Below, piece by piece: positions 1 through 64,000 of a stretch of DNA of 64,000 nt. Position 1 is the first letter of the stretch. The number at the start of each line of letters is the position of its first letter. The position numbers were made by a program, and so were the translations under genes. The notes beneath the pieces are model-generated. The model worked only from the letters and a program-made list of their open reading frames with translations, did not search any database and had not been told where the DNA came from. Location of the stretch: the NCBI GenBank assembly GCA_000004985.1, contig GG738910.1. The stretch is one strand, 5' to 3'. The DNA is from Naegleria gruberi. Taxonomy: Eukaryota.

Positions 1-551
1 GAAATGTAGTACAAGACTAAATTGAAACTCTTTTCTTCATCCTCCAACACAAGTTCACTTTTTGAAACTTGCTTATCTTTTGAATGCAAAACATCACCCT
101 TTTGAAATATTAATCGTTCGTTTGTGGAGGTTACAACTTGAGAAAAATAATCATTAAGGAATAGGAGATGATTAATTGGAGAACATGATATTCTTTCTTC
201 AACTTTTACCCTTGATAGATCTTTAACAAAAAAGTGTTCTATTAGTTTCTGATTTCTAAAAACGCTTTTTGAAACAACTGACTCAATGATGTTCTCATCA
301 CAAACAATTTTGGTTTTAAATTTATCAAGATTAATTCCAAAAGCCTTAAGCATTTCTGAATTTACTTTACTAGTTAACAGTCCAGCATTAGATGATGAAG
401 TTATTTTTCCAGTTGAATTACAAAGAGTGAGGAATCGCAATTTTGTTGATTCTTCAATCAAGAAATCAAAATTTAATAAGGCATCATCTACTTTTTTCTT
501 CTTTGTGTTTTGTTGAATGGAGGAACGTGAAACCAACTCTTTTCGTTTCAT
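1..551 (-). CDS. Partial CDS (N-terminal ~184 aa, runs off window start): hypothetical protein MKRKELVSRSSIQQNTKKKK...
   Basis: Hand translation of the minus strand from ATG at ~551 is open to position 1 with no stop. It is missed by the ORF track because it is truncated by the window edge. Plus-strand ORFs 286..516 and 443..628 are antisense to it. No recognisable domain. Confidence 0.4.
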   Translation of the reverse strand, partial: MKRKELVSRSSIQQNTKKKKVDDALLNFDFLIEESTKLRFLTLCNSTGKITSSSNAGLLTSKVNSEMLKAFGINLDKFKTKIVCDENIIESVVSKSVFRNQKLIEHFFVKDLSRVKVEERISCSPINHLLFLNDYFSQVVTSTNERLIFQKGDVLHSKDKQVSKSELVLEDEEKSFNLVLYYI

Positions 552-1437
552 TTTTTTGTTGTGTATTTGTTGAAAGGTATCTTCGACTTGAAAGGAGCTG
601 GACTTTCCATGAGGAAAGGAAATTGTAAAATTAATAATATTTAATAAAATTGCAAAATATCCATATATTTAGTCAAGTGAAGCTGATGAAGAAATATCTT
701 GTAAGCTAACGAATAAACGGAACTTTTTTGACACATCAGCTTGTTCAATGGGACTAAATCAAGTCCTAACCACAGAGATGAAGCATCTCTTTGTGAATTC
801 CGTGTCAAAGGCACAATTGTAATATCTACTGTAGAACACAAACAAGAAAAAAATAAGGCCAAACCTACTTGCTTTGCTTGTTGGGTTTTGTAGGAGAATT
901 CCAACTTCATAGATCATAATAAGAAGACGAATATGGCCTTGGACAACAATGCTTGGATAGAAGAACTTGTGAGTTTTTATTAAGAAAATCATTACAACAC
1001 ATGTCTTCAAATCACGCATGCTGTCAATCTTCTAACACTCACGAATGGGATCATTATCATCATCAACAATAGATATGGATTTAAAAGCAAGGCTTTGTTC
1101 AGTAACCTTAATGAAATCCCTTAGTAGTCTAAACACGTGCATTCCATGCATCTTGTTATCACATTCATACATGACCAAAATCGAACATGACCAATATATG
1201 GGTAGGTCTTTTTGAGTGGAGTTCTCCTCAAATATTGTTTTGACAATGGTTTAAGGAAAATTAGCGAGCAGTCCAAACCTTGTTGCACCACCACACATGA
1301 ACATGTATGGGAATATTAATTTCAACACTCTTTTTAAGAAATCTACATCGAAACCAAAGACTCCACTACATCCATATCGCCACTCAACAAAGATACAGCT
1401 CTGAGAGGACAAAATGTTGTTTGGTGACAAATCATTG

Positions 1438-1965
1438 TTAACTTCCCTTTATTTCTGCCTCAAAATGCACAGCCTGGCACCAAGGTCTAACACTTGAACA
1501 GTGAGTAACTATTATTCTGGTATGATTGATGAGTGTACTCATGGCATCTTTGAAATCAATGAAAATGTTTTTGAAAGAATAACAATCTTTGGATCCATCA
1601 CATGGACATCTGAATAATTCCCTAGAGCTGTAATCATCACGACATTGAAGACTAAAGATGAAATATGTGCATTCTCCTTCAAATTTTGGTAAATTATCAA
1701 TTCTGACCGATAGCTTGTTGCCATATCTCAACAAATCATCAATATTCACGTCTGGTCCAATTTCTCTATCATTTGAAAAATCAACAAAATCATAATTGAT
1801 GGAAATTCTCACTCTTGTTCTAGCATACAAATGAACCAACGAGCTCGTAGTTTGTTTGATAATTTGTTCATTTTCGTGCATGTCTACATCATCTTCAAAA
1901 CATGCCACATCATCAAAAGGGTCATTGTTATTGAGCATTTCTGTAGAGTGATAGGAGGATTGCAT
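1438..1965 (-). CDS. Hypothetical protein, tandem paralog A (C-terminal ~110 aa conserved with 2397..2981)
   Basis: 175-aa ORF. The C-terminal block SNDREIGPDVNIDDLLRYGNK...IIVTHCSSVRPW...FEAEIKGS aligns clearly with the neighbouring ORF. Domain family not recognised. Confidence 0.5.
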   Translation of the reverse strand: MQSSYHSTEMLNNNDPFDDVACFEDDVDMHENEQIIKQTTSSLVHLYARTRVRISINYDFVDFSNDREIGPDVNIDDLLRYGNKLSVRIDNLPKFEGECTYFIFSLQCRDDYSSRELFRCPCDGSKDCYSFKNIFIDFKDAMSTLINHTRIIVTHCSSVRPWCQAVHFEAEIKGS

Positions 1966-2396
1966 TGTTTTGGTGAATTGATTGTTGTTTGTTTGTTTTT
2001 TGAGTTTTTACTTTCTTGGATCAACAAACCAACCACACAACAACGCGTACCTTAAGCACGCATACTACTAGTAATTTACTAGTAAACCACAGAACTTGCG
2101 TCCTAAAAGGGGTTAGACCCTCATCATCAAGAGGATTACTCCCAAGGATTACTATAATTGGGCATGTTATGTTTGCATGCTTAAGCATGTTGTGGACGCA
2201 TGTGTGAAAAACTCTAAAGAGCATGCTGCCAAGATATTTCTTCACATACCACCATCAAAAAGTGGTACCCAACACTAACACTGATTACTTTACCTAGTTT
2301 GGTCTATGTTGTAAACCTTCCCTCCTCTCTTTGAAGTTATCAACGTTTGGTAAAAATGTTTCCTTTATTTATCAACTAGCCCACTTGTTATTTTGA

Positions 2397-2981
2397 TTAT
2401 TTTCCACTTACTTTAGCTTCAAATAGAACTGAGTGATACAGTGGTCTATGAATTGATCCATGTACCATGACAATTCTACTTTGTTTGATGAGTACATTCA
2501 TAGCATCTGTGAAATCAATGAAAAATCTCTTGATTGTCATCTTACTCTTTGATCCGTCACCATTGCAATATCTGAATATTTCCCTGAATTGCCAATCTTC
2601 AAAGTTTTGAACGTAGAAAACGAAGAAAGTTTTCTCTCCTTTGAATATTGGCAAGTTTCTGATGGAGGCAGATGACTTATTGCCGTACTTTAACAAATCG
2701 TCAATGTTCACATCTGGTCCAATTTCATTCTCATTGCTCAAGCTTACTGGATCAAAATTAATTCCCAATTCAACCGTAGTTTGGTTGTACTTGTCAAGGA
2801 ATGGACAGTGGGATGGCAAGATAATTTGGCTATTGATTGGAGTGCTTGGGTTCTCTTGTGTTCTATCATCAAACAACTCGCAATTTCCTTCACTTTCATG
2901 TTGATGATAGGGAATTAAGGGATGATTCAAATCCTCTTGTTCTTCTAATTCCATTAATGTTTTGTTTTTTTTCAAGTTCAC
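2397..2981 (-). CDS. Hypothetical protein, tandem paralog B of 1438..1965
   Basis: 194-aa ORF. NENEIGPDVNIDDLLKYGNK...IVMVHGSIHRPL...FEAKVSGK is roughly 45% identical to paralog A over the C-terminal domain. The Cys in the HCSS motif of A is Gly here. Confidence 0.5.
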   Translation of the reverse strand: MNLKKNKTLMELEEQEDLNHPLIPYHQHESEGNCELFDDRTQENPSTPINSQIILPSHCPFLDKYNQTTVELGINFDPVSLSNENEIGPDVNIDDLLKYGNKSSASIRNLPIFKGEKTFFVFYVQNFEDWQFREIFRYCNGDGSKSKMTIKRFFIDFTDAMNVLIKQSRIVMVHGSIHRPLYHSVLFEAKVSGK

Positions 2982-3865
2982 TGTTTGATTGATGTAACTT
3001 AATTAAGGAAGGAAAATTGTTGGCTTTGGAGCCGTTGTTGAGAATCTAAACTATAAAAGGTCAATAAAATTTTGTTAAACTGTTTTAGGGATTGAATTTG
3101 AAGATGCATTTCTTATCTCTGTAAAGTAGAGACGAATTGTGAACATACATCACATGACCAATGTTCACAACGCTCCATTACCCTAGTACTTTATTGATCA
3201 GTTTGAATTACATAACAGATATACAATTTCTGTTTTTTTCATCACCATTTTAAAAATTACAAAAAGGTCCTCTCCTAGAATTTGCTTACATGGGTATCTT
3301 GTTTGCTGCAAGAAATTACATAATATTCAAGAAGAGTATTATCTTTCGCCATGAATTCAAGTCAATCAAACTCAATTGTTGCAATGTTGTAGGCAGAATT
3401 TGATGTATTGGCTCAAAATTGGTTGTGCGGTAATTACCAGATCAGTTCATTAATGATTACAAACTTTAAATAGATGTTTATCCATTTTGCAAGCTTTACT
3501 TTCTATTTCAATTTTGGAAGTTTCCAACTCTCTTTCAATCATTGTGTTGGGTAACTTCTTTGCGCTTGTTAAGAAATTCAACAAACCAATTTTAAAAAAT
3601 AATCTTACAAGGGGATGCTGTTCATTAAATCATCATGAATTTATTATTTATTAATTGTTGTTAAATAGAGCCGATATTTCATGATTTATCATACCATAAG
3701 GATCATGATCAAAATGTCATGGTAATTTGCCCAACTGGATGACATACCAAACTGGAACCTCCAGTTCATCTGCTTACAGAATCAAGAAATTCAAACTGGA
3801 AACATCGATTAGATTACCAAACGGAAATCATGTTGATGATAACCAATTGATTTTAAAAACAAATT

Positions 3866-5553
3866 GTGATGAAATCAAGAAAGCAAAAGGAAGCTGAATT
3901 TTGTGATGATTATGACAAGGCTGCAAAATACATTGATAACAGTGTAAAGAACATCCGAAGCTATTGTCAGAAGGCTAATTTAACAACAGACTTGCAGAAT
4001 GAATTTGGTGATTATTTGAAAGACTTAGGCTTGGAGAATGAAGATGAATGTAAGTAATATATCAACAATTATATTTACGTTTGATAGTAGGAGAAACTCT
4101 CATCAAATTAGGAGATTGTTTAAAGTCCATGGCTACATTGAATCATGTCATGCTGTGTAATATTGAAGACAATTATCTTCAACCAATTTCAGAGTTTAGG
4201 AAGGATCTTGTTGGAAACAATGACCTTTCATCTGCTGAACAATACGCCAAAAAGTGTCTAAAACAAGAAGAACACATGAAACAATTATTGCAATACTTTA
4301 TGTGTTTCTACCACTATTATTCAGAGGGTTACACTCTCACATTTCACTTGAAAGAACCTTTAGAGAAGATCAAGGATCGTTCTGTGAAGAATGTCATTGC
4401 AATGAGAGATCAAGTGATGGAGGAATTAAAACCAAAGAAGAAGCCACTTCCATCACCACCTTCAGCAAGTAGTTCTACTTCACCAAACAGTTTCTCCTCA
4501 TCCAGCACATCTCTTAAAAGACAGGATTCTACATTGAGTGGAACATCCCAATTTAAAAAAGCACCACCAATTCCAAAACATGCCTCTAGTTTGAGTTTAA
4601 ATTCCACTTCATCAGATAATAATAAGGTTAACAATGGACATGTTCATCAATATAGTGATAGCACTGTTTCAACAATTTCAAACAGAAGTTCCTCCTCGTC
4701 ATCATCCGAGGAATATGTTGAGCAAATGGTTACACCAAGAAGTGTCCCAGTTGTCACTCCTCGAGTCATTCCACCAAAACCAATATCAAAACCTCCTGTA
4801 AAGACTCAATCACCTCCATCTAATGACAACTCACCTGTTGTTGAGCCAAAAGTTATTGAAACGACAGCTTCAAATTCTATTAGTACTTGGAAGAAACCAG
4901 TTGCTCCAACCATCAAGAGAAATGATAGCTCTACCCTTTCTCAACCAGCTCAACCCGAATCTTCACCCTCAGTAGATGTGAGCAGTCCCACTACCAGTAA
5001 CAACTCTTGGAAGAAACCAACAGCTCCAACTGTTAAAAAACAGGAAGAAACCACAAGTCCATCATTGGAATCTCAAAGAAAGCTCAACACCCAACAAACT
5101 AATTCGGATACCTCATCAACAAAACCACAAAACAAAGTGATTACAAATAGTAGTGAGGAATTATCTTCAAGTGTTTCATCATTTAAAAAGAATTTGGAAC
5201 AAAGTATTCAATTTAGATTACCTGGTATGGCAAATGATAGTACTCACTCAGGAACTTCTCCATCTCATGAGACTGCAACTAGCCCAGCTAGCCCAGTAGT
5301 AAATAGACCTAACACAAAACCTCCTGTTCCACAATCCAGAAGACCTGTTCAACCATCTATTCCACCCCACGTTGCAAAATGTAAAGCCATCTATCCCTAC
5401 AATGCACAGAGCTCGGAGGAGATTACTTTCAAACCAGGGGATATTATTCTTATTTTTGAAAAAGAACAAGACTATGGTTGGTGGAAAGGAACTGTTGAAT
5501 CTGATTTGGAGAGAAAAGGAATGTTTCCCTCTAACTATGTTCAAATTATTTAA
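3866..5553 (+). CDS. BAR-like N-terminal region + Ser/Pro/Thr-rich linker + C-terminal SH3 domain protein (amphiphysin/Rvs167-like). Exons ~3866..4049 and ~4088..5553; more 5' exons possible upstream.
   Basis: ORFs 3866..4057 and 4081..5553 join through a 38-nt GTAAGT..TAG intron in frame (..LENEDE-L-GETLIKLGD..). The C-terminus AIYPYNAQSSEEITFKPGDIILIFEKEQDYGWWKGTVESDLERKGMFPSNYVQII is a canonical SH3. The long S/P/T-rich low-complexity linker is typical of BAR-SH3 endocytic adaptors. The helical region upstream is only ~170 aa, so the 5' end is probably incomplete. Confidence 0.6.
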
Positions 5554-5847
5554 TGTTTGTATAATTTCACAATAGCTCAATAGCTCGATAATAAATATTT
5601 GTATTATGTCTGAATGACCATTGTTGATTTATCTCAGAAACATGGCCATTAAAAAATCCCTGTTTGGAAAAATCGGGACCCAACAAACTTTCGAAAAAAT
5701 TGCAACAATATTCGTCAAGTCAAGCCCTTTGGGTTACGTGATTTATCTTATTAGAGATAGATTCGGCAATTGTAGTTTCATTTAGTAGTATATTTTGTAG
5801 TTTTCATCAAGAAAAACAACAAGTCATCATTCATCAATTTTATTAAC

Positions 5848-7554
5848 ATGGAGGAATGCAACCAATCCATACTAGTTACTCAAGAAGACAACATACTAGT
5901 TTGTGGTTCAACAGGACATGGTCAGCTAGCCCTATTTCCTCATCAGATGACCCAAATCAAAGAGGAAGGAATTATTGACCAACAGACTGGAGGTTTATTT
6001 GATTACATTCCGATTAAATTAGAAAAACTTTTAATTTCCTACAATGAAGGAGAACAAATAGTAGATATTGTTGTGGGAGCAACATTTACTCTATATTTAT
6101 CATGTAGGTTGTTGTTTGGTAAATAATTTATTCATCATCATGTGTGACATTTTCAAAGCCTTCTCCCGAGTTTATTACTGTGGGAAAGTTTTATTGTTTG
6201 ATGATGATTGTTCTAAAATTGTAAATGGTGAAATGCCATGCTTTAGATGGGTATTCTTTTTCGATCCTGTTCGGATATCAGGGCTAGAAGGTGTGAATGG
6301 TTTAATATTTGTTAGACAGATAACTTGTGGAGCTAAACATTGTGCCTTTTTACTTTCTAATAACTGTGTTTATGTGGTAGGAAGTAATGAAATGGGTCAA
6401 ATTGGCATGGGAACTAGCAACCCATTTATGTCATTTCCACAAAAACTTGAGATTGGAGGTTCTTCACAACCAGAAAAGCATCAATCATCATCCAGTGAAG
6501 AAGATAGTGAAGACGAGTTGGAGGTTCCTGAACCAATGCAAAAAAAGAGGAAATTTCAAGATATCTCAACTCAAATAACTAAAATCAAATGCTCCTATGA
6601 CAATACTGTTCTTCAAACAGCAGATGGGTTTGTCTATGCTTCAGGAGATAATGAGTATCAACAGATATCCAATTCAAAAGAAGAAGGGAAGATATACGAA
6701 TTTAGAAGATTATTTTTCAAAGAATTATCGTTGGATCAATATAAGAATATTGAGGAGATTATTGTAATGGATAGTTTTATGCTTGCCTTAACTAATGAAG
6801 GACGGTTATTCATAAGTGAAGGAAACAGAACTTTTGAAAAGATGGGATTGGATATTGATTATTTTAACACAACAGATTTTCCTCGAAACTCAATCATTCA
6901 AATATTCAAAACCTCCTATGCTTTCTTTGTTAGAACTAGGACTGGGGAAATATTTTATCTACAACAAGGTATAGCCAAGATGGTCAAGTCTGCTCTATTA
7001 TCTTACAAAAGGTTTATAATAGGAAGTGGCAGGTATCATGTGGTATCTATCTCTACTGATTTAGTTGATGAGGGTTTATACGAGGCTATTGGTTACAACA
7101 AGTTTGGAAATTTAGGATTCAAATCTAATGAAGAAACAGTGAAAGCGCCTCAAGCAATACCAAAAGTAACTGATTGGATCAGGTCAAAGTGTTTGCATTC
7201 TTACCACTACAAGTTGGCTGCTGATTTTTTCAACACTGTTGTTTATAGAGTTAGAGATTTAAAAAGAGATGCTTCACAAAGAATAGCAGCCAACTTAATT
7301 TCAAAGGCTCGAATTAGAAATTATGTGGATGTAACAATTTCTTGCATTTTTGAGTCTTATTCTGAAATTGAGGATTTAGATATTGTAAAGAAAGAAAAAA
7401 GAGTATTAGCTATCGTAAGTACATTTCATTAATTGAAATTTTACAATTTGCTTAGGAAAAGAAAGGATCATTCGATGAAGGAACTTCAAATGAACAACTA
7501 AATCACATTATGAATTTGATGACACCTGGAGGAAATAACGACACAAAGAAGTAA
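5848..7554 (+). CDS. RCC1-repeat (regulator of chromosome condensation-like) protein, 3 exons (~5848..6118 or 6103; ~6159..7414; 7456..7554)
   Basis: Repeated RCC1 signatures: GSTGHGQLALF, VRQITCGAKHCAFLLSNNCVYVVGSNEMGQIGMG, YASGDNEYQQI. The first intron is ~38 nt; GTAGGT and GTAAAT donors are both in frame. The terminal intron 7415..7455 (GTAAGT..CTTAG) adds the exon EKKGSFDEGTSNEQLNHIMNLMTPGGNNDTKK with stop at 7552..7554. Confidence 0.6.
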
Positions 7555-7696
7555 TTAAGAGCTATGTTCATAATATTGTTGTGGTAATCGTTATATTGGA
7601 GGAAATGATAAGTTTGTTTGGGTGGTCATCTTTGTATCAATTGACTTTGGTTTGTAAATCTTGTCTGCTAATAATTTGTTATTTTTATTTACAGAG

Positions 7697-9103
7697 TTAA
7701 GTTTGAGTAATGTTGCTTGGAATTTCTGGAACAGGAGAAGTGTATTCACCCACACACGGTTTGATATCTTTATACTCCATACAATTCCTGGATTCTTCCT
7801 TCATTCTAAACTTGTTTCCAACGTGCCATTGATGCTCCCCCAAATTTTCTTTGCACTTCACGTCTCTCCCTCCAAACACTTTCTTGTCATTTCTTTCCTT
7901 CCAATTACTTTCGTGGCCAATGTGCTGCAGATAACTTAATGATGTAGAATAGTGTGTTAATCCATCATCAACACAAGTTTTGTATCCTTCTCCTCTCTTG
8001 AATGAAATAAAGTGAATAAGAATATCGATTGGTTCTAATTCAATATTATTTTTTGCATAGTCAAGGAATAAGGTGGCATAATGTCTTGATACAATAAATC
8101 CTCCAAGACCTGTTGATATTCTCATCGAACAAAAACCCTTTTCAAATTGGAATCTTTTTTCTTTGTGATACTTTTCAATTCGATCTAAACTTTTTAATGT
8201 TCCCACAAGCATGTCCTCACAGGGAAGAAAATCATCCTCAGTATAAAGAAGGTACTTGAATTTAAAGTTGTCCATAATAAATTTGGTCATAGATAACATG
8301 TCACAACTTTGCTGTCTTGCCATCTTCCCAGGGTAAGCATTGGTTGGTGAAGAATATTTAACTCCTGGGATATCTGAGTAAGGATCTTTGAATCTAAAAG
8401 GAGGTATGAAGAAAACAAATTCTACCACATTTTCGAACTTTTTGGCTGCTTTCTGGAAAATAGTATGTGTCTTTTCATTGATAAATGCATGTATAATAAA
8501 TAAAATAGATTTTCCAGTTAAATATTGCTTATTGGACGAGCTTGTTAACTGTTTCTTATATTCTTCTAAAACCTTAATTAAATAATCGGCATGCATTCCT
8601 GTGTCTGAATTAATTCTTGCCAGAGTTGGTATGAGAACTATCATATCAAATACTTTTGTTGGTGAGACCAGTCGGTTGTTGAGTGAAATACTAACATTAA
8701 CACCATCTGTTATTTTTAAAGGACTAAATGTTGGCACATCCAAAATCAAAGGGTTTGAAGCAGCCCTAACTTTCCTCTCTCTACTTTGCTTTAAGATTTC
8801 GTCATTACCAACATTTCCAAACTTTGGTTTTGGTTTCCTTGAGATTTTAGAAAGTTGCATGGTGATATTTTGTTTGGGTTGTTGAGAAGGAGAAGGAAGG
8901 GGAGAAGGAGAAGAAAAGGGGATTATTGGTGAAGGAATTTCATCAGTCTTGTTGGAACAAAATACATTTTCTTGTTCAACAGTTGATTTTGTATTACTTT
9001 CATTCTGAGGTCCCACAAAATTATTTCGTAAAATTAAAAAGTTTAAGAACAAGGAAAGGCATAGAAGGAAAAGCAACACCTTAACAGCAAGGGTGTTAGT
9101 CAT
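7697..9103 (-). CDS. Type II membrane glycosyltransferase, GT54 (MGAT4 / GlcNAc-transferase IV)-like
   Basis: N-terminal signal anchor (VKVLLFLLCLSLFLNFLIL) and a Pro/Ser-rich stem. The catalytic region carries the GT54-family pattern I recall from MGAT4: acidic EDDF motif (YTEDDFLPCEDM), PIDxL(L/I) motif (EPIDILIHFI) and a QH(I/V)G..S box (LQHIGHESNW). Related to the 53498..54883 and 54933..56333 genes. Confidence 0.55.
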   Translation of the reverse strand: MTNTLAVKVLLFLLCLSLFLNFLILRNNFVGPQNESNTKSTVEQENVFCSNKTDEIPSPIIPFSSPSPLPSPSQQPKQNITMQLSKISRKPKPKFGNVGNDEILKQSRERKVRAASNPLILDVPTFSPLKITDGVNVSISLNNRLVSPTKVFDMIVLIPTLARINSDTGMHADYLIKVLEEYKKQLTSSSNKQYLTGKSILFIIHAFINEKTHTIFQKAAKKFENVVEFVFFIPPFRFKDPYSDIPGVKYSSPTNAYPGKMARQQSCDMLSMTKFIMDNFKFKYLLYTEDDFLPCEDMLVGTLKSLDRIEKYHKEKRFQFEKGFCSMRISTGLGGFIVSRHYATLFLDYAKNNIELEPIDILIHFISFKRGEGYKTCVDDGLTHYSTSLSYLQHIGHESNWKERNDKKVFGGRDVKCKENLGEHQWHVGNKFRMKEESRNCMEYKDIKPCVGEYTSPVPEIPSNITQT

Positions 9104-9202
9104 TTTTTAATCTTAATTAAAAATGTGATCGGATGTGATTCAGGGTGCAGCGCGCTAAGTTGAGACTTGATATAAGGAGATCTTTATTCTTAATGCACCC
9201 AA

Positions 9203-12200
9203 TCATTGTTCTTCCAATTCAATAATGATAGGAGAGTCAGTTGGCTTGAACTTTTCAATATCTTCCAATTTGAAACAAGATTCACGAATATTCTTTTGAG
9301 CAATACATGTGGCATCAGCTTTGTACCAATTGGTAACTTTGAATTTTGTCTTAGTGTCAAAGACAATCTTTTGACCAACTCTAACTCCACTCTTTGATTT
9401 GATGAGGAAAAGTGTTCCTTGCTTTGGAATATTCCAATTCAAACCAGCAACTTGGAATTTGTTCCAACCAACAGTTGACCCAGGCACAAATTTGGATCTG
9501 TCTACCTTCTTGTCAACTTTTTGTTCAACAATGAAACATTCGCCATCAAACTTTGGAACATCACCCATTTGAATAGATTGAGGATGCTCGTTAAAAATTT
9601 GTCTAGCTGATGTTTCACCTGCAATCAAATAAAGAATGGCCCATGTTCTTGGTGAGAGATTTGATCCACTAGCTATCTTTCCAATGACTTGCCTCTTGAC
9701 ATTGAACATTTCCTTGAGGAAAACATTCTTTCCACCAATCCAATTTGGATGATCAGCAAGCTTCATTGGTTCTATGATTAATTCTTGTGTGACAGGTTCA
9801 TCCAAATCATTAATGCTTGGTAAGTTAACGGTAACATTTCCTGCAGAAGGTGGTTTACCGACCATGGTAATTAATTGCTTATCCTTTCCAAGAATAGAGT
9901 TGAGCTTGTTGATTAATTCAGGATTTGGTGTTCCTGGAATATTTGTCTTCATCATTCCACCAACAATTTCAGCCCAATCTCTAGAATTCATTCCACATTG
10001 ATCTTGAATGGAAGCATCAGCACCTAGTTCAATAAATGCCTTGGCAGCATTTAGATTTCCATAAACTACAGCCTCAATCAAAGCGCAGCCTGCTACAAGT
10101 CCACGGACATTGGTGATTTCTCTTGGATCTAAATAGCCAGCAAGATGAGAATTATTCTTCAAGACTTCAATAAACTTATTTTCAAGCAAACCATATTCTC
10201 CACGAGCAATTTTTACGAGGTATGGATACAAAGGATCAACAAGAAGATCTGGATTGATACCATGACAGTACGCTCCTGGCATATTTCCTGCTTTGTCAAG
10301 AGCAAACATGTTGGCATTTCTTGAAATGAGTACCTTAATTACATCAAAGTTTCCACGTAACATTGCAATATGCAATGGTGTCATTCCAGCAAGGTCTTCT
10401 GCATTAATATCAGCTCCCAAGTCAAGTAAAACTTTAGCAGCTGCTGCGCAATTGTAAAGAGCAGTCAAGTGAAGTGGTGTTGCATATTGAATTATTTGAT
10501 TGTCTGGTCTAGTTCTACATTTGACAGAAGCTCCAAAACGATGTAATGTAAGGATACAATCAGCACGATCCTGTTCAGCAGCACTGAACACAGCATTGAA
10601 GCCATCAATCTTTGCACAGTATTGTAAATCTTCTTCAGTAGCTTTAGAAAGGAATATTTCAAGAATTTCAGCTTGACCTGTTCTACAGGCAATGATAAGA
10701 GGATTATCACCATTCTTATTTGGTGTATTTACCTCAGCTCCGTAGCTAATTAAAATTTCTGCAATTTCAACACTTCCTCTCTGAGCACATGAAATAAGTG
10801 GAACAACACCATCATCATTTCTAGTATTAGGATCAGATCCAGATTCAAGCAGAGTTTCAACAACATCAATACGAGCATTACAACAAGCAATCCACAAAGG
10901 TGTGTTTCCCTTATCATTTCTCCATTCCTTATCGGCTCCATTCTCCAACAATACCTTAACATAATCCAATTTACCAGTACCAGAAGCAACAAAAAGAAGG
11001 GATTCATATGCTCCTTCATATCCTACAATACTATTTACATCTATTGTTTTAGCAAGGGCCTTGAAGATTGGTAAACTTCCATAGTCCATAGCTAGATACA
11101 AGTGGTATTCGAATGGCTTGAAACCAGACTTGATACATTTTTCAAAAAGTTCGAGATTATTCTTCTTGATAGCCAAATCTAACATTTCTTCTGAGGCAGC
11201 ACATGTTTCACGATCCTCAATCCACTTGTAACATGTTCCATCGACAAAGTTACGTACTTCATTACTGATGTGGCAAATCTTTCTCTCTAATAAAATAGAG
11301 GCAGTTCTAAAGAAGTGTCTATCAAAAATGTAATTCATCAAATAGTCATTATGAGAGGCAATTTTAGCACCATTGTCAAGAAGGAATGTAACTGTACGAT
11401 CGAATCCAAAAAGAATGGCAAGATCGAGAGCTGACAAGCCGCTACTATTAATAATTGTCAAGGAGGCACCCAATTTAACCAATAACTTTACAGCAACCAA
11501 GTTACCTTTCATGCATGCAAGGTGTAGAGCAGTATTTCCATCTCTATCTGTGGAATCCAACAGATTCAAACACTTTTGATTAATGTGATCTTCCAATTCA
11601 CTGTTCTTCAATTGAACAACTGCTGTGTGGAGATCTGTAAATTCTTTCTTTCCATGAGTGTAATGAACCTTTGTCATGTTGTATTTGCTTGTTCCACCAC
11701 TACCTCCAGAGGTAAGACTCTTAAATTTAGGTGGTTGAATGTTTCTAGTACGAGTTTTCTTTGATTTGTTTTCGGTTTGTTCGGCCTCTTTCTTTGGAGC
11801 AAACATACTGGAGAATTTCAAATCATTGAGTACATTCTTATTTACACCTTCTCCATTCTTAAGCTTGGTAATCTCAGCTGAAATGACCATAATCTTGTCA
11901 TTCAAATAGGATTCAACTCCATTGAATGCTTTACAACTTCTCAATAATAATTCGCAATGGAATACAAATAATTCTTCACCATATTGCTTTCGATCAATAT
12001 TTGATAATTGCAATGTTTGAGAGGCCAATTGATCAACATGGTGAGAGGCCAATCTTTGGAGAGATTTGAGTCTAAGTCTTTGAGGGCAACGAGTTTGCTT
12101 GACTTCCAAAACCAATGGTTCCTTTCCTGTCATTCTCAATTCTGTCCTCAAACTCTTTTCAGATTCAGGCTCACATGATACATATCTTGTAATCAAACCC

Positions 12201-13285
12201 TTTCCTGAACTATTCACCGGCACATTGATACGGTAAATGTTTGAATCAACTGAAGGATTTGATCCACTAGCTGACAACATTTTCATACCTTCAGGCAGAA
12301 CAATATCTGCAGAAACAGTACTGGAAGAACTAACAGAATCAAAAATAGAGGTCAACTTTCCACAAATTACATCATTATTGTCATCATAGTTGGCATATCT
12401 ATAAGCTCCCTCAATAGTACCAACTTTTCTAATGTTATCTAATAATTCTAAATTGTGGTGAGACCCAAATCCAACTGTGTGAATAGTAATATCACCTCTG
12501 TAAACTCTATTAATTTCTTCTGATAAGTATTGTAAACCTCCTGGTTTTCCTACCTTTGAGAAATCTTCTCCATCAGTCAAGAAGGTAATAACAACATTTC
12601 CAAATGGCAAATTTTCTCTATCTTGACCACTTTCTCTGGTAATAATAGTGCAGGCCAGTTGGAAAGCAGATGCAAAATCAGTACCACCACCAGTAAATGC
12701 AGTTTCAATGTTTCTAATAATACTTTGCAGGGTTCCTTTCATATCAATTTCCTTAGCAGAACTTTCATAAGCAACCATTCTGCAAATGATTGCAGGATTA
12801 TTGAAGGATTGCTGAGCGAAATGTTTCAAAGAAGTGCAAACTTGTTCCCATGGTCTTCCCTGCATAGATCCACTTACATCAGCTAGGGCAATAAATAATG
12901 TGGGTTTAGGATTCAAGGAGGGATCATTGACATGTATTGTCAGCTCAGCAACACCAATATCATGATCATCTAAATCAATTAAATGTTCAACTTCAATTCT
13001 GAAAAGGCTCTTTTCTTCAACTTGTTCAACTTTTTGATTAGAATTGTTTGGGTTTAAAACTTGATCTATCAAGGAGGCTAAATTAACATTCTTCGGAGCA
13101 GATTCAACATCAAATTCATCCAAATTTCCTCTACAACATGGACATGTACGGTATTCGATAGTAGAAAAATAATTAGCAAGTGATTGTCTGGAAAATGCTC
13201 TTCCACAACATGGGACTACAATAGGATCTTCGAGTAATTCTCTTGAAATTGGGCAGAGTAAATCGTCGTGTTCTTCAGTTAGCAT
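9203..13285 (-). CDS. Large U-box (RING-like) / von Willebrand A / ankyrin-repeat protein, putative E3 ubiquitin ligase scaffold (1360 aa)
   Basis: N-terminal U-box-like CPISRELLEDPIVVPCCGRAFSRQSL. vWA domain with a MIDAS-like DxSxS (LADVSGSM) and a downstream TDGED motif. At least 12 ankyrin repeats (GNTALHLACMKGNLVAVKLLVKLGASL, DGVVPLISCAQRGSVEIAEILISYGAEVN, GMTPLHIAMLRGNFDVIKVLI and others). A ~300-aa beta-rich C-terminal domain of unknown family. Confidence 0.8.
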   Translation of the reverse strand: MLTEEHDDLLCPISRELLEDPIVVPCCGRAFSRQSLANYFSTIEYRTCPCCRGNLDEFDVESAPKNVNLASLIDQVLNPNNSNQKVEQVEEKSLFRIEVEHLIDLDDHDIGVAELTIHVNDPSLNPKPTLFIALADVSGSMQGRPWEQVCTSLKHFAQQSFNNPAIICRMVAYESSAKEIDMKGTLQSIIRNIETAFTGGGTDFASAFQLACTIITRESGQDRENLPFGNVVITFLTDGEDFSKVGKPGGLQYLSEEINRVYRGDITIHTVGFGSHHNLELLDNIRKVGTIEGAYRYANYDDNNDVICGKLTSIFDSVSSSSTVSADIVLPEGMKMLSASGSNPSVDSNIYRINVPVNSSGKGLITRYVSCEPESEKSLRTELRMTGKEPLVLEVKQTRCPQRLRLKSLQRLASHHVDQLASQTLQLSNIDRKQYGEELFVFHCELLLRSCKAFNGVESYLNDKIMVISAEITKLKNGEGVNKNVLNDLKFSSMFAPKKEAEQTENKSKKTRTRNIQPPKFKSLTSGGSGGTSKYNMTKVHYTHGKKEFTDLHTAVVQLKNSELEDHINQKCLNLLDSTDRDGNTALHLACMKGNLVAVKLLVKLGASLTIINSSGLSALDLAILFGFDRTVTFLLDNGAKIASHNDYLMNYIFDRHFFRTASILLERKICHISNEVRNFVDGTCYKWIEDRETCAASEEMLDLAIKKNNLELFEKCIKSGFKPFEYHLYLAMDYGSLPIFKALAKTIDVNSIVGYEGAYESLLFVASGTGKLDYVKVLLENGADKEWRNDKGNTPLWIACCNARIDVVETLLESGSDPNTRNDDGVVPLISCAQRGSVEIAEILISYGAEVNTPNKNGDNPLIIACRTGQAEILEIFLSKATEEDLQYCAKIDGFNAVFSAAEQDRADCILTLHRFGASVKCRTRPDNQIIQYATPLHLTALYNCAAAAKVLLDLGADINAEDLAGMTPLHIAMLRGNFDVIKVLISRNANMFALDKAGNMPGAYCHGINPDLLVDPLYPYLVKIARGEYGLLENKFIEVLKNNSHLAGYLDPREITNVRGLVAGCALIEAVVYGNLNAAKAFIELGADASIQDQCGMNSRDWAEIVGGMMKTNIPGTPNPELINKLNSILGKDKQLITMVGKPPSAGNVTVNLPSINDLDEPVTQELIIEPMKLADHPNWIGGKNVFLKEMFNVKRQVIGKIASGSNLSPRTWAILYLIAGETSARQIFNEHPQSIQMGDVPKFDGECFIVEQKVDKKVDRSKFVPGSTVGWNKFQVAGLNWNIPKQGTLFLIKSKSGVRVGQKIVFDTKTKFKVTNWYKADATCIAQKNIRESCFKLEDIEKFKPTDSPIIIELEEQ

Positions 13286-13429
13286 TTTTATTTTAATAAT
13301 TTAATCAATGTGAACTTTGGTGTAAAGTATTTAAAGATCGAGATTGAAGGTGGAATGCAAAAATGAAAATGAAAATACGGAACCTTCGGAAAGGTAGGTT
13401 GAATGTACAGAGTTCTAACTAAGGTTTTG

Positions 13430-16400
13430 TTAAATGTTGGAAATTATTGCCTCACTCTTCTGATTTTCCTCATTTACATCCTCAAGAGATTCGAATTCTA
13501 TTATTGGATTTTCGTGGTGAATAGGTTGAATGAGATAGGTCTGACATTCTCCTTTTCCTTTCACCTGAACAATTCTCTCTTCGTAGGTGTACATATCATG
13601 TACTCTTTCATAGGTTGCTCTAGAAATTTGAATTCTTCCTGCTATTGAGGTTGATTCCATTCTTGAGGCAGTATTCACTGTATCACCCCACAAATCAAAT
13701 GCAAACTTTCTCTTTCCAATAACACCAGATGTAGCTGGTCCAGTATTGATACCAACACGGATATTAATTTGATGAGGAGGTATTAATTGTTGTTGATTAT
13801 TTTCAAATCTCTCTCTAATAAACTTCTCTATTGTTTTGGTATTGTAATTTTTGATAACTCCAAATGATTCACAAGCAAATTTACACATTCTTTCAGCATG
13901 ATCTGAATCTGGAAGTTCGTTGAGACCGGAAACTGCAAAATAAGCATCTCCAATAGTCTTGATTTTTTCAATATTATATTTCAATGTCAAATCATCAAAA
14001 CCATTAACAATTTCATTTAACAATCCTACCAATTCGTGGGAGGCCATGTTGGAAGACATTTGTGTGAATCCAACCATATCTGAGAAGAAACATGTAATGC
14101 AATTCAATTTCTCTGAAATAAAACTCTCTCCGGTAGAATTTTTCAACTTGTTAGCAACTGAGAAAGGTAGAATGTTTAGTAACAATTCTTCAGAGTGTTT
14201 CTTCTCATCCTGTAATAGGGCATTCTTTTTCTTCTCAGAGGTTTGATCAGCAATGAAACAAACAACCAACTCCTTTCCCTTATGCAGCACAACAAATATG
14301 CTAATCTTGCTTGGAAATTTCGTCTTGTTCTTTCTAATACATTCTCCTTCAAAAGTCTCTCCTGTGGAAACATCCTCGTTAGATTGATTGCTTCGTATAG
14401 ATTGCACTATTGCCTCTACGGATTTTTTTACCTTATCCTTAATAGCGTCCTCAAACAAATCGAATATTGATGTTCCTATGATTTCAGTCTTGTTGTATCC
14501 AAACATGGTTTGGGCAACTGGATTAAAGGCATCAATATCACCTTTTGAATTCCAACACATAGCTACTCCATCTATTGAGGCATTCAAAACAGATTGAATG
14601 ATAGAGGTATTGTTATCATTGAGAGCATATACCTTGTTAGATTTTGAGAAAGTCCTTTTTAAAGTAGCTGTGGCACCTGTGGATCTTGCCTTTGGATCTA
14701 CTTGATGGAATAAAATATAGTTTCTCAAGTCCTCAGAGCTTTCTATGGCATCTGTATTCAAATAGTTTAGAATCATTCTCAAAGAGTTAACTCCATCAGA
14801 ATAACTACTGAATTGCTTGTAAATAAAGAAGAATAATATTGTTATGAATGGAACAGTCACAATTCCAAAACCTGTGTCAAGTGAGAATAAGGGAACTGCC
14901 GCATAAATAGCAAATATACCTGAGAATTCTATCAATGTAGAGGACACATGTGTCATGTACAGTAAAACTTGGGCATACAGCTCGTGAACATCACTGGATT
15001 TTGATGAAACTTTTTGAGATAGCAAAACTGTCAAATCCAACATTGTAGCTACAACGGTGTCCATGCTTATTGTGCAATTGCTACCATATTTTTTCACTTC
15101 TTGAAAAGTACAGTTATCGTCTCCTCTAATTATCATATCGATTTCAGGGTACATGCCTATCACTAAAGTTTCGTCCTTCTTTGTTGAAGATCCATACATA
15201 CATAAATTCCAAAAATATCTTACTTTGGCCACCAATGGCTCTATTTCCGAATACAGGGCATAAACTTCTGAACTGGTTCTCAGTGGAGGGTTGATTATTG
15301 GCAAAGAGCTTGGAAGAGAGGTATGCATATACAGCTCTGTTACTGCAAAAATTAAATGTTGAAGATAATAGGCAGCGTCATTTGAATCTTTCATAGTAAC
15401 ATAGGATTGACGAGCATACACGCCGTTTCCAGTCATTTCCTCTACAAAAAGACCACAACTTAACGAAGTGAACACCAAAATACCAACAGCCGTGAATATT
15501 ACCAACATTCTTGGATTGAATACCTTACTGTATTCTATTTTAAGAGAAACATCTCTTCTACCATTTCTTGCATTCAACGAGTGATAAATTTTTCCAATAA
15601 TGTTTTTAGAAATAGACTTCTCATAAAGTTTGAAAATACTATCCGTAAATTTCAAATCCTTATAGACATAGTAAATAAATAATATTCCTAGTAGTAGATA
15701 AATGAATAAGAGACTAAAATACACTCCAATTATAATATACTGATACATAGCTCCATTATCGATTGATCTGTCCATATACTGGTTACAAAATGAATTAAAG
15801 GCCTGAATTACAGTGTCATTATTGTAGTATACCCACATAAATGCATAATCATCATATGTACTATTATGACCAGAATCTATAGAGCTGATCAGATCTGTGA
15901 CAGAGGATATGGCCATATTGGTAAAGTCAGCAATGGTGGCATTAATTTGAATGAAAGAAGTGAAAGATTGGTTATTACTACCGTACACAGTTTGAGGCTT
16001 GTAGAGAGGATAATACACTTCATGGAAATCAGAATATAAAGCAAGTGAAAACTTTCCATGACTGGCCATGTTTTTGATAGTTTGATAAGTATTAATGATG
16101 TCGTTAAGAGCGGCTCTATGACTCTGTTTATATTCGAGCACTGTTTCATATCCATAATCTTTCATCATCTGTGACCAATCAGATTCATTCTTATAGAGAT
16201 AGGAAAAGGCTTGGAAAGTTCTGACCTCAGATATTGTGTGAGTATTTGTAGAAATGGTGGAACATGAAGTAAATACAAGCATAACCTCAGAAGTTACCAT
16301 ATAGGAAAAGTAAATTGACATCGAAAGACAAACAGCAAAAAATAATAATGAAAATAAAACAAAAGCTACAAAAAGTGAACATCTGAAACTTGTAGAATGA

Positions 16401-18661
16401 GGAATAGCCAAATTGTTTCTGAACACGTCATTTCTGTTCTCAATCCCATCAAATGATTCCCCAACTACATTCATACTAGGATCTGATGCGTTATCATCTT
16501 CTGTTGCAGACATATTGAAGGCCTTGTTCTTTCTGTACATTGAATCTGAGCCACTAAATCTATATTTGGCCTTATTAGATACTGATCGCCTAACCTTTGC
16601 CTTCATTGCATTCTTTTCCTCTGCCTCTAACTTGATTGCCTCTGTGAATAATTCAGTTGCTTCTTCCTTGTTAAACATGAACGACTCTAAAAATTTTCCA
16701 TACGAAATAACTAAGTCCTTATCAGAAGGATATGCAGACAACAGATTATTGTAGGTAGTGTCAGAACTTTCAATAATTGAACCAATTTTAAGAACTGTAG
16801 CCTCTAGAATATTATAATTTACAATCTCATTCATTAATTCTTTCCATACATCTCTGTGCAGAGATCTCAAGATATCTTGTTGTAATTCCAGGTCTTCCAA
16901 ACTATTTTGAAGTTCATACCTTGTGGTTCCAGTTTCATTCTTGGCAATTTCTTTCAATTTTACATTAATTTGATATTTGTAGTAAAGGCCAGGTTTTCTT
17001 CTCTTAATTTTAGATAGTACTGATTTGGAAAAAGTTTGTGCGTTGGAATCGGCAATATTGACATTGGATATAATGGATGCAAAGAGAATGAGTAAACTGT
17101 AATCTGTGAATGAACTTTGAGTAGTAATTCCCTTGATAAATGCAATAGTTGCATCAACATCATAAACACTAACATTTCCACCAATTGATCTTATATAGGA
17201 GTTACTAAGAAAGGAAAATTTGAGAAAAAGGGCAAGAGATTTCTGGTATCCACTCTCCATAATACCTTGATAAAAGTAAAATGATCCAGACTCTAGTACC
17301 TTTAAGAAACTAAGGTCAGCTGCATTCTCATTACCATCTGTGGCTTCTTGGTTTGTAGTATTTTCGTCAGTGCTAGTACTGGCAAACTCTGAAATATTGT
17401 TCCTAATTAATTTCAAGTGACGTCTTACAACAAACTCAACAAACACACAATACGTAATACCAAATAAAACAGCTAGAACCAGAACAAAACAAGCAAGCCC
17501 TATCCCCAATCCATTATAGTCAAACGACGACTTTGGAACTGTGGTAAATAATATGTTTGAAACAAGTGCTGCCAAGGCTGCTCCAACTCTAGCTCCTAAA
17601 CCTATTCCGAACAATGAGTTATCAATTTTTTTGTAAAAAGGCATAGTTTTAAAATGAAGTATTGCCAATCCAATACTACATATCAAGTGTATAGCACTTC
17701 TTACGTATGAGTATTGAAAAGGTACCAACATTTGAACGCATAATTGTATCAAGGTTGTGGACTGCAAGCAGGCAATAATAATTGGACTCTCTGAAATGAA
17801 TGGGGTTGAATTGAGCATGTGACAATTTGTAGTAATAAAGAGGCAAACTCCATTCAAAATGATCAATAATATGGATGCCAATGAGAACACTATCGTAAAC
17901 AATATTTGTGTTTGCGACATTGACGAATAGCATGAAATTTTCTCATTTGGAAAACTAGTGAGTACACCTTGATCCAAATCACAATTGAAAATAGTATTCA
18001 TCATTACAAATAAGAATACGCTTGAACCAAGCAAAAATACTCTACATGAAATGGAAAAAACCTGTCTCAAATATGGCAGAAATTTCGAAGTAATCTTAAA
18101 GGCATACATTGATGCTCCTACAACACAACATAATATAAATACAAAACCAACTCCTACAAAGGAAATAACAACCGAGCCAATATAAGGAAGTCTATCCAAT
18201 GACAAACTTAATGGCCAGTTTAAAACGTTAGCCAACCATACTCCCCATTCTCCATATGTTGAGCTGGTCAAGCTTTCTCCTAAAACAGGCAAAAATATTC
18301 CAATATACAAAAAGTAAATATTCAAAACTAGGAAGAATATGTAATTCTTGTATCCTTTCTTCAATCCACCATCTTGAAAATAGAACAAATAGGAAAAAAA
18401 AGAGGAAAGTATTTTCTTTGCGTTGTACTGATTTGTTTGTAAACTAGTAGAGGTTGAAGCAACTGTACTAGTTTCGTTTGGATTACTCGTCTCGGCTGCT
18501 GGCGAAATTACACTACCAATAGCTATGGATGACATGGAAGAGTTCATATTAATGTTTTTAGTGGAGGGAGTCCTGTCAAATGCTGCTTTTGACACACCTC
18601 TTTCTAAAGGATGATGGCGATCCATTGTTTTTTTAGCCTTTGTTCTTTTGCCAACCATCAT
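13430..18661 (-). CDS. Receptor-type class III adenylate/guanylate cyclase with many transmembrane segments, a PAS domain and a single C-terminal cyclase homology domain (1743 aa)
   Basis: About 14 hydrophobic helices in the N-terminal two-thirds. PAS-like region IDGVAMCWNSKGDIDAFNPVAQTMFGYNKTEIIGTSIFDLF. Cyclase domain FFSDMVGFTQMS...IKTIGDAYFAVSGL...IRVGINTGPATSGVIGKRKFAFDLWGDTVNTASRMES. One catalytic domain implies a homodimeric enzyme. Confidence 0.85.
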   Translation of the reverse strand: MMVGKRTKAKKTMDRHHPLERGVSKAAFDRTPSTKNINMNSSMSSIAIGSVISPAAETSNPNETSTVASTSTSLQTNQYNAKKILSSFFSYLFYFQDGGLKKGYKNYIFFLVLNIYFLYIGIFLPVLGESLTSSTYGEWGVWLANVLNWPLSLSLDRLPYIGSVVISFVGVGFVFILCCVVGASMYAFKITSKFLPYLRQVFSISCRVFLLGSSVFLFVMMNTIFNCDLDQGVLTSFPNEKISCYSSMSQTQILFTIVFSLASILLIILNGVCLFITTNCHMLNSTPFISESPIIIACLQSTTLIQLCVQMLVPFQYSYVRSAIHLICSIGLAILHFKTMPFYKKIDNSLFGIGLGARVGAALAALVSNILFTTVPKSSFDYNGLGIGLACFVLVLAVLFGITYCVFVEFVVRRHLKLIRNNISEFASTSTDENTTNQEATDGNENAADLSFLKVLESGSFYFYQGIMESGYQKSLALFLKFSFLSNSYIRSIGGNVSVYDVDATIAFIKGITTQSSFTDYSLLILFASIISNVNIADSNAQTFSKSVLSKIKRRKPGLYYKYQINVKLKEIAKNETGTTRYELQNSLEDLELQQDILRSLHRDVWKELMNEIVNYNILEATVLKIGSIIESSDTTYNNLLSAYPSDKDLVISYGKFLESFMFNKEEATELFTEAIKLEAEEKNAMKAKVRRSVSNKAKYRFSGSDSMYRKNKAFNMSATEDDNASDPSMNVVGESFDGIENRNDVFRNNLAIPHSTSFRCSLFVAFVLFSLLFFAVCLSMSIYFSYMVTSEVMLVFTSCSTISTNTHTISEVRTFQAFSYLYKNESDWSQMMKDYGYETVLEYKQSHRAALNDIINTYQTIKNMASHGKFSLALYSDFHEVYYPLYKPQTVYGSNNQSFTSFIQINATIADFTNMAISSVTDLISSIDSGHNSTYDDYAFMWVYYNNDTVIQAFNSFCNQYMDRSIDNGAMYQYIIIGVYFSLLFIYLLLGILFIYYVYKDLKFTDSIFKLYEKSISKNIIGKIYHSLNARNGRRDVSLKIEYSKVFNPRMLVIFTAVGILVFTSLSCGLFVEEMTGNGVYARQSYVTMKDSNDAAYYLQHLIFAVTELYMHTSLPSSLPIINPPLRTSSEVYALYSEIEPLVAKVRYFWNLCMYGSSTKKDETLVIGMYPEIDMIIRGDDNCTFQEVKKYGSNCTISMDTVVATMLDLTVLLSQKVSSKSSDVHELYAQVLLYMTHVSSTLIEFSGIFAIYAAVPLFSLDTGFGIVTVPFITILFFFIYKQFSSYSDGVNSLRMILNYLNTDAIESSEDLRNYILFHQVDPKARSTGATATLKRTFSKSNKVYALNDNNTSIIQSVLNASIDGVAMCWNSKGDIDAFNPVAQTMFGYNKTEIIGTSIFDLFEDAIKDKVKKSVEAIVQSIRSNQSNEDVSTGETFEGECIRKNKTKFPSKISIFVVLHKGKELVVCFIADQTSEKKKNALLQDEKKHSEELLLNILPFSVANKLKNSTGESFISEKLNCITCFFSDMVGFTQMSSNMASHELVGLLNEIVNGFDDLTLKYNIEKIKTIGDAYFAVSGLNELPDSDHAERMCKFACESFGVIKNYNTKTIEKFIRERFENNQQQLIPPHQINIRVGINTGPATSGVIGKRKFAFDLWGDTVNTASRMESTSIAGRIQISRATYERVHDMYTYEERIVQVKGKGECQTYLIQPIHHENPIIEFESLEDVNEENQKSEAIISNI

Positions 18662-19611
18662 TTCCTTTTACTAAACTACAACATTGTTTATCATCACATC
18701 ACAGCCCATTAAATATTATTACTGCAAGAGATAAACAGCTAACACTTGAGATAATTCCATCAACGGTTAATTTCATTTTACCAAATTCCATAAAATTATG
18801 ATGATAAATTAACTACATCTGCTTTAACAGTATTAATTTCATTTTTTTAAGGTAGTCACCAAAATTTTATTCACAATCACTGCCACACAACACACGAGCT
18901 GATTATATACAAGGACAACTTTTGCAGTACATGAGCATGATTTCTTATTCTTTCTTTTTCGGAAATTAATTACTGTTGAATGTGTATGTAGATCAATATT
19001 CTCTTTTGCATGCTACAGAAACAGTCTAGGGACTTCATTGCAATTTCATTTAAAATTTGTAGAAAAATCCGAAAATAAAATTAATTGGTTTTGAATACGG
19101 AAACACAATAAGTAAAGTTGGAGCTGCAGTTTGCAGCCTATCAAGCTGCTCGTGGTTCTGTATTTAGTGTCCGCCAACTTCAAATATAAAAAAATGGTTT
19201 GTTGTGGCGCACAATGCTTGGTTGTTTTTGCAAACTACGGAATGACATAGTATTTTAATTAATTTCAAGAGGAGAACATGATAAATTAATTTTTCCAGAC
19301 ATCTTGCAATTCTATCGAATTCTGAACATTTTGATAGTTTTTGTTTGTTTTTATGTGAAGGTCTGTTATTGTGATGGTGGTGAAACTGTTAGCATAAACT
19401 ACAGACACTTTGGGTACATCATATCCCTTCTGCTTGATCGCACTCAATCAAACCATTGAAAAAAGTACGGTCTCGGTCCACGATGCGTACCAAAAATGTT
19501 CTCCGATTACCGATTTGCACTTTGTAGTGAGAGATAAAAATGACCATTAAATTCTCAGTTTAAAAAAAACATTCAAAGATTCAATAAATAATAATATTCA
19601 ATTTATTAATA

Positions 19612-20025
19612 ATGGAGCTTTCAATACCATCAGCAATAGGAGTACCAATAGAGTGTATTTCTTCACCACATACAATTGCTTCATCAATACGGCCTTTTAC
19701 TGCAGTGTCATCTTCTCAATTAAAAAGTACTACAACAACAATAGATAAGAAGAGAAGACTCAGCAATCCCCCAAAGCCAGTAGTAAACTTTAATGGCTTT
19801 AAACATTTTGTGAGACATGTTAGAAATAACTCTCGTATTTTGGATGAAGAAGTTGTGCCAGAAGAACCAACAGAAGCAGTCCCAGTTACAACAGTCAAGA
19901 AAGTTGTTACTGTGCGCTCCAATAGCAAGATCTTTTCTTTCACGCATTCAATACTGGTGCTGTATGGAGTTTTATTAGCATTGGCTCTGTTTACCATCAT
20001 CAGTGCTTTAATTATTTTAGATTAA
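19612..20025 (+). CDS. Small hypothetical protein with C-terminal transmembrane anchor (tail-anchored-like)
   Basis: 137-aa ORF ending in a hydrophobic helix ILVLYGVLLALALFTIISALIILD. No family recognised. Antisense ORFs overlap it. Weak support. Confidence 0.3.
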   Translation: MELSIPSAIGVPIECISSPHTIASSIRPFTAVSSSQLKSTTTTIDKKRRLSNPPKPVVNFNGFKHFVRHVRNNSRILDEEVVPEEPTEAVPVTTVKKVVTVRSNSKIFSFTHSILVLYGVLLALALFTIISALIILD

Positions 20026-20136
20026 CAAACCATACACCCGAGAATCTCTCTAATGTACATAATACTAACAGAAATCTAATTTACAATGTAAATAATGTAA
20101 ATAAACTGCATCCTAATAGGGACATCACTAAAAAAA

Positions 20137-21528
20137 ATGCAAAGACTTGTCACATGGATTCTTGTTTGTCTGTGCTTGGTGACTTGTAATGCAAATATGG
20201 CTAGTGGTGTTGAGCAGAACAGGAATGTGAGAAAATATCATAATAATATCAAAGCTGGGAGCACTTCATCATATGTTCAGCCTGGCATTAATAATTCTTT
20301 ACAACCTCTGTTTGGACATAATATTGGATTAATTACTAACCCGTCTGGACAAAATTATCAATTATCACAATCAACAATTGATTTACTGATGGAGTTGACA
20401 AAACAGGGCTATTTGAATTTGGTTGCACTTTTTGCTCCCGAACATGGAATTTATGGTGACAAGCCTCCAGGGCAATTCTTTAATGATTATATTGACCCAT
20501 ACACTAAATTACCTGTTTATAGTTTATATAGTGAAACTAATCCGACTCATGAACCACTTCCTTACATGTTGAAAAATGTTACAATGCTAGTTTCGGATAT
20601 TCAAGATGTTGGAATGAGACCTTTCACGTTCATTAGTACAATGTGTGAAGGATTAATTGGAGCAAAGAAAAATTCAATCAAGTTCACAGTTTTGGATAGA
20701 ATTAATTATTTGAATGGAAACATTATAGCTGGTCCAATTTTGAATATGAAATACAAAAGTTTTATTGGAATTTATAAATTACCAATTGTAACTGGTATGA
20801 CTATGGGCGAATTGGCTCTATTGTTTGACAAGGAAATGTATATTAATTTAGACAATGATCTAACAATTATTCCAATAGTAGATGATAGTTCTCAAACCTA
20901 CGGGAAATACAGACCTTCATTCAGAGAAATAAGACAAGTATTCAGACAACCAATATTATATCTACCACCAAGTCCAAATTTGCCAACAATAGAAAGTGTA
21001 GAGTTGTACTCTGGAATGGTCTTGTTTGAAAGTCTGTTCAACATATCTATTGGAAGAGGAACAACAAATCCATTCCAAGTCATTGGTTCTCCATTCATTG
21101 ATTCAAGAAAATGGATGAGCTTTTTGCAACAAGAATTTGCTACAGAACTATCTCTCTATTTCAAATACGTTCAGCTTTCATATCCCACTTATTTTATTCC
21201 ATCTCTTGATATCCACCAGAATGCTCCATGTGAGGGAATTCGTTTAGTGTTAAAACCACTCGATTACAACAATATTACAAACATTGAAGAGTACTATAGA
21301 AGCTTTTTACCCCTCTCTCTTACCCTCATGAAATCTTTACTCAAACTTTACGGAAAGGAATTGCTAATTTGGAGAACTGATTTTGCTCATATTCTCATTG
21401 GATCTGAAGAAACAATATCACAAATATTGGACAATTCTGTGACAGTGGGAGAGATTGTCAATTCATGGAATAAGGATCTTGTCAAGTTCGACAAGAATGT
21501 CAGGCAAAAGTATTTAATTTACAAATGA
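20137..21528 (+). CDS. Secreted DUF1343 family protein (bacterial NamZ/YbbC exo-beta-N-acetylmuramidase-like)
   Basis: N-terminal signal peptide MQRLVTWILVCLCLVTCNA. Conserved DUF1343 blocks as I recall them from bacterial YbbC/NamZ: GLITNPSG, LVALFAPEHGIYG, LPVYSLYSE, VSDIQDVGMRPFTFISTM, VLDRINYLNGNIIAGPILN, KYKSFIGIYKLPIVTGMTMGELALLF, PPSPNLPTIESVELYSGMVLFESL..IGRGTTNPFQVIGSPFI. Single intronless ORF. Confidence 0.7.
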   Translation: MQRLVTWILVCLCLVTCNANMASGVEQNRNVRKYHNNIKAGSTSSYVQPGINNSLQPLFGHNIGLITNPSGQNYQLSQSTIDLLMELTKQGYLNLVALFAPEHGIYGDKPPGQFFNDYIDPYTKLPVYSLYSETNPTHEPLPYMLKNVTMLVSDIQDVGMRPFTFISTMCEGLIGAKKNSIKFTVLDRINYLNGNIIAGPILNMKYKSFIGIYKLPIVTGMTMGELALLFDKEMYINLDNDLTIIPIVDDSSQTYGKYRPSFREIRQVFRQPILYLPPSPNLPTIESVELYSGMVLFESLFNISIGRGTTNPFQVIGSPFIDSRKWMSFLQQEFATELSLYFKYVQLSYPTYFIPSLDIHQNAPCEGIRLVLKPLDYNNITNIEEYYRSFLPLSLTLMKSLLKLYGKELLIWRTDFAHILIGSEETISQILDNSVTVGEIVNSWNKDLVKFDKNVRQKYLIYK

Positions 21529-22969
21529 AGTTAATGACAGAACAACAGAAACCACCACCTCACAATATTCGATCGTTCATCAAATCCAAATAAAACAATA
21601 TTCAAATTTTTTTCCTTTAATTTAGATGTGCAATATTCTACTTCTAATCCCTATTCCAGTTCTTGAAAAAATCGTTCCAATTACTAATGTTATTGTGCCC
21701 TTGACATTCTTCCATCAGCCCTATCATAGATATCCCACAAAACTTCAAGACACTTAGACTCCAACTTGTCATATTCCATTAATTTAATGAATATCTCAAA
21801 TTCTCCCTTCCCAACTTTGGAAAGTTGTGGTTTGAGTCTAATTTAAATAATAGATATCTTGACAATTTCATTTCACCAATAGCTGCAAAGTTTACATGGC
21901 GATATGATAGAAGTCCCCAAATATAGATCCTACTCAAGTCAAATCTTTAACCACCATATAAAATATTACTTTTGGCTACAACATCTTTGGAAAAGTAGAA
22001 TGATATTGTAGTTTTCGAGAAATGATGATGGAAAATGATCGATTGAATGGATGAAACATAGAATTTTATCAATTCCATATCAAGCTGGGAAGAAATTTAC
22101 AATGAATTAGACATTTTAGAGAAATGCTGTTCCAAATTAGACAGATTTGTTTCTTACTGAATTACTAGTGGATCTTCCACATCAAACGAAGAACTTGACA
22201 TGGTAAAATACAACACTTGAAAACAGGTTTCCAGTATTGGGTGCCTTAATTAATGACAAAGGGCGAGAATGAAAGAAAACTTGATAATGTGTTCTTTGAA
22301 CAAAACCGCATGTTCAGGAGCAACGTCCAAACTTGTGTAAGCAATCATTTAATCAAGAACCAACACTCTTACTTTGGGGAGTTCAATATTTACTCAAACA
22401 TTTATGTAATATTTCAATACCAACATCCCAAATTTCAAAATCAAGAGTGAGCACTTGGCATCTTCTTGGAATAGGGTTGGGAGCAATCATCTGTCATTGA
22501 GCTCAGAAAGTATTATAAGAAATTCATATTTATTTTCAAATGCCACATCTAAGGAGATTGGGTTCGCACATGATTTTAAGCAATTTGGAAAAACAAGTTT
22601 TTGTGTTTTAAAGTGCTTTATTTTGAAACAGCACAAGAAATTAAACAACAATCTTTTGATAATTAGCTGAAGATTGAGCTTTTTCAAATAATATCATAGC
22701 CACAGTAATTGTCCTCTGTTGTATGTGGACAATAATTCAAAGAATGAGTACCATTCAAAGTTGATAAAAGTTACAGAAGCAAATCTTTGGGTGTTCTGAT
22801 TTCAATAAAAATTCAATTGTATTCAAATTTTTTTCAGCGTCGATATAATTGCCTGGAATCTCTCCTTATCCATTCATTGTTTGTGAATGTTTGTTATGCT
22901 TCTATGTTTGTCTACCGTACCACCAATACAGCCTGCTGTTATTCATAATAATTTTTATTTATTAAAAAA

Positions 22970-24107
22970 ATGACTGAACCAACACCAGTCGATATCACAC
23001 AAATCCCACCACTATCTCATTCCACCAAGGTTGCCTTAATATCTGGTGTTACTGGACAAGATGGATCCTATCTTGCTGAATTACTTTTAGATAAAGGATA
23101 TACTGTATATGGCATGATTAGACGTTCATCATCTTTTAATACAGGAAGAGTTGAACACCTCTATAAGGATGTTCATATTGTTGATGCGAGTAAGTTTAAC
23201 ATTTTATTATTGCTTAGTTTAATTAGAGTTTAAACTTGTGTACGGTGATTTAACTGATACTGGTAACATTATATCTATCATTTCAAAGATAAGACCTGAT
23301 GAAATATACAACCTGGGAGCTCAATCTCATGTTAAAATAAGCTTTGAAATGCCTGAATACACAGCAAATGTTGATGGTATTGGTACCTTACGATTTCTTG
23401 AAGCAATCCGAGCATGTGGTTTGGAAACGAAGACAAGATTTTATCAAGCAAGCACATCAGAGTTGTATGGCTTGGTACAAGAAATTCCTCAAAAAGAAAC
23501 TACTCCATTTTATCCTCGATCTCCTTATGCTTGCGCTAAGTTGTACAGTTACTGGATTGTTATTAACTATAGAGAAGCTTATAACATGTTCGCCTTGAAT
23601 GGTATTCTTTTCAATCATGAAAGTATCCGTAGAGGTCCAACCTTTGTAACAAGAAAAATCACAATGGCAGTAGCTCGTATTCATCTAGGTCTTCAAGAGT
23701 GCTTGTATTTGGGTAATTTGGATGCTGAAAGAGATTGGGGCCACGCAAAGGATTACGTTGAGGCTATGTGGTTGATGCTCCAACAAGAGAAGCCATCAGA
23801 CTATTGTGTTGCCACTGGAGAAAAGCACAAAGTTAGAGAATTTGTTGAAAAATCGTTTGCTGTTCTTGGTAAGAAGGTTGAATGGAAAGGAAAGTCAGGA
23901 ACTGTTGATGAATATGGTGAAGTTGATGGTGCTGTTAGAATTAGAGTTGACCCTCGTTATTTCAGACCAACCGAAGTTGAATTATTAATTGGAGACCCAA
24001 CAAAGGCCGAAACTGAATTAGGATGGAAGAGAAAAGTCAGCTTTGAGGAACTAGTAAAAGGAATGGTAAAAGGAGACGTGGAGTTATTGGGTAGCCAATG
24101 TAACTAG
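22970..24107 (+). CDS. GMD: GDP-mannose 4,6-dehydratase (GMD), 2 exons: 22970..23189 and 23227..24107
   Basis: Exon 1 carries the Rossmann motif [20 protein letters not shown] 37-nt intron GTAAGTTTAAC...TTAATTAG joins in frame to [11 protein letters not shown]... Exon 2 has [75 protein letters not shown]. Near-collinear with animal and bacterial GMD. Confidence 0.9.
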
Positions 24108-24265
24108 ATTAGATTTATGAATAAAATTTCAATAAAGAATAGTTGCAAACGAACACACCAAAGTTTCTTTGTAATCTACCACCAGCCTTTGGATTTATAG
24201 CGGCAGGGTATTAAACATTGGCAACTTCCTTAAAGTTAACAAGCCAAAGCCAATCTCCACCTGGC

Positions 24266-24290
24266 GATGTTCTCCATCGATCATGAACTC
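24266..24290 (+). repeat. Exact 25-nt element gatgttctccatcgatcatgaactc (copy 1), overlapping start codon of gene 24283..25377
   Basis: Identical 25-mer at 63737..63761. Contains ATCGAT, GATC and TCATGA palindromes. Flanks differ on both sides. Confidence 0.6.
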
Positions 24291-25377
24291 GATAAAAAAT
24301 TACCCCATTTTACCCCACAAAATATTAGGGTTACAACGAACACTCCTAAAAAAAATGCAAAAAAGACTAATATTTGTTGTAGTTTCAATCTTAATAATAG
24401 GAGTAATTTTTCTCTATTATTCTAATCTTTCTCGGAATGATAACCAAGCCAATAATGTTGTCATCTCAACTAAGGTCAGAGAACAAACATCTTCACAAGA
24501 ACCAAAAGTCATTGAAAAGATAATTGAAAAGACAATAGAAATACCTTTAGAAAAGATTGTTGAAAAGATAATTGAAAAACCGTGTGCCACAAGTCAAACC
24601 AACGATGATAACTTGTCCAAATTTTCACAATTGTTAAAAAATGATCAATTAAAATCAATTGAACTGACTAAACAAATCTTAAGTGGAAATGTTAAAAATC
24701 CAGCAGTTCATTTAGTAACTCAATTATTTGGAGGTATGCAAAACGATCATTATGTGGATATGTTGGCAGCAATTCAATTAAATCTTTTCAATCCATTTGT
24801 TGAAAAAGTTCACCTCCTTCAAGAGAATGATGCAAACGATAAAGATTTAAAGAAGTTAATTGGACAAGAAAAACTTGTCATTCACATGCTAGGTCATCGT
24901 ATTACAGTTGGTGATTTTATGAGATATTGTAATGACAAATTACCACAAAAAATTGTAGGACTCATTAATACTGATGTTTATTTTGATAATACCCTAGTTG
25001 AGTTCCATAGAATGCCATATCAAACTGCATATGTTATTTCAAGAAAGGAAACTCTAGTTGGTAATAAGCCAGATCCAATTAATAATAGAGATCAATGTGG
25101 TGGATATCAAGGTTCACATGATGCATTCATTTTCAGGAATACGGATAAATTTGGAGATTCAATCATCGACAAGTTAAATAATACTAATTTGGGATATATG
25201 GGCAGTGAAAATGTTATTTTATATTATTTGAAACGTGATTCTAATAGATATAGAATTTCAAATCCATGTTATGCTGTTAATTTATTCCACTTGCATAGAA
25301 ATAGATCAGAGAAGGAGGTTAAAAGATTTAATGGTGGAGGTATTTCTGATACACAGAACCCATCTGGAGATTTTTAG
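24283..25377 (+). CDS. Type II membrane protein with (E-K-I-I)n stem and uncharacterised lumenal domain (possible Golgi glycosyltransferase-like)
   Basis: Signal anchor LIFVVVSILIIGVIFLYY. Stem repeats EKIIEKTIEIPLEKIVEKIIEKP resemble the stems of the GT54 genes at 53.5-56.3 kb. The C-terminal ~250 aa has no family I can name. Its start codon is embedded in a 25-nt element repeated at 63737..63761. Confidence 0.5.
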   Translation: MNSIKNYPILPHKILGLQRTLLKKMQKRLIFVVVSILIIGVIFLYYSNLSRNDNQANNVVISTKVREQTSSQEPKVIEKIIEKTIEIPLEKIVEKIIEKPCATSQTNDDNLSKFSQLLKNDQLKSIELTKQILSGNVKNPAVHLVTQLFGGMQNDHYVDMLAAIQLNLFNPFVEKVHLLQENDANDKDLKKLIGQEKLVIHMLGHRITVGDFMRYCNDKLPQKIVGLINTDVYFDNTLVEFHRMPYQTAYVISRKETLVGNKPDPINNRDQCGGYQGSHDAFIFRNTDKFGDSIIDKLNNTNLGYMGSENVILYYLKRDSNRYRISNPCYAVNLFHLHRNRSEKEVKRFNGGGISDTQNPSGDF

Positions 25378-25502
25378 ATTGTGCAATCAATTATTAAATT
25401 TTAACTTTATTTCACTGCCCTTTCCGTATATTATGGACAACCAACAGATAAGGAAATAAAACATGGTTTTATCTAGATTAATATCCTGATTAAAAGAAGA
25501 GT

Positions 25503-28500
25503 TTATTGTTGTGGTTGTCTTGGCTCTAATTCTAAAGACCTATCCCACAATGTATCTTCATCAACAAGTTGAATGTTTCCAAGAGAAAGTAAGGATTGGA
25601 TAGAAGGATTGGTTGAAACTCCACTAGTGTAAAGTTTGTAATCCTCCAAAGTTACTGTTTGGATTTGATTGATAATTCTCTTGATGAAATCAACAGTTTC
25701 GAAATAGTAAGGTTGCATTTGATATTGTCTAATTTCTAAAATAATTTTAGAAACTTGTCTTCGTTTGAATACGTTGATTAGGCCATCACGAATATAGTCT
25801 GGATTACCATCGTTGATGAATGTTAAATCTTTCAGATACATGCTTAATGGAGGAATGCATGGAGGGAGGCAAAGTTGAAGAGCTTGTCTCATGTTCTTGT
25901 TTGCTTGCTCTTGAGAGCACAATTTCTTCAAATCCTCATACAATGTCAAGTACTCTGTTGGAACTGTTGCCCAAGTCTTTTTCAATCTGTAAACAGAAAC
26001 ATTGGATAAACCGCTGAGTATTTCTGAAAGACCATGGAAATTATTGATATCTCTTAATGCATTTGCCAACTCTATAAATTTGATAATGTATCTTCTTCTA
26101 ATTTTGAGATCATTTTGTGAAAGAATAGAACATGCAACAAATTGAGTCATCTTATTCCATCGATCAGTCAAGTGGGCAATATTTGGAGCTTCGTCATATT
26201 TTGAAGATTTTGTCCAGGCACCACTAAGGCATTCCTTTGGTTCAATCTTTTGGAAATATTCGTATTCAATGAGTGTGATTTGTCTTGCGATTTCAATTGG
26301 GCTCCATTCGAGAATATTAAAGGCAACATGTTCACTAAAGTTTTCTGGAATAATAGGGTCAGGAACATCAGTTTGTTTAGCATGTTTAACAGCCTTATCG
26401 TTATCTTTGATCAGCTTGTTACTGAGCGTTTTTCTGAGAGCATTGCAGAAGGAAGAAAATTCTTTGATATTTGCAACTGAATCCAAAAATTGAATCAAAC
26501 GAACAAGCAATAAATTATCAAAATCATGGAAATACTTTTCGACCCACATTTTAACAGCATTGATAACTCTGAGGAGTACTTTAGTGTTGGCTTCTGGTTG
26601 AATATCTTGCTTTTTCTGTTCTTCAGCAATATTGAATCTGTCAATTAACTTATCCATTAGGACATGGCTAGAACAGAAGGAACGATAGGTGAGGAAGAAG
26701 ACATCTCTGAACTTTGGGTCCGTTTCCTTGTCGCTGGTGATTTTTTCAATAAGCTTGTCAAGAGTAGCTGCTTTGATTTGATTATTCTCCACTACATAGT
26801 TCTTCTCAGAGTCTTCAGTAAGGATAAGCTTCTCGTGATTTTTCTCAATGTTCTCTAATTTGGCTTGGTGAGATATCAAGAGGCAGTCAATACTTTCAAG
26901 GATATATGATTCATTTTCTGATTGTGATAGTGGGAAGCAACAAACAGACAATAGAGTACCTAAAGCCCATTTCCATCTGTCGTCATGAATATCAATGCTG
27001 AAAACAGGAATAAGCTTTTGTACAATTGTAACGAATAAAGGAGTTAACATGGTATTTGTCAACATTGGATCCATTCTCTTTCTTACATTTTCAGCATCTT
27101 GTGAAGATTGGTTGAATTGCTCAATATATTTCATAATTAAAAGCAATACCTCCTCGATAACAGGAGAATATTTTTCGTTTTCCATAATCATCAATTCCCA
27201 TTTTTGTTCAATGAAACAGACCAAAATTTCAATAACAATTGTTTTGATCATTCTTCTAGTAACCCTGACAGGATATGCAATGTGCTTGTTAATGGCAATC
27301 GAAAGAAGTTTTACAAAACTAACGAGCACATCTGGAGACTTGTGGTTCCAAATCTCAGGCCATTCTTCTTTCTTTCTATTTCTCAAACAGTGAACAAACG
27401 AAACAGCAAAGTGAGACTGAAGATCATTGTCCATATTTCTTAATAATTTTTCTACATGGGCAATCTCAAAGAAAAGTGGCATTACTAGTTTGCAAATTTC
27501 ATTTCTAGAATCAGCAGAGCTAAACTTTGTTAATGAGTCTAGCTTTACAATTAATCTATTAATTATTCTCAGAGTTATTGTTCTTAAATCTGGTTTGTTG
27601 GCCTTTTGTAAGATACCAATAACAAACTTTAGAAGAAATGGTGTTTCACTACACATGTTAACTTCTACAAATATGCTTGAGTCAATTATAATTTCAGCAA
27701 AATCAAACTTTAGACCCACCACAACAGGAGAAGATTTGAATTGTGTTGTAAGTACATAATCATTGAGGGCTGTCTTGACAAATTTTCTAAATCTAACATC
27801 ATCTTTCATTTCTTTCATTAGTGAAATTTCCAATAAATCACACATGAACAAGGCCAAGTGCCTATTGACAACCTTAACAAAATGTAACTTGATAGGGTCG
27901 CCTGAGGCTGTGAGTAGTCTTTCCATCAATTTTGTTTGTAAGCTTCTCATCTTGGTGTAGAAAACTTCTGTAAATACGTCTTGTTTCTTTCCCTCCAAAA
28001 TGTAGAGTTTCATTGATTTGACAAGTGTATCAAACAAAAACCAAGAAAGTTTCAATGAGTCCAAAGCATTAATTTCTTCAACAGTGCTTTCTTGGCTTTC
28101 TGATGATTGGTTAGAGCGTGGTTTAGAGAAGTAGGTTGCTCTTCTTGGTCTATTGGCTACGCTATCGTTTGTAGAAGAAGAAGCTCCTGAACTTTCTGTA
28201 GTATTCGAGTTTGATTCTTTGGTTCTACTCTCTGTTTCTTTGGTATGACATGATTTGAAGAATTCTTCCCATCTTTCTGCCAACAGTAAACAAAAGCTTG
28301 TATTATCTGGCGTTGGAGGATTTTTGAACATGTAATAAATATATCCATTCAAAAATTGATCTCTCTCATAATAATCTAATCTGGAATTACTTCTCATACC
28401 TCTCAACATGTGGAGAAGAGTTTCAAAGACTAGCAATGAAAGGGAGGTTGTGGTTGTTGATGTTGATGTTGTTGTCTCTTTCACAGATTCAACATTTTTA

Positions 28501-31500
28501 GTTCTGGAGGTGAGAGTGGCTGTTCTCTTTTTTACAAATCCAGCAATACCTAGAGTTTTCTCAGATACAGAGTTATTGTTTTGAATTTCTGAACTTGTAG
28601 AATTCTGCAAAGAGGCTGTTTTAACATTAGCAATAATGTACATTACACAATTCAAAAATACAGGGAAATGATAAAGCATTTGAGACCAATGAGCTTTCTG
28701 GAAGTTTTTCAAAATACTTTCAGCATCAGAAAGTGACATGGCATCATTCAATTGACTCAAAAAGGAACCCTTTGGTAAATTATTGTTCTTTGAATTAATG
28801 AAAAGCCCAGAGTTTGTTAATAAAGATACAGCATTCTTGTCTGATGGGAAAATTGATGATTTGGCAATAACATTAAATCTAAAAATGGATTTTCCATTAG
28901 CATACTTTTGTAAAGACTTATCAGAAAGATAATTGTTTGGTAAAGTTGTGCACTTATATATTGGTAATTTTTTCATACCATTCTTAAATCCTTCATCTTG
29001 GACCAGTTTCAGAATAGAGAAGCCAATCACTGTAGTATCAGCTTTTCCAACTACACCTGATACTGGTTGACCTCTCTTGGAGGAAACATGTCTAAATTCA
29101 AAAACTAAATGATGGTTATCATGAATAGGGAATGGAAGTTGAATTTTGATTTGGTCAAAGAACAGAGGATACTTTTCGTGATAAGTAATACTGGATATGG
29201 CTTGTTGCTTAATATCCATACCTCCAATATAGTTTCTACTTCCTTCAGAGAAAATTCTACTAGCTCCAACAAGAACGCCTCCACTCATTTCATCATTTTC
29301 TCTTAACAAAACTCTAACGGCAACTGATTTGTAAGAATTTGGAAGTGATGTCATATTGATGTTATCAAGTAAAATATACAAAACATGATTGAATGTTAAA
29401 TCTAACTTTGGTGCTGTTGTGAAGAGAGTTGTGGATTTTGAAGAATGAGAAAAAGTATTGAAAGACATGGTTATGGTTTCATCATCATCAAATGTGAAGG
29501 AATCAGCATTGTCTTCTGAGACAGAAACAGCTTTAACTTCATGCACTCCAGTATCATAGAGTGGCCTAACTTGATGATATTTAGAAATATTATCAGGATT
29601 ACTATCAATAAGCATTGTAAATTTTGCAGAAATATTTTTGAAAGTAATATTGTCAACTTTTAAAGTTCCTTTCTGTTTGGAGTAGTCTCTTTGGTGTTCA
29701 ATGAGACTAGAAACATTGCACCTTTGTTTCTTTCCATCTAAGTGAGGGACAACAAATAGCTTGTCAAAGATAATTGCTCCTTTTCTCACTTCATATGTTG
29801 GTGGCTCTTCAATGCTTACTTTGAGTTCATTAGATGTGACAGATTCTCGTTTTTCCTCAAAGAGAGGCTCGACGGCACAGATCAGAGGGGATTTAAATTG
29901 ATCCAAGAACGAGTAAGCTGTTTTAAGTTTTTCCAAGTATGATTTTTTAGATGATTCATCAATCTTTTTCTTTGCTAGATAGGTATTATCAACATATGAG
30001 TTATCTGAGAATATTCTCTTAACCCAGAGAACTAGATAAATGTTTGGATTCTTATCCTTCACAGAAAATATAGCCTTCATCTTGGCCTCTGTACTAAGTA
30101 AATCTTTAGGGAAAGATTTTTCAATTCCCAATTGGGTAAGAGTTCCCATACCAGTGTTCAAAGTAAAATTGAACTCTTCTGAAATTCTTGATTCTGTCTT
30201 TTTATCATACAGATACAGTGTCGCATAGAGTGGTTCCAGATTAATATCAGTATTTTCAAATATTAAACCTTTGGCATTGATGAGAATTTTGAGAGATTGA
30301 TCGACTTGGAAAGGATTTGAAGGTATTCCTCTCTTGCAAACATCCTCTTCCAAATTTGACAGTCTATAAAAAGGGTTATAGATTGAGGCAACTCTATTTG
30401 AAGTTTCTTCATACATCTTTTCGGATACTTCTCGGAAGTTTAACTCTGTGTTAACAATTTCTTCTTCTTCCTCTTCTTCTACATCAACTTCTAATGTTTC
30501 AAGATCGACATCACTTCTTCTTGGGTCAACTAAACTACTACCACTATTGGTCAAAATCATTCCCAAACCAGTATTGGAAGCAGATGAATACTTGCCTCCT
30601 AAATATTCTTGTGAGTTGACAGAAAGATAATTCGTTGAAATTGGAGAAAATGATGAACTGGCAGGAGGAGCAACATTCACAGTTGGGTTGGAAAGTACAT
30701 TATTGGTAGTGTTACTTCTAGCTTTAAGTCTTTTTGGAGTAAGAGGTAGAGAGGCACTTGGAGTAAGAGATGGTTTGTAAGGTGAATCATCAATTCTAAT
30801 CTGATTGGCTGATAGTGGAGCAGAAATTGGTACAATTGTACTTCCGATTTGTGAGCTAATAAGTAAATTACAAGTGGTTGATGTAGAATCAGACAATTGC
30901 TTTCCTGTAATTGGATTCAATCCAGCCTTTGCGCTCATCTCCAAATCCCAATCCAATTGATTTTTAATTTTCGAACCATCTAAATTATTATTATTAATTC
31001 TAACAATTTGTTTTTCATCTAGAATTAATCGTGTTGCAAATTGAAGAGCAGGATGATCGGAAAGTGAATTATTAAGAATTTGTCTAATAGATTCATCATT
31101 ATTTGATGTTAGTACATCATTAAAGTGGATTGGTAAATTCTCATGAACCATCTCTATGAAATTATCTGGTGGTGAAAAGAGAGGATGTTCCACAAAATCA
31201 TCAGATTGTTTTGGTCGACTTGTAACTGGTACATTTGTTGTTGCTGTTGTTAGACCATTAGTATTATTACCTGTTGTACTAGTGGTTGTTGATGAATTAT
31301 TGTTTCTACATTCTGTATTTTCCTTCTGTGGTGATACTTGTTGTTGATCAACTTCATTTTCTTGTGAGAAGACTTTAACTCCAACAGCCGATGATGCTGC
31401 AAGAGGAGAAGAATTCTTGAAGGAAGATGATTTGCTGTTGGTGTTGGTGGAGGAGGCAGACGATGGGGTATTAGAAGGTCTGGGGGATCTAGGAGTCAAA

Positions 31501-31940
31501 TTTGCTGATTCAAACCTGAGAGCACTTGGTAATCTCTTCAGATTGGAGTTTGATGCTGCTGCCAAGTGATTGCCTCTTGGAGAGGAATAGGAAGATGGTT
31601 GTCCATTTGGTGAATGATCGTTTTCCACAACTTTTGGCAAATTGTGTAATTGTAACTTGTGTTGGAGCATGATTTGAGAAAGGGACTGTTGTTTCACTTC
31701 CACTGGTACCAAATTATCCATTGTTTGATTTGTTGTTGTTGTTGTTTGATTATTGTTATTTGGAGATGGAGTATTTTCCTCATCATCACTTTCAATAGAT
31801 TGAATATCATTTAAACTTTCATCGTCAACATAATCGTCATGTGATGGATAAAATTCCTCTTGTTCCTTCTTTTGTTGTTCTGTTTTGTGAAAGAAATTAT
31901 CTAATAGAAATCTTTGGAAAATACAAACCTGCAATTTCAT
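25503..31940 (-). CDS. Giant Ras guanine-nucleotide exchange factor (RasGEF_N + CDC25-homology domain at C-terminus; ~1500 aa N-terminal region of unknown function, low-complexity N-terminus)
   Basis: RasGEF N-terminal block KLIEKITSDKETDPKFRDVFFLTYRSFCSSHVLMDKLIDRF. CDC25 catalytic block with HVAFNILEWSPIEIARQITLIEYEYFQKIEPKECL...NFHGLSEILSGLSNVSVYRLKKTW...LPPCIPPLSMYLKDLTFINDGNPDY. A possible extra 5' exon lies at 31925..32103 (see findings). Confidence 0.85.
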   Translation of the reverse strand: MKLQVCIFQRFLLDNFFHKTEQQKKEQEEFYPSHDDYVDDESLNDIQSIESDDEENTPSPNNNNQTTTTTNQTMDNLVPVEVKQQSLSQIMLQHKLQLHNLPKVVENDHSPNGQPSSYSSPRGNHLAAASNSNLKRLPSALRFESANLTPRSPRPSNTPSSASSTNTNSKSSSFKNSSPLAASSAVGVKVFSQENEVDQQQVSPQKENTECRNNNSSTTTSTTGNNTNGLTTATTNVPVTSRPKQSDDFVEHPLFSPPDNFIEMVHENLPIHFNDVLTSNNDESIRQILNNSLSDHPALQFATRLILDEKQIVRINNNNLDGSKIKNQLDWDLEMSAKAGLNPITGKQLSDSTSTTCNLLISSQIGSTIVPISAPLSANQIRIDDSPYKPSLTPSASLPLTPKRLKARSNTTNNVLSNPTVNVAPPASSSFSPISTNYLSVNSQEYLGGKYSSASNTGLGMILTNSGSSLVDPRRSDVDLETLEVDVEEEEEEEIVNTELNFREVSEKMYEETSNRVASIYNPFYRLSNLEEDVCKRGIPSNPFQVDQSLKILINAKGLIFENTDINLEPLYATLYLYDKKTESRISEEFNFTLNTGMGTLTQLGIEKSFPKDLLSTEAKMKAIFSVKDKNPNIYLVLWVKRIFSDNSYVDNTYLAKKKIDESSKKSYLEKLKTAYSFLDQFKSPLICAVEPLFEEKRESVTSNELKVSIEEPPTYEVRKGAIIFDKLFVVPHLDGKKQRCNVSSLIEHQRDYSKQKGTLKVDNITFKNISAKFTMLIDSNPDNISKYHQVRPLYDTGVHEVKAVSVSEDNADSFTFDDDETITMSFNTFSHSSKSTTLFTTAPKLDLTFNHVLYILLDNINMTSLPNSYKSVAVRVLLRENDEMSGGVLVGASRIFSEGSRNYIGGMDIKQQAISSITYHEKYPLFFDQIKIQLPFPIHDNHHLVFEFRHVSSKRGQPVSGVVGKADTTVIGFSILKLVQDEGFKNGMKKLPIYKCTTLPNNYLSDKSLQKYANGKSIFRFNVIAKSSIFPSDKNAVSLLTNSGLFINSKNNNLPKGSFLSQLNDAMSLSDAESILKNFQKAHWSQMLYHFPVFLNCVMYIIANVKTASLQNSTSSEIQNNNSVSEKTLGIAGFVKKRTATLTSRTKNVESVKETTTSTSTTTTSLSLLVFETLLHMLRGMRSNSRLDYYERDQFLNGYIYYMFKNPPTPDNTSFCLLLAERWEEFFKSCHTKETESRTKESNSNTTESSGASSSTNDSVANRPRRATYFSKPRSNQSSESQESTVEEINALDSLKLSWFLFDTLVKSMKLYILEGKKQDVFTEVFYTKMRSLQTKLMERLLTASGDPIKLHFVKVVNRHLALFMCDLLEISLMKEMKDDVRFRKFVKTALNDYVLTTQFKSSPVVVGLKFDFAEIIIDSSIFVEVNMCSETPFLLKFVIGILQKANKPDLRTITLRIINRLIVKLDSLTKFSSADSRNEICKLVMPLFFEIAHVEKLLRNMDNDLQSHFAVSFVHCLRNRKKEEWPEIWNHKSPDVLVSFVKLLSIAINKHIAYPVRVTRRMIKTIVIEILVCFIEQKWELMIMENEKYSPVIEEVLLLIMKYIEQFNQSSQDAENVRKRMDPMLTNTMLTPLFVTIVQKLIPVFSIDIHDDRWKWALGTLLSVCCFPLSQSENESYILESIDCLLISHQAKLENIEKNHEKLILTEDSEKNYVVENNQIKAATLDKLIEKITSDKETDPKFRDVFFLTYRSFCSSHVLMDKLIDRFNIAEEQKKQDIQPEANTKVLLRVINAVKMWVEKYFHDFDNLLLVRLIQFLDSVANIKEFSSFCNALRKTLSNKLIKDNDKAVKHAKQTDVPDPIIPENFSEHVAFNILEWSPIEIARQITLIEYEYFQKIEPKECLSGAWTKSSKYDEAPNIAHLTDRWNKMTQFVACSILSQNDLKIRRRYIIKFIELANALRDINNFHGLSEILSGLSNVSVYRLKKTWATVPTEYLTLYEDLKKLCSQEQANKNMRQALQLCLPPCIPPLSMYLKDLTFINDGNPDYIRDGLINVFKRRQVSKIILEIRQYQMQPYYFETVDFIKRIINQIQTVTLEDYKLYTSGVSTNPSIQSLLSLGNIQLVDEDTLWDRSLELEPRQPQQ

Positions 31941-32567
31941 TGACAGTTTTTAATAATACAACTGGAAATTGTCGTAAATTATCAAGAAGTTGGTCTAAAT
32001 CGAAAAATTTGTTAATTGACTCTTCGTTGGTAGAAATGGTGATGAATGTGTCATCCTCTGTGTTAGAGTTTGACATTTTTTTGTGACTGTTGACGGTTGG
32101 CATTTCTCAACTTCCACACTTTGACAATAATATTTGGGAATTGAATAAATTTATGTTTAAATTATGTTGAAATATCTAAAACTTAACCAATCTCACAACA
32201 ATTTATTCAATCACGAAGTCTGAATGACAAATTGTAATAAATTATTCTAAATAAAAAAAATTGAAAAGCAAACAATTACCTATTTTCTCCACCAGATTAT
32301 CTATTATTTATGAAATATTTAGTTATTATTATATACAGCGTATATAGAACGATATCTTTACAGAATTCCAAGTTATGTATCTTTCATAAATGTCTTTTTG
32401 TTTTTGTTCCTGAGATTTCGGTCTAGATCCTATAAGTTTTTATCCTTTCGCTTCTCAACAGATCATTGAGATGTTTTATTCCAAGAAATCAACCTATTCT
32501 AAAAATTACACAGTAACATCGTGAACCGAATTTTTCGGCTGGAGTACTCGTAACAACTATTAAAAAA

Positions 32568-35500
32568 ATGGTGAAAAAGAAGGAAAGCGATATCGGTTTA
32601 TCCCTCCTGCTTGGTAACTATGATGATATCCTTGACAAGGATATGGTAAGCAGCTTGGGAGGTATTGGTAACAAGTTCGGATTTGGTTTTATGGATGAGG
32701 AAAAAAAAGATGATGAAAGTGATGATGATAGTTTAATTAGTGATGAAGAGTATACGGGATTGGAGCAAGACGCTTCTTTCGAAGAAGAATATCCAGCTAA
32801 ATTTGTTTTATCGGTTGATGATGATGAAAATCCTCTGTTACGATTTTCCGAACTCTTTGGAGCTAAAGAGCAAAAGAAGAACAAACATAAAGCCTTCAAC
32901 ATGAAAGGATTAATACAAAAGATGAAAGATCACGCAAAAGTTACCTATAATTTGGAAGATGGAGATGACGATGAAGACTTGTTTTTCGAGAATGACATTC
33001 GGGTTGATCCTTCTACAAAACTAACAGAGACAGCAAGTGTTGATCAATCTTCCGAATCGGCTGAAGATGAAAAGCCATCCTCTGTAAATTATTTAAAACA
33101 ATCACAAATGGATATAATTTCTCAACGTTGTTCCGTAGAAAATGTTGATCAAGTCAACTGGGAAGAGAACATTGTATGGGATTTGGTGAAACTTGAAGAC
33201 AAGGAATCCAAAAAACAACCAGAACAAACAACACCTAAGCCAGTATTTGAAACTAACAAATCCTCTATTTTGGGATTAAATACAATTTTCAGTTCCCACA
33301 AAGACTTTCAAAGCAACAAAATTAATGAAGTTCCTGATTTGAGTGGAATTCCCAAACTCAACACAAAGCAGGAAGGAGCTTGGGGTGAAATAGCTGAAAA
33401 AAGTGAAGAAACCAAACCAAAAGATACATCAAAATCAGCAAATACTGAAACAAAAGATGCTCAGACTCCTTCTGCCACAAGCAATACATCAACTACAACA
33501 CCTCTCATAAAGGAGCAGGAACCAAATCCTTCCCAACCTCATAGTACTGATTTGGCCGAGTCAGATCCAAACTTTCCAAGGGATGAAAGTAAAAAACCAA
33601 AGAGAAAATATACAAGAAGAAAGAAGAAGGAAAGGGAGGAAGAAGAAGAATCAAAGTTCAAGAACAGAATCAGCACACTCAGAAAGGTTACATTTGACCC
33701 TGTTGCTGACGATTATGACGACGAACAAGTCAAATTCTTGAATGAACAATTAATGAATGGAGATTGGATGGATGATATTTATTGGGATGAATATGATGCC
33801 AGCAAGAAACAAGCTAAAAATACCAAACTTATCATTGACATGAACGACAAGTCAATGTTTTTCAATGAGTCTGATGGCCAATCCAATGTAGACAAGGATG
33901 AAATATTTGATACTATTGAATATAACATTTACAACATTTCAAATGACAGCAAATATGAAGGTCAAACTATCAAGGACCAATCTCAAAAGACAACAGCTAA
34001 GAAGTATACTGTCAGACATTCCCAACCTGCACTCAAATTGGATCCAAAATTGTACAGAAGCTATATTCCTGATAATGAATTGCGTAGACACCACCACAGA
34101 AAGAACAAATTCAAAAATAATGAAATAATGACTGTAGTTTTCAGAAAACCAAAGAAAGAGAAAAAAAAGTCAAAAAAGAGAAAGGACATTGAAAAAAAGC
34201 AGGACCTATCTGCGAACGATCACCGTGTTATTCTTATGGAATATGTTGAAGAACGTCCATCCTTGCTTAACAACGTTGGTATGGGTACTATGATAATGAA
34301 CTATTACAAAAAACCAAATTCTGCCTTTGACAGTGTTCCTGAGTGTGAAGATGGTATTCCAATTGTTGTAGAATCTGAGGATGGTGTACCATTGATTAAT
34401 ACTCTTGTAGATGGAGAATTTTTTACAACAACTGAAAACAACATGTTCCGTGCTCAAATCTTCAAACAAGAAGTCAAAAGCACAGACTTTTTACTCTGTA
34501 CAAGAAAGGCTTCAGGTGGCAAAACCAAATTCTATATTCGTGAAATTCCAAGAGAGTATGTCGTTGGCCACACTCAACCACAAGTTGAAGTAACTCCACC
34601 AAGAACTCGTGCTTCTGAAAGTTACACCAACAATAGACTTACCTTATTTATTTACAGATCTTTCCTAGACCAGATGAAGAAAGGAAAGAAACAACTCAAA
34701 ATCAAAATTGATGATATCAAGGAAGCATTCCCAGATTTTCCTCATCAAACAATCAGAGAAAGACTCAAAGCTTTGGCAACCTATGATAGAGGAAGTGGTG
34801 TTTGGACAGCCCATCCATCAAAACCTATTCCATCAGAGGAGGAATTACAAAATTTGGTCTCACCTGAAATGGTTTGCATTAATGAATCTATGCTTTCAGG
34901 TGATTTAAGATTGAATGACAAGGGTATTGACGATGAAGCATCCATGGTCGCCTTTGAACTTTCATTTGCAAGAGTTGAAGAGAAGTATCGTGATACTATT
35001 AGATTTATCGAGAGAGAAAAGATTGAATTACCTTGGGATAAAACTAATAACTTCCACTTGTGCTTTAAAGGTGGTAAGGAAGGTGTCAAGTTACAACTCT
35101 TAGGAGTTATTCACCAAAATATTACAAATCCTGACAAACTTAAGCAATTAGTGGAAGAAACCGAGAAGAGAATTCAAAGCGAAATTGAAGAAATTTTACC
35201 TTCCATGACAGATACTGAGGCTAAGAGGATTTTAATCAATAACAAGTATACAGAAGACCAATTGAAGAATATGACAAGAGCTGATAGAAAGATGAATGCC
35301 AGAAAAATTCTTAAACAACAAGGTTATCAACCAGGTGTAGAATATGTAAATAGAGAAACATTATTTGACATTAATACCAACAGTGCTATGGATAATACCA
35401 ATGGTGCTATGGATAATAATGCCATTGATAGCAGAAAGAATGCTAAAGATATTGCCAGAATTAACATTTTCAAAGAAGTGTTACAAGATGTCTACTTTAG

Positions 35501-36293
35501 AGAGGCCATCAAATTACAACGTGGCTTGAATTTCTACGAGACACCTGATGACATTATTGACAAGTTGGTGGAACAAAAGCTTGGCCGATCAAAGGCAGAT
35601 AAGGAGGAGTTGGATAAGTTAATGAATAGCTCTATCCAACAAAAACTCAAAGAAATGGATGAGGCTGAGGCTGAAACTGGTAAAAAAAAACGTGGCAGAA
35701 AGAGTAAACAGCCAAGTGTTGTTGAAATTGGAAAACGTTATGTGAAGAAGACGACATTTATTGCCAATGACGATGGCACTCAAACTGAAAAGGTTGAACT
35801 TATCAAGAATCCAACCCAGGTCAGTTATTATGAATTGGTCAGTAAGGGCAAAAGAAGAGCCAAACACTTTTTGGGTGCAACAGAAGAGGAAGTTTTACTT
35901 GTAGGACCAAGAGAAAGAGGTAGACTTCAAGCTCTCTCCAGAGAATTCAAAAAGAAGTTCCGTTCTGATAAGCACACAGCTAGTGAGAAACTGAATCAGG
36001 ACAAGAAGAAGAAAACCACAGCCATCAAGAATGCCTCTGTTACAACAACCAGAAAGCAACAAACTAAACAAAAAAAGTTGAAGAGGGAACAGAAGAAAGA
36101 GGAAGAAATTCAAAAGAAGGAAAAGAGAGCTGCCATCATCAAAAAGCTGGACATAAGTGATGGCACTCCAATTATTTCAGATAAGAAAGACAAGAAGAAA
36201 AAGAAAGAACGTTCTGAAGGGGAAAAGAAACGTAAATCAACTTCTGACTCAGGTTCCTCTAAGAAGAAAACCAAGAATGAAAAAGTGGCTTAA
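32568..36293 (+). CDS. TAF1: TFIID subunit TAF1 homolog (N-terminal TAND-like region + DUF3591 core); K/E-rich C-terminus, no recognisable bromodomains
   Basis: N-terminal LSLLLGNYDDIL resembles the TAF1 N-terminus. The core is collinear with the human TAF1 DUF3591 region as I recall it: VILMEYVEERPSLLNNVGMG (cf ILMEYCEERPLLMSNVGMG), NMFRAQIF, TDFLLCTR, FIYRSF, LVSPEMVC. The C-terminal 350 aa is a lysine/glutamate-rich charged tail. Confidence 0.75.
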   Translation: MVKKKESDIGLSLLLGNYDDILDKDMVSSLGGIGNKFGFGFMDEEKKDDESDDDSLISDEEYTGLEQDASFEEEYPAKFVLSVDDDENPLLRFSELFGAKEQKKNKHKAFNMKGLIQKMKDHAKVTYNLEDGDDDEDLFFENDIRVDPSTKLTETASVDQSSESAEDEKPSSVNYLKQSQMDIISQRCSVENVDQVNWEENIVWDLVKLEDKESKKQPEQTTPKPVFETNKSSILGLNTIFSSHKDFQSNKINEVPDLSGIPKLNTKQEGAWGEIAEKSEETKPKDTSKSANTETKDAQTPSATSNTSTTTPLIKEQEPNPSQPHSTDLAESDPNFPRDESKKPKRKYTRRKKKEREEEEESKFKNRISTLRKVTFDPVADDYDDEQVKFLNEQLMNGDWMDDIYWDEYDASKKQAKNTKLIIDMNDKSMFFNESDGQSNVDKDEIFDTIEYNIYNISNDSKYEGQTIKDQSQKTTAKKYTVRHSQPALKLDPKLYRSYIPDNELRRHHHRKNKFKNNEIMTVVFRKPKKEKKKSKKRKDIEKKQDLSANDHRVILMEYVEERPSLLNNVGMGTMIMNYYKKPNSAFDSVPECEDGIPIVVESEDGVPLINTLVDGEFFTTTENNMFRAQIFKQEVKSTDFLLCTRKASGGKTKFYIREIPREYVVGHTQPQVEVTPPRTRASESYTNNRLTLFIYRSFLDQMKKGKKQLKIKIDDIKEAFPDFPHQTIRERLKALATYDRGSGVWTAHPSKPIPSEEELQNLVSPEMVCINESMLSGDLRLNDKGIDDEASMVAFELSFARVEEKYRDTIRFIEREKIELPWDKTNNFHLCFKGGKEGVKLQLLGVIHQNITNPDKLKQLVEETEKRIQSEIEEILPSMTDTEAKRILINNKYTEDQLKNMTRADRKMNARKILKQQGYQPGVEYVNRETLFDINTNSAMDNTNGAMDNNAIDSRKNAKDIARINIFKEVLQDVYFREAIKLQRGLNFYETPDDIIDKLVEQKLGRSKADKEELDKLMNSSIQQKLKEMDEAEAETGKKKRGRKSKQPSVVEIGKRYVKKTTFIANDDGTQTEKVELIKNPTQVSYYELVSKGKRRAKHFLGATEEEVLLVGPRERGRLQALSREFKKKFRSDKHTASEKLNQDKKKKTTAIKNASVTTTRKQQTKQKKLKREQKKEEEIQKKEKRAAIIKKLDISDGTPIISDKKDKKKKKERSEGEKKRKSTSDSGSSKKKTKNEKVA

Positions 36294-36411
36294 ATAAATT
36301 GTTTTTTTATTGATTTTGAAGCACCACATAATTGACTAAGGACCCAGACATGATTACCAATTATCAAAAATGGTGAGAGTTTATAGTAGCAAAAGAAATG
36401 TTAAATGAAAT

Positions 36412-37473
36412 TTAAAGAATTCTGTCCTTCTTCCACAAAGCAACAGTAGCATTCTTGGATTGTTCATGCCATACTTGCCAGTGAACAGGTCTTCCATCAA
36501 CAGATTCAGGATTGATTTGTTCGAGCTTGTCAGCTATAACATCAACTTCCTTATAAGCTTTTCCAAAAGAAGTAAATTCCAAAGAGTGAGCTTCAGCAAG
36601 ATTGACATAAGCTTCAGCATCAGTCTTGACTTGTTCTTCTTCGTGATGTCCTAATTTACGAACAAACTTGGCAGGTGATCCAGCCCACATTTCACCATGT
36701 GGAATTCTTCTTCCAGGTGGGACTAAAGAACCAGCAGCAATGACAACATTATCTTCAATTACAGCACCTTCGAGAATGGTTGCGTTCATTCCGATAACAC
36801 ATTCATTACCAATACGACAGGCATGGAGCTTTACACCATGTCCAATAGTGGTGTGACCTCCAATAACAACATTACTGTCAAAACCACCAAAGTTTGGCTT
36901 ATCATCAGTTGTGATAACAACACCATCTTGAATATTAGTGTATCCTCCTATTTCAATACTATTCTTGTCTCCTCTCAAAACAGCGTTATACCAAACATTT
37001 ACATGATCACACAATCTAACATCACCAATAACAGTGGCGGATGGAGCAACCCAAACACCACCAGCTTGAATAGATGGATCGTATCCGTTGAACCAAACAA
37101 ATCTTCTATGACGATTGTACAATTCAAGGAATTGTTTGTATAATTGACCCAAAGCTCTTCTTCCCTTGTGGTTTGGTACTTCTGGTTCCGGAACAGGAAC
37201 GTATGTACTTGGATATTCAGCTGGATAATTACTATTTTCAAGGATTTCTCTGTCTGGTAAGAAGACTAAACGATCCTTTCTTTGTTTATGTAAAATATGT
37301 TGTTTACCAGAGAGAACATCCTGGTCATCCAAACCAGTACTTCTTACAGCACGAGCTTGAGCGGTACTGGCGTTTGTACCTCTTTTCATTACTTCCACAT
37401 ATTGTTCGTTCAATTCTTCGATTCTTGTCTTTGCCTTTCGCTCCAACAAGCTCTTAGCGAGTCTTCTCATCAT
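36412..37473 (-). CDS. Gamma-class carbonic anhydrase family protein (left-handed beta-helix; complex-I gamma-CA-like) with ~140-aa N-terminal and ~70-aa C-terminal extensions
   Basis: Hexapeptide-repeat core VIGDVRLCDHVNVWYNAVLRGDKNSIEIGGYTNIQDGVVITTDD...IGGHTTIGHGVKLHACRIGNECVIGMNATILEGAVIEDNVVIAAGSLV with the His-rich metal-site context typical of gamma-CA/CamH. Confidence 0.8.
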   Translation of the reverse strand: MMRRLAKSLLERKAKTRIEELNEQYVEVMKRGTNASTAQARAVRSTGLDDQDVLSGKQHILHKQRKDRLVFLPDREILENSNYPAEYPSTYVPVPEPEVPNHKGRRALGQLYKQFLELYNRHRRFVWFNGYDPSIQAGGVWVAPSATVIGDVRLCDHVNVWYNAVLRGDKNSIEIGGYTNIQDGVVITTDDKPNFGGFDSNVVIGGHTTIGHGVKLHACRIGNECVIGMNATILEGAVIEDNVVIAAGSLVPPGRRIPHGEMWAGSPAKFVRKLGHHEEEQVKTDAEAYVNLAEAHSLEFTSFGKAYKEVDVIADKLEQINPESVDGRPVHWQVWHEQSKNATVALWKKDRIL

Positions 37474-37680
37474 TTTTTTAAAATTACAAAAAATTATTTA
37501 AAATATTTATTGTTGTGATGGCTTTAATAGAGTGAATCCACAATAGTTAAAATCAAAATTAATTAGAAATGGTTTCCATCATTATGAATGATATCGTGTC
37601 CATCACTACTGGAGAGTAATATTTACCTCCAAAAATCATCACCAAACTACAACCCGCCAAAATTTAGAACAATAAAAAAA

Positions 37681-39224
37681 ATGAATGAAGAGGGAAACAA
37701 ATTCAACTCAAAGACAGACTTTTCATTTGGAGGGGAACCTTATACGGTGTATTTTACTACACCTGACACGGATAACTTGATGCTGACCATTGAGCATAGA
37801 ATATCTTGTGATCGGTGGTGTGGTAGATATAGTAGTCAACGTAAGTAAACATAAATTAATGATGGAAAATTAGAAAATTGGATCAGACATACAAACCTTG
37901 ACTAGCAAAGCGAATAGTTATAAACAATTCCATACCTTCCTAAAAATGATATATCAAGCTTTGATGAAGAAATCAAATTCCGTTTCTTTGGATTTCATCA
38001 CAAAGAATCAAATGGAAGTTTTATTTCAAAAGAAGCCATCATCAAAGGGATCTCCCTTAATGGAGGATGACTCGAAAAATTCAATGTCTCCTCCGAATAC
38101 AAAATATTTAATTGTAATTTATTATACAGAATACGATTGTGTCAAATATCCACTTCCGCTTGCCTATGAGGAACCTAATGTAGAAATTTTGAAAAATATG
38201 ATTCAGTCATTGAGAACGGAAAATGAACAACTTAGGAAACCAAGTAAGGAGTAAGTAGTATTTATAAATATTAGTCTAGATTGATTGTGTTAGTATTGAT
38301 AAAATAGCTAGGGAAAAGAAAGAAATTGAGGAAAGCTACAGAAAACTGCAAGTAGAATCGGCCAATGAAGTGAAACATGTCAGAAAGCAATACGATGAAA
38401 TTGCAAGAGAGCTTCAGTCTCAAACTATTGAAAATGAAAGGCTGAAGAAACAAGTACTTCACTCTAATAACACTAGGAATGCTGAATTTGAGGAAAAGAT
38501 TTTACAATTAAAGAAAGAGCTCAAACAAGCAAAAGCAGAAATAGATATTTTAAAGGTTGAAAATAATAGATACTATTCCAGTAAACCGAGTAGTGATGGA
38601 AGATCAAGCCCAGTAATCAAATCCTCTAGAGCAAGGTCTCCCTCTCCAAAAGTTTCTTCATCTCCTCGAATTGAAAGAAGTAGATCTCCTTCTCCTGGAA
38701 GAAAAGTATTGACTAATAGTGTAGAAAAACGAACATCGAACAGATCTTCAACCGAGAAACACAGAATTGACAAGAAAGGTTATGAATCTCCCAAGTCAAC
38801 AAAGCTATCCCTTCCAAAACCACCAACCTCCTCAAACAATAGAGGATCTAGGTCAATATCTCCTTCACTTCGCTCAAAAACGCCCACATCTACAAAAGAA
38901 ATACCAGAAAGAAAACCATCCAGAGGAAGAGTTTCAAGCTCACCATCTAGGGCAAGGCAGATGCCAGAATCTCCAAGAAGACTATCAAGCTCAAAATTGG
39001 AGGATAAAAAAAGAGGAAAACCAATTAAGAAGACTTATTATGACACCTCAGAAGATGAAAGTGAATTGGCAAGCAACACTGATATGTACTCTTCACATGC
39101 CAGTGCTTACATATCTGATGATTATTCAGATTATAGTTATACTTCTGAGGATAGACGAAGCTACACGCGAAGTTCATCAAGAGGCAAACAGCCCACCTCA
39201 GGTAAATCTAAGAGTAAACGATAA
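37681..39224 (+). CDS. CCDC61: CCDC61 / VFL3 homolog (centriole/basal-body protein), 3 exons with two short introns (~37841..37886 and ~38243..38307)
   Basis: Spliced N-terminus MNEEGNKFNSKTDFSFGGEPYTVYFTT...DRWCGRY..ANSYKQFHTFLKMIYQAL..SVSLDFITKNQMEVL..TKYLIVIYYTEYDCVKYPLPLAYEE is collinear with the human CCDC61 N-terminal domain as I recall it (DQWRGEF..GNFKQFNIFCHMLEAAL..SVTLDLLTYTDLESL..KRYLILIYSVEFDRIHYPLPL). A coiled coil and an RS/SP-rich basic tail follow. Introns use GTAAGT and GTAAGG donors and keep the frame. Confidence 0.7.
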
Positions 39225-39378
39225 ATATAAAATGTTTTCATTCTTTGAACATTTTGTTTCACTATCTGAGATTATCTACGACAAATAGAAAATAGGACAT
39301 CATAACGAACAATGTAGATAACTTGTCGTTAAGAATCAAAAATGGCGCCTTTTTCAGTTACAGCAACAATTAAAAAAA

Positions 39379-42039
39379 ATGAGAAGAGCTTCATCAGACT
39401 CACAAAACAACAGACTAACGATAAGCTTGAATAGTTTGAAGGAATTCAAATCAGAGGATACATCACGGAATGAAAATTTCTTATCTTCTAAACATCAAAT
39501 TTTTAAACCTCAAAGTGCATCTATGCACAGACCTATGAGGCAAACTGTAACTAGGGATCTTTCTTCATCAATTCCAAGACCAAAAACAACTGCTGCCTCT
39601 TTTTCCAGTTTATCAAATATTAATGTACAAAGCAAACAATCTCCCTTAGGAACACTGACATCAAGAAGAGCAGATTCAAAAAGCAGTACAATTGATGATA
39701 CAGGATCGTTAAAGCGAAATCACAAACCACCTTTAATTATCAATGTGTATCCATCTCTCCCTAACCGTTTTACTTATGAATCGGATGACCTGGCACACTA
39801 CTTGAATGTCCTTAAAGCCTGCAAGCAACCACTTTATCCAATCACCAATCAAGAACAAGAAAAGAGGAAGCAAATTTACTCGACACTTGCTTTTATCATG
39901 TCTGCTTTCCAATACCATGATAAAATTGTTCATTCATCTGTCGAACCAGACGAGCATAGTATTCAAAATGTATCATATGGACATCCTCAAGATCTATTTC
40001 AAGTTTGTTGTTATTTGTTGAGGGAAAACCTAAGTTATACTAGTGAAATAGACCATTTGAAATCTCAAATGATTGAAAAGGACAGAAAAATTGAGGAATT
40101 TCATAAGAAATATGAATCTAAGAATGATCATGATTTGGTAAAGTTAAATCCTTCCCAAAACGACTTGAACAATCTGCAGGAATCTGTATCCAAACTGGAA
40201 CAAGATATTTACCATCATGATCCAATATTGTACAAAGAAATAATTGAAAAAACCGAGGAAGAAGATCTGTTACAAAGTGTTGGTCCAGAAACCATTAAAG
40301 ACCAATTTCTCAACACCAAAGATGCGGTGCCAAGACTTCCATCCCTTATAAGAAATTCCGATAACACTAAATCTTTCCAAAAGAAGAAAAAGCTAACAAA
40401 GGAAGAATCCCATACCGAAAAGTATACTAAATGTCTACAATACAAGATGAAATTGTTGGAAAATCTTATATTTGTATTGAAGAAGAAGGTTCAAAGATAT
40501 GAACAATCTGATTCAGACATCAGAAAACTAGTTAAGAATTGGGGAACCTTACCTGAGCTGCTGAAGGAGAATGAAACGATGAAAAAGGAGCTCAATTTTT
40601 ACAATTGGGTTACTCAGAGGTTTGATACAGAATTGTTGTTGAAACACAAGTATTTGTATTTGGATGACGTGTACATGCTTCGTTCCGTCATATTTGCCTT
40701 GCAAAATGAGTTATAGTAAGTTTCAACATTTTCTTAATTATCAACTTTTAAAGTGTTGCTCAAATTGGGTTATCCAAGTACAATGAAATTCAAAACAAAA
40801 TTCTCAAGATAATGACGACAGAGAGACCAGAAGAAATGACTAACAAACACAACACACTAGAGTATTTAATGACAGAACTGTTTATGACAGACAAACAAAA
40901 GTTTGAATATGAAAAGAAGAAAGAGGCCAAAAGAATGGTAGCAGAGGAAAATAACAAGAGTTCAGTTAAGGAAGAAACTGAACCATCATTAATAGAACTT
41001 AAAAATACGCTGAGATCTTTGGAACACGAGAACAAATTTTTGACAAACCAAGTCTCAAGATTGGAATTCCAAGTGTCTGATCTAAATAGTGCCATGGAGC
41101 TTTTAAGAGAAGATGTGACAGGAGAGAGAAAGGTAGAAATTAAGGAAAGAGAAACGATGATAAGAAAATTAAGTGGAAGAATTGATCGTAAGTTTTATAT
41201 TTTAAAAAATTTGCTAATATTAGATAACAGAGCTTAATAAGACAGCCTCTGAAAGAGAAGTGTACTTCCTGTTCCAACAACAATTGGTTCAAGAGTTGAC
41301 AGAGAAAAGGGATAAATTATTTGATGAAAATTCCCAAACAAATGAAAGACTCATCAATGCTAGGAATAATGTTGTTTCATTAAGAAGTAAACTAGATCAT
41401 CAATCAAAAGGACTTCAAGTAATGTTCCAAATTACATCATCACTACTTCACTTTTTCATGAAATCTAATGGGAAAAAACTTCCAGAGAAACTCTCTCCTC
41501 AGAACAATGTTAAAATTATGTTTGGGGATGTTTTCTCGGCTTATTTGATTCAAATGAACGCATGTGTTAGAATTCAATCTTGGTTTAGAGGAATCCAAAA
41601 ACGAAAAAGATTACTGCAGTCTGAGAAACATTCTTCATTTGTTCGAAAGATGTTAACAAAACGAAAATCTATGGATAGATGGAGACCTGTTGAAGCTAAA
41701 AGCACTACTGAACCACCTTTATTCTCAGTTTTTACAGACTTTTTGAAAGTCATCTCTACAAGCTCTCAACAATCTACTGAGATGTTACAACAAACGAATG
41801 GATTGATACATGCTTTCAAACACGAAATTGTTGGAAGATTTAAATCAAAGATTCAAGAAGAACTCGAGCAATGTCGAAAGGAAACAATTGAAACAAGTGA
41901 ACAGCTTCTTTCAACTCTTAGAGAAGTTGTTCTCAAACCTAAGAGTGAGAGAGCATGTCAAACAGAGAAGATTGAATTGAAGAGTAGAGGGGTGCAGAAT
42001 GGGGTATCACAGGTCTCTAATGTAGAACTAAGAAAGTAA
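39379..42039 (+). CDS. Coiled-coil protein with IQ calmodulin-binding motif, 3 exons (~39379..40715, ~40753..41187, ~41231..42039)
   Basis: ORFs 39379..40716, 40812..41237 and 41260..42039 join in frame through a 37-nt intron (GTAAGTTTCAAC...TTTAAAG) and a 43-nt intron (GTAAGTTTTATA...ATAACAG). Long heptad-rich segments. IQ motif IQMNACVRIQSWFRGIQKRKRLL. Function unknown. Confidence 0.55.
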
Positions 42040-42052
42040 CAGTAAAATCACA

Positions 42053-42250
42053 TCATTTTATTGAGCTATTGATGAGGTGTTCTATTGAACCACTGCCTCT
42101 TCTTGCATAAATTAGGGATGGTTGATTGTCTCCTCGAATCTCGAGGTGTGTTCCTGGATTTTTTCGGTACTCAGATCCATTCAAATGTCCTCTATCAATG
42201 TGAAAGAATTGAAAGCAATCTGTAAGTTCTTCAAAGAAGCAATCCAGCAT
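42053..42250 (-). mobile_element. Isolated retroelement RNase H-like fragment (relic)
   Basis: Translation FFHIDRGHLNGSEYRKNPGTHLEIRGDNQPSLIYARRGSGSIEHL is homologous to the RNase H-like ORF at 48690..49097 (FFKEASRLRLFPKDTHFEIRGDNPTALSYVAKGYGYLSHL). No flanking RT or integrase. Confidence 0.4.
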
Positions 42251-42361
42251 AAGTTTACCTACAAAATCATGTCACGAAAATTTGCTTGTTTTGGTGTTTT
42301 GACAAAATATTCGGTAATGACAATAATAATTGAATAAAATACTTAATAAAAAAAATTACAA

Positions 42362-44167
42362 ATGAGAAAAAAGAATGGTGTATCCACCAACAGAATTACA
42401 TTTTTCATCACAGCCTGGATACTGTTTAAAATACTTCTCCTAGGCCAAGTGTTTAGTGATCCTCTGCCTGATCATCCTCTTCAATCGCTTGACTTTTCCG
42501 AAGCTTATCCATACATTCAACATATAGATTCGTACATTCAATACAAAACACAATTACAGCAATTCCCAAACATGTTATTATTTATTTATCTTCCGTGGGA
42601 TAGTATAGCTTTGTATGGAGTTAGAAAATCTATTTTAGAGCTTTTCAGACAATATCAATTGGCAGGAAATTTATTTCAAGAATACAACAACACAACGATA
42701 TATGGATTTATTAATAAGAATGATAGAAAATCAAACGGAATTGATACAGAGGAGAGATTTATTATCCGAGCAATTAATTATTTTAATATTGTAGACAAGG
42801 ATATGAAAGAAAAAATTGTTATTTTAACATCACCTCAACTTAGATTTATTTTGAATGGAAACCAAGAAAAGTACTTCTTCTACAGCCACTATTCTTCATT
42901 TTTGATGGATAGATTTATTACATTGTCATTACACAGGAAACCTTTAGGATTTAACGACTACATTAATGATAACACTACATTGATTCATAATGAAGTTTGT
43001 CTAGGAGATGAAAGGAATATGGATTATGTGAATCAAGCAATGGAAAATATTCTTGTGGATGAACACCTTTTGATAGGATACTTTTATGATGGATCAGATC
43101 ATGTAAATAATCATAACTACTATCTTCAAAAATACTATAACATTACATTCAATTATGTACAACCATTGCGAGTGAAATTTGTAATTCTAAAGAGTGAAAG
43201 TGAATACAAGAGTTATTTCTCTTGCCATACCATGTTGAAAAGTGCCATTACAAATTTTCAAAAATCACAAGTACTACTCTACAAGTATGTCAAGAACGAA
43301 TTTGAGACATTTGATGGGGAATCGAGGTTAATAACAGATTGGTTGATTGAAAAATATGAACCCTTAGTAGGAGAGTTACAATCACAAAGTTCTTCAACAT
43401 TTTTAAAACAAGAAGAGACTGTTATTCTATTTTTGGAGGATAGGAATGATTTACTTATATCAAAATTAAAGCACTTGTCATACGAAATTTACAAGCAATC
43501 AGGAAAGCAACCACATATTTCATTTGTTGAAAAAGAATTTGGAAGAAACCTGTTTAGATCCCACATCAAAGTAAAAAATGGAAAAGAATTGACAGTTTTC
43601 AATTTTGATGAATATGTAAAATTCCCATCCCTTATGATTAATATTAACAATACCATTTACTTTTTAGACAAGTGTATTAATGGAAAGTTTGAGGATCAAG
43701 ATATTTTGTTAAAATGCTATAGTAAATTCAAACACGATCCCTCTCAATTCATCCACCATAATAGCAAGAGCACAAAGTCTGGAATCTCATATTCAACCCT
43801 ATCAATGATTATGAACCTTAAATTCAGACCAAAGGTTACTCTAATTTATTTGTATTCATCATCCTTTGGAAGTTCATATTACTATCACTCTATGTTGAAC
43901 GAAATAGATCAAGAAACTAACTTATTTATGGATATATTTTATTATGATGTTAAATATAATGATATTCCAGAGCTTATTTCAAGGGAACACAATTTACAAG
44001 TTGAAAATTTACCATATTTTATAATTATTTCTCAACATGGAAAAATCAAATTCTACAACAATAATTCTATTTCATATACACTTTTGAAAAAGTGGATTAT
44101 TGAAAGTATTGCATTTTCTGTGAATACAGCAGTAGATATTTCTTCGAATGAATTAAATGTTTATTGA
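42362..44167 (+). CDS. Hypothetical secreted/membrane protein (601 aa), Asn/Tyr/Phe-rich
   Basis: Long uninterrupted ORF in AT-rich DNA. N-terminal hydrophobic signal TFFITAWILFKILLLGQVFS. No recognisable domain. Confidence 0.45.
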   Translation: MRKKNGVSTNRITFFITAWILFKILLLGQVFSDPLPDHPLQSLDFSEAYPYIQHIDSYIQYKTQLQQFPNMLLFIYLPWDSIALYGVRKSILELFRQYQLAGNLFQEYNNTTIYGFINKNDRKSNGIDTEERFIIRAINYFNIVDKDMKEKIVILTSPQLRFILNGNQEKYFFYSHYSSFLMDRFITLSLHRKPLGFNDYINDNTTLIHNEVCLGDERNMDYVNQAMENILVDEHLLIGYFYDGSDHVNNHNYYLQKYYNITFNYVQPLRVKFVILKSESEYKSYFSCHTMLKSAITNFQKSQVLLYKYVKNEFETFDGESRLITDWLIEKYEPLVGELQSQSSSTFLKQEETVILFLEDRNDLLISKLKHLSYEIYKQSGKQPHISFVEKEFGRNLFRSHIKVKNGKELTVFNFDEYVKFPSLMININNTIYFLDKCINGKFEDQDILLKCYSKFKHDPSQFIHHNSKSTKSGISYSTLSMIMNLKFRPKVTLIYLYSSSFGSSYYYHSMLNEIDQETNLFMDIFYYDVKYNDIPELISREHNLQVENLPYFIIISQHGKIKFYNNNSISYTLLKKWIIESIAFSVNTAVDISSNELNVY

Positions 44168-45649
44168 TTCATCATTCTATCAATCTCTTGTCTAACGATG
44201 ATTATTCTTTCATTATCCAACTCGTGAAGTAAATCCAATACTACATTCAATAATACATTTCTGTTGACTGTTGGAATTTGATTACCTTTTGGATATTGTT
44301 GATCATAAGCAACTGAACGTTGATTGGAGGAATATCTTCTATGTTGAGCTGATTGTTGGTTGTACACATTTTCTTGGGGAGGATAATATGGAATATTACC
44401 TGGCAAAACTTGTGGAGAAGATTCCCATCTCGATCTTTGGTTTGTACTTGCCCTTTGAGGTGGATAGTTCACCATTTGAGGATCATAGCTTTCTTCATAA
44501 CCTTGATAAGGTTGCTGTCCGTATCCTTGTTGTACATAATTTTGATTGTATTGAGGCTGTTGTTGGTTGTAATTCTGATATTGACCCTGCTGCATTTGGT
44601 ATGGTGGTTGTTGGTTTGCACTTCTTCTATCCTGTACAACAGGTGGTTGATTCATTGAAACATCTTCATATTGCATTCTTGATTGTGGTTGCTCGTTAAC
44701 TTGTTTTTGAACTCTTTGTGGTATTTCCTCAACCTCTTGATGTTTGGAAAGAACAACAAAATCTTCTTGTGTTGGTTGAGGCTGTTGTGGAATTGGTGAT
44801 TGTTTTACACTTTCTCTTACCGAAGGAGAAGCACTTCTTGATGGATTCTTTACAGCAACACCTCCACCAATAGGTGTATCATCATTTCTCAATCTTCTGG
44901 CATTTTGCTGAACTGGAATATCTTGCATTACATCTAATGATTCTAATGGTTGATGAGATGGTTTTGGTGAATCCTTTTTTGGTGGAGTTCTGGATAGTTT
45001 ATGTCTAGGTTTAGCCACAACTTCAAATTCACAGTCTTCTGAGACTTGGGTTGGTGTCTTTGAGACTGGTGGAGATTTTTGTTTTGGAGAAGGTGATCTT
45101 CTTTGCTTATTCTGATCAACAGGCACTCCCAATTCTCTTCCCTTAAATTGTTTTGCTTGGTCTCTTTCCTCGTTTGTAATGTCTTTGATATTAATTTTCT
45201 AGATCATTCCAATCTTCTCAATAACTTACCATCATCATCGAGTTTTGTTAATCCATCCAAGAAGGAGATAACTCTCAACCTGTAATTCTCAACGTCAGCG
45301 CAAGGATTTCCAGCCAACCACAACACTTTAAGATTCTTTAATTCCTTCAAATATTCCACCTCTGCAAGCTCCTCAATTTTGTTCTTTCTCAAGTAGAGCT
45401 CTCTCAATTTTTGGCCTTCCAAACAAATGGGTCAAATTTAATTATTATGAAATACAAACAATTTTCAAAAGGCTTCAAGGTTGTAATATTATTTACACTG
45501 AGGGAAACCACTTCAACAAATGGCATCTCCGAGATAATAGAAACATCGGTCAGCTCTTGCCCCCAAAAATTCAAATTCTTAACGTTTGCAATATTATCCA
45601 ATCTAGTTTTACCTAGAATGAAGTTTTTGGTTAGCACTCTGTCACCCAT
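44161..45649 (-). CDS. Leucine-rich-repeat + LRRcap protein with Q/P/Y-rich tail (CEP72 / LRRC36-like), 3 exons (45649..~45459, ~45414..~45230, ~45182..44161)
   Basis: Three minus-strand ORFs splice in frame via a 44-nt intron (GTTTGT..GGAAG) and a 47-nt intron (GTAAGT..TCAAAG). The LRR region SLSVNNITTLKPFENCQKLRELYLRKNKIEELAEVEYLKELKNLKVLWLAGNPCADVENYRLRVISFLDGLTKLDD matches the LRR/LRRcap pattern of CEP72/LRRC36 (LNLYYNNI...LDLRLNPV...DYRLF...L.KLDD). Long low-complexity QQPQYNQNY tail. Confidence 0.6.
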
Positions 45650-45739
45650 TTTCTTTCTGTTTTTTTTATTTTTTTGTAGAGAAATTAGGCGCGAAACTGT
45701 TGCCCATCAATGTCAACGTCGAATGAATTAAATTAAAAA

Positions 45740-46751
45740 ATGAAAGAAGTCAACAAAACAAAAGCACTGGTGGGTGTAGTACTCGGTATTTCCATCCTCC
45801 TCCTTGTTTTTTACATTCTCACAGGAAAACAACACCAAGTAAAAGTTGTAGAATATGAGCCACCAAAAACAGAACAATCAAAGCCAATATCTAAGCCATC
45901 GGATCCTCCTCAACCACCTAAACCACTTCCAAATCCTAAAGTTGGTACAAGAAGTTTATCTAATTTAATGCCAAAGGAAGATCAAAAGTTTGTAGTTTCG
46001 TATGGATTATACGGAGGTGATCCAAAATATACAACAGGAGCTATTAGAAATGCCGAATTGGTTCGTTACATTTATCCTGGATGGGTTTGTAGATTTTATC
46101 ATGATAACACAGTCCCAAAGAATGTTTTAACTCAACTCGAAGAATTAGGAGCTGAATTAATTAATGTTGCAAATGATGGTATGAGTGGAGGAATTGGAGG
46201 TATGTTTTCAAAATAGGTATTGTTTAATCAAAATTATGTTAATAGGAATGTTTTGGAGATTTTTAGTGGCTGGAGACGAAACTGTTGACAGATATATTGT
46301 AAGAGATTCTGATTCAAGATTAAATGCAAGAGAAGCAGCCGCAGTTGAGGAGTGGATTGAAAGTGGATATCCAGTCCACTCAATGAGAGATCACTTGGGT
46401 CACGACGCACCAATGAATGGTGGAATGTGGGGAGGTGTTAAAGGAGCTATTCCAGATATTATTGCAAAGATTAAAGCATGGCCAAATAGAGATCAATTTT
46501 GGATGGACATGAACTTTTTAGCCAAAGATATTTGGCCATTAATTAAGGATAAAACTCTTTCGCACGATTCTGTAGTTTGTACTAAATACCCAAACTCTAA
46601 ATCTTTCCCAACAAGAAGAATTGCTAAGGAACATGTCGGTCAAGTATTTGATGCTTTAGAATCTCCAAGACTTGGTGATATGAATGATGGTCGTATGGAT
46701 ACACCTTCTCCAATGGCTTGCAGAAGAAAACCTGAATGGACACATGGATAA
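45740..46751 (+). CDS. Type II membrane protein, putative glycosyltransferase-like, 2 exons (45740..46199, 46246..46751)
   Basis: Signal anchor ALVGVVLGISILLLVFYIL and a Pro-rich stem. A 46-nt intron (GTATGT..TTAATAG) joins ..SGGIG-G-MFWRFLVAGDET.. The lumenal domain has a DxD-like RDSDSR and conserved Trp/His residues. Family not identified. Confidence 0.5.
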
Positions 46752-47595
46752 CTGTTTCTAATAAACATTTAGCTCATATTTTCTCAATTCGCACCAGATT
46801 TTTGCATACCCCTACAGCTCGTTTACTTCACTTTTACTCTCTGTAACGGTAGAATGAACCTTTTATTACACAAGCTCCGTTTTCTCTCAATGGTGTGTTT
46901 TGAATACAGAGGAATAGAAATCTAACCCAAAATAACAAGAACTCTTTATATTCTATCAATGACATTTGTTTTGTGCTACCATTCCCTTATTAAGTAGTAG
47001 CCGTGCTACCAACCGCGTTGGTTTTAGTTATCCTGGTACTGCACAAAAGTCTCTTGACGACTTTGCAATTTTGTTTGGAAATGTATTGATTAGGTGGTAT
47101 GTTCGCAGAGCAACACAGAATAGTGGATTTATATTTTCATAAATATTTGAACCCAAGAAATAGCAAAGTGTGTAGGAGTTGGTAAATATGTTGATCAATT
47201 TTTGTTTGAATATGAACCTAAATCAGGAAGACCAGTGGAAGAAAGAGAGAAGAGTTCCAGTGATATAATTGAATTTATTCATTTACCAGGAATTTGAAAT
47301 AGTGGTGTCTCCATCACATGTCTATCTAATTATTAAGGACAAACTCTTCAGGTCCTTGACTTGACAAATGCTTCAATGCCTACCTGTATTTTTGTCTGCT
47401 GACTGCGTTATCGATCTTTGTTTAATTGTTCCAAGTACCATGCTTGTTTTGAAGAGTTGATGTAACATTTATTCCACTGTAAAAGATGCAGTAATAATAC
47501 ACCGTGATCGCTCCTGTAAACAATAGATTTAAAGAATAATTATAAATTAAATGAATTAGCCAATCTGTAAGCCCATTAATAAAACTTAATAAAAA

Positions 47596-48084
47596 ATGTA
47601 CTCTCAACCAGGAATGTATACTATGTCTCCACAAATGATAGCAGCTGTAGGTGTTGGCTGCAATGTTACTTCATCATCCAAATATGATGATAATCACTCT
47701 GTGGAAGGTATTGTCCTTAATCAAGTTAGAACAGGAGGACTTGCTTCTTCCTGGTGCGCAAAAGAAAATAATGTAAATCAATGGGTTAAGATTTATTTTG
47801 GTGGTAACGATTTCTATGTCCATAAGATTTCTATCCAAGGTCGTCATGAATTCCAACAATGGGTTACAAAGTTCGGATTGGAGTACACTGTTGATGGTAT
47901 TAGATGGGAGAAAGTGCATGATGGAAATCCAGCAGCTTATCACATTTTTGCTGGAAACAACGACTGCACCACCGTTGTTGAGCAAAACATCTACCCTGTC
48001 GTGGCTAAGGCTGTTAAAATTGTTCCTTTAGAATGGCACGGACATATCAGTATGAGATGTGAAGTTTTTATTACAAAGCACTAA
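47596..48084 (+). CDS. Discoidin-domain (F5/8 type C) lectin-like protein, 162 aa
   Basis: SSWCAKENNVNQWVKIYFGG..ISIQGRHEFQQWVTKFGLEYTVDGIRWEKV..LEWHGHISMRCEVFIT parallels the Dictyostelium discoidin I N-terminal domain as I recall it (..[35 protein letters not shown]). Discoidin domain only; no H-type lectin domain. Confidence 0.75.
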   Translation: MYSQPGMYTMSPQMIAAVGVGCNVTSSSKYDDNHSVEGIVLNQVRTGGLASSWCAKENNVNQWVKIYFGGNDFYVHKISIQGRHEFQQWVTKFGLEYTVDGIRWEKVHDGNPAAYHIFAGNNDCTTVVEQNIYPVVAKAVKIVPLEWHGHISMRCEVFITKH

Positions 48085-49800
48085 ACAAATTTTAGAGATC
48101 CAAAACTCGCTCAATTTACTTTTGTCGCAAAGGAAGACTTTGCTGGTGAATGGTTCCATGTTACACGACAAACATATTTCAACAATGTAGTAGGCCTTAA
48201 GAAGTCTTTTCTTTAGTCTAGCAAAACTATTGGGAACATTAAGTTTCCAACCTTCAACGTCTGCAAAAAATTGAAGAGCTGGCTTCAAATTGGTTAAATC
48301 ATACTCTTTCTTATTAACTGAAAGGTAAGCTGCAAAGCGTTCTATTGCATAAGGATTGGATCTTGGAATATTGTGAATCACTAAGAACCATTAAGGATAT
48401 CCTTAATAGTATCGGGAACCAATGAGAAGTTGGCCACTCCGGCACAACAAAAGTTCCTTTCGCTCTCGATTTGATTAGATGGAAAAGAGCTTGGGGGTTC
48501 AGACCTAAAGGAGGCACGCAATAATTCAGTGAGTCTTTCTCCCAAAGTTGACCGAATGCATCGTTTTCCATCCAACTGTTGTAAGTTATTGTCAAGGCAG
48601 ATTCTGATCTTTCGAAACTGTATGGTGACCGAATTCTTCTTCTACCAAATCTATCAATTCTTGCGAAGATTTCCAATCTCCTAATCTGCTTAGTCTGCAA
48701 TCTTGCTGATGTGCCAATCTTCTTTGATTAAGATTATCCAAATGTCTCTTGCAATTTCGGATAAATGACTGAGATAGCCGTAACCTTTTGCTACATAAGA
48801 TAGAGCTGTTGGGTTGTCCCCTCTTATTTCGAAGTGAGTATCTTTGGGAAACAATCTCAATCTGCTTGCTTCTTTGAAGAATTGAAATATCGCCATCAAT
48901 TCTTTCAAGTTGATTGATGAATCTATTTCGAACTTGCCTACAACGATAGTTTTTGAGGACTGGATTGCAAATCCTTCCAGAGATGCATCTGAATTGGTTA
49001 TTATTGACTCTGGAGCGTCGAGTTCTAACCAAGAGCCTTTGGATGATTGGATAATTTTTCGTAATACCCTTAGGTCTTTGGCAGGGCCTCGATTCACTAG
49101 TTGAATTCCATCCTTTTGAATCTTCTCTTATTGTCATTTGCTTTCTTAAACGATCCAGAAATAGTCTGATTGCTGGATCTGCCAGAGATAGAAATTCCAT
49201 CTTTCCAATAAACTTGGCTATGAATCTTGTTTGGAAGATAGTTCTTTATACTCTCCCAAAATCAATCGATCCAGTATATTGTGGTATGTTTTGCCTTCGA
49301 AGATGAATCCTAATAGGACTTTGTGTTGTTTCCTTACTGGAACTTGAAAATAACCTTTCTTTAAATCCAACTTGCACGCCCACATGCCTTTTCTTATGAA
49401 TTTCTTAACTTTTTGAATGGATTCCATCTTGAATGTGTTTGTGCTTATGCCATCGTTTATCTTTCTTAGGTCCAAGATAAACCTGTATTCGTCTGAACCT
49501 TTCTTTGGGACAACGTTGATAGGATTTAGAACTTGATTTAAAGAATAGGTTATAATTTGGTTTTTGTAACATGGAGTCTATCTTTCTCCTTATCCATGCT
49601 TTCTCTTTCTGAGAGAACTTCCTTTGGTGGTAGTTTTTCCATTGGCTGGAATCTGAATCGATTGGAATTCCGTTTTTTATCCAATCTTCAATTATTTCTG
49701 AGACGCCGAATTCTTTCCAACGTTGATGGAAATGAGAAGGCTGCCACCTAGAGGAACCTGTTTGTCACTTATTGATTGATGAAGAGGAATTGGAGTTGTT
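48028..49800 (-). mobile_element. Degenerate retrotransposon pol remnant (RT then RNase H-like then a further downstream domain), frameshifted and stop-interrupted
   Basis: Minus-strand translation spanning 49218..49540 gives the RT start VVPKKGSDEYRFILDLRKINDG...CKLDLKKGYFQVPV...LLGFIFEGKTY, then breaks. ORF 48690..49097 is RNase H-like (DASLEGFAI...HFEIRGDNPTALSYVAKG). ORFs 48314..48700 and 48028..48381 (VVPEWPTSHWFP; PYAIERFAAYLSV) look like further pol/recombinase-type domains. Several frames and no intact ORF. DIRS-like versus LTR-type cannot be decided. Confidence 0.55.
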
Positions 49801-49829
49801 AGAAACGCTCTTTACATGATTTGTCATTA

Positions 49830-51650
49830 TTATCCCTTTTTATTAAACTCCCACCCAAGATTAAATATGTTTTTATAGTTTTCCTTTTCTTGGAAGATAC
49901 TATAGGCCATATAGTACATTCTATCCAAAATCTTCAATCTTTCCTTACCAAGAGACTCAAAGTTTCTTCTAAAATCACTCCATTCATCATAATTTACCTT
50001 ATTATTTTCAGGTTTTAAGCCAATTTTGAAGAGTAAATATCTTGCCAACTTCATTTCACCAATTGACTTGCAAATTCTACAAGGGATATTTTGACCCAGT
50101 CTATAATCAAGATCCCTCACTGCTTTATCGATGTGTTTTTGATCTGACAATGTAATTTGATTGAATCTTTTTTCAAATGCCTCATCATCATTGATAGATT
50201 TCAAATATTCACCTAATTTTTCTGGAGATTCAAAATCATCAATATTAATAAAAGAATTTGGAGGGAAATTCCATTCTTTGAAGTTAGGAGCCCCCTTATA
50301 AATCATCATAAGCTTGGCTCCGTTTTGTAAAGCTTTCAATCCTTCAAAGAACTTCTCACTCACGTAATCTGTTACCATAGAATTTTCAACAGCAAAATAG
50401 AATCTACAATTATTATCCAATTCAAATTGCTTCCCTCCGTGGCCTTCCTGTATGTTCTTTCCACAAGCTCCATATTGATGAATTGGTACATATTCGGAGA
50501 GCTTGGTTAATAATTGATATCTAGATTTGGCTAAATCTCCATTGTGACAATTAGAAATAAACGCACAAACTCCCTTATTTTTGGCAAGTGGTTTTTTTCC
50601 AAAAAGCCCTGTCTTGATAATTTCAATTGGGTAATATAAACAGTTAACCCAAACAGTGCATGTTTTAAGGAAACATATACTAATATCAGCTGGAGATTCT
50701 GAAAAATTTTGCATTGATTGTTTTTCGCCCTTCTTTTGGATAAGTGGTTGAATATTTCTTGCCATTACAGCTTCACTACACATAAATAATGATAATCTCC
50801 TCATTCCTCTCCACATTGATTCTCCATAAATATTATCTACAGCATTAGAATGCTCAATAATTGTTTTCTCGTTTAGTTCATGTCTAGGCCCATTAATAAT
50901 TGTATGAAGCATGTCAATGTTTCTTGTTTGCTCCTTGAGTGAAGACAGGAAAAATGGTGGCTTGTAGTTGTAGTGCACTAAAACAGCATCCAAGTTAATT
51001 CCCTTATTATTGATAATTTCACCTGCTACTGTATCAACAAATACTTCACAAGAATGTTGTCTTGGGCATTTCTCTTTAGTATTAAATGTTCTGAAATAGT
51101 GGAACATATCTTTACCTGTTACAGAGGTTTCTTGAAATCCAAATCTAACCATCACCTTATCACTAAATTTAACCTTTCCCAAATTGTTATTAAGCTCTAA
51201 TTGTTCCTGATACCATCCATAGCTTCCTTCGCTTCTTTGATCGGGATTTGTAAGCAAATTGGCAATCATCAAGAAGTTTCTTTGGGTGTCTCTTTTAGGA
51301 GACATTTCTTCATAGGTTTTATGATTACCAACAAAAGCACACAATAAACATATCAAAATTATAACAACTATCAACATAATAAAAGGACTTCTCTTCATTC
51401 TTTTAAAAACATTTTCATCTTGTTTGGAATGAGCACCATAGGAAAATGAAGTATGAGGAGAATTTCTTAGCTCAACTTTAAGAACAGGAAACCCTTTTTC
51501 CAATTCTTGCCGTCTGGAAATGAAGATGGATGACCTGTCGTTAGTAACAGGCAACATATTTTTATTCAAATGTATTACATGATAAACTATCAGCCCTAAA
51601 AAACATTCAAAATTTTTGTTAATTATTTCCCTTCTAATTTTAAAGAACAT
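49830..51650 (-). CDS. GT10 alpha-1,3/4-fucosyltransferase (type II membrane), paralog 1
   Basis: TM anchor FIMLIVVIILICLLCAFVG. Canonical FucT motif NNCRFYFAVENSMVTDYVSEKFFEGL (cf FYLAFENS..DYITEKLW), followed by IYKGAPNFKEWNFPPNSFINIDDFESPEKLGEYL, which parallels human FUT4 [26 protein letters not shown]. Confidence 0.8.
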   Translation of the reverse strand: MFFKIRREIINKNFECFLGLIVYHVIHLNKNMLPVTNDRSSIFISRRQELEKGFPVLKVELRNSPHTSFSYGAHSKQDENVFKRMKRSPFIMLIVVIILICLLCAFVGNHKTYEEMSPKRDTQRNFLMIANLLTNPDQRSEGSYGWYQEQLELNNNLGKVKFSDKVMVRFGFQETSVTGKDMFHYFRTFNTKEKCPRQHSCEVFVDTVAGEIINNKGINLDAVLVHYNYKPPFFLSSLKEQTRNIDMLHTIINGPRHELNEKTIIEHSNAVDNIYGESMWRGMRRLSLFMCSEAVMARNIQPLIQKKGEKQSMQNFSESPADISICFLKTCTVWVNCLYYPIEIIKTGLFGKKPLAKNKGVCAFISNCHNGDLAKSRYQLLTKLSEYVPIHQYGACGKNIQEGHGGKQFELDNNCRFYFAVENSMVTDYVSEKFFEGLKALQNGAKLMMIYKGAPNFKEWNFPPNSFINIDDFESPEKLGEYLKSINDDEAFEKRFNQITLSDQKHIDKAVRDLDYRLGQNIPCRICKSIGEMKLARYLLFKIGLKPENNKVNYDEWSDFRRNFESLGKERLKILDRMYYMAYSIFQEKENYKNIFNLGWEFNKKG

Positions 51651-51776
51651 CGTTGAATCATTTAACCCCTAATAAAAAGAATAAGCACTCAATGGAACCA
51701 AGTTCGGTTTGAGGTATATTATTATACGTTATGACAACCAGTTTTGTACGATACTATTACTGATTTGTTGAAATAT

Positions 51777-53447
51777 TTATTTCCAAGTATTATCATCATT
51801 GAATTCACTTTCATCATTATTAGGATAGTAAAGATTTGCATAAGCAATTCTATACATGGAGTCAAGTACTGCCATTCTCTCTGGACCAAGAAAATCGAAC
51901 TGATTCTTGAATTCATTCCATTCCCTAAAGTTAACCTTTTTCTTAGGCACTTGCAGACCAATTTTAAATAACAAATATCGGGCTAATTTAGTTTGTCCCA
52001 CAACTTGACACATTCTACAAGGAAGGTAATTCTTCAAGCTGGGTTTCATCATCTTAATTGCATGATTGATTTGGACTCTGTCTCTTTCTAGTTCAGAAAA
52101 TCTCTTATTGAATTCATCTTCATTTTCGTTCAACTTTTTCAAATATTGTCCCAACTCATCAATTGAGGAGAAATCATCCACATTGATGAATGCAGATTTT
52201 GGATATTTGAAATCAGCAATATTTGGTGGACCTTTGTAAACCATCAATAATCTTCCGCCATTCTCCATTGCTTTGAAGCCTTCATATAATTTTTCAGTAA
52301 TATAATCTGGAACTACTGAGTTTTCCATGGCAAAGTAAATCTTGCAATTATGTTCAAGTTCGAACATCTTACCTCCTTTAGTTTCATATGCATTTCTACC
52401 ACATTTTCCATATTGTCTAACAGGAATATATTTAGATAGGGTTTCCAATATTTTCAATCTCTGGGATGCATGAGACTCAAATGCACAATTTGAAATAAAA
52501 GCACAAATTCCAGATCGTTTTGGTTGATTTGTTCCAAATTTTTCAGAGGCCAGGTCTATTGGATAATACAAATAAGTTTGAAAAATACTACAATTTCTCA
52601 TGAAACATGATGACAAATCCATTGTTGAAGAAGAGAATCTTTGCTGAGAAGCCTCATCATCTCTGGTCTGGTAAAAGTCAGCTATTTTCTTTCTTGCAAT
52701 CGACTCAACGTTAATGTAGAAGGACAATCTTCTCATTCTTCTCCAGAATGTCTCTCCTAATTCAGAGTCAATCCTATTTGAGACTTGTTCAGGAGTTCCC
52801 TGGAAGTTAGCAATTGATTTTTGAAATTGCTTTACAATATCACCTTCAGGTTGGTCATCTCTTCCGTGAACGACCAAGTCCTCGGAATAATGGTAATGAT
52901 AAATTATTGAATCTAACTGCGTTCCTGTTGCCAACTCGTCACGGGCAAAAGATAAAGAAAACATTTGACAAGAATGTTGTCTTACACAGGTCTTTTCAAC
53001 ACTAATTTCTCTGAACAAAGGAAACATAACTGGTGATGTCAGTTCTCTGTCCTGAAAGCCTATTCTTGTAACTATTGGATCCTTAAACTTTGTGCTACCA
53101 ATAGAATTATGGGACTCCAGCTGTTCCCTATACCATTTGTATGATCCAACGCCGTTGGACATTGTTAAAAGTTGGACAAGATGATGTTTAACATCTTTGC
53201 CCAATAGTTGTACAGGTGTTTCAACAGGAGGTTGGATAGGAGGACTGATGATGGGTTTTGGAGGCTCATTCTTAATAAGAATATTGCCAGCAAACCTCTC
53301 TGACCTCTTTGAAGAGTGGTAATGAACAACAACAATTAAAAATAGGAAAATTACAACAATAATAATAATTGATAATTTTGTTTTTGAGAACATTGTCCTT
53401 TTTGCTTCCCCTTCGCTTTTGTTCGTGCAAGGATCTGTTTGGGTCAT
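51777..53447 (-). CDS. GT10 alpha-1,3/4-fucosyltransferase (type II membrane), paralog 2 (tandem with 49830..51650)
   Basis: TM anchor LSIIIIVVIFLFLIVVVHY. Motif NCKIYFAMENSVVPDYITEKLYEGF and VYKGPPNIADFKYPKSAFINVDDFSSIDELGQYL. Collinear with the upstream paralog, including the C-terminal CRMC..KLARYLLFKIGL box. Confidence 0.8.
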   Translation of the reverse strand: MTQTDPCTNKSEGEAKRTMFSKTKLSIIIIVVIFLFLIVVVHYHSSKRSERFAGNILIKNEPPKPIISPPIQPPVETPVQLLGKDVKHHLVQLLTMSNGVGSYKWYREQLESHNSIGSTKFKDPIVTRIGFQDRELTSPVMFPLFREISVEKTCVRQHSCQMFSLSFARDELATGTQLDSIIYHYHYSEDLVVHGRDDQPEGDIVKQFQKSIANFQGTPEQVSNRIDSELGETFWRRMRRLSFYINVESIARKKIADFYQTRDDEASQQRFSSSTMDLSSCFMRNCSIFQTYLYYPIDLASEKFGTNQPKRSGICAFISNCAFESHASQRLKILETLSKYIPVRQYGKCGRNAYETKGGKMFELEHNCKIYFAMENSVVPDYITEKLYEGFKAMENGGRLLMVYKGPPNIADFKYPKSAFINVDDFSSIDELGQYLKKLNENEDEFNKRFSELERDRVQINHAIKMMKPSLKNYLPCRMCQVVGQTKLARYLLFKIGLQVPKKKVNFREWNEFKNQFDFLGPERMAVLDSMYRIAYANLYYPNNDESEFNDDNTWK

Positions 53448-53497
53448 TTTTTTGGATTGTAAAACTCCCTCAGTAAACTATTATCAATTATTAAGAT

Positions 53498-54883
53498 TTA
53501 TTTCGGTTTGCATGGACAAAGCCTTCTCTCTGAGGGGTGTGCATTTCCACATCTAAACTTTGATCTTCTATTTCCAATAATACAATATTTTCCATCAAAA
53601 TAAGGTGCTCTTGAATCAATAACTCCTTCTTTTTTACATTCACATGAAGAGTAATGTTTTCGCATCTCATCACATCTGTTGATATAAGGGAAATAATTAG
53701 GAGCACATACTGATTCACTCTTGGCACAAATGGTATCGCAATTTTCTCCCAGTGCTCCCAAAACTGCCTTTATAGTTTGAAGTTCTTGAAGACTGTGAAT
53801 AGCACTAGCTGGAAGAGTTTCACATGGCAAGCTGTCATGAACAAAATCATTTGGAGCTGAGGTTTCATCACAAGGATAAAACAAGGAATTTGGACAAGCA
53901 TCAACGAAAAACATAAACATCAATTGAGATTGAGTTTGAGTTTCGTAACATTGTGGAAAGTTGATTTTGTTTTGCTCTTCATTTCTATTATTTCCAACTG
54001 AAGTTACAACACCAATATGTTCCATTAATTGATATCTGTAAGTATAGAAAACTCGTTCTTTAAAATATTCCTGTCCCATTGGAACATACTTGTTGACAAA
54101 TTCCTCGAGCAGCCAATCTGTTGGGAATGCTCGTTTCCTATTGGCTTCCATATAGTTCATAAAACCAGGTATATCAGATTTATGAATAATGACACCATTA
54201 AGTCCAAATGAAAACCTAATACCTGAATAATTCTTCCTGCTCATAAATGTAGTTATTCTTGCCAAATGCCCTACAGCATATGGGCAAAACACAAAATCAT
54301 CTTCCATGAGCGCTAATGGACCTTTGATATCCATACTATGTACAGTCTTTAACATATCATAAAAATCATTGAGTTGCTTTCTCTTTCTCACATTATCTGA
54401 ATATGTATCTGTGTGTAAATTTGCTTGCTCCTTTCTTTCAAAAACGAATATATTATTACTAATATTAGTAGCTGCTGTTATTTCTGGTAAAGCAGAAGCA
54501 CCCTCGGTATTAAATATGTATATGCATGGCTCTAAAATCCCACCTTTCATTTCCACAATACTTTTTACTGTTCTTTCAAGATAGGAAAATCTTGAACCAC
54601 CACTGTGTTCTCTTGGAGCAGTAATTATCAAAAAATTCAAATCACAACTCTTAACTTCAACCTCCACAATTTTCTCCTTTGTAATGATCTTCTCAGTTAC
54701 GAGGGCTTCACAATTCAGTTGTGATAAGGAAGAATTATTGGCGTGTGATTTCGTGTGTGTATTTGTTTTACTTTCATGGATAGTAAATTGATAAGCAGTG
54801 CGTTTAAAGCTTAAAAACACACCAAGGACCACCAGTGTCATCACCACCAAAACCAAAATAATTTTATAGGGCTGTTTTTTCAT
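53498..54883 (-). CDS. GT54 (MGAT4-like N-acetylglucosaminyltransferase) type II membrane protein, paralog A
   Basis: TM anchor IILVLVVMTLVVLGVFLSF; stem VTEKIITKEKIVEVEV. Catalytic blocks NFLIITAPREHSGGSRFSYLERTVKSI, LALMEDDFVFCPYA, FPTDWLLEEFVNKY, YRYQLMEHIGVVTSVGN parallel MGAT4 LEDDIIV, PIDWLLDHI, FQHVGLHSSL. Cys-rich C-terminus. Confidence 0.7.
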   Translation of the reverse strand: MKKQPYKIILVLVVMTLVVLGVFLSFKRTAYQFTIHESKTNTHTKSHANNSSLSQLNCEALVTEKIITKEKIVEVEVKSCDLNFLIITAPREHSGGSRFSYLERTVKSIVEMKGGILEPCIYIFNTEGASALPEITAATNISNNIFVFERKEQANLHTDTYSDNVRKRKQLNDFYDMLKTVHSMDIKGPLALMEDDFVFCPYAVGHLARITTFMSRKNYSGIRFSFGLNGVIIHKSDIPGFMNYMEANRKRAFPTDWLLEEFVNKYVPMGQEYFKERVFYTYRYQLMEHIGVVTSVGNNRNEEQNKINFPQCYETQTQSQLMFMFFVDACPNSLFYPCDETSAPNDFVHDSLPCETLPASAIHSLQELQTIKAVLGALGENCDTICAKSESVCAPNYFPYINRCDEMRKHYSSCECKKEGVIDSRAPYFDGKYCIIGNRRSKFRCGNAHPSERRLCPCKPK

Positions 54884-54932
54884 TTTTTTAAGCCGTTGGA
54901 ATTACTGTAATTTCTATGAACAATCAGAAAAA
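54884..54932. promoter_or_regulatory. Putative bidirectional promoter / shared 5' region of the head-to-head GT54 paralogs
   Basis: Only 49 bp separate the divergent start codons at 54883 (minus) and 54933 (plus). The sequence is AT-rich (tttttttaagccgttggaattactgtaatttctatgaacaatcagaaaaa). The inference is purely positional. Confidence 0.3.
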
Positions 54933-56333
54933 ATGAACAAATATTCCATTCTTAGGTTGACAATGCTGGTCTTGATAGCCTCATCATTAATCGGAGGAAT
55001 ATACTTTACCTTGATAAAAAGTCAAAGGAGTATTTCATTGGAAATATTCAAGCCTAAAAAGAAGACTTTTGAAACTATTGTCCAAAAGGAAGAAATCAAC
55101 AATCAAACAAGAACCATCATTGTTGAAAAAGTTGTTGAGAAGGTTATTGAAAAAGTAGTAGAGAAAAAAGCACATGTTTGTGATCTTAATTTCCTCATCA
55201 TCTCTGCTCCTAGAGCCAATACGGGTTCCACAAGATTTGCCTATTTGGAGAGAACAGTTAAAAGTATTGTCGATTTACAAGGTGCTCTATTAGATATTTG
55301 TGTCTTTGTATTTAACACTGATGGTGAATCGGTAAGAGAGGAAATTACTAAGGCTGCAAACGTCAGTGAAAAGGTTACTATATTTACACGAAAACACCAA
55401 CATAATTTATATACAAATGCTTTTCATGACGCACCAAAAAAGAGGAAACAATCCAATGACTTTTACGACATGATCAAAACATTTAATGATATGCCAACAG
55501 ATGGTCCTGTTATTTTGATGGAGGATGATTTTGTATTTTGTCCAAATGCTCTCAGTCACATCGTTTCTATTTTTACAAATGTTAAACAGAAGAATTGGTC
55601 TGGATTGAGATTTTCATTTGGATTGAATGGTGTAATTGTGCTCAAAACTGATTTGGTTGGAATTTTAAAATATATGGAATTGAGTAGAAGTAGATCATTC
55701 CCAGTAGATTGGTTATTGGAAGAACTCTTCCACAAAACAGTTCCATTCGGAAAGGAATATTTCAAAGATAGAGTTTTCTACACTTATAGATATCAATTAA
55801 TGGAACACATAGGTGTTGCAACCTCAGTTGGTAATTATAGAAGCGCTGAATTCAATAATATTGATTTTCCTCATTGTTATGAATCTCAAACGCAATCAAG
55901 ATTGATGATTCCATTCAATATGGCCCAATGCCCGACGTCATTATTCTATCCTTGTGAAGAAGAGCCTCCAAGAACATCCAATGATTTTGCTCATGATACA
56001 AAAGAAGGTGAAATACTTCCCCCAACCAATACTCATGGTATAACTGAGCTCCACAATCTAAAAGCAATTCTCTGTGAAAAAGGAGAGAATTGTGATACTT
56101 GTTGCTCAAGGAATAACGCAACTTGTGATGGCCTATTCTTCCCTTACATCAATAGGTGTGATGAAATGAGAAAACATTATCCTGATTGTAAATGTGCGTA
56201 TGAACTTGCTGATGAATCAAGATCTCCAAACTTTGATGGTGAGCTTTGTGTAATCGGAAATAGAAGATCTCGTTTCAGATGTGGAAATTCATATAGAACT
56301 GAAAGAAGACTTTGTCCTTGTAAGCCTAAATAA
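54933..56333 (+). CDS. GT54 (MGAT4-like) type II membrane protein, paralog B (divergent from paralog A)
   Basis: TM anchor LTMLVLIASSLIGGIYFTLI; stem EKVVEKVIEKVVEKK. Catalytic blocks LNFLIISAPRANTGSTRFAYLERTVKSI, VILMEDDFVFCPNA, FPVDWLLEELFHKT, YRYQLMEHIGVATSVGN. About 55% identical to paralog A. Confidence 0.7.
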   Translation: MNKYSILRLTMLVLIASSLIGGIYFTLIKSQRSISLEIFKPKKKTFETIVQKEEINNQTRTIIVEKVVEKVIEKVVEKKAHVCDLNFLIISAPRANTGSTRFAYLERTVKSIVDLQGALLDICVFVFNTDGESVREEITKAANVSEKVTIFTRKHQHNLYTNAFHDAPKKRKQSNDFYDMIKTFNDMPTDGPVILMEDDFVFCPNALSHIVSIFTNVKQKNWSGLRFSFGLNGVIVLKTDLVGILKYMELSRSRSFPVDWLLEELFHKTVPFGKEYFKDRVFYTYRYQLMEHIGVATSVGNYRSAEFNNIDFPHCYESQTQSRLMIPFNMAQCPTSLFYPCEEEPPRTSNDFAHDTKEGEILPPTNTHGITELHNLKAILCEKGENCDTCCSRNNATCDGLFFPYINRCDEMRKHYPDCKCAYELADESRSPNFDGELCVIGNRRSRFRCGNSYRTERRLCPCKPK

Positions 56334-56406
56334 ACAAAATGATTGAAATTATGTTAATTGATGTAAAATTAGAGTTGAACTCCCAAATAAATTTATCTCA
56401 TAAATA

Positions 56407-58318
56407 CTATTCGTCGTACACATTAAACAAGAGCATAACACCACCTTCACCCACACAGATTAGTTGTCTGTCATCTGGTGAAAACCTTAAAGAGAAAATG
56501 AACTGTCCTTCTGTTGAGATTGTAGTGATTTTTTCGCATGTATCAACGTCAAAAACATGTATTGCCTCATCAGTTCCAAAAATTACAAACATACTATCTG
56601 AAGTATTGGTTTTGGCAATACATTTAGGTTCAAACTTCTTGCTGTAAGGAACGATTCGTGTTGGGCTATCTGATGAAATAGTCCAAAAGGTAATGTATCT
56701 ATCAGATCCAATACTGATAATGGTTTCATGATCTTTACAAACGACGAATCCATTAACAGATCCTACCTTCATATTAAATGCTGCAACTCTTCTTTCATTC
56801 CTTAAATCGTAACAGAAAATCTCTCTATCTTTGCTGCTGGAGAATACATGAACATCATCTTCAAGAATTTGTAAACATGTAACCATGGTTGTGTGTTCCT
56901 TAAAGGAACAAACCAATTGTCTCGTTTTCATCGCATAAACTCTAACATCTCCTTCCTGCCCAGCAGACACAAAGAACTTGTTGTTGAAACTTGTATCAAT
57001 TTTTGTAACTGCATTTCTATGAGCATTTGCAAGAGTCCACAATTGCTCTCCAGTTTCACAATCTACTGCTCTAATTGATCCATCACTCCAACCAGTTAAC
57101 AAAATTGAAATATCATCTTTGATGAATGAACATGAAACAGGGAAGGCAGAAGTTCCCTTCAAGATTTCTCCTTGAGTGAATTTACATTCGGTTTCTGGTA
57201 AATACGAGGATAAATCCCAATAAATAACCTCACATGCCGAAGAAATAGTGGCACATTTATCACTCAACCCATCTGGAAAATCAACAGCATACACATCCTT
57301 AGAATGGTTTCTGGCCACTAGAGAAACATCCAGCTTATCCATTGAAGATTTAATTATTTCGCCACCATCTGTTCCGATCAACATAAATTCACTCTGAAAG
57401 GAACTAATTGTTACCACTCCACCCCTACTTGAAATCTTTTGTTTCTTTAGTATATTTTGTCCATCAAATAGAGTAACAGTTCCATCCCCACCTCCAGCAA
57501 TTATATTTCCATTCGATGTATCGATACTCAAAGATAGGACACCTGCTGAGCAAATCTTAATTGGGGCAGATTGCAATTTTTTCAATCTAGTATGAATGAA
57601 TGATAAATCACCAGATGTACTACCAGAATATAAGAACTCTCCCATCTTATCGAATTGCATACAGGTATAGTCTCTAACGTATGCTCCTGTATTAACTTTT
57701 TCTTGTTCGAGAATTCCATTAAATGGATCCAAGCTCCATAAAATAATGGAACCTCCCGAGCATGTAGCTAGTTGATATCTATCAGTTTCTCTTTTCTTGA
57801 TATCACGGACCATTCCTCCGAAACAAACTATAACCTTATCTGTTTGTTTTGGTAAGGAGGCACTAGCAACAACATTTCCAGTTTGAACACTCCAAATCAA
57901 TAATCTTCTGTCTGTAGCATTACCAACTGTTGCGATTAGTTTCTTTTATCTTAAGAAATCATCGGAAATAAAGGTAACTTACATCGTCATGAGAAAATGC
58001 ACATGCTCCAACAGATTGTTCGTGTTCAGCCAATCTATGAACCAGCTGTAAACTTTGAGCGTCCCACAAGCAACAGTCTGCATTTTCTCCTTTTTGGCCT
58101 GTTGCAATCACTTGACCGTTATTTGAGATGGCCAAACAGGTTAGTGTGTCATCATGTCCTCTTAAAAATTGTTGAGCGTTAGGATCATTGCTATCATTAA
58201 TCACAGCAACACAGCCAGAAATAAAAATGTACGTGTTTGAGGACTTCGGGTGTTGTATCACTGACTGAGAAATCATTGAAGAAAACCCAATGGCATGTTC
58301 TAGTTCTATTGTTGTCAT
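56407..58318 (-). CDS. CFAP52: CFAP52 / WDR16 homolog (WD40-repeat flagellar protein), 2 exons (58318..~57983 and ~57942..56407)
   Basis: N-terminal exon MTTIELEHAIGFSSMISQSVIQHPKSSNTYIFISGCVAVINDSNDPNAQQFLRGHDDTLTCLAISNNGQVIATGQ is collinear with human CFAP52 as I recall it (LELDAVIGFNGHVPTG...QNFLQGHGNNVSCLAISRSGEYIASGQ). A 40-nt intron (GTAAGTTACC..ATAAAAG) joins in frame to KLIATVGNATDRRLLIWSVQTGN.. WD repeats continue to the C-terminus. Confidence 0.8.
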
Positions 58319-58491
58319 TTTTTTTTGTAGTTTGTGGCGCCAAAAACTCTGTAAGCAAAAATCATCAATCACAGTTTTAAATATTAAATCTTTTAAATTA
58401 CTTAAATCAAAAAAAAATGACAACATCCGAAGACAGATACCGTTCCTTTGAGTAAGTGTTAAGTTCCGATACTAGTTGAACAATAACATTT

Positions 58492-59535
58492 GTGGATAAC
58501 ATTAGTTTTTCTGGTAATCAAAGTTGGCGGGAATATTTCAACAATTTAGAAATAGCTGATGGAAATTACATGTCTAGCACTGTATTGGACAAATTCAAGA
58601 GGAAGTGGTATAACAAGAATGTAGAACCAATTTCATTGACTCCTGTTGCTGGAAGTAACACAACAAACAATAGTAATACAACAACAGGTTCCACCAATGC
58701 TAATAGCAATGCAGGAACAAATAATAACACAAGCACTGAAAGAAACCAAAGCAATTCTACTGCCGTTAGTCTTTTTAACAAATTCCATCCTCAAATTTAT
58801 ACAGCCATTTGTACTTCAATCATTGTATTTGGTATTCTTGGTATCATTTCAGTTTTATTTTGTCCAACTTGTCAACCACAAGTGCAACCAAGCCCACAAA
58901 GTATTCCTGATGAATTTGATGATAGTGATGTAATTCCACCAGTCCAAGTGGAGCCAAATCAAATCTCTCCATTCATGTCAATTTGTCTTCTTGGATATAC
59001 TGCCAGTATTTTATTATCTATTATCATTTTTGGAATTGAGTTTATTAGAAAGCATGGTTGGAAGAAATATTCATATATTATGTTTGATGAAGATGGTCAA
59101 TATTTGTTTATCAGCATTTTGTTTCTACTCTCAGGAAAGTCAGCTGTCTTTGTTCTGTTGTTAATTCTATCTGCCATTGTTAGATTACTTCCTAATCTGG
59201 CTATCATTACCAATAATCATCCAAAGATTATTGAGATACAACAAAAGATTTATTCTTATGATTTGGGTGACAAGTTTGCTAGATTTGAATTATTCTTATT
59301 ATTCAACGAAGTATTAAGCTTTTCTATTTTGAGAATGATTGTTGTTATCAACTTTATCTGCCATCGTTATTTGGTTTTTGCTCAACTAAGAAACTATATT
59401 ATGACCATCAATCATGTTATCGATCAATACGTACCAGGAATGCTCAGAAATGTTTACACAAAGGCTTGCTATTATTTGAATCAATATGTTACCTCACTTT
59501 CACAAAGAAAATTACAAGTCGAGCAAGGTCAATAA
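58492..59535 (+). CDS. Hypothetical multi-pass membrane protein (4-6 TM helices), Asn/Thr-rich N-terminus
   Basis: Hydrophobic helices IYTAICTSIIVFGILGIISVLF, ISPFMSICLLGYTASILLSIIIFGI, YLFISILFLLSGKSAVFVLLLILSAIV, LFLLFNEVLSFSILRMIVVINFI. The real start may be the internal Met (MSSTVLDKFKRKW). Family unknown. Confidence 0.45.
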   Translation: MDNISFSGNQSWREYFNNLEIADGNYMSSTVLDKFKRKWYNKNVEPISLTPVAGSNTTNNSNTTTGSTNANSNAGTNNNTSTERNQSNSTAVSLFNKFHPQIYTAICTSIIVFGILGIISVLFCPTCQPQVQPSPQSIPDEFDDSDVIPPVQVEPNQISPFMSICLLGYTASILLSIIIFGIEFIRKHGWKKYSYIMFDEDGQYLFISILFLLSGKSAVFVLLLILSAIVRLLPNLAIITNNHPKIIEIQQKIYSYDLGDKFARFELFLLFNEVLSFSILRMIVVINFICHRYLVFAQLRNYIMTINHVIDQYVPGMLRNVYTKACYYLNQYVTSLSQRKLQVEQGQ

Positions 59536-59554
59536 AATTTAAATACTGTTTTAT

Positions 59555-60997
59555 TTACTTATTGGATGGTTTTGGATCTGGATAGCACATATCCTCGGCT
59601 CTTACGTGTTTATCGAAATCTTCACCACTAAGTAAATTGAGGTCCAAACAAGCTTGCTTCAAGCTGATATTTTCTTGGTAGGCCTTCTTTGCAACCTTAG
59701 CAGCATTATCATAACCAATAATTGGGTTCAAGGCAGTTACCAACATTAAGGAGTTTTGGACATATTCCTTAATCTTTGGTTCGTTAGCTTGCAATCCATC
59801 AATACAATGTTCGGCGAATGATTCACATGCATCAGCAATCAAACGTCCAGATTGGAGAACTGAATTAACAACTTGAGGTCTGAAAACGTTCAATTGGAAG
59901 TGACCATTTGATGAACCAATAGTAACACCAACATGATTACCCATAACTTGAGCACATACCATTGTCACTGCTTCTGGTTGAGTTGGGTTGACCTTACCAG
60001 GCATAATTGAAGATCCAGGTTCATTAGATGGTAAAATAAGTTCTCCTAAGCCACATCTTGGACCACTTCCCAACATTCTTACATCATTAGCAATTTTCAT
60101 TAAAAGTGTAGCACAATTGTTATAGGCGCCACTCAAGGAAACTAAGGCATCATTACCACTGAGAGCCATAAACTTGTTATCGGCATCTTTGAAAGGCAAA
60201 CTTGTCAATACTGATAATTCCTTAGAAACATCAGCTCCAAAGCATTCACGAGTATTCAATCCAGTTCCGACAGCAGTACCACCAATAGCCAATTCGTATA
60301 CTCTTTCCAATGATTTTTCAATGCAGTGAACTGCAAAATCTAATTGAGAAACAAATGCTGAAAATTCTTGTCCCATTGTTAATGGGGTTGCGTCCATGGT
60401 GTGAGTTCTGCCAATCTTAACAATATGTGCAAATTCCTGTCTCTTTTTTTCAAAAGCTTCACGTAATCTCTTCAACATTGGAATAACACGTTCAGTAGCT
60501 TGAATGGCACAAGCAATATGCATAGCTGTTGGGAAGGTATCGTTACTGGATTGTCCTCTATTTACATGATCATTTGGATGGACTGATTTACTACCCAATT
60601 GACCTCCTATTAATTCAATGCAACGATTAGAAATAACTTCATTAACATTCATATTTGTTTGTGTACCGGAACCAGTTTGGTAGATTTTCAATGGAAATTG
60701 AGAATCAAACTTCTTTTCATTAACAATTTCCGAAACAACTTTTTGAATTAATTCTGCAATTTTACCATCCAAATCTCCATATTCAGCATTTACTTTAGCA
60801 CAAGCTCCTTTCAATAAAGCCAAAGCGTAAATAATTTCGATAGGCATACGTTCTCTTTCCCCTCCTATTTTAAAGTTTTCAATGGAACGTTGAGTTTGAG
60901 CTCCCCAATAAGCATCGGAAGGAACTTCAATTGCTCCCATAGAATCCTTTTCGATACGATATTGTTGTTCAGTGCTCTTAATGAAGGTGATTAACAT
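59555..60997 (-). CDS. FH: Fumarate hydratase, class II (fumarase C)
   Basis: Full-length class II fumarase, collinear with human FH and bacterial FumC. Signature [14 protein letters not shown]-terminal [14 protein letters not shown] aligns with the mature N-terminus of mitochondrial fumarase. Also present: [17 protein letters not shown] and [10 protein letters not shown]. Confidence 0.9.
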
Positions 60998-61317
60998 TCA
61001 AAGATTTAAACCTACCATTTTGTTTGTGGTTGTATGGAATGTATTATTCTTGTTTTTTTGGATTTGTGCCATCTGTGGGGACCAAAAATAGTCTTGTAAG
61101 AAAAACTGGTTTCCTGCATTTCGTGAACACTTTTGGAAAATTTTGAATTGCAATTTGGCCACTTTCATATTGCAATTAATTTTGTTTTTAAATTGTTAAT
61201 GAATGGAAACTTCGCTTAGCATATCCTTCACATTTCTCTATTAAGAAATTGAAAAGAAAAGTCAAATAGATAATTAATATTTTTTTCATCACAAATTTTA
61301 ATAAAATTAAAAAAATA

Positions 61318-61738
61318 ATGTCCCTCTCTCAAGCCCTTTCACAAAGAGTTTTCAAGTTGTACAGAAGAGCACTCAGAGAAATTTCCTATAGTGCCGAACG
61401 GGATGTATTTTCAATTGAAGCAAGAAAGATTAGAGATGAATTCGAAAAACACAAAGGAGAACAAGACTCATCAAAAGTAGAATTCCTTTTGCAAAGAGGT
61501 GAATACTGGGTTGAAGAATATACTCATCCAGACCCATATCACGTACCAGACAAAGAAGGTGGTTGTGCTTTTATGAGATATCCAGAACTTGATAAGGAGG
61601 TTTGTATTACGAAAATTAAATCATCACACATAATTTTAAAACGGCATCACCTCATCAATATTTTATTTTAATTAGTTTTTGAAGAGACATTCTTCCATAA
61701 CACAAACTGGCAAGACTTACACTTACGAGGGAATGTAA
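61318..61738 (+). CDS. NDUFB9: NADH dehydrogenase [ubiquinone] 1 beta subcomplex subunit 9 (NDUFB9/B22, LYR family), probably 2 exons (61318..61599, ~61676..61738)
   Basis: LYR motif KLYRRALREI. Collinearity with the NDUFB9 family pattern: RDVF..EARKIRDEFEKHK, LLQRGEYWVEEYTHPDPYHVPDKEGGCAFMRYPELDKE. A putative GTTTGT..TTAATTAG intron adds FLKRHSSITQTGKTYTYEGM. The 3' exon is tentative. Confidence 0.65.
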
Positions 61739-61887
61739 AATCTAAATTACCAAACATTAATATTATTTTAATATCTTGATAATAATAATCTGGCATGTAC
61801 TCCGAGTTGACCTTCTTTGTAACTGAAGGCGGTTTTAAAAAATAATAAAGAAAAAATACCAAAACATCTACCTTCTTCTTTTAAAAA

Positions 61888-62878
61888 ATGGCAGACTTGG
61901 ATAAATGTATTGAACAATTACATAGAGGGGAACATCTTTCAGAAGCAGACGTAAAGAAAATCTGCAGTATGGTACGTAACAATATTTTCCATCACGTACT
62001 TATTGTTGTACTAATTATCATTTTACTTTTGGACACAGGCCAAAGAATACTTTTCGCAAGTAAAAAATGTGATCTGTGTAGAATCACCTGTGACAGTATG
62101 CGGAGATATCCACGGTCAATTCTTTGATTTGATTGAGTTATTCAAGATTGGTGGCGAATCACCGAATACAAATTACTTGTTTTTGGGAGACTATGTAGAC
62201 AGAGGATATCACAGCGTAGAGGTTGTTACTCTTTTACTCTGTCTTAAATTAAGATACAAAAATCGTCTTCACATGTTGAGAGGAAATCACGAAAGCAGAC
62301 AAATAACACAAGTTTACGGATTCTACGATGAATGTGTGAGGAAATATGGAAGTGAATCTGTTTGGAAAATGTTAACAGATGTTTTTGATTATTTACCACT
62401 TGCAGCTGAAATCGATAAGCAAATTTTCTGTGTCCATGGTGGTCTTTCTCCTTCAATAGACTCTCTTGATCATATTCGTACTTTGGATAGAGTACAAGAA
62501 ATTCCACTTGATGGTCCAATGTGCGATTTGATGTGGTCTGACCCAGACGAACGAAGCAGTTGGGGAATTTCTCCAAGAGGTGCTGGCTATACATTCGGTC
62601 AAGATGTCAGCGAACAATTCAATCACAATAACGATTTAACAATGGTGGCTCGTGCTCACCAATTGGTTATGGAAGGTTACAATTGGTGTCATGATGGTAA
62701 TGTTGTTACCATCTTTTCAGCTCCAAATTATTGTTATAGATGTGGTAATAAGGCTGCCATTATGGAAGTCGATGACCTTTTGAACTGTAGTTTCCTTCAA
62801 TTCGATCCAGCTCCTCGTTCCGAGAATAGTACAACATCAGGAGGACAAAAGAAGATCACTCCAGAATACTTTTTGTAA
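61888..62878 (+). CDS. Serine/threonine protein phosphatase catalytic subunit, PP2A/PP4/PP6 clade (PPP family), 2 exons: 61888..61971 and 62039..62878
   Basis: A 67-nt intron (GTACGT..ACACAG) joins [28 protein letters not shown] to [31 protein letters not shown]. Full PPP catalytic core ([27 protein letters not shown]). C-terminal TPEYFL tail matches the PP2A-type methyl-accepting DYFL end. Confidence 0.9.
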
Positions 62879-62979
62879 ATATAGGCATTATGCCCTCTAG
62901 ATTGAAGCATGTAATATTCCAAATAAAAGTTTAATAATTTCAAATTTTATCACATCTAAAACAATGATGATGGTAGTAA

Positions 62980-63596
62980 TAATCTTGATTCATCAACTCC
63001 TTTTTCACAAAGACTCCAGTTATACTTCCCAACCTCATACAGTCCAACTCATTAATTGAATCTTCTCCATGTTGTATCAAGCTTAAGTGAGTGCCAAATT
63101 TTCAGCTATTTCCAAAAATCTCAATGTATCTTAAGCATTCTTTCACTCACATGGAAGAAATCTGAATAAAAATCTAAAACAATATCACAAGCTTGTTGAC
63201 TTGACATCTTACCAGGATAAACAAGCTTGGAGATGAAAAATCAAAGCCGAAAAAAGATCTCAGATTTGGTTCAACATTCAAATGGATATCTCAGCACTTT
63301 TGCCTTTTTCTTTGAACTTTGTTCGAATGTTTCATCATTGGCTACATTCCATGCCCAGTCTTTGGTCTTCTCTTTCTTGGTTTATTGCTAGTTATTGAGG
63401 GCCTCTCAATAATCTGATTTGAAAGTGATGGCTTAGGAGTAACAATTCCGATACTACTTTTTTGGTATGTTTTCACTTCATTTGATAGCTTACTTGGATC
63501 AGTGTTACTCACGTGAAAGCGGAACACAATAACATTAAAAAACAATGAGAGACAGAGAAGGCCAGTAAGCAGTTTTATCACCAACAAGTTGTTCAT
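62980..63596 (-). pseudogene. Frameshifted 5' fragment of a GT54-like type II glycosyltransferase paralog (related to 7697..9103)
   Basis: ORF 63342..63596 MNNLLVIKLLTGLLCLSLFFNVIVF.. shares its signal anchor (LLCLSLF) and stem with the 7697..9103 protein. Homology continues in the +1 frame (WNVANDETFEQSSKKKAKVLRYPFE versus GNVGNDEILKQSRERKVRAASNPLI) and then ends in stops. No downstream catalytic-domain ORF exists. Confidence 0.45.
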
Positions 63597-63736
63597 TTTT
63601 GTTCAATTTAATTAATTTTATTGCTACAAACAAGGCGTGAATAGTTAAATCACCCAAAACAAGTGAAGATCACCAGACATGGTCTTCTTTTCTTACCGCT
63701 CAAATCCTTAACAAGTTCACTATTAATTTCTCAACA

Positions 63737-63761
63737 GATGTTCTCCATCGATCATGAACTC
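63737..63761 (+). repeat. Exact 25-nt element gatgttctccatcgatcatgaactc (copy 2), followed by a short ORF beginning MNS...
   Basis: Identical to 24266..24290. The embedded ATG (63754) opens the short ORF MNSDGLSIYRPNKT. It lies ~140 bp divergent from the GT54-like pseudogene start. Confidence 0.6.
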
Positions 63762-64000
63762 TGATGGATTATCTATTTACAGACCAAACAAAACTTGATT
63801 TTATAAATTAACAAACTTGTTGACAGTTGCAGGTTTTTTCTTGCAAATGTAAATGGTTGCTTGTATTCCTTTTCCTAAATCTCCAAGTGTTACTTTTTGT
63901 GTTGTGAATGTCCATCGATTTCTGGCATTTAATTGAGATTCCAGTAAGGCAAGTTCGATAGTTAGCAACAGTACAACTCCATCAGGCTTAACAATTCTTT

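Follow-up and report, generated by a model that had tools for sequence, protein, structure and literature searches.

A NamZ-family (GH171) gene of likely bacterial origin in the nuclear genome of Naegleria gruberi and its heterolobosean relatives

Naegleria gruberi carries a real, intact nuclear gene of the NamZ family (glycoside hydrolase family GH171, formerly DUF1343), which by both its location and its composition belongs to a eukaryotic chromosome. We consider it likely, judging from sequence comparison and structure prediction, that this gene is functional, that it encodes an exo-beta-N-acetylmuramidase acquired once from bacteria, and that the enzyme serves in the digestion of prey cell walls. 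Most probably it would work as an exo-muramidase, either in phagolysosomes or secreted, whose product would enter the MurNAc-6-phosphate etherase pathway. Transfer of NamZ into ciliates has already been published, and the heterolobosean case adds to this known phenomenon. NamZ capture thus appears not to be limited to ciliates, having taken place once, early in Heterolobosea, with the gene kept under purifying selection ever since. In the literature that we searched, no paper pairs Naegleria, Acrasis or Willaertia with DUF1343 or NamZ, although the horizontal transfer table of the 2010 Naegleria genome might still list the gene; the supplementary material of the Naegleria pangenome paper and of the Acrasis genome paper does not list it.

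The gene and its predicted product

The coding sequence (20137..21528, + strand) is intron-less, comprises 463 codons plus a stop, and corresponds to NAEGRDRAFT_59573 with 20 extra N-terminal codons. It opens at the ATG at 20137, the first start codon past the upstream stop. The public gene model (P0001, 443 aa, covering 96% of the ORF) starts at the second in-frame ATG, Met21 (20197..20199, +). In the closely related P0121/L009, Val (GTG) occupies the Met21 site, yet the upstream ATG and a signal peptide are retained. Met21 is unlikely to be the true start, and the public model probably begins 20 codons late, so that the N-terminal signal peptide is omitted from it. The corrected start codon is of practical importance, since the public model conceals this signal and the protein is hence missed by secretome predictions.

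The ORF was confirmed as an intact NamZ sequence, and all the DUF1343 motif blocks that the earlier note had claimed (GLITNPSG, ALFAPEHG, DIQDVGMRPFTFISTM, VLDRIN and PPSPNLPTIESVELYSGMVLFESLFNISIGRGTTNPF) are legible in its translation. Compared with a 96%-identical relative, dN/dS is 0.13 (dN 0.016, dS 0.124), and the gene is under purifying selection. A look-up of the exact 463-aa product, aimed at transcript assemblies that might confirm the start codon, gave no record, nor did the protein match any NCBIfam entry. Rfam and tRNA scans found nothing over the whole window, by which we mean the entire 64,000-nt stretch of DNA that was analyzed.

Residues 1–20 (MQRLVTWILVCLCLVTCNAN; 20137..20196, +) form a predicted ER signal peptide, as judged from hydropathy and the -3/-1 rule. 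A single basic residue precedes a hydrophobic core of 12 residues, whose mean Kyte-Doolittle value is 2.98; small residues stand at about positions 17–19, and the AlphaFold2 model has a helix at residues 2–17; cleavage probably occurs after about residue 17–19. An N-terminal hydrophobic signal or signal-anchor is present in all full-length members of the eukaryotic clade described below. The secretion signal noticed earlier is predicted here too, but it cannot be called eukaryote-style, as B. subtilis NamZ has a Sec signal peptide too (PMC8054146). The amoeba signal may have been inherited from the bacterial donor or rebuilt. Between it and the catalytic body lies a variable, low-confidence linker (aa 21–47; 20197..20277, +), with pLDDT below 50 over residues 18–42, that is not alignable across lineages.

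The remainder of the protein consists of two Pfam domains, which the structural model and Foldseek also support. The Rossmann-like catalytic domain NamZ_N (PF07075; aa 63–285; 20323..20991, +) matches profile positions 1–202 of 203 (E=1.1e-58, 198.4 bits against a cut-off of 26.9), and the auxiliary domain NamZ_C (PF20732; aa 290–462; 21004..21522, +) matches positions 2–152 of 152 (E=2.8e-28, 100 bits against a cut-off of 25). Both scores are so far over the gathering thresholds that a chance match is excluded. The phmmer search matched two DUF1343 crystal structures, 4k05 (E 1e-42) and 4jja (E 3e-40). The same two structures were recovered by Foldseek with the AlphaFold2 model (pLDDT 88.9, pTM 0.86): 4k05 at E 1.9e-28, with a target-normalised TM of 0.86 and an rmsd of 2.8 Å, and 4jja at E 4.0e-23, with values of 0.82 and 3.8 Å. 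No other PDB fold gave a Foldseek E below 1e-3. The predicted fold is that of 4k05 and 4jja, an N-terminal alpha/beta/alpha sandwich and a C-terminal alpha/beta domain with a cleft between them.

Two putative active-site residues are conserved. Glu102, in the PEHG motif (codon 20440..20442, +), corresponds to Glu92 of B. subtilis NamZ, whose catalytic part was proposed from a homology model (PMC8054146); it is invariant in 17/17 sequences and in all 61 sequences of a larger alignment. Arg307, in the GRGTT motif (codon 21055..21057, +), corresponds to Arg279, which in the B. subtilis enzyme is directed into the active-site cleft (PMC8054146). It is likewise invariant in the set of 17 and conserved in at least 90% of the set of 61.

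Family membership does not by itself fix the product. GH171 includes monosaccharide- and disaccharide-releasing enzymes, and TfNamZ1 yields GlcNAc-MurNAc disaccharides, not MurNAc. The amoeba protein could then be an active glycosidase of other specificity, either releasing disaccharides as TfNamZ1 does or acting on N-deacetylated or other hexosamine glycans, with free MurNAc not its main product. Its identity to the B. subtilis enzyme is only 35–39%, which makes the product uncertain, and there are clade-specific insertions in the C-terminal domain, which makes one wall of the cleft. In addition, the best PDB sequence match is BF0371, whereas the active-site surroundings of B. subtilis NamZ are closer to BF0379. 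We nevertheless regard this reading as unlikely. Its match to Bacillus-type NamZ, at E about 1e-63, is much stronger than the E of about 1e-42 obtained with the Bacteroides structures. Conservation extends to Glu102, Arg307 and every signature block, and the downstream MurNAc-6P etherase of N. gruberi requires a source of MurNAc.

A proposed role in the digestion of prey walls

The preferred reading is that of an exo-muramidase releasing MurNAc from ingested bacteria. Guided by its signal peptide, the protein would enter the ER and reach phagolysosomes and/or the medium. Lysozymes, amidases and hexosaminidases would first open up the peptidoglycan of the ingested bacteria and strip it, and NamZ would then cleave the beta-1,4 bond at non-reducing-end MurNAc by means of Glu102, with Arg307 lining the cleft, to free MurNAc. 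After phosphorylation of the sugar, the GKRP-type MurNAc-6-phosphate etherase would cleave it, yielding GlcNAc-6-P and D-lactate. To our knowledge, N-acetylmuramic acid is found only in bacterial walls, and NamZ is a plausible entry enzyme for its use by a bacterivorous eukaryote.

Published work gives this scheme several points of contact. B. subtilis NamZ is a secreted exo-muramidase that acts on peptide-free non-reducing-end MurNAc (PMC8054146). Lysozymes, an anhydro-MurNAc kinase and D-lactate dehydrogenase are encoded in Naegleria genomes (PMC9928731). In N. gruberi the homologue of GKRP has MurNAc-6P etherase activity, for which a function in the digestion of cell walls has been proposed (Veiga-da-Cunha 2009, Biochem J 423:323, as relayed in bioRxiv 10.64898/2026.05.08.723886). 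NamZ connects with this etherase and would supply a source, so far lacking, for its substrate. The link still has a gap. The kinase reported from Naegleria is an anhydro-MurNAc kinase (PMC9928731), whereas free MurNAc would require a kinase of its own and, presumably, an exporter in the lysosome.

A broader proposal is that heteroloboseans run a complete, compartmentalised pathway that converts prey MurNAc to central metabolites. Once lysozyme, amidase and hexosaminidase have acted in the phagolysosome, NamZ would release MurNAc there; export, a kinase and the GKRP-type etherase would follow, and D-LDH would use the D-lactate. The parts of this pathway would stem from distinct bacterial acquisitions, NamZ supplying the entry step that has been missing. 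We hold this extension tentatively, and with clearly less confidence than the enzymatic assignment itself. If the full pathway were true, NamZ would help explain the retention of the etherase in early eukaryotes; the GKRP-type etherase lineage leads to the vertebrate glucokinase regulatory protein. Recombinant enzyme can be assayed for exo-muramidase activity by LC-MS, with pNP-MurNAc, MurNAc-GlcNAc and peptide-free glycans as substrates (PMC8054146; bioRxiv 10.1101/2021.12.02.470905). The transfer of prey-degrading enzymes into phagotrophs is well established; the value of the present case is incremental and lies in a testable pathway. The clade also takes in the human pathogen N. fowleri, for which a secreted enzyme without human counterpart could be a marker.

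A secreted muramidase might also act mainly in defence or bacterial management, with peptidoglycan processing as a means of killing, restraining or sensing intracellular bacteria, for instance Legionella or chlamydiae, much as has been proposed for the NAMZ of Paramecium bursaria. Expression of the latter shifts when the glycan-sensing network that controls the endosymbionts is perturbed. Naegleria species host intracellular bacteria (PMC12482156), and predicted secretory targeting fits delivery into bacteria-containing vacuoles. Such a main role is nonetheless improbable, somewhat more so than a different specificity. The NamZ enzymes characterised so far are exo-acting, work only on ends free of peptide, and are not bacteriolytic alone; the long conservation in free-living bacterivorous heteroloboseans and the catabolic route through etherase and D-LDH fit nutrition. 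Of the digestive or defensive roles suggested in the earlier note, digestion or scavenging thus fits better, since the enzyme depends on glycan ends already pre-processed by others, and bacteriolytic defence fits less.

Probable bacterial origin and residence in the Naegleria genome

The closest non-eukaryotic homologues of the N. gruberi protein are bacterial NamZ proteins at 29–39% identity, and no eukaryotic housekeeping genes came out on top of the homologue search. The description of the family as overwhelmingly bacterial holds: a profile census returned 4,882 representatives at E<=0.001, mostly bacterial, against one small eukaryotic clade. The scores leave a gap between the two, with at least 539 bits for clade members and at most 429 bits for single-copy bacterial proteins.

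The eukaryotic clade contains 27 sequences from Naegleria, Willaertia, Acrasis kona and uncultured relatives. Among its members, species names are available for N. gruberi, N. fowleri, W. magna and A. kona; of its five sub-lineages two include named organisms, all of them heteroloboseans, and a restriction to Heterolobosea would rest on these. In neighbour-joining (distance) trees, which are intrinsically unrooted, the bipartition of the 27 sequences had a bootstrap of 92%, rising to 99% and 98% with an improved alignment. The clade also shares an insertion of about nine residues (...QQEFATELSLYFKY...) in the segment from Pro319 to Pro355 (21094..21198, +), identified by residue-spacing comparison. 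The spacing is 35–38 residues in 27/27 sequences of the eukaryotic clade, against a bacterial median of 27 and values of at least 35 in 4 of 190 bacterial sequences. Midpoint rooting places the eukaryotic clade four nodes deep among bacterial sequences.

The well-supported bipartition, the shared insertion and the nesting among bacterial homologues indicate one old transfer from bacteria, before the split of Naegleria and Acrasis. The gene would have entered the heterolobosean ancestor once, before Naegleria and Willaertia diverged from Acrasis, and would have been inherited vertically thereafter, while its composition turned host-like, lineage-specific introns were gained and N-terminal ER-targeting signals were acquired or kept. 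The candidate horizontal acquisition put forward earlier is thus supported and can be refined: it is old and common to Naegleria, Willaertia and Acrasis, and neither recent nor specific to N. gruberi.

No donor stands out. Across 185,579 prokaryotic species genomes, identity never rose above 38% and the hits favoured no single phylum, the best matches (29–38%) coming from Acidobacteriota, Bacillota, Verrucomicrobiota, Planctomycetota, Actinomycetota and Bacteroidota. In the neighbour-joining trees, the best support for any bacterial sister group was 17–20%, with no identifiable donor. A viral vector was rejected, as a scan of 2.9 million viral contigs gave two relatives at 33–36% identity, no closer than bacteria. 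Also rejected as donors were three proteins, P0127 (990 aa), P0128 (1544 aa) and P0286 (827 aa), whose scores equal or exceed those of the eukaryotic relatives. They are bacterial tandem double-NamZ proteins whose scores add up over both copies, and neither copy falls within the eukaryotic clade. P0127 has an LPQTG sortase anchor at its end; P0286 adjoins a GH3 NagZ, a beta-lactamase and a MarR gene.

An ancestral eukaryotic gene with vertical descent and loss from almost every other eukaryote would be compatible with trees that have no intrinsic root and give any bacterial sister at most 20% support, as would a transfer from eukaryotes to bacteria. Sequences of the eukaryotic clade diverge from one another (median distance 0.90) as much as the sampled bacteria do (0.93). 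Both of these histories are very improbable, in view of thousands of bacterial members over many phyla against a single narrow clade whose named members are all heteroloboseans. Moreover, the substrate is a bacterial polymer, the bacterial gene is located in cell-wall recycling operons, and the midpoint root falls so that the eukaryotic clade lies inside bacteria.

Acquisition from bacteria therefore remains our reading, and the gene is at home in its present genome. As the earlier note described, it lies between a eukaryotic multi-TM cyclase and an intron-containing GMD gene. The former is an adenylate/guanylate cyclase with PAS and TmcB-type TPR domains (1743 aa; 13430..18661, - strand). The latter encodes GDP-mannose 4,6-dehydratase (22970..24107, +) and has a 37-nt intron (GTAAGT...TTAG, 23190..23226). 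Immediately upstream is a 137-aa ORF (19612..20025, +) that has a hydrophobic segment at the C-terminus but matches no Pfam family; it is separated from NamZ by 111 nt, and the same linkage is found in an independent metagenomic contig of a close relative (L009). Codon usage is typical of the host: GC3 of the NamZ ORF is 0.289, compared with 0.278 ± 0.030 for 20 other ORFs of the window, and its RSCU correlation of 0.92 falls within the host range of 0.83–0.97. The GC content of the window is uniform (0.30–0.38). None of the peptidoglycan-recycling genes nagZ, amiE and murQ lies beside the N. gruberi gene, its neighbours being the cyclase, the small TM protein, GMD and a DOCK-family protein. 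This is as expected at a eukaryotic locus, such association being typical of bacterial members and not family-defining.

Orthologues are present in an N. fowleri-type contig and in Willaertia magna, each with its own canonical GT-AG intron. That of W. magna has a 51-nt phase-1 intron (GTAAGT..AAAAG) whose excision restores HG|MTMGEL, and that of the N. fowleri-type contig a different 51-nt intron in phase 0 (GTAAGT..TTTAG), within FAP|EHG. A DOCK-family neighbour is common to the N. gruberi and Willaertia loci, and an eIF2B-like neighbour to N. gruberi and the N. fowleri-type contig. Homologues of 40–65% identity adjoin genes for SBDS, ARPC4, p34-Arc, PP2C, a protein kinase and an RNA polymerase subunit. 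In one contig (L001), the SBDS gene adjoining NamZ has Acrasis kona as its sole named match, at 52%, a suggestive but weak observation. Bacterial contaminant DNA or a chimeric mis-assembly, for which nothing speaks but the family's bacterial affinity and the intron-less N. gruberi copy, is refuted by host-like composition, the repeated linkage to a conserved eukaryote-side ORF, the spliceosomal introns and shared neighbours of the orthologues, and the low identity to any prokaryotic genome sequence.

Relation to known systems

The founding member of GH171, B. subtilis NamZ (YbbC; PMC8054146), shares with the amoeba protein the NamZ_N and NamZ_C architecture, with 36–39% identity over about 400 residues. 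The two also have in common the proposed catalytic Glu, the cleft Arg, an N-terminal secretion signal (predicted in the amoeba) and, presumably, the substrate class, non-reducing-end MurNAc in peptidoglycan glycans. They differ in setting, as the B. subtilis gene belongs to a murQ-murR-murP-amiE-nagZ-namZ recycling operon and the amoeba gene is nuclear with unrelated neighbours. Unlike the bacterial enzyme, the amoeba protein has a variable stretch of 27 residues linking the signal peptide to the rest, together with clade-specific insertions in its C-terminal domain, and it would digest the cell walls of prey, whereas the bacterial one recycles the cell's own wall.

Bacteroides fragilis BF0371 (PDB 4k05) and BF0379 (PDB 4jja) have a cleft between the same two domains. 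Together with T. forsythia NamZ1 and NamZ2, they are just 29–30% identical to the amoeba protein, and these Bacteroidota paralogues have diverged into monosaccharide and disaccharide release.

The N. gruberi GKRP-type MurNAc-6-phosphate etherase is likewise a bacterial-type peptidoglycan-sugar enzyme of the same organism and the logical downstream partner of NamZ. It has an unrelated fold, acts as a lyase/etherase on a phosphorylated sugar, is presumably cytosolic and, unlike NamZ with its single clade, is widespread in eukaryotes.

The nearest parallel in kind is found in ciliates, where a bacterial GH171 gene has also been fixed in phagotrophic protists, namely P. bursaria (NAMZ; bioRxiv 10.1101/2024.09.14.613017) and the anaerobic APM ciliates (PMC13198582). 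Ciliate NamZ has been interpreted as serving peptidoglycan or amino-sugar processing, and the APM ciliates also have murQ and anmK (PMC13198582). Heterolobosea belong to a different eukaryotic supergroup, and the ciliate papers make no mention of them or of Naegleria. In two lists of homologues, no ciliate-labelled sequence ranked above the bacterial matches, which suggests that the heterolobosean acquisition was independent of the ciliate one.

Family, fold and start codon

The NamZ ORF (20137..21528, + strand) runs for 463 codons without interruption from the first ATG past a stop. All DUF1343 signature blocks quoted in the earlier note are legible in its translation, and Pfam NamZ_N (aa 63-285, E 1.1e-58) and NamZ_C (aa 290-462, E 2.8e-28) both match over nearly the entire profile. 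A PDB sequence search matched only the DUF1343 structures 4k05 (E 1.4e-42) and 4jja (E 3.3e-40). The same two were the only significant Foldseek matches (target-normalised TM 0.86 and 0.82) of an AlphaFold2 model built from a 61-sequence alignment (mean pLDDT 88.9, pTM 0.86), in which an N-terminal helix (residues 2-17) and a disordered linker (18-42) precede a two-domain body. In Bacillus subtilis NamZ (BsNamZ), a catalytic role was proposed for Glu92 (tip of beta-strand 2) and Arg279 (reaching into the interdomain cleft) (PMC8054146). They align with Glu102 and Arg307 of the ORF, positions invariant over the aligned eukaryotic and bacterial sequences (17/17; in the 61-sequence set Glu102 is invariant and Arg307 at least 90% conserved), which argues for a conserved enzyme and not a decayed relic. 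Sequence, domain architecture, modelled fold and active-site residues all place the predicted N. gruberi protein in GH171/NamZ.

The ORF is 100% identical to N. gruberi NAEGRDRAFT_59573 (XP_002670902; UniProt D2VY90), annotated in databases as 'DUF1343 domain-containing protein'. This public model has 443 aa, starts at Met21 (the second in-frame ATG) and lacks the hydrophobic, predicted 20-residue signal peptide (window 20137-20199 spans this segment and Met21). In P0121, a protein 96% identical to the ORF and encoded on metagenomic contig L009, position 21 is Val and the following Met falls within the conserved domain; the upstream ATG, the A-rich stretch preceding it and the hydrophobic segment are all retained. 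These features argue that the ATG at 20137 is the preferable start and that the public model is truncated, in which case secretome predictions made from it would overlook the protein.

Residence in the Naegleria genome

In codon usage and GC3 the gene is like its host: GC is flat over the 64 kb window (0.30-0.38), GC3 is 0.289 in the NamZ ORF vs 0.278 +/- 0.030 in 20 other long window ORFs, and its RSCU profile correlates with theirs at r = 0.92 (host range 0.83-0.97). Orthologues occur in Willaertia magna and on an N. fowleri-type contig. The W. magna orthologue ABK040_016449 carries a 51-nt phase-1 intron (GTAAGT...AAAAG; Willaertia locus L006 10746-10796, starting GTAAGTAT) that preserves the frame and whose excision restores the conserved HG|MTMGEL. 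The N. fowleri-type orthologue FDP41_000984 carries a different frame-preserving 51-nt intron (GTAAGT...TTTAG, phase 0, also starting GTAAGTAT; locus L007, after codon 165 of the gene starting at 462), which interrupts the catalytic FAP|EHG motif. Since the N. gruberi copy carries neither, these are lineage-specific gains, made independently after the gene arrived. One of the two introns contains an in-frame stop and the other does not. Introns of very short and uniform length seem to be the rule in these genomes; the GDP-mannose 4,6-dehydratase (GMD) gene downstream of NamZ has one of 37 nt (GTAAGT...TTAG, 23190..23226).

The gene neighbourhood is shared in part with Willaertia and the N. fowleri-type contig. 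Window 25515-30401 is the counterpart of a DOCK-family gene that lies 2.6 kb downstream of Willaertia NamZ, and window 36415-37470 that of an eIF2B-like gene close to NamZ in the N. fowleri-type contig. Contamination is ruled out by the host-like GC, GC3 and RSCU, the introns in orthologues and these partly shared neighbours. A dN/dS of 0.13 against the close relative on L009 (dN 0.016, dS 0.124) indicates purifying selection.

Both flanking genes named in the earlier note, a multi-TM cyclase and an intron-containing GMD, were found as described. The upstream adenylate/guanylate cyclase (13430-18661, - strand, 1743 aa) has sensor-cyclase architecture, with many TM segments, PAS and TmcB-type TPR domains and a C-terminal class III cyclase domain; in Willaertia a cyclase gene likewise lies a few kb upstream of NamZ. 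A 137-aa ORF (19612-20025, + strand) lies 111 nt upstream of NamZ. It has no Pfam match, a Ser/Thr-rich N-terminal half and a tail-anchor-like C-terminal hydrophobic segment, differs by 1 aa in L009, and is probably a real gene for a small membrane protein. NamZ and GMD are separated by about 1.4 kb (21600-22950) with no ORF of at least 72 aa on either strand, no Rfam match and no tRNA. This spacer is long for an otherwise gene-dense window, and one of its edges is a breakpoint relative to L009. That contig (96-97% nucleotide identity) is collinear with the window only over 2.2 kb containing the 137-aa ORF and NamZ (breakpoints at about 19430 and 21598). Downstream of NamZ its sequence maps, inverted, to window 45697->43275, and its upstream 868 bp, with a Methyltransf_21 gene, have no counterpart in the window. 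Either the strains differ by an inversion of about 24 kb and one further rearrangement, or the metagenome contig is a chimeric assembly.

The eukaryotic clade and its origin

In an exhaustive search of 1.84 billion cluster representatives, HMMER returned 4,882 NamZ homologues at E<=0.001. When ranked, a small closer set at 40-69% identity, including Acrasis kona AKO1_008960, is followed by bacterial NamZ at 33-39%. Every sequence of the closer set lies on a eukaryote-type contig, with neighbours that include SBDS, ARPC4, p34-Arc, HSP70, PP2C, protein kinases, OGFr_N and a split RNA polymerase subunit gene. In neighbour-joining (distance) trees of 213-217 NamZ domains, from which the published ciliate sequences were left out, the 27 eukaryote-type sequences form a single bipartition, with bootstrap support of 92% on an automatic alignment and 99% (Kimura distance) or 98% (gamma distance) on an L-INS-i alignment; Naegleria and Willaertia group at 100%. 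Every one of the 27 carries a shared insertion of about 9 residues in the stretch bounded by Pro319 and Pro355, which is 35-38 residues long in the clade vs a bacterial median of 27 (at least 35 in 4/190 bacterial sequences). A clade-derived profile scores members at 539 bits or more vs at most 429 bits for single-copy bacterial proteins.

The clade comprises five sub-lineages, three of which hold uncultured sequences or a EukProt sequence only, and is likely restricted to Heterolobosea; the SBDS protein of one uncultured-sub-lineage contig has Acrasis kona as its sole named relative (52%). Microsynteny around NamZ is kept within sub-lineages, not across them. NamZ lies directly upstream of SBDS on two contigs of an uncultured sub-lineage (L001 1434-3664, L002 6174-8683), and between ABC1 kinase and zf-C2HC genes in the Acrasis-like one (L003, L093).

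Midpoint rooting nests the clade within the bacterial sequences, four nodes deep. No bacterial sister gained more than 20% support in the neighbour-joining trees, no sequence above 38% identity was found among 185,579 prokaryotic species genomes (the best matches spreading across many phyla), and viral contigs held no closer relative than bacteria. The simplest reading of these sequence comparisons would be a single bacterium-to-eukaryote transfer before the Naegleria/Willaertia-Acrasis divergence, the donor signal having since been erased by age. The proposed horizontal acquisition of a bacterial NamZ gene is supported by a clade within bacterial diversity and its eukaryotic residence, with the refinement that the event was ancient, not recent.

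Several Gram-positive-type bacteria encode a tandem double NamZ, two full NamZ_N + NamZ_C units in one chain (P0127, P0128 and P0286, the last at L008 757-3240). One of these proteins bears an LPQTG sortase anchor and one adjoins a GH3 NagZ; no discussion of this architecture was found in the NamZ literature consulted.

Targeting, proposed role and known cases

A hydrophobic N-terminal element is present in every full-length clade member. Naegleria, Willaertia and several uncultured lineages have a short core resembling a signal peptide. Members of the Acrasis sub-lineage have 27-28 uncharged residues at this place, several of them with a charged tail (…DDYYSKSRKRN…) in front, an arrangement resembling a type II signal anchor. 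Of the 'eukaryote-style' secretion signal first described, the signal itself is predicted from hydropathy; its eukaryotic style cannot be shown. Either form would put the catalytic body in the secretory/endolysosomal lumen or outside the cell.

The NamZ enzymes characterised so far act from chain ends, releasing non-reducing-end MurNAc from peptide-free glycans in cooperation with NagZ and an amidase (PMC8054146 for BsNamZ). Of the suggested digestive or defensive roles, digestive scavenging would fit an exo-acting enzyme better than lytic defence. In a bacterivore this would take place in the phagolysosome, on walls already opened by lysozymes and amidases. The gene complement of Naegleria genomes includes several lysozymes, an anhydro-MurNAc kinase, D-lactate dehydrogenase and a 'glucokinase regulatory protein homologue' (PMC9928731). 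For the N. gruberi homologue, MurNAc-6-phosphate etherase activity was measured and a role in digesting bacterial walls proposed, as the work is cited (Veiga-da-Cunha 2009, cited in bioRxiv 10.64898/2026.05.08.723886). We infer that NamZ would provide MurNAc for this etherase route, with a free-MurNAc kinase and a lysosomal exporter as hypothetical steps. As GH171 also includes T. forsythia NamZ1, which releases a disaccharide, the N. gruberi product may be other than MurNAc.

Taken together, the sequence evidence makes a solid case for an old transfer of a putative prey-wall glycosidase, which a specialist would find reasonable and not surprising. What is added is a gene-model correction, the clade-wide distribution and a testable tie to the etherase pathway; the main use is that a eukaryotic MurNAc-utilisation pathway becomes open to experiment. 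No earlier report of Naegleria, Willaertia or Acrasis NamZ was found in the papers and supplements searched, a set that did not extend to the HGT table of the 2010 genome paper or to that paper itself. The two ciliate studies, neither of which refers to Heterolobosea, document NamZ transfer into Paramecium bursaria (bioRxiv 10.1101/2024.09.14.613017) and, together with murQ and anmK, into anaerobic ciliates (PMC13198582).
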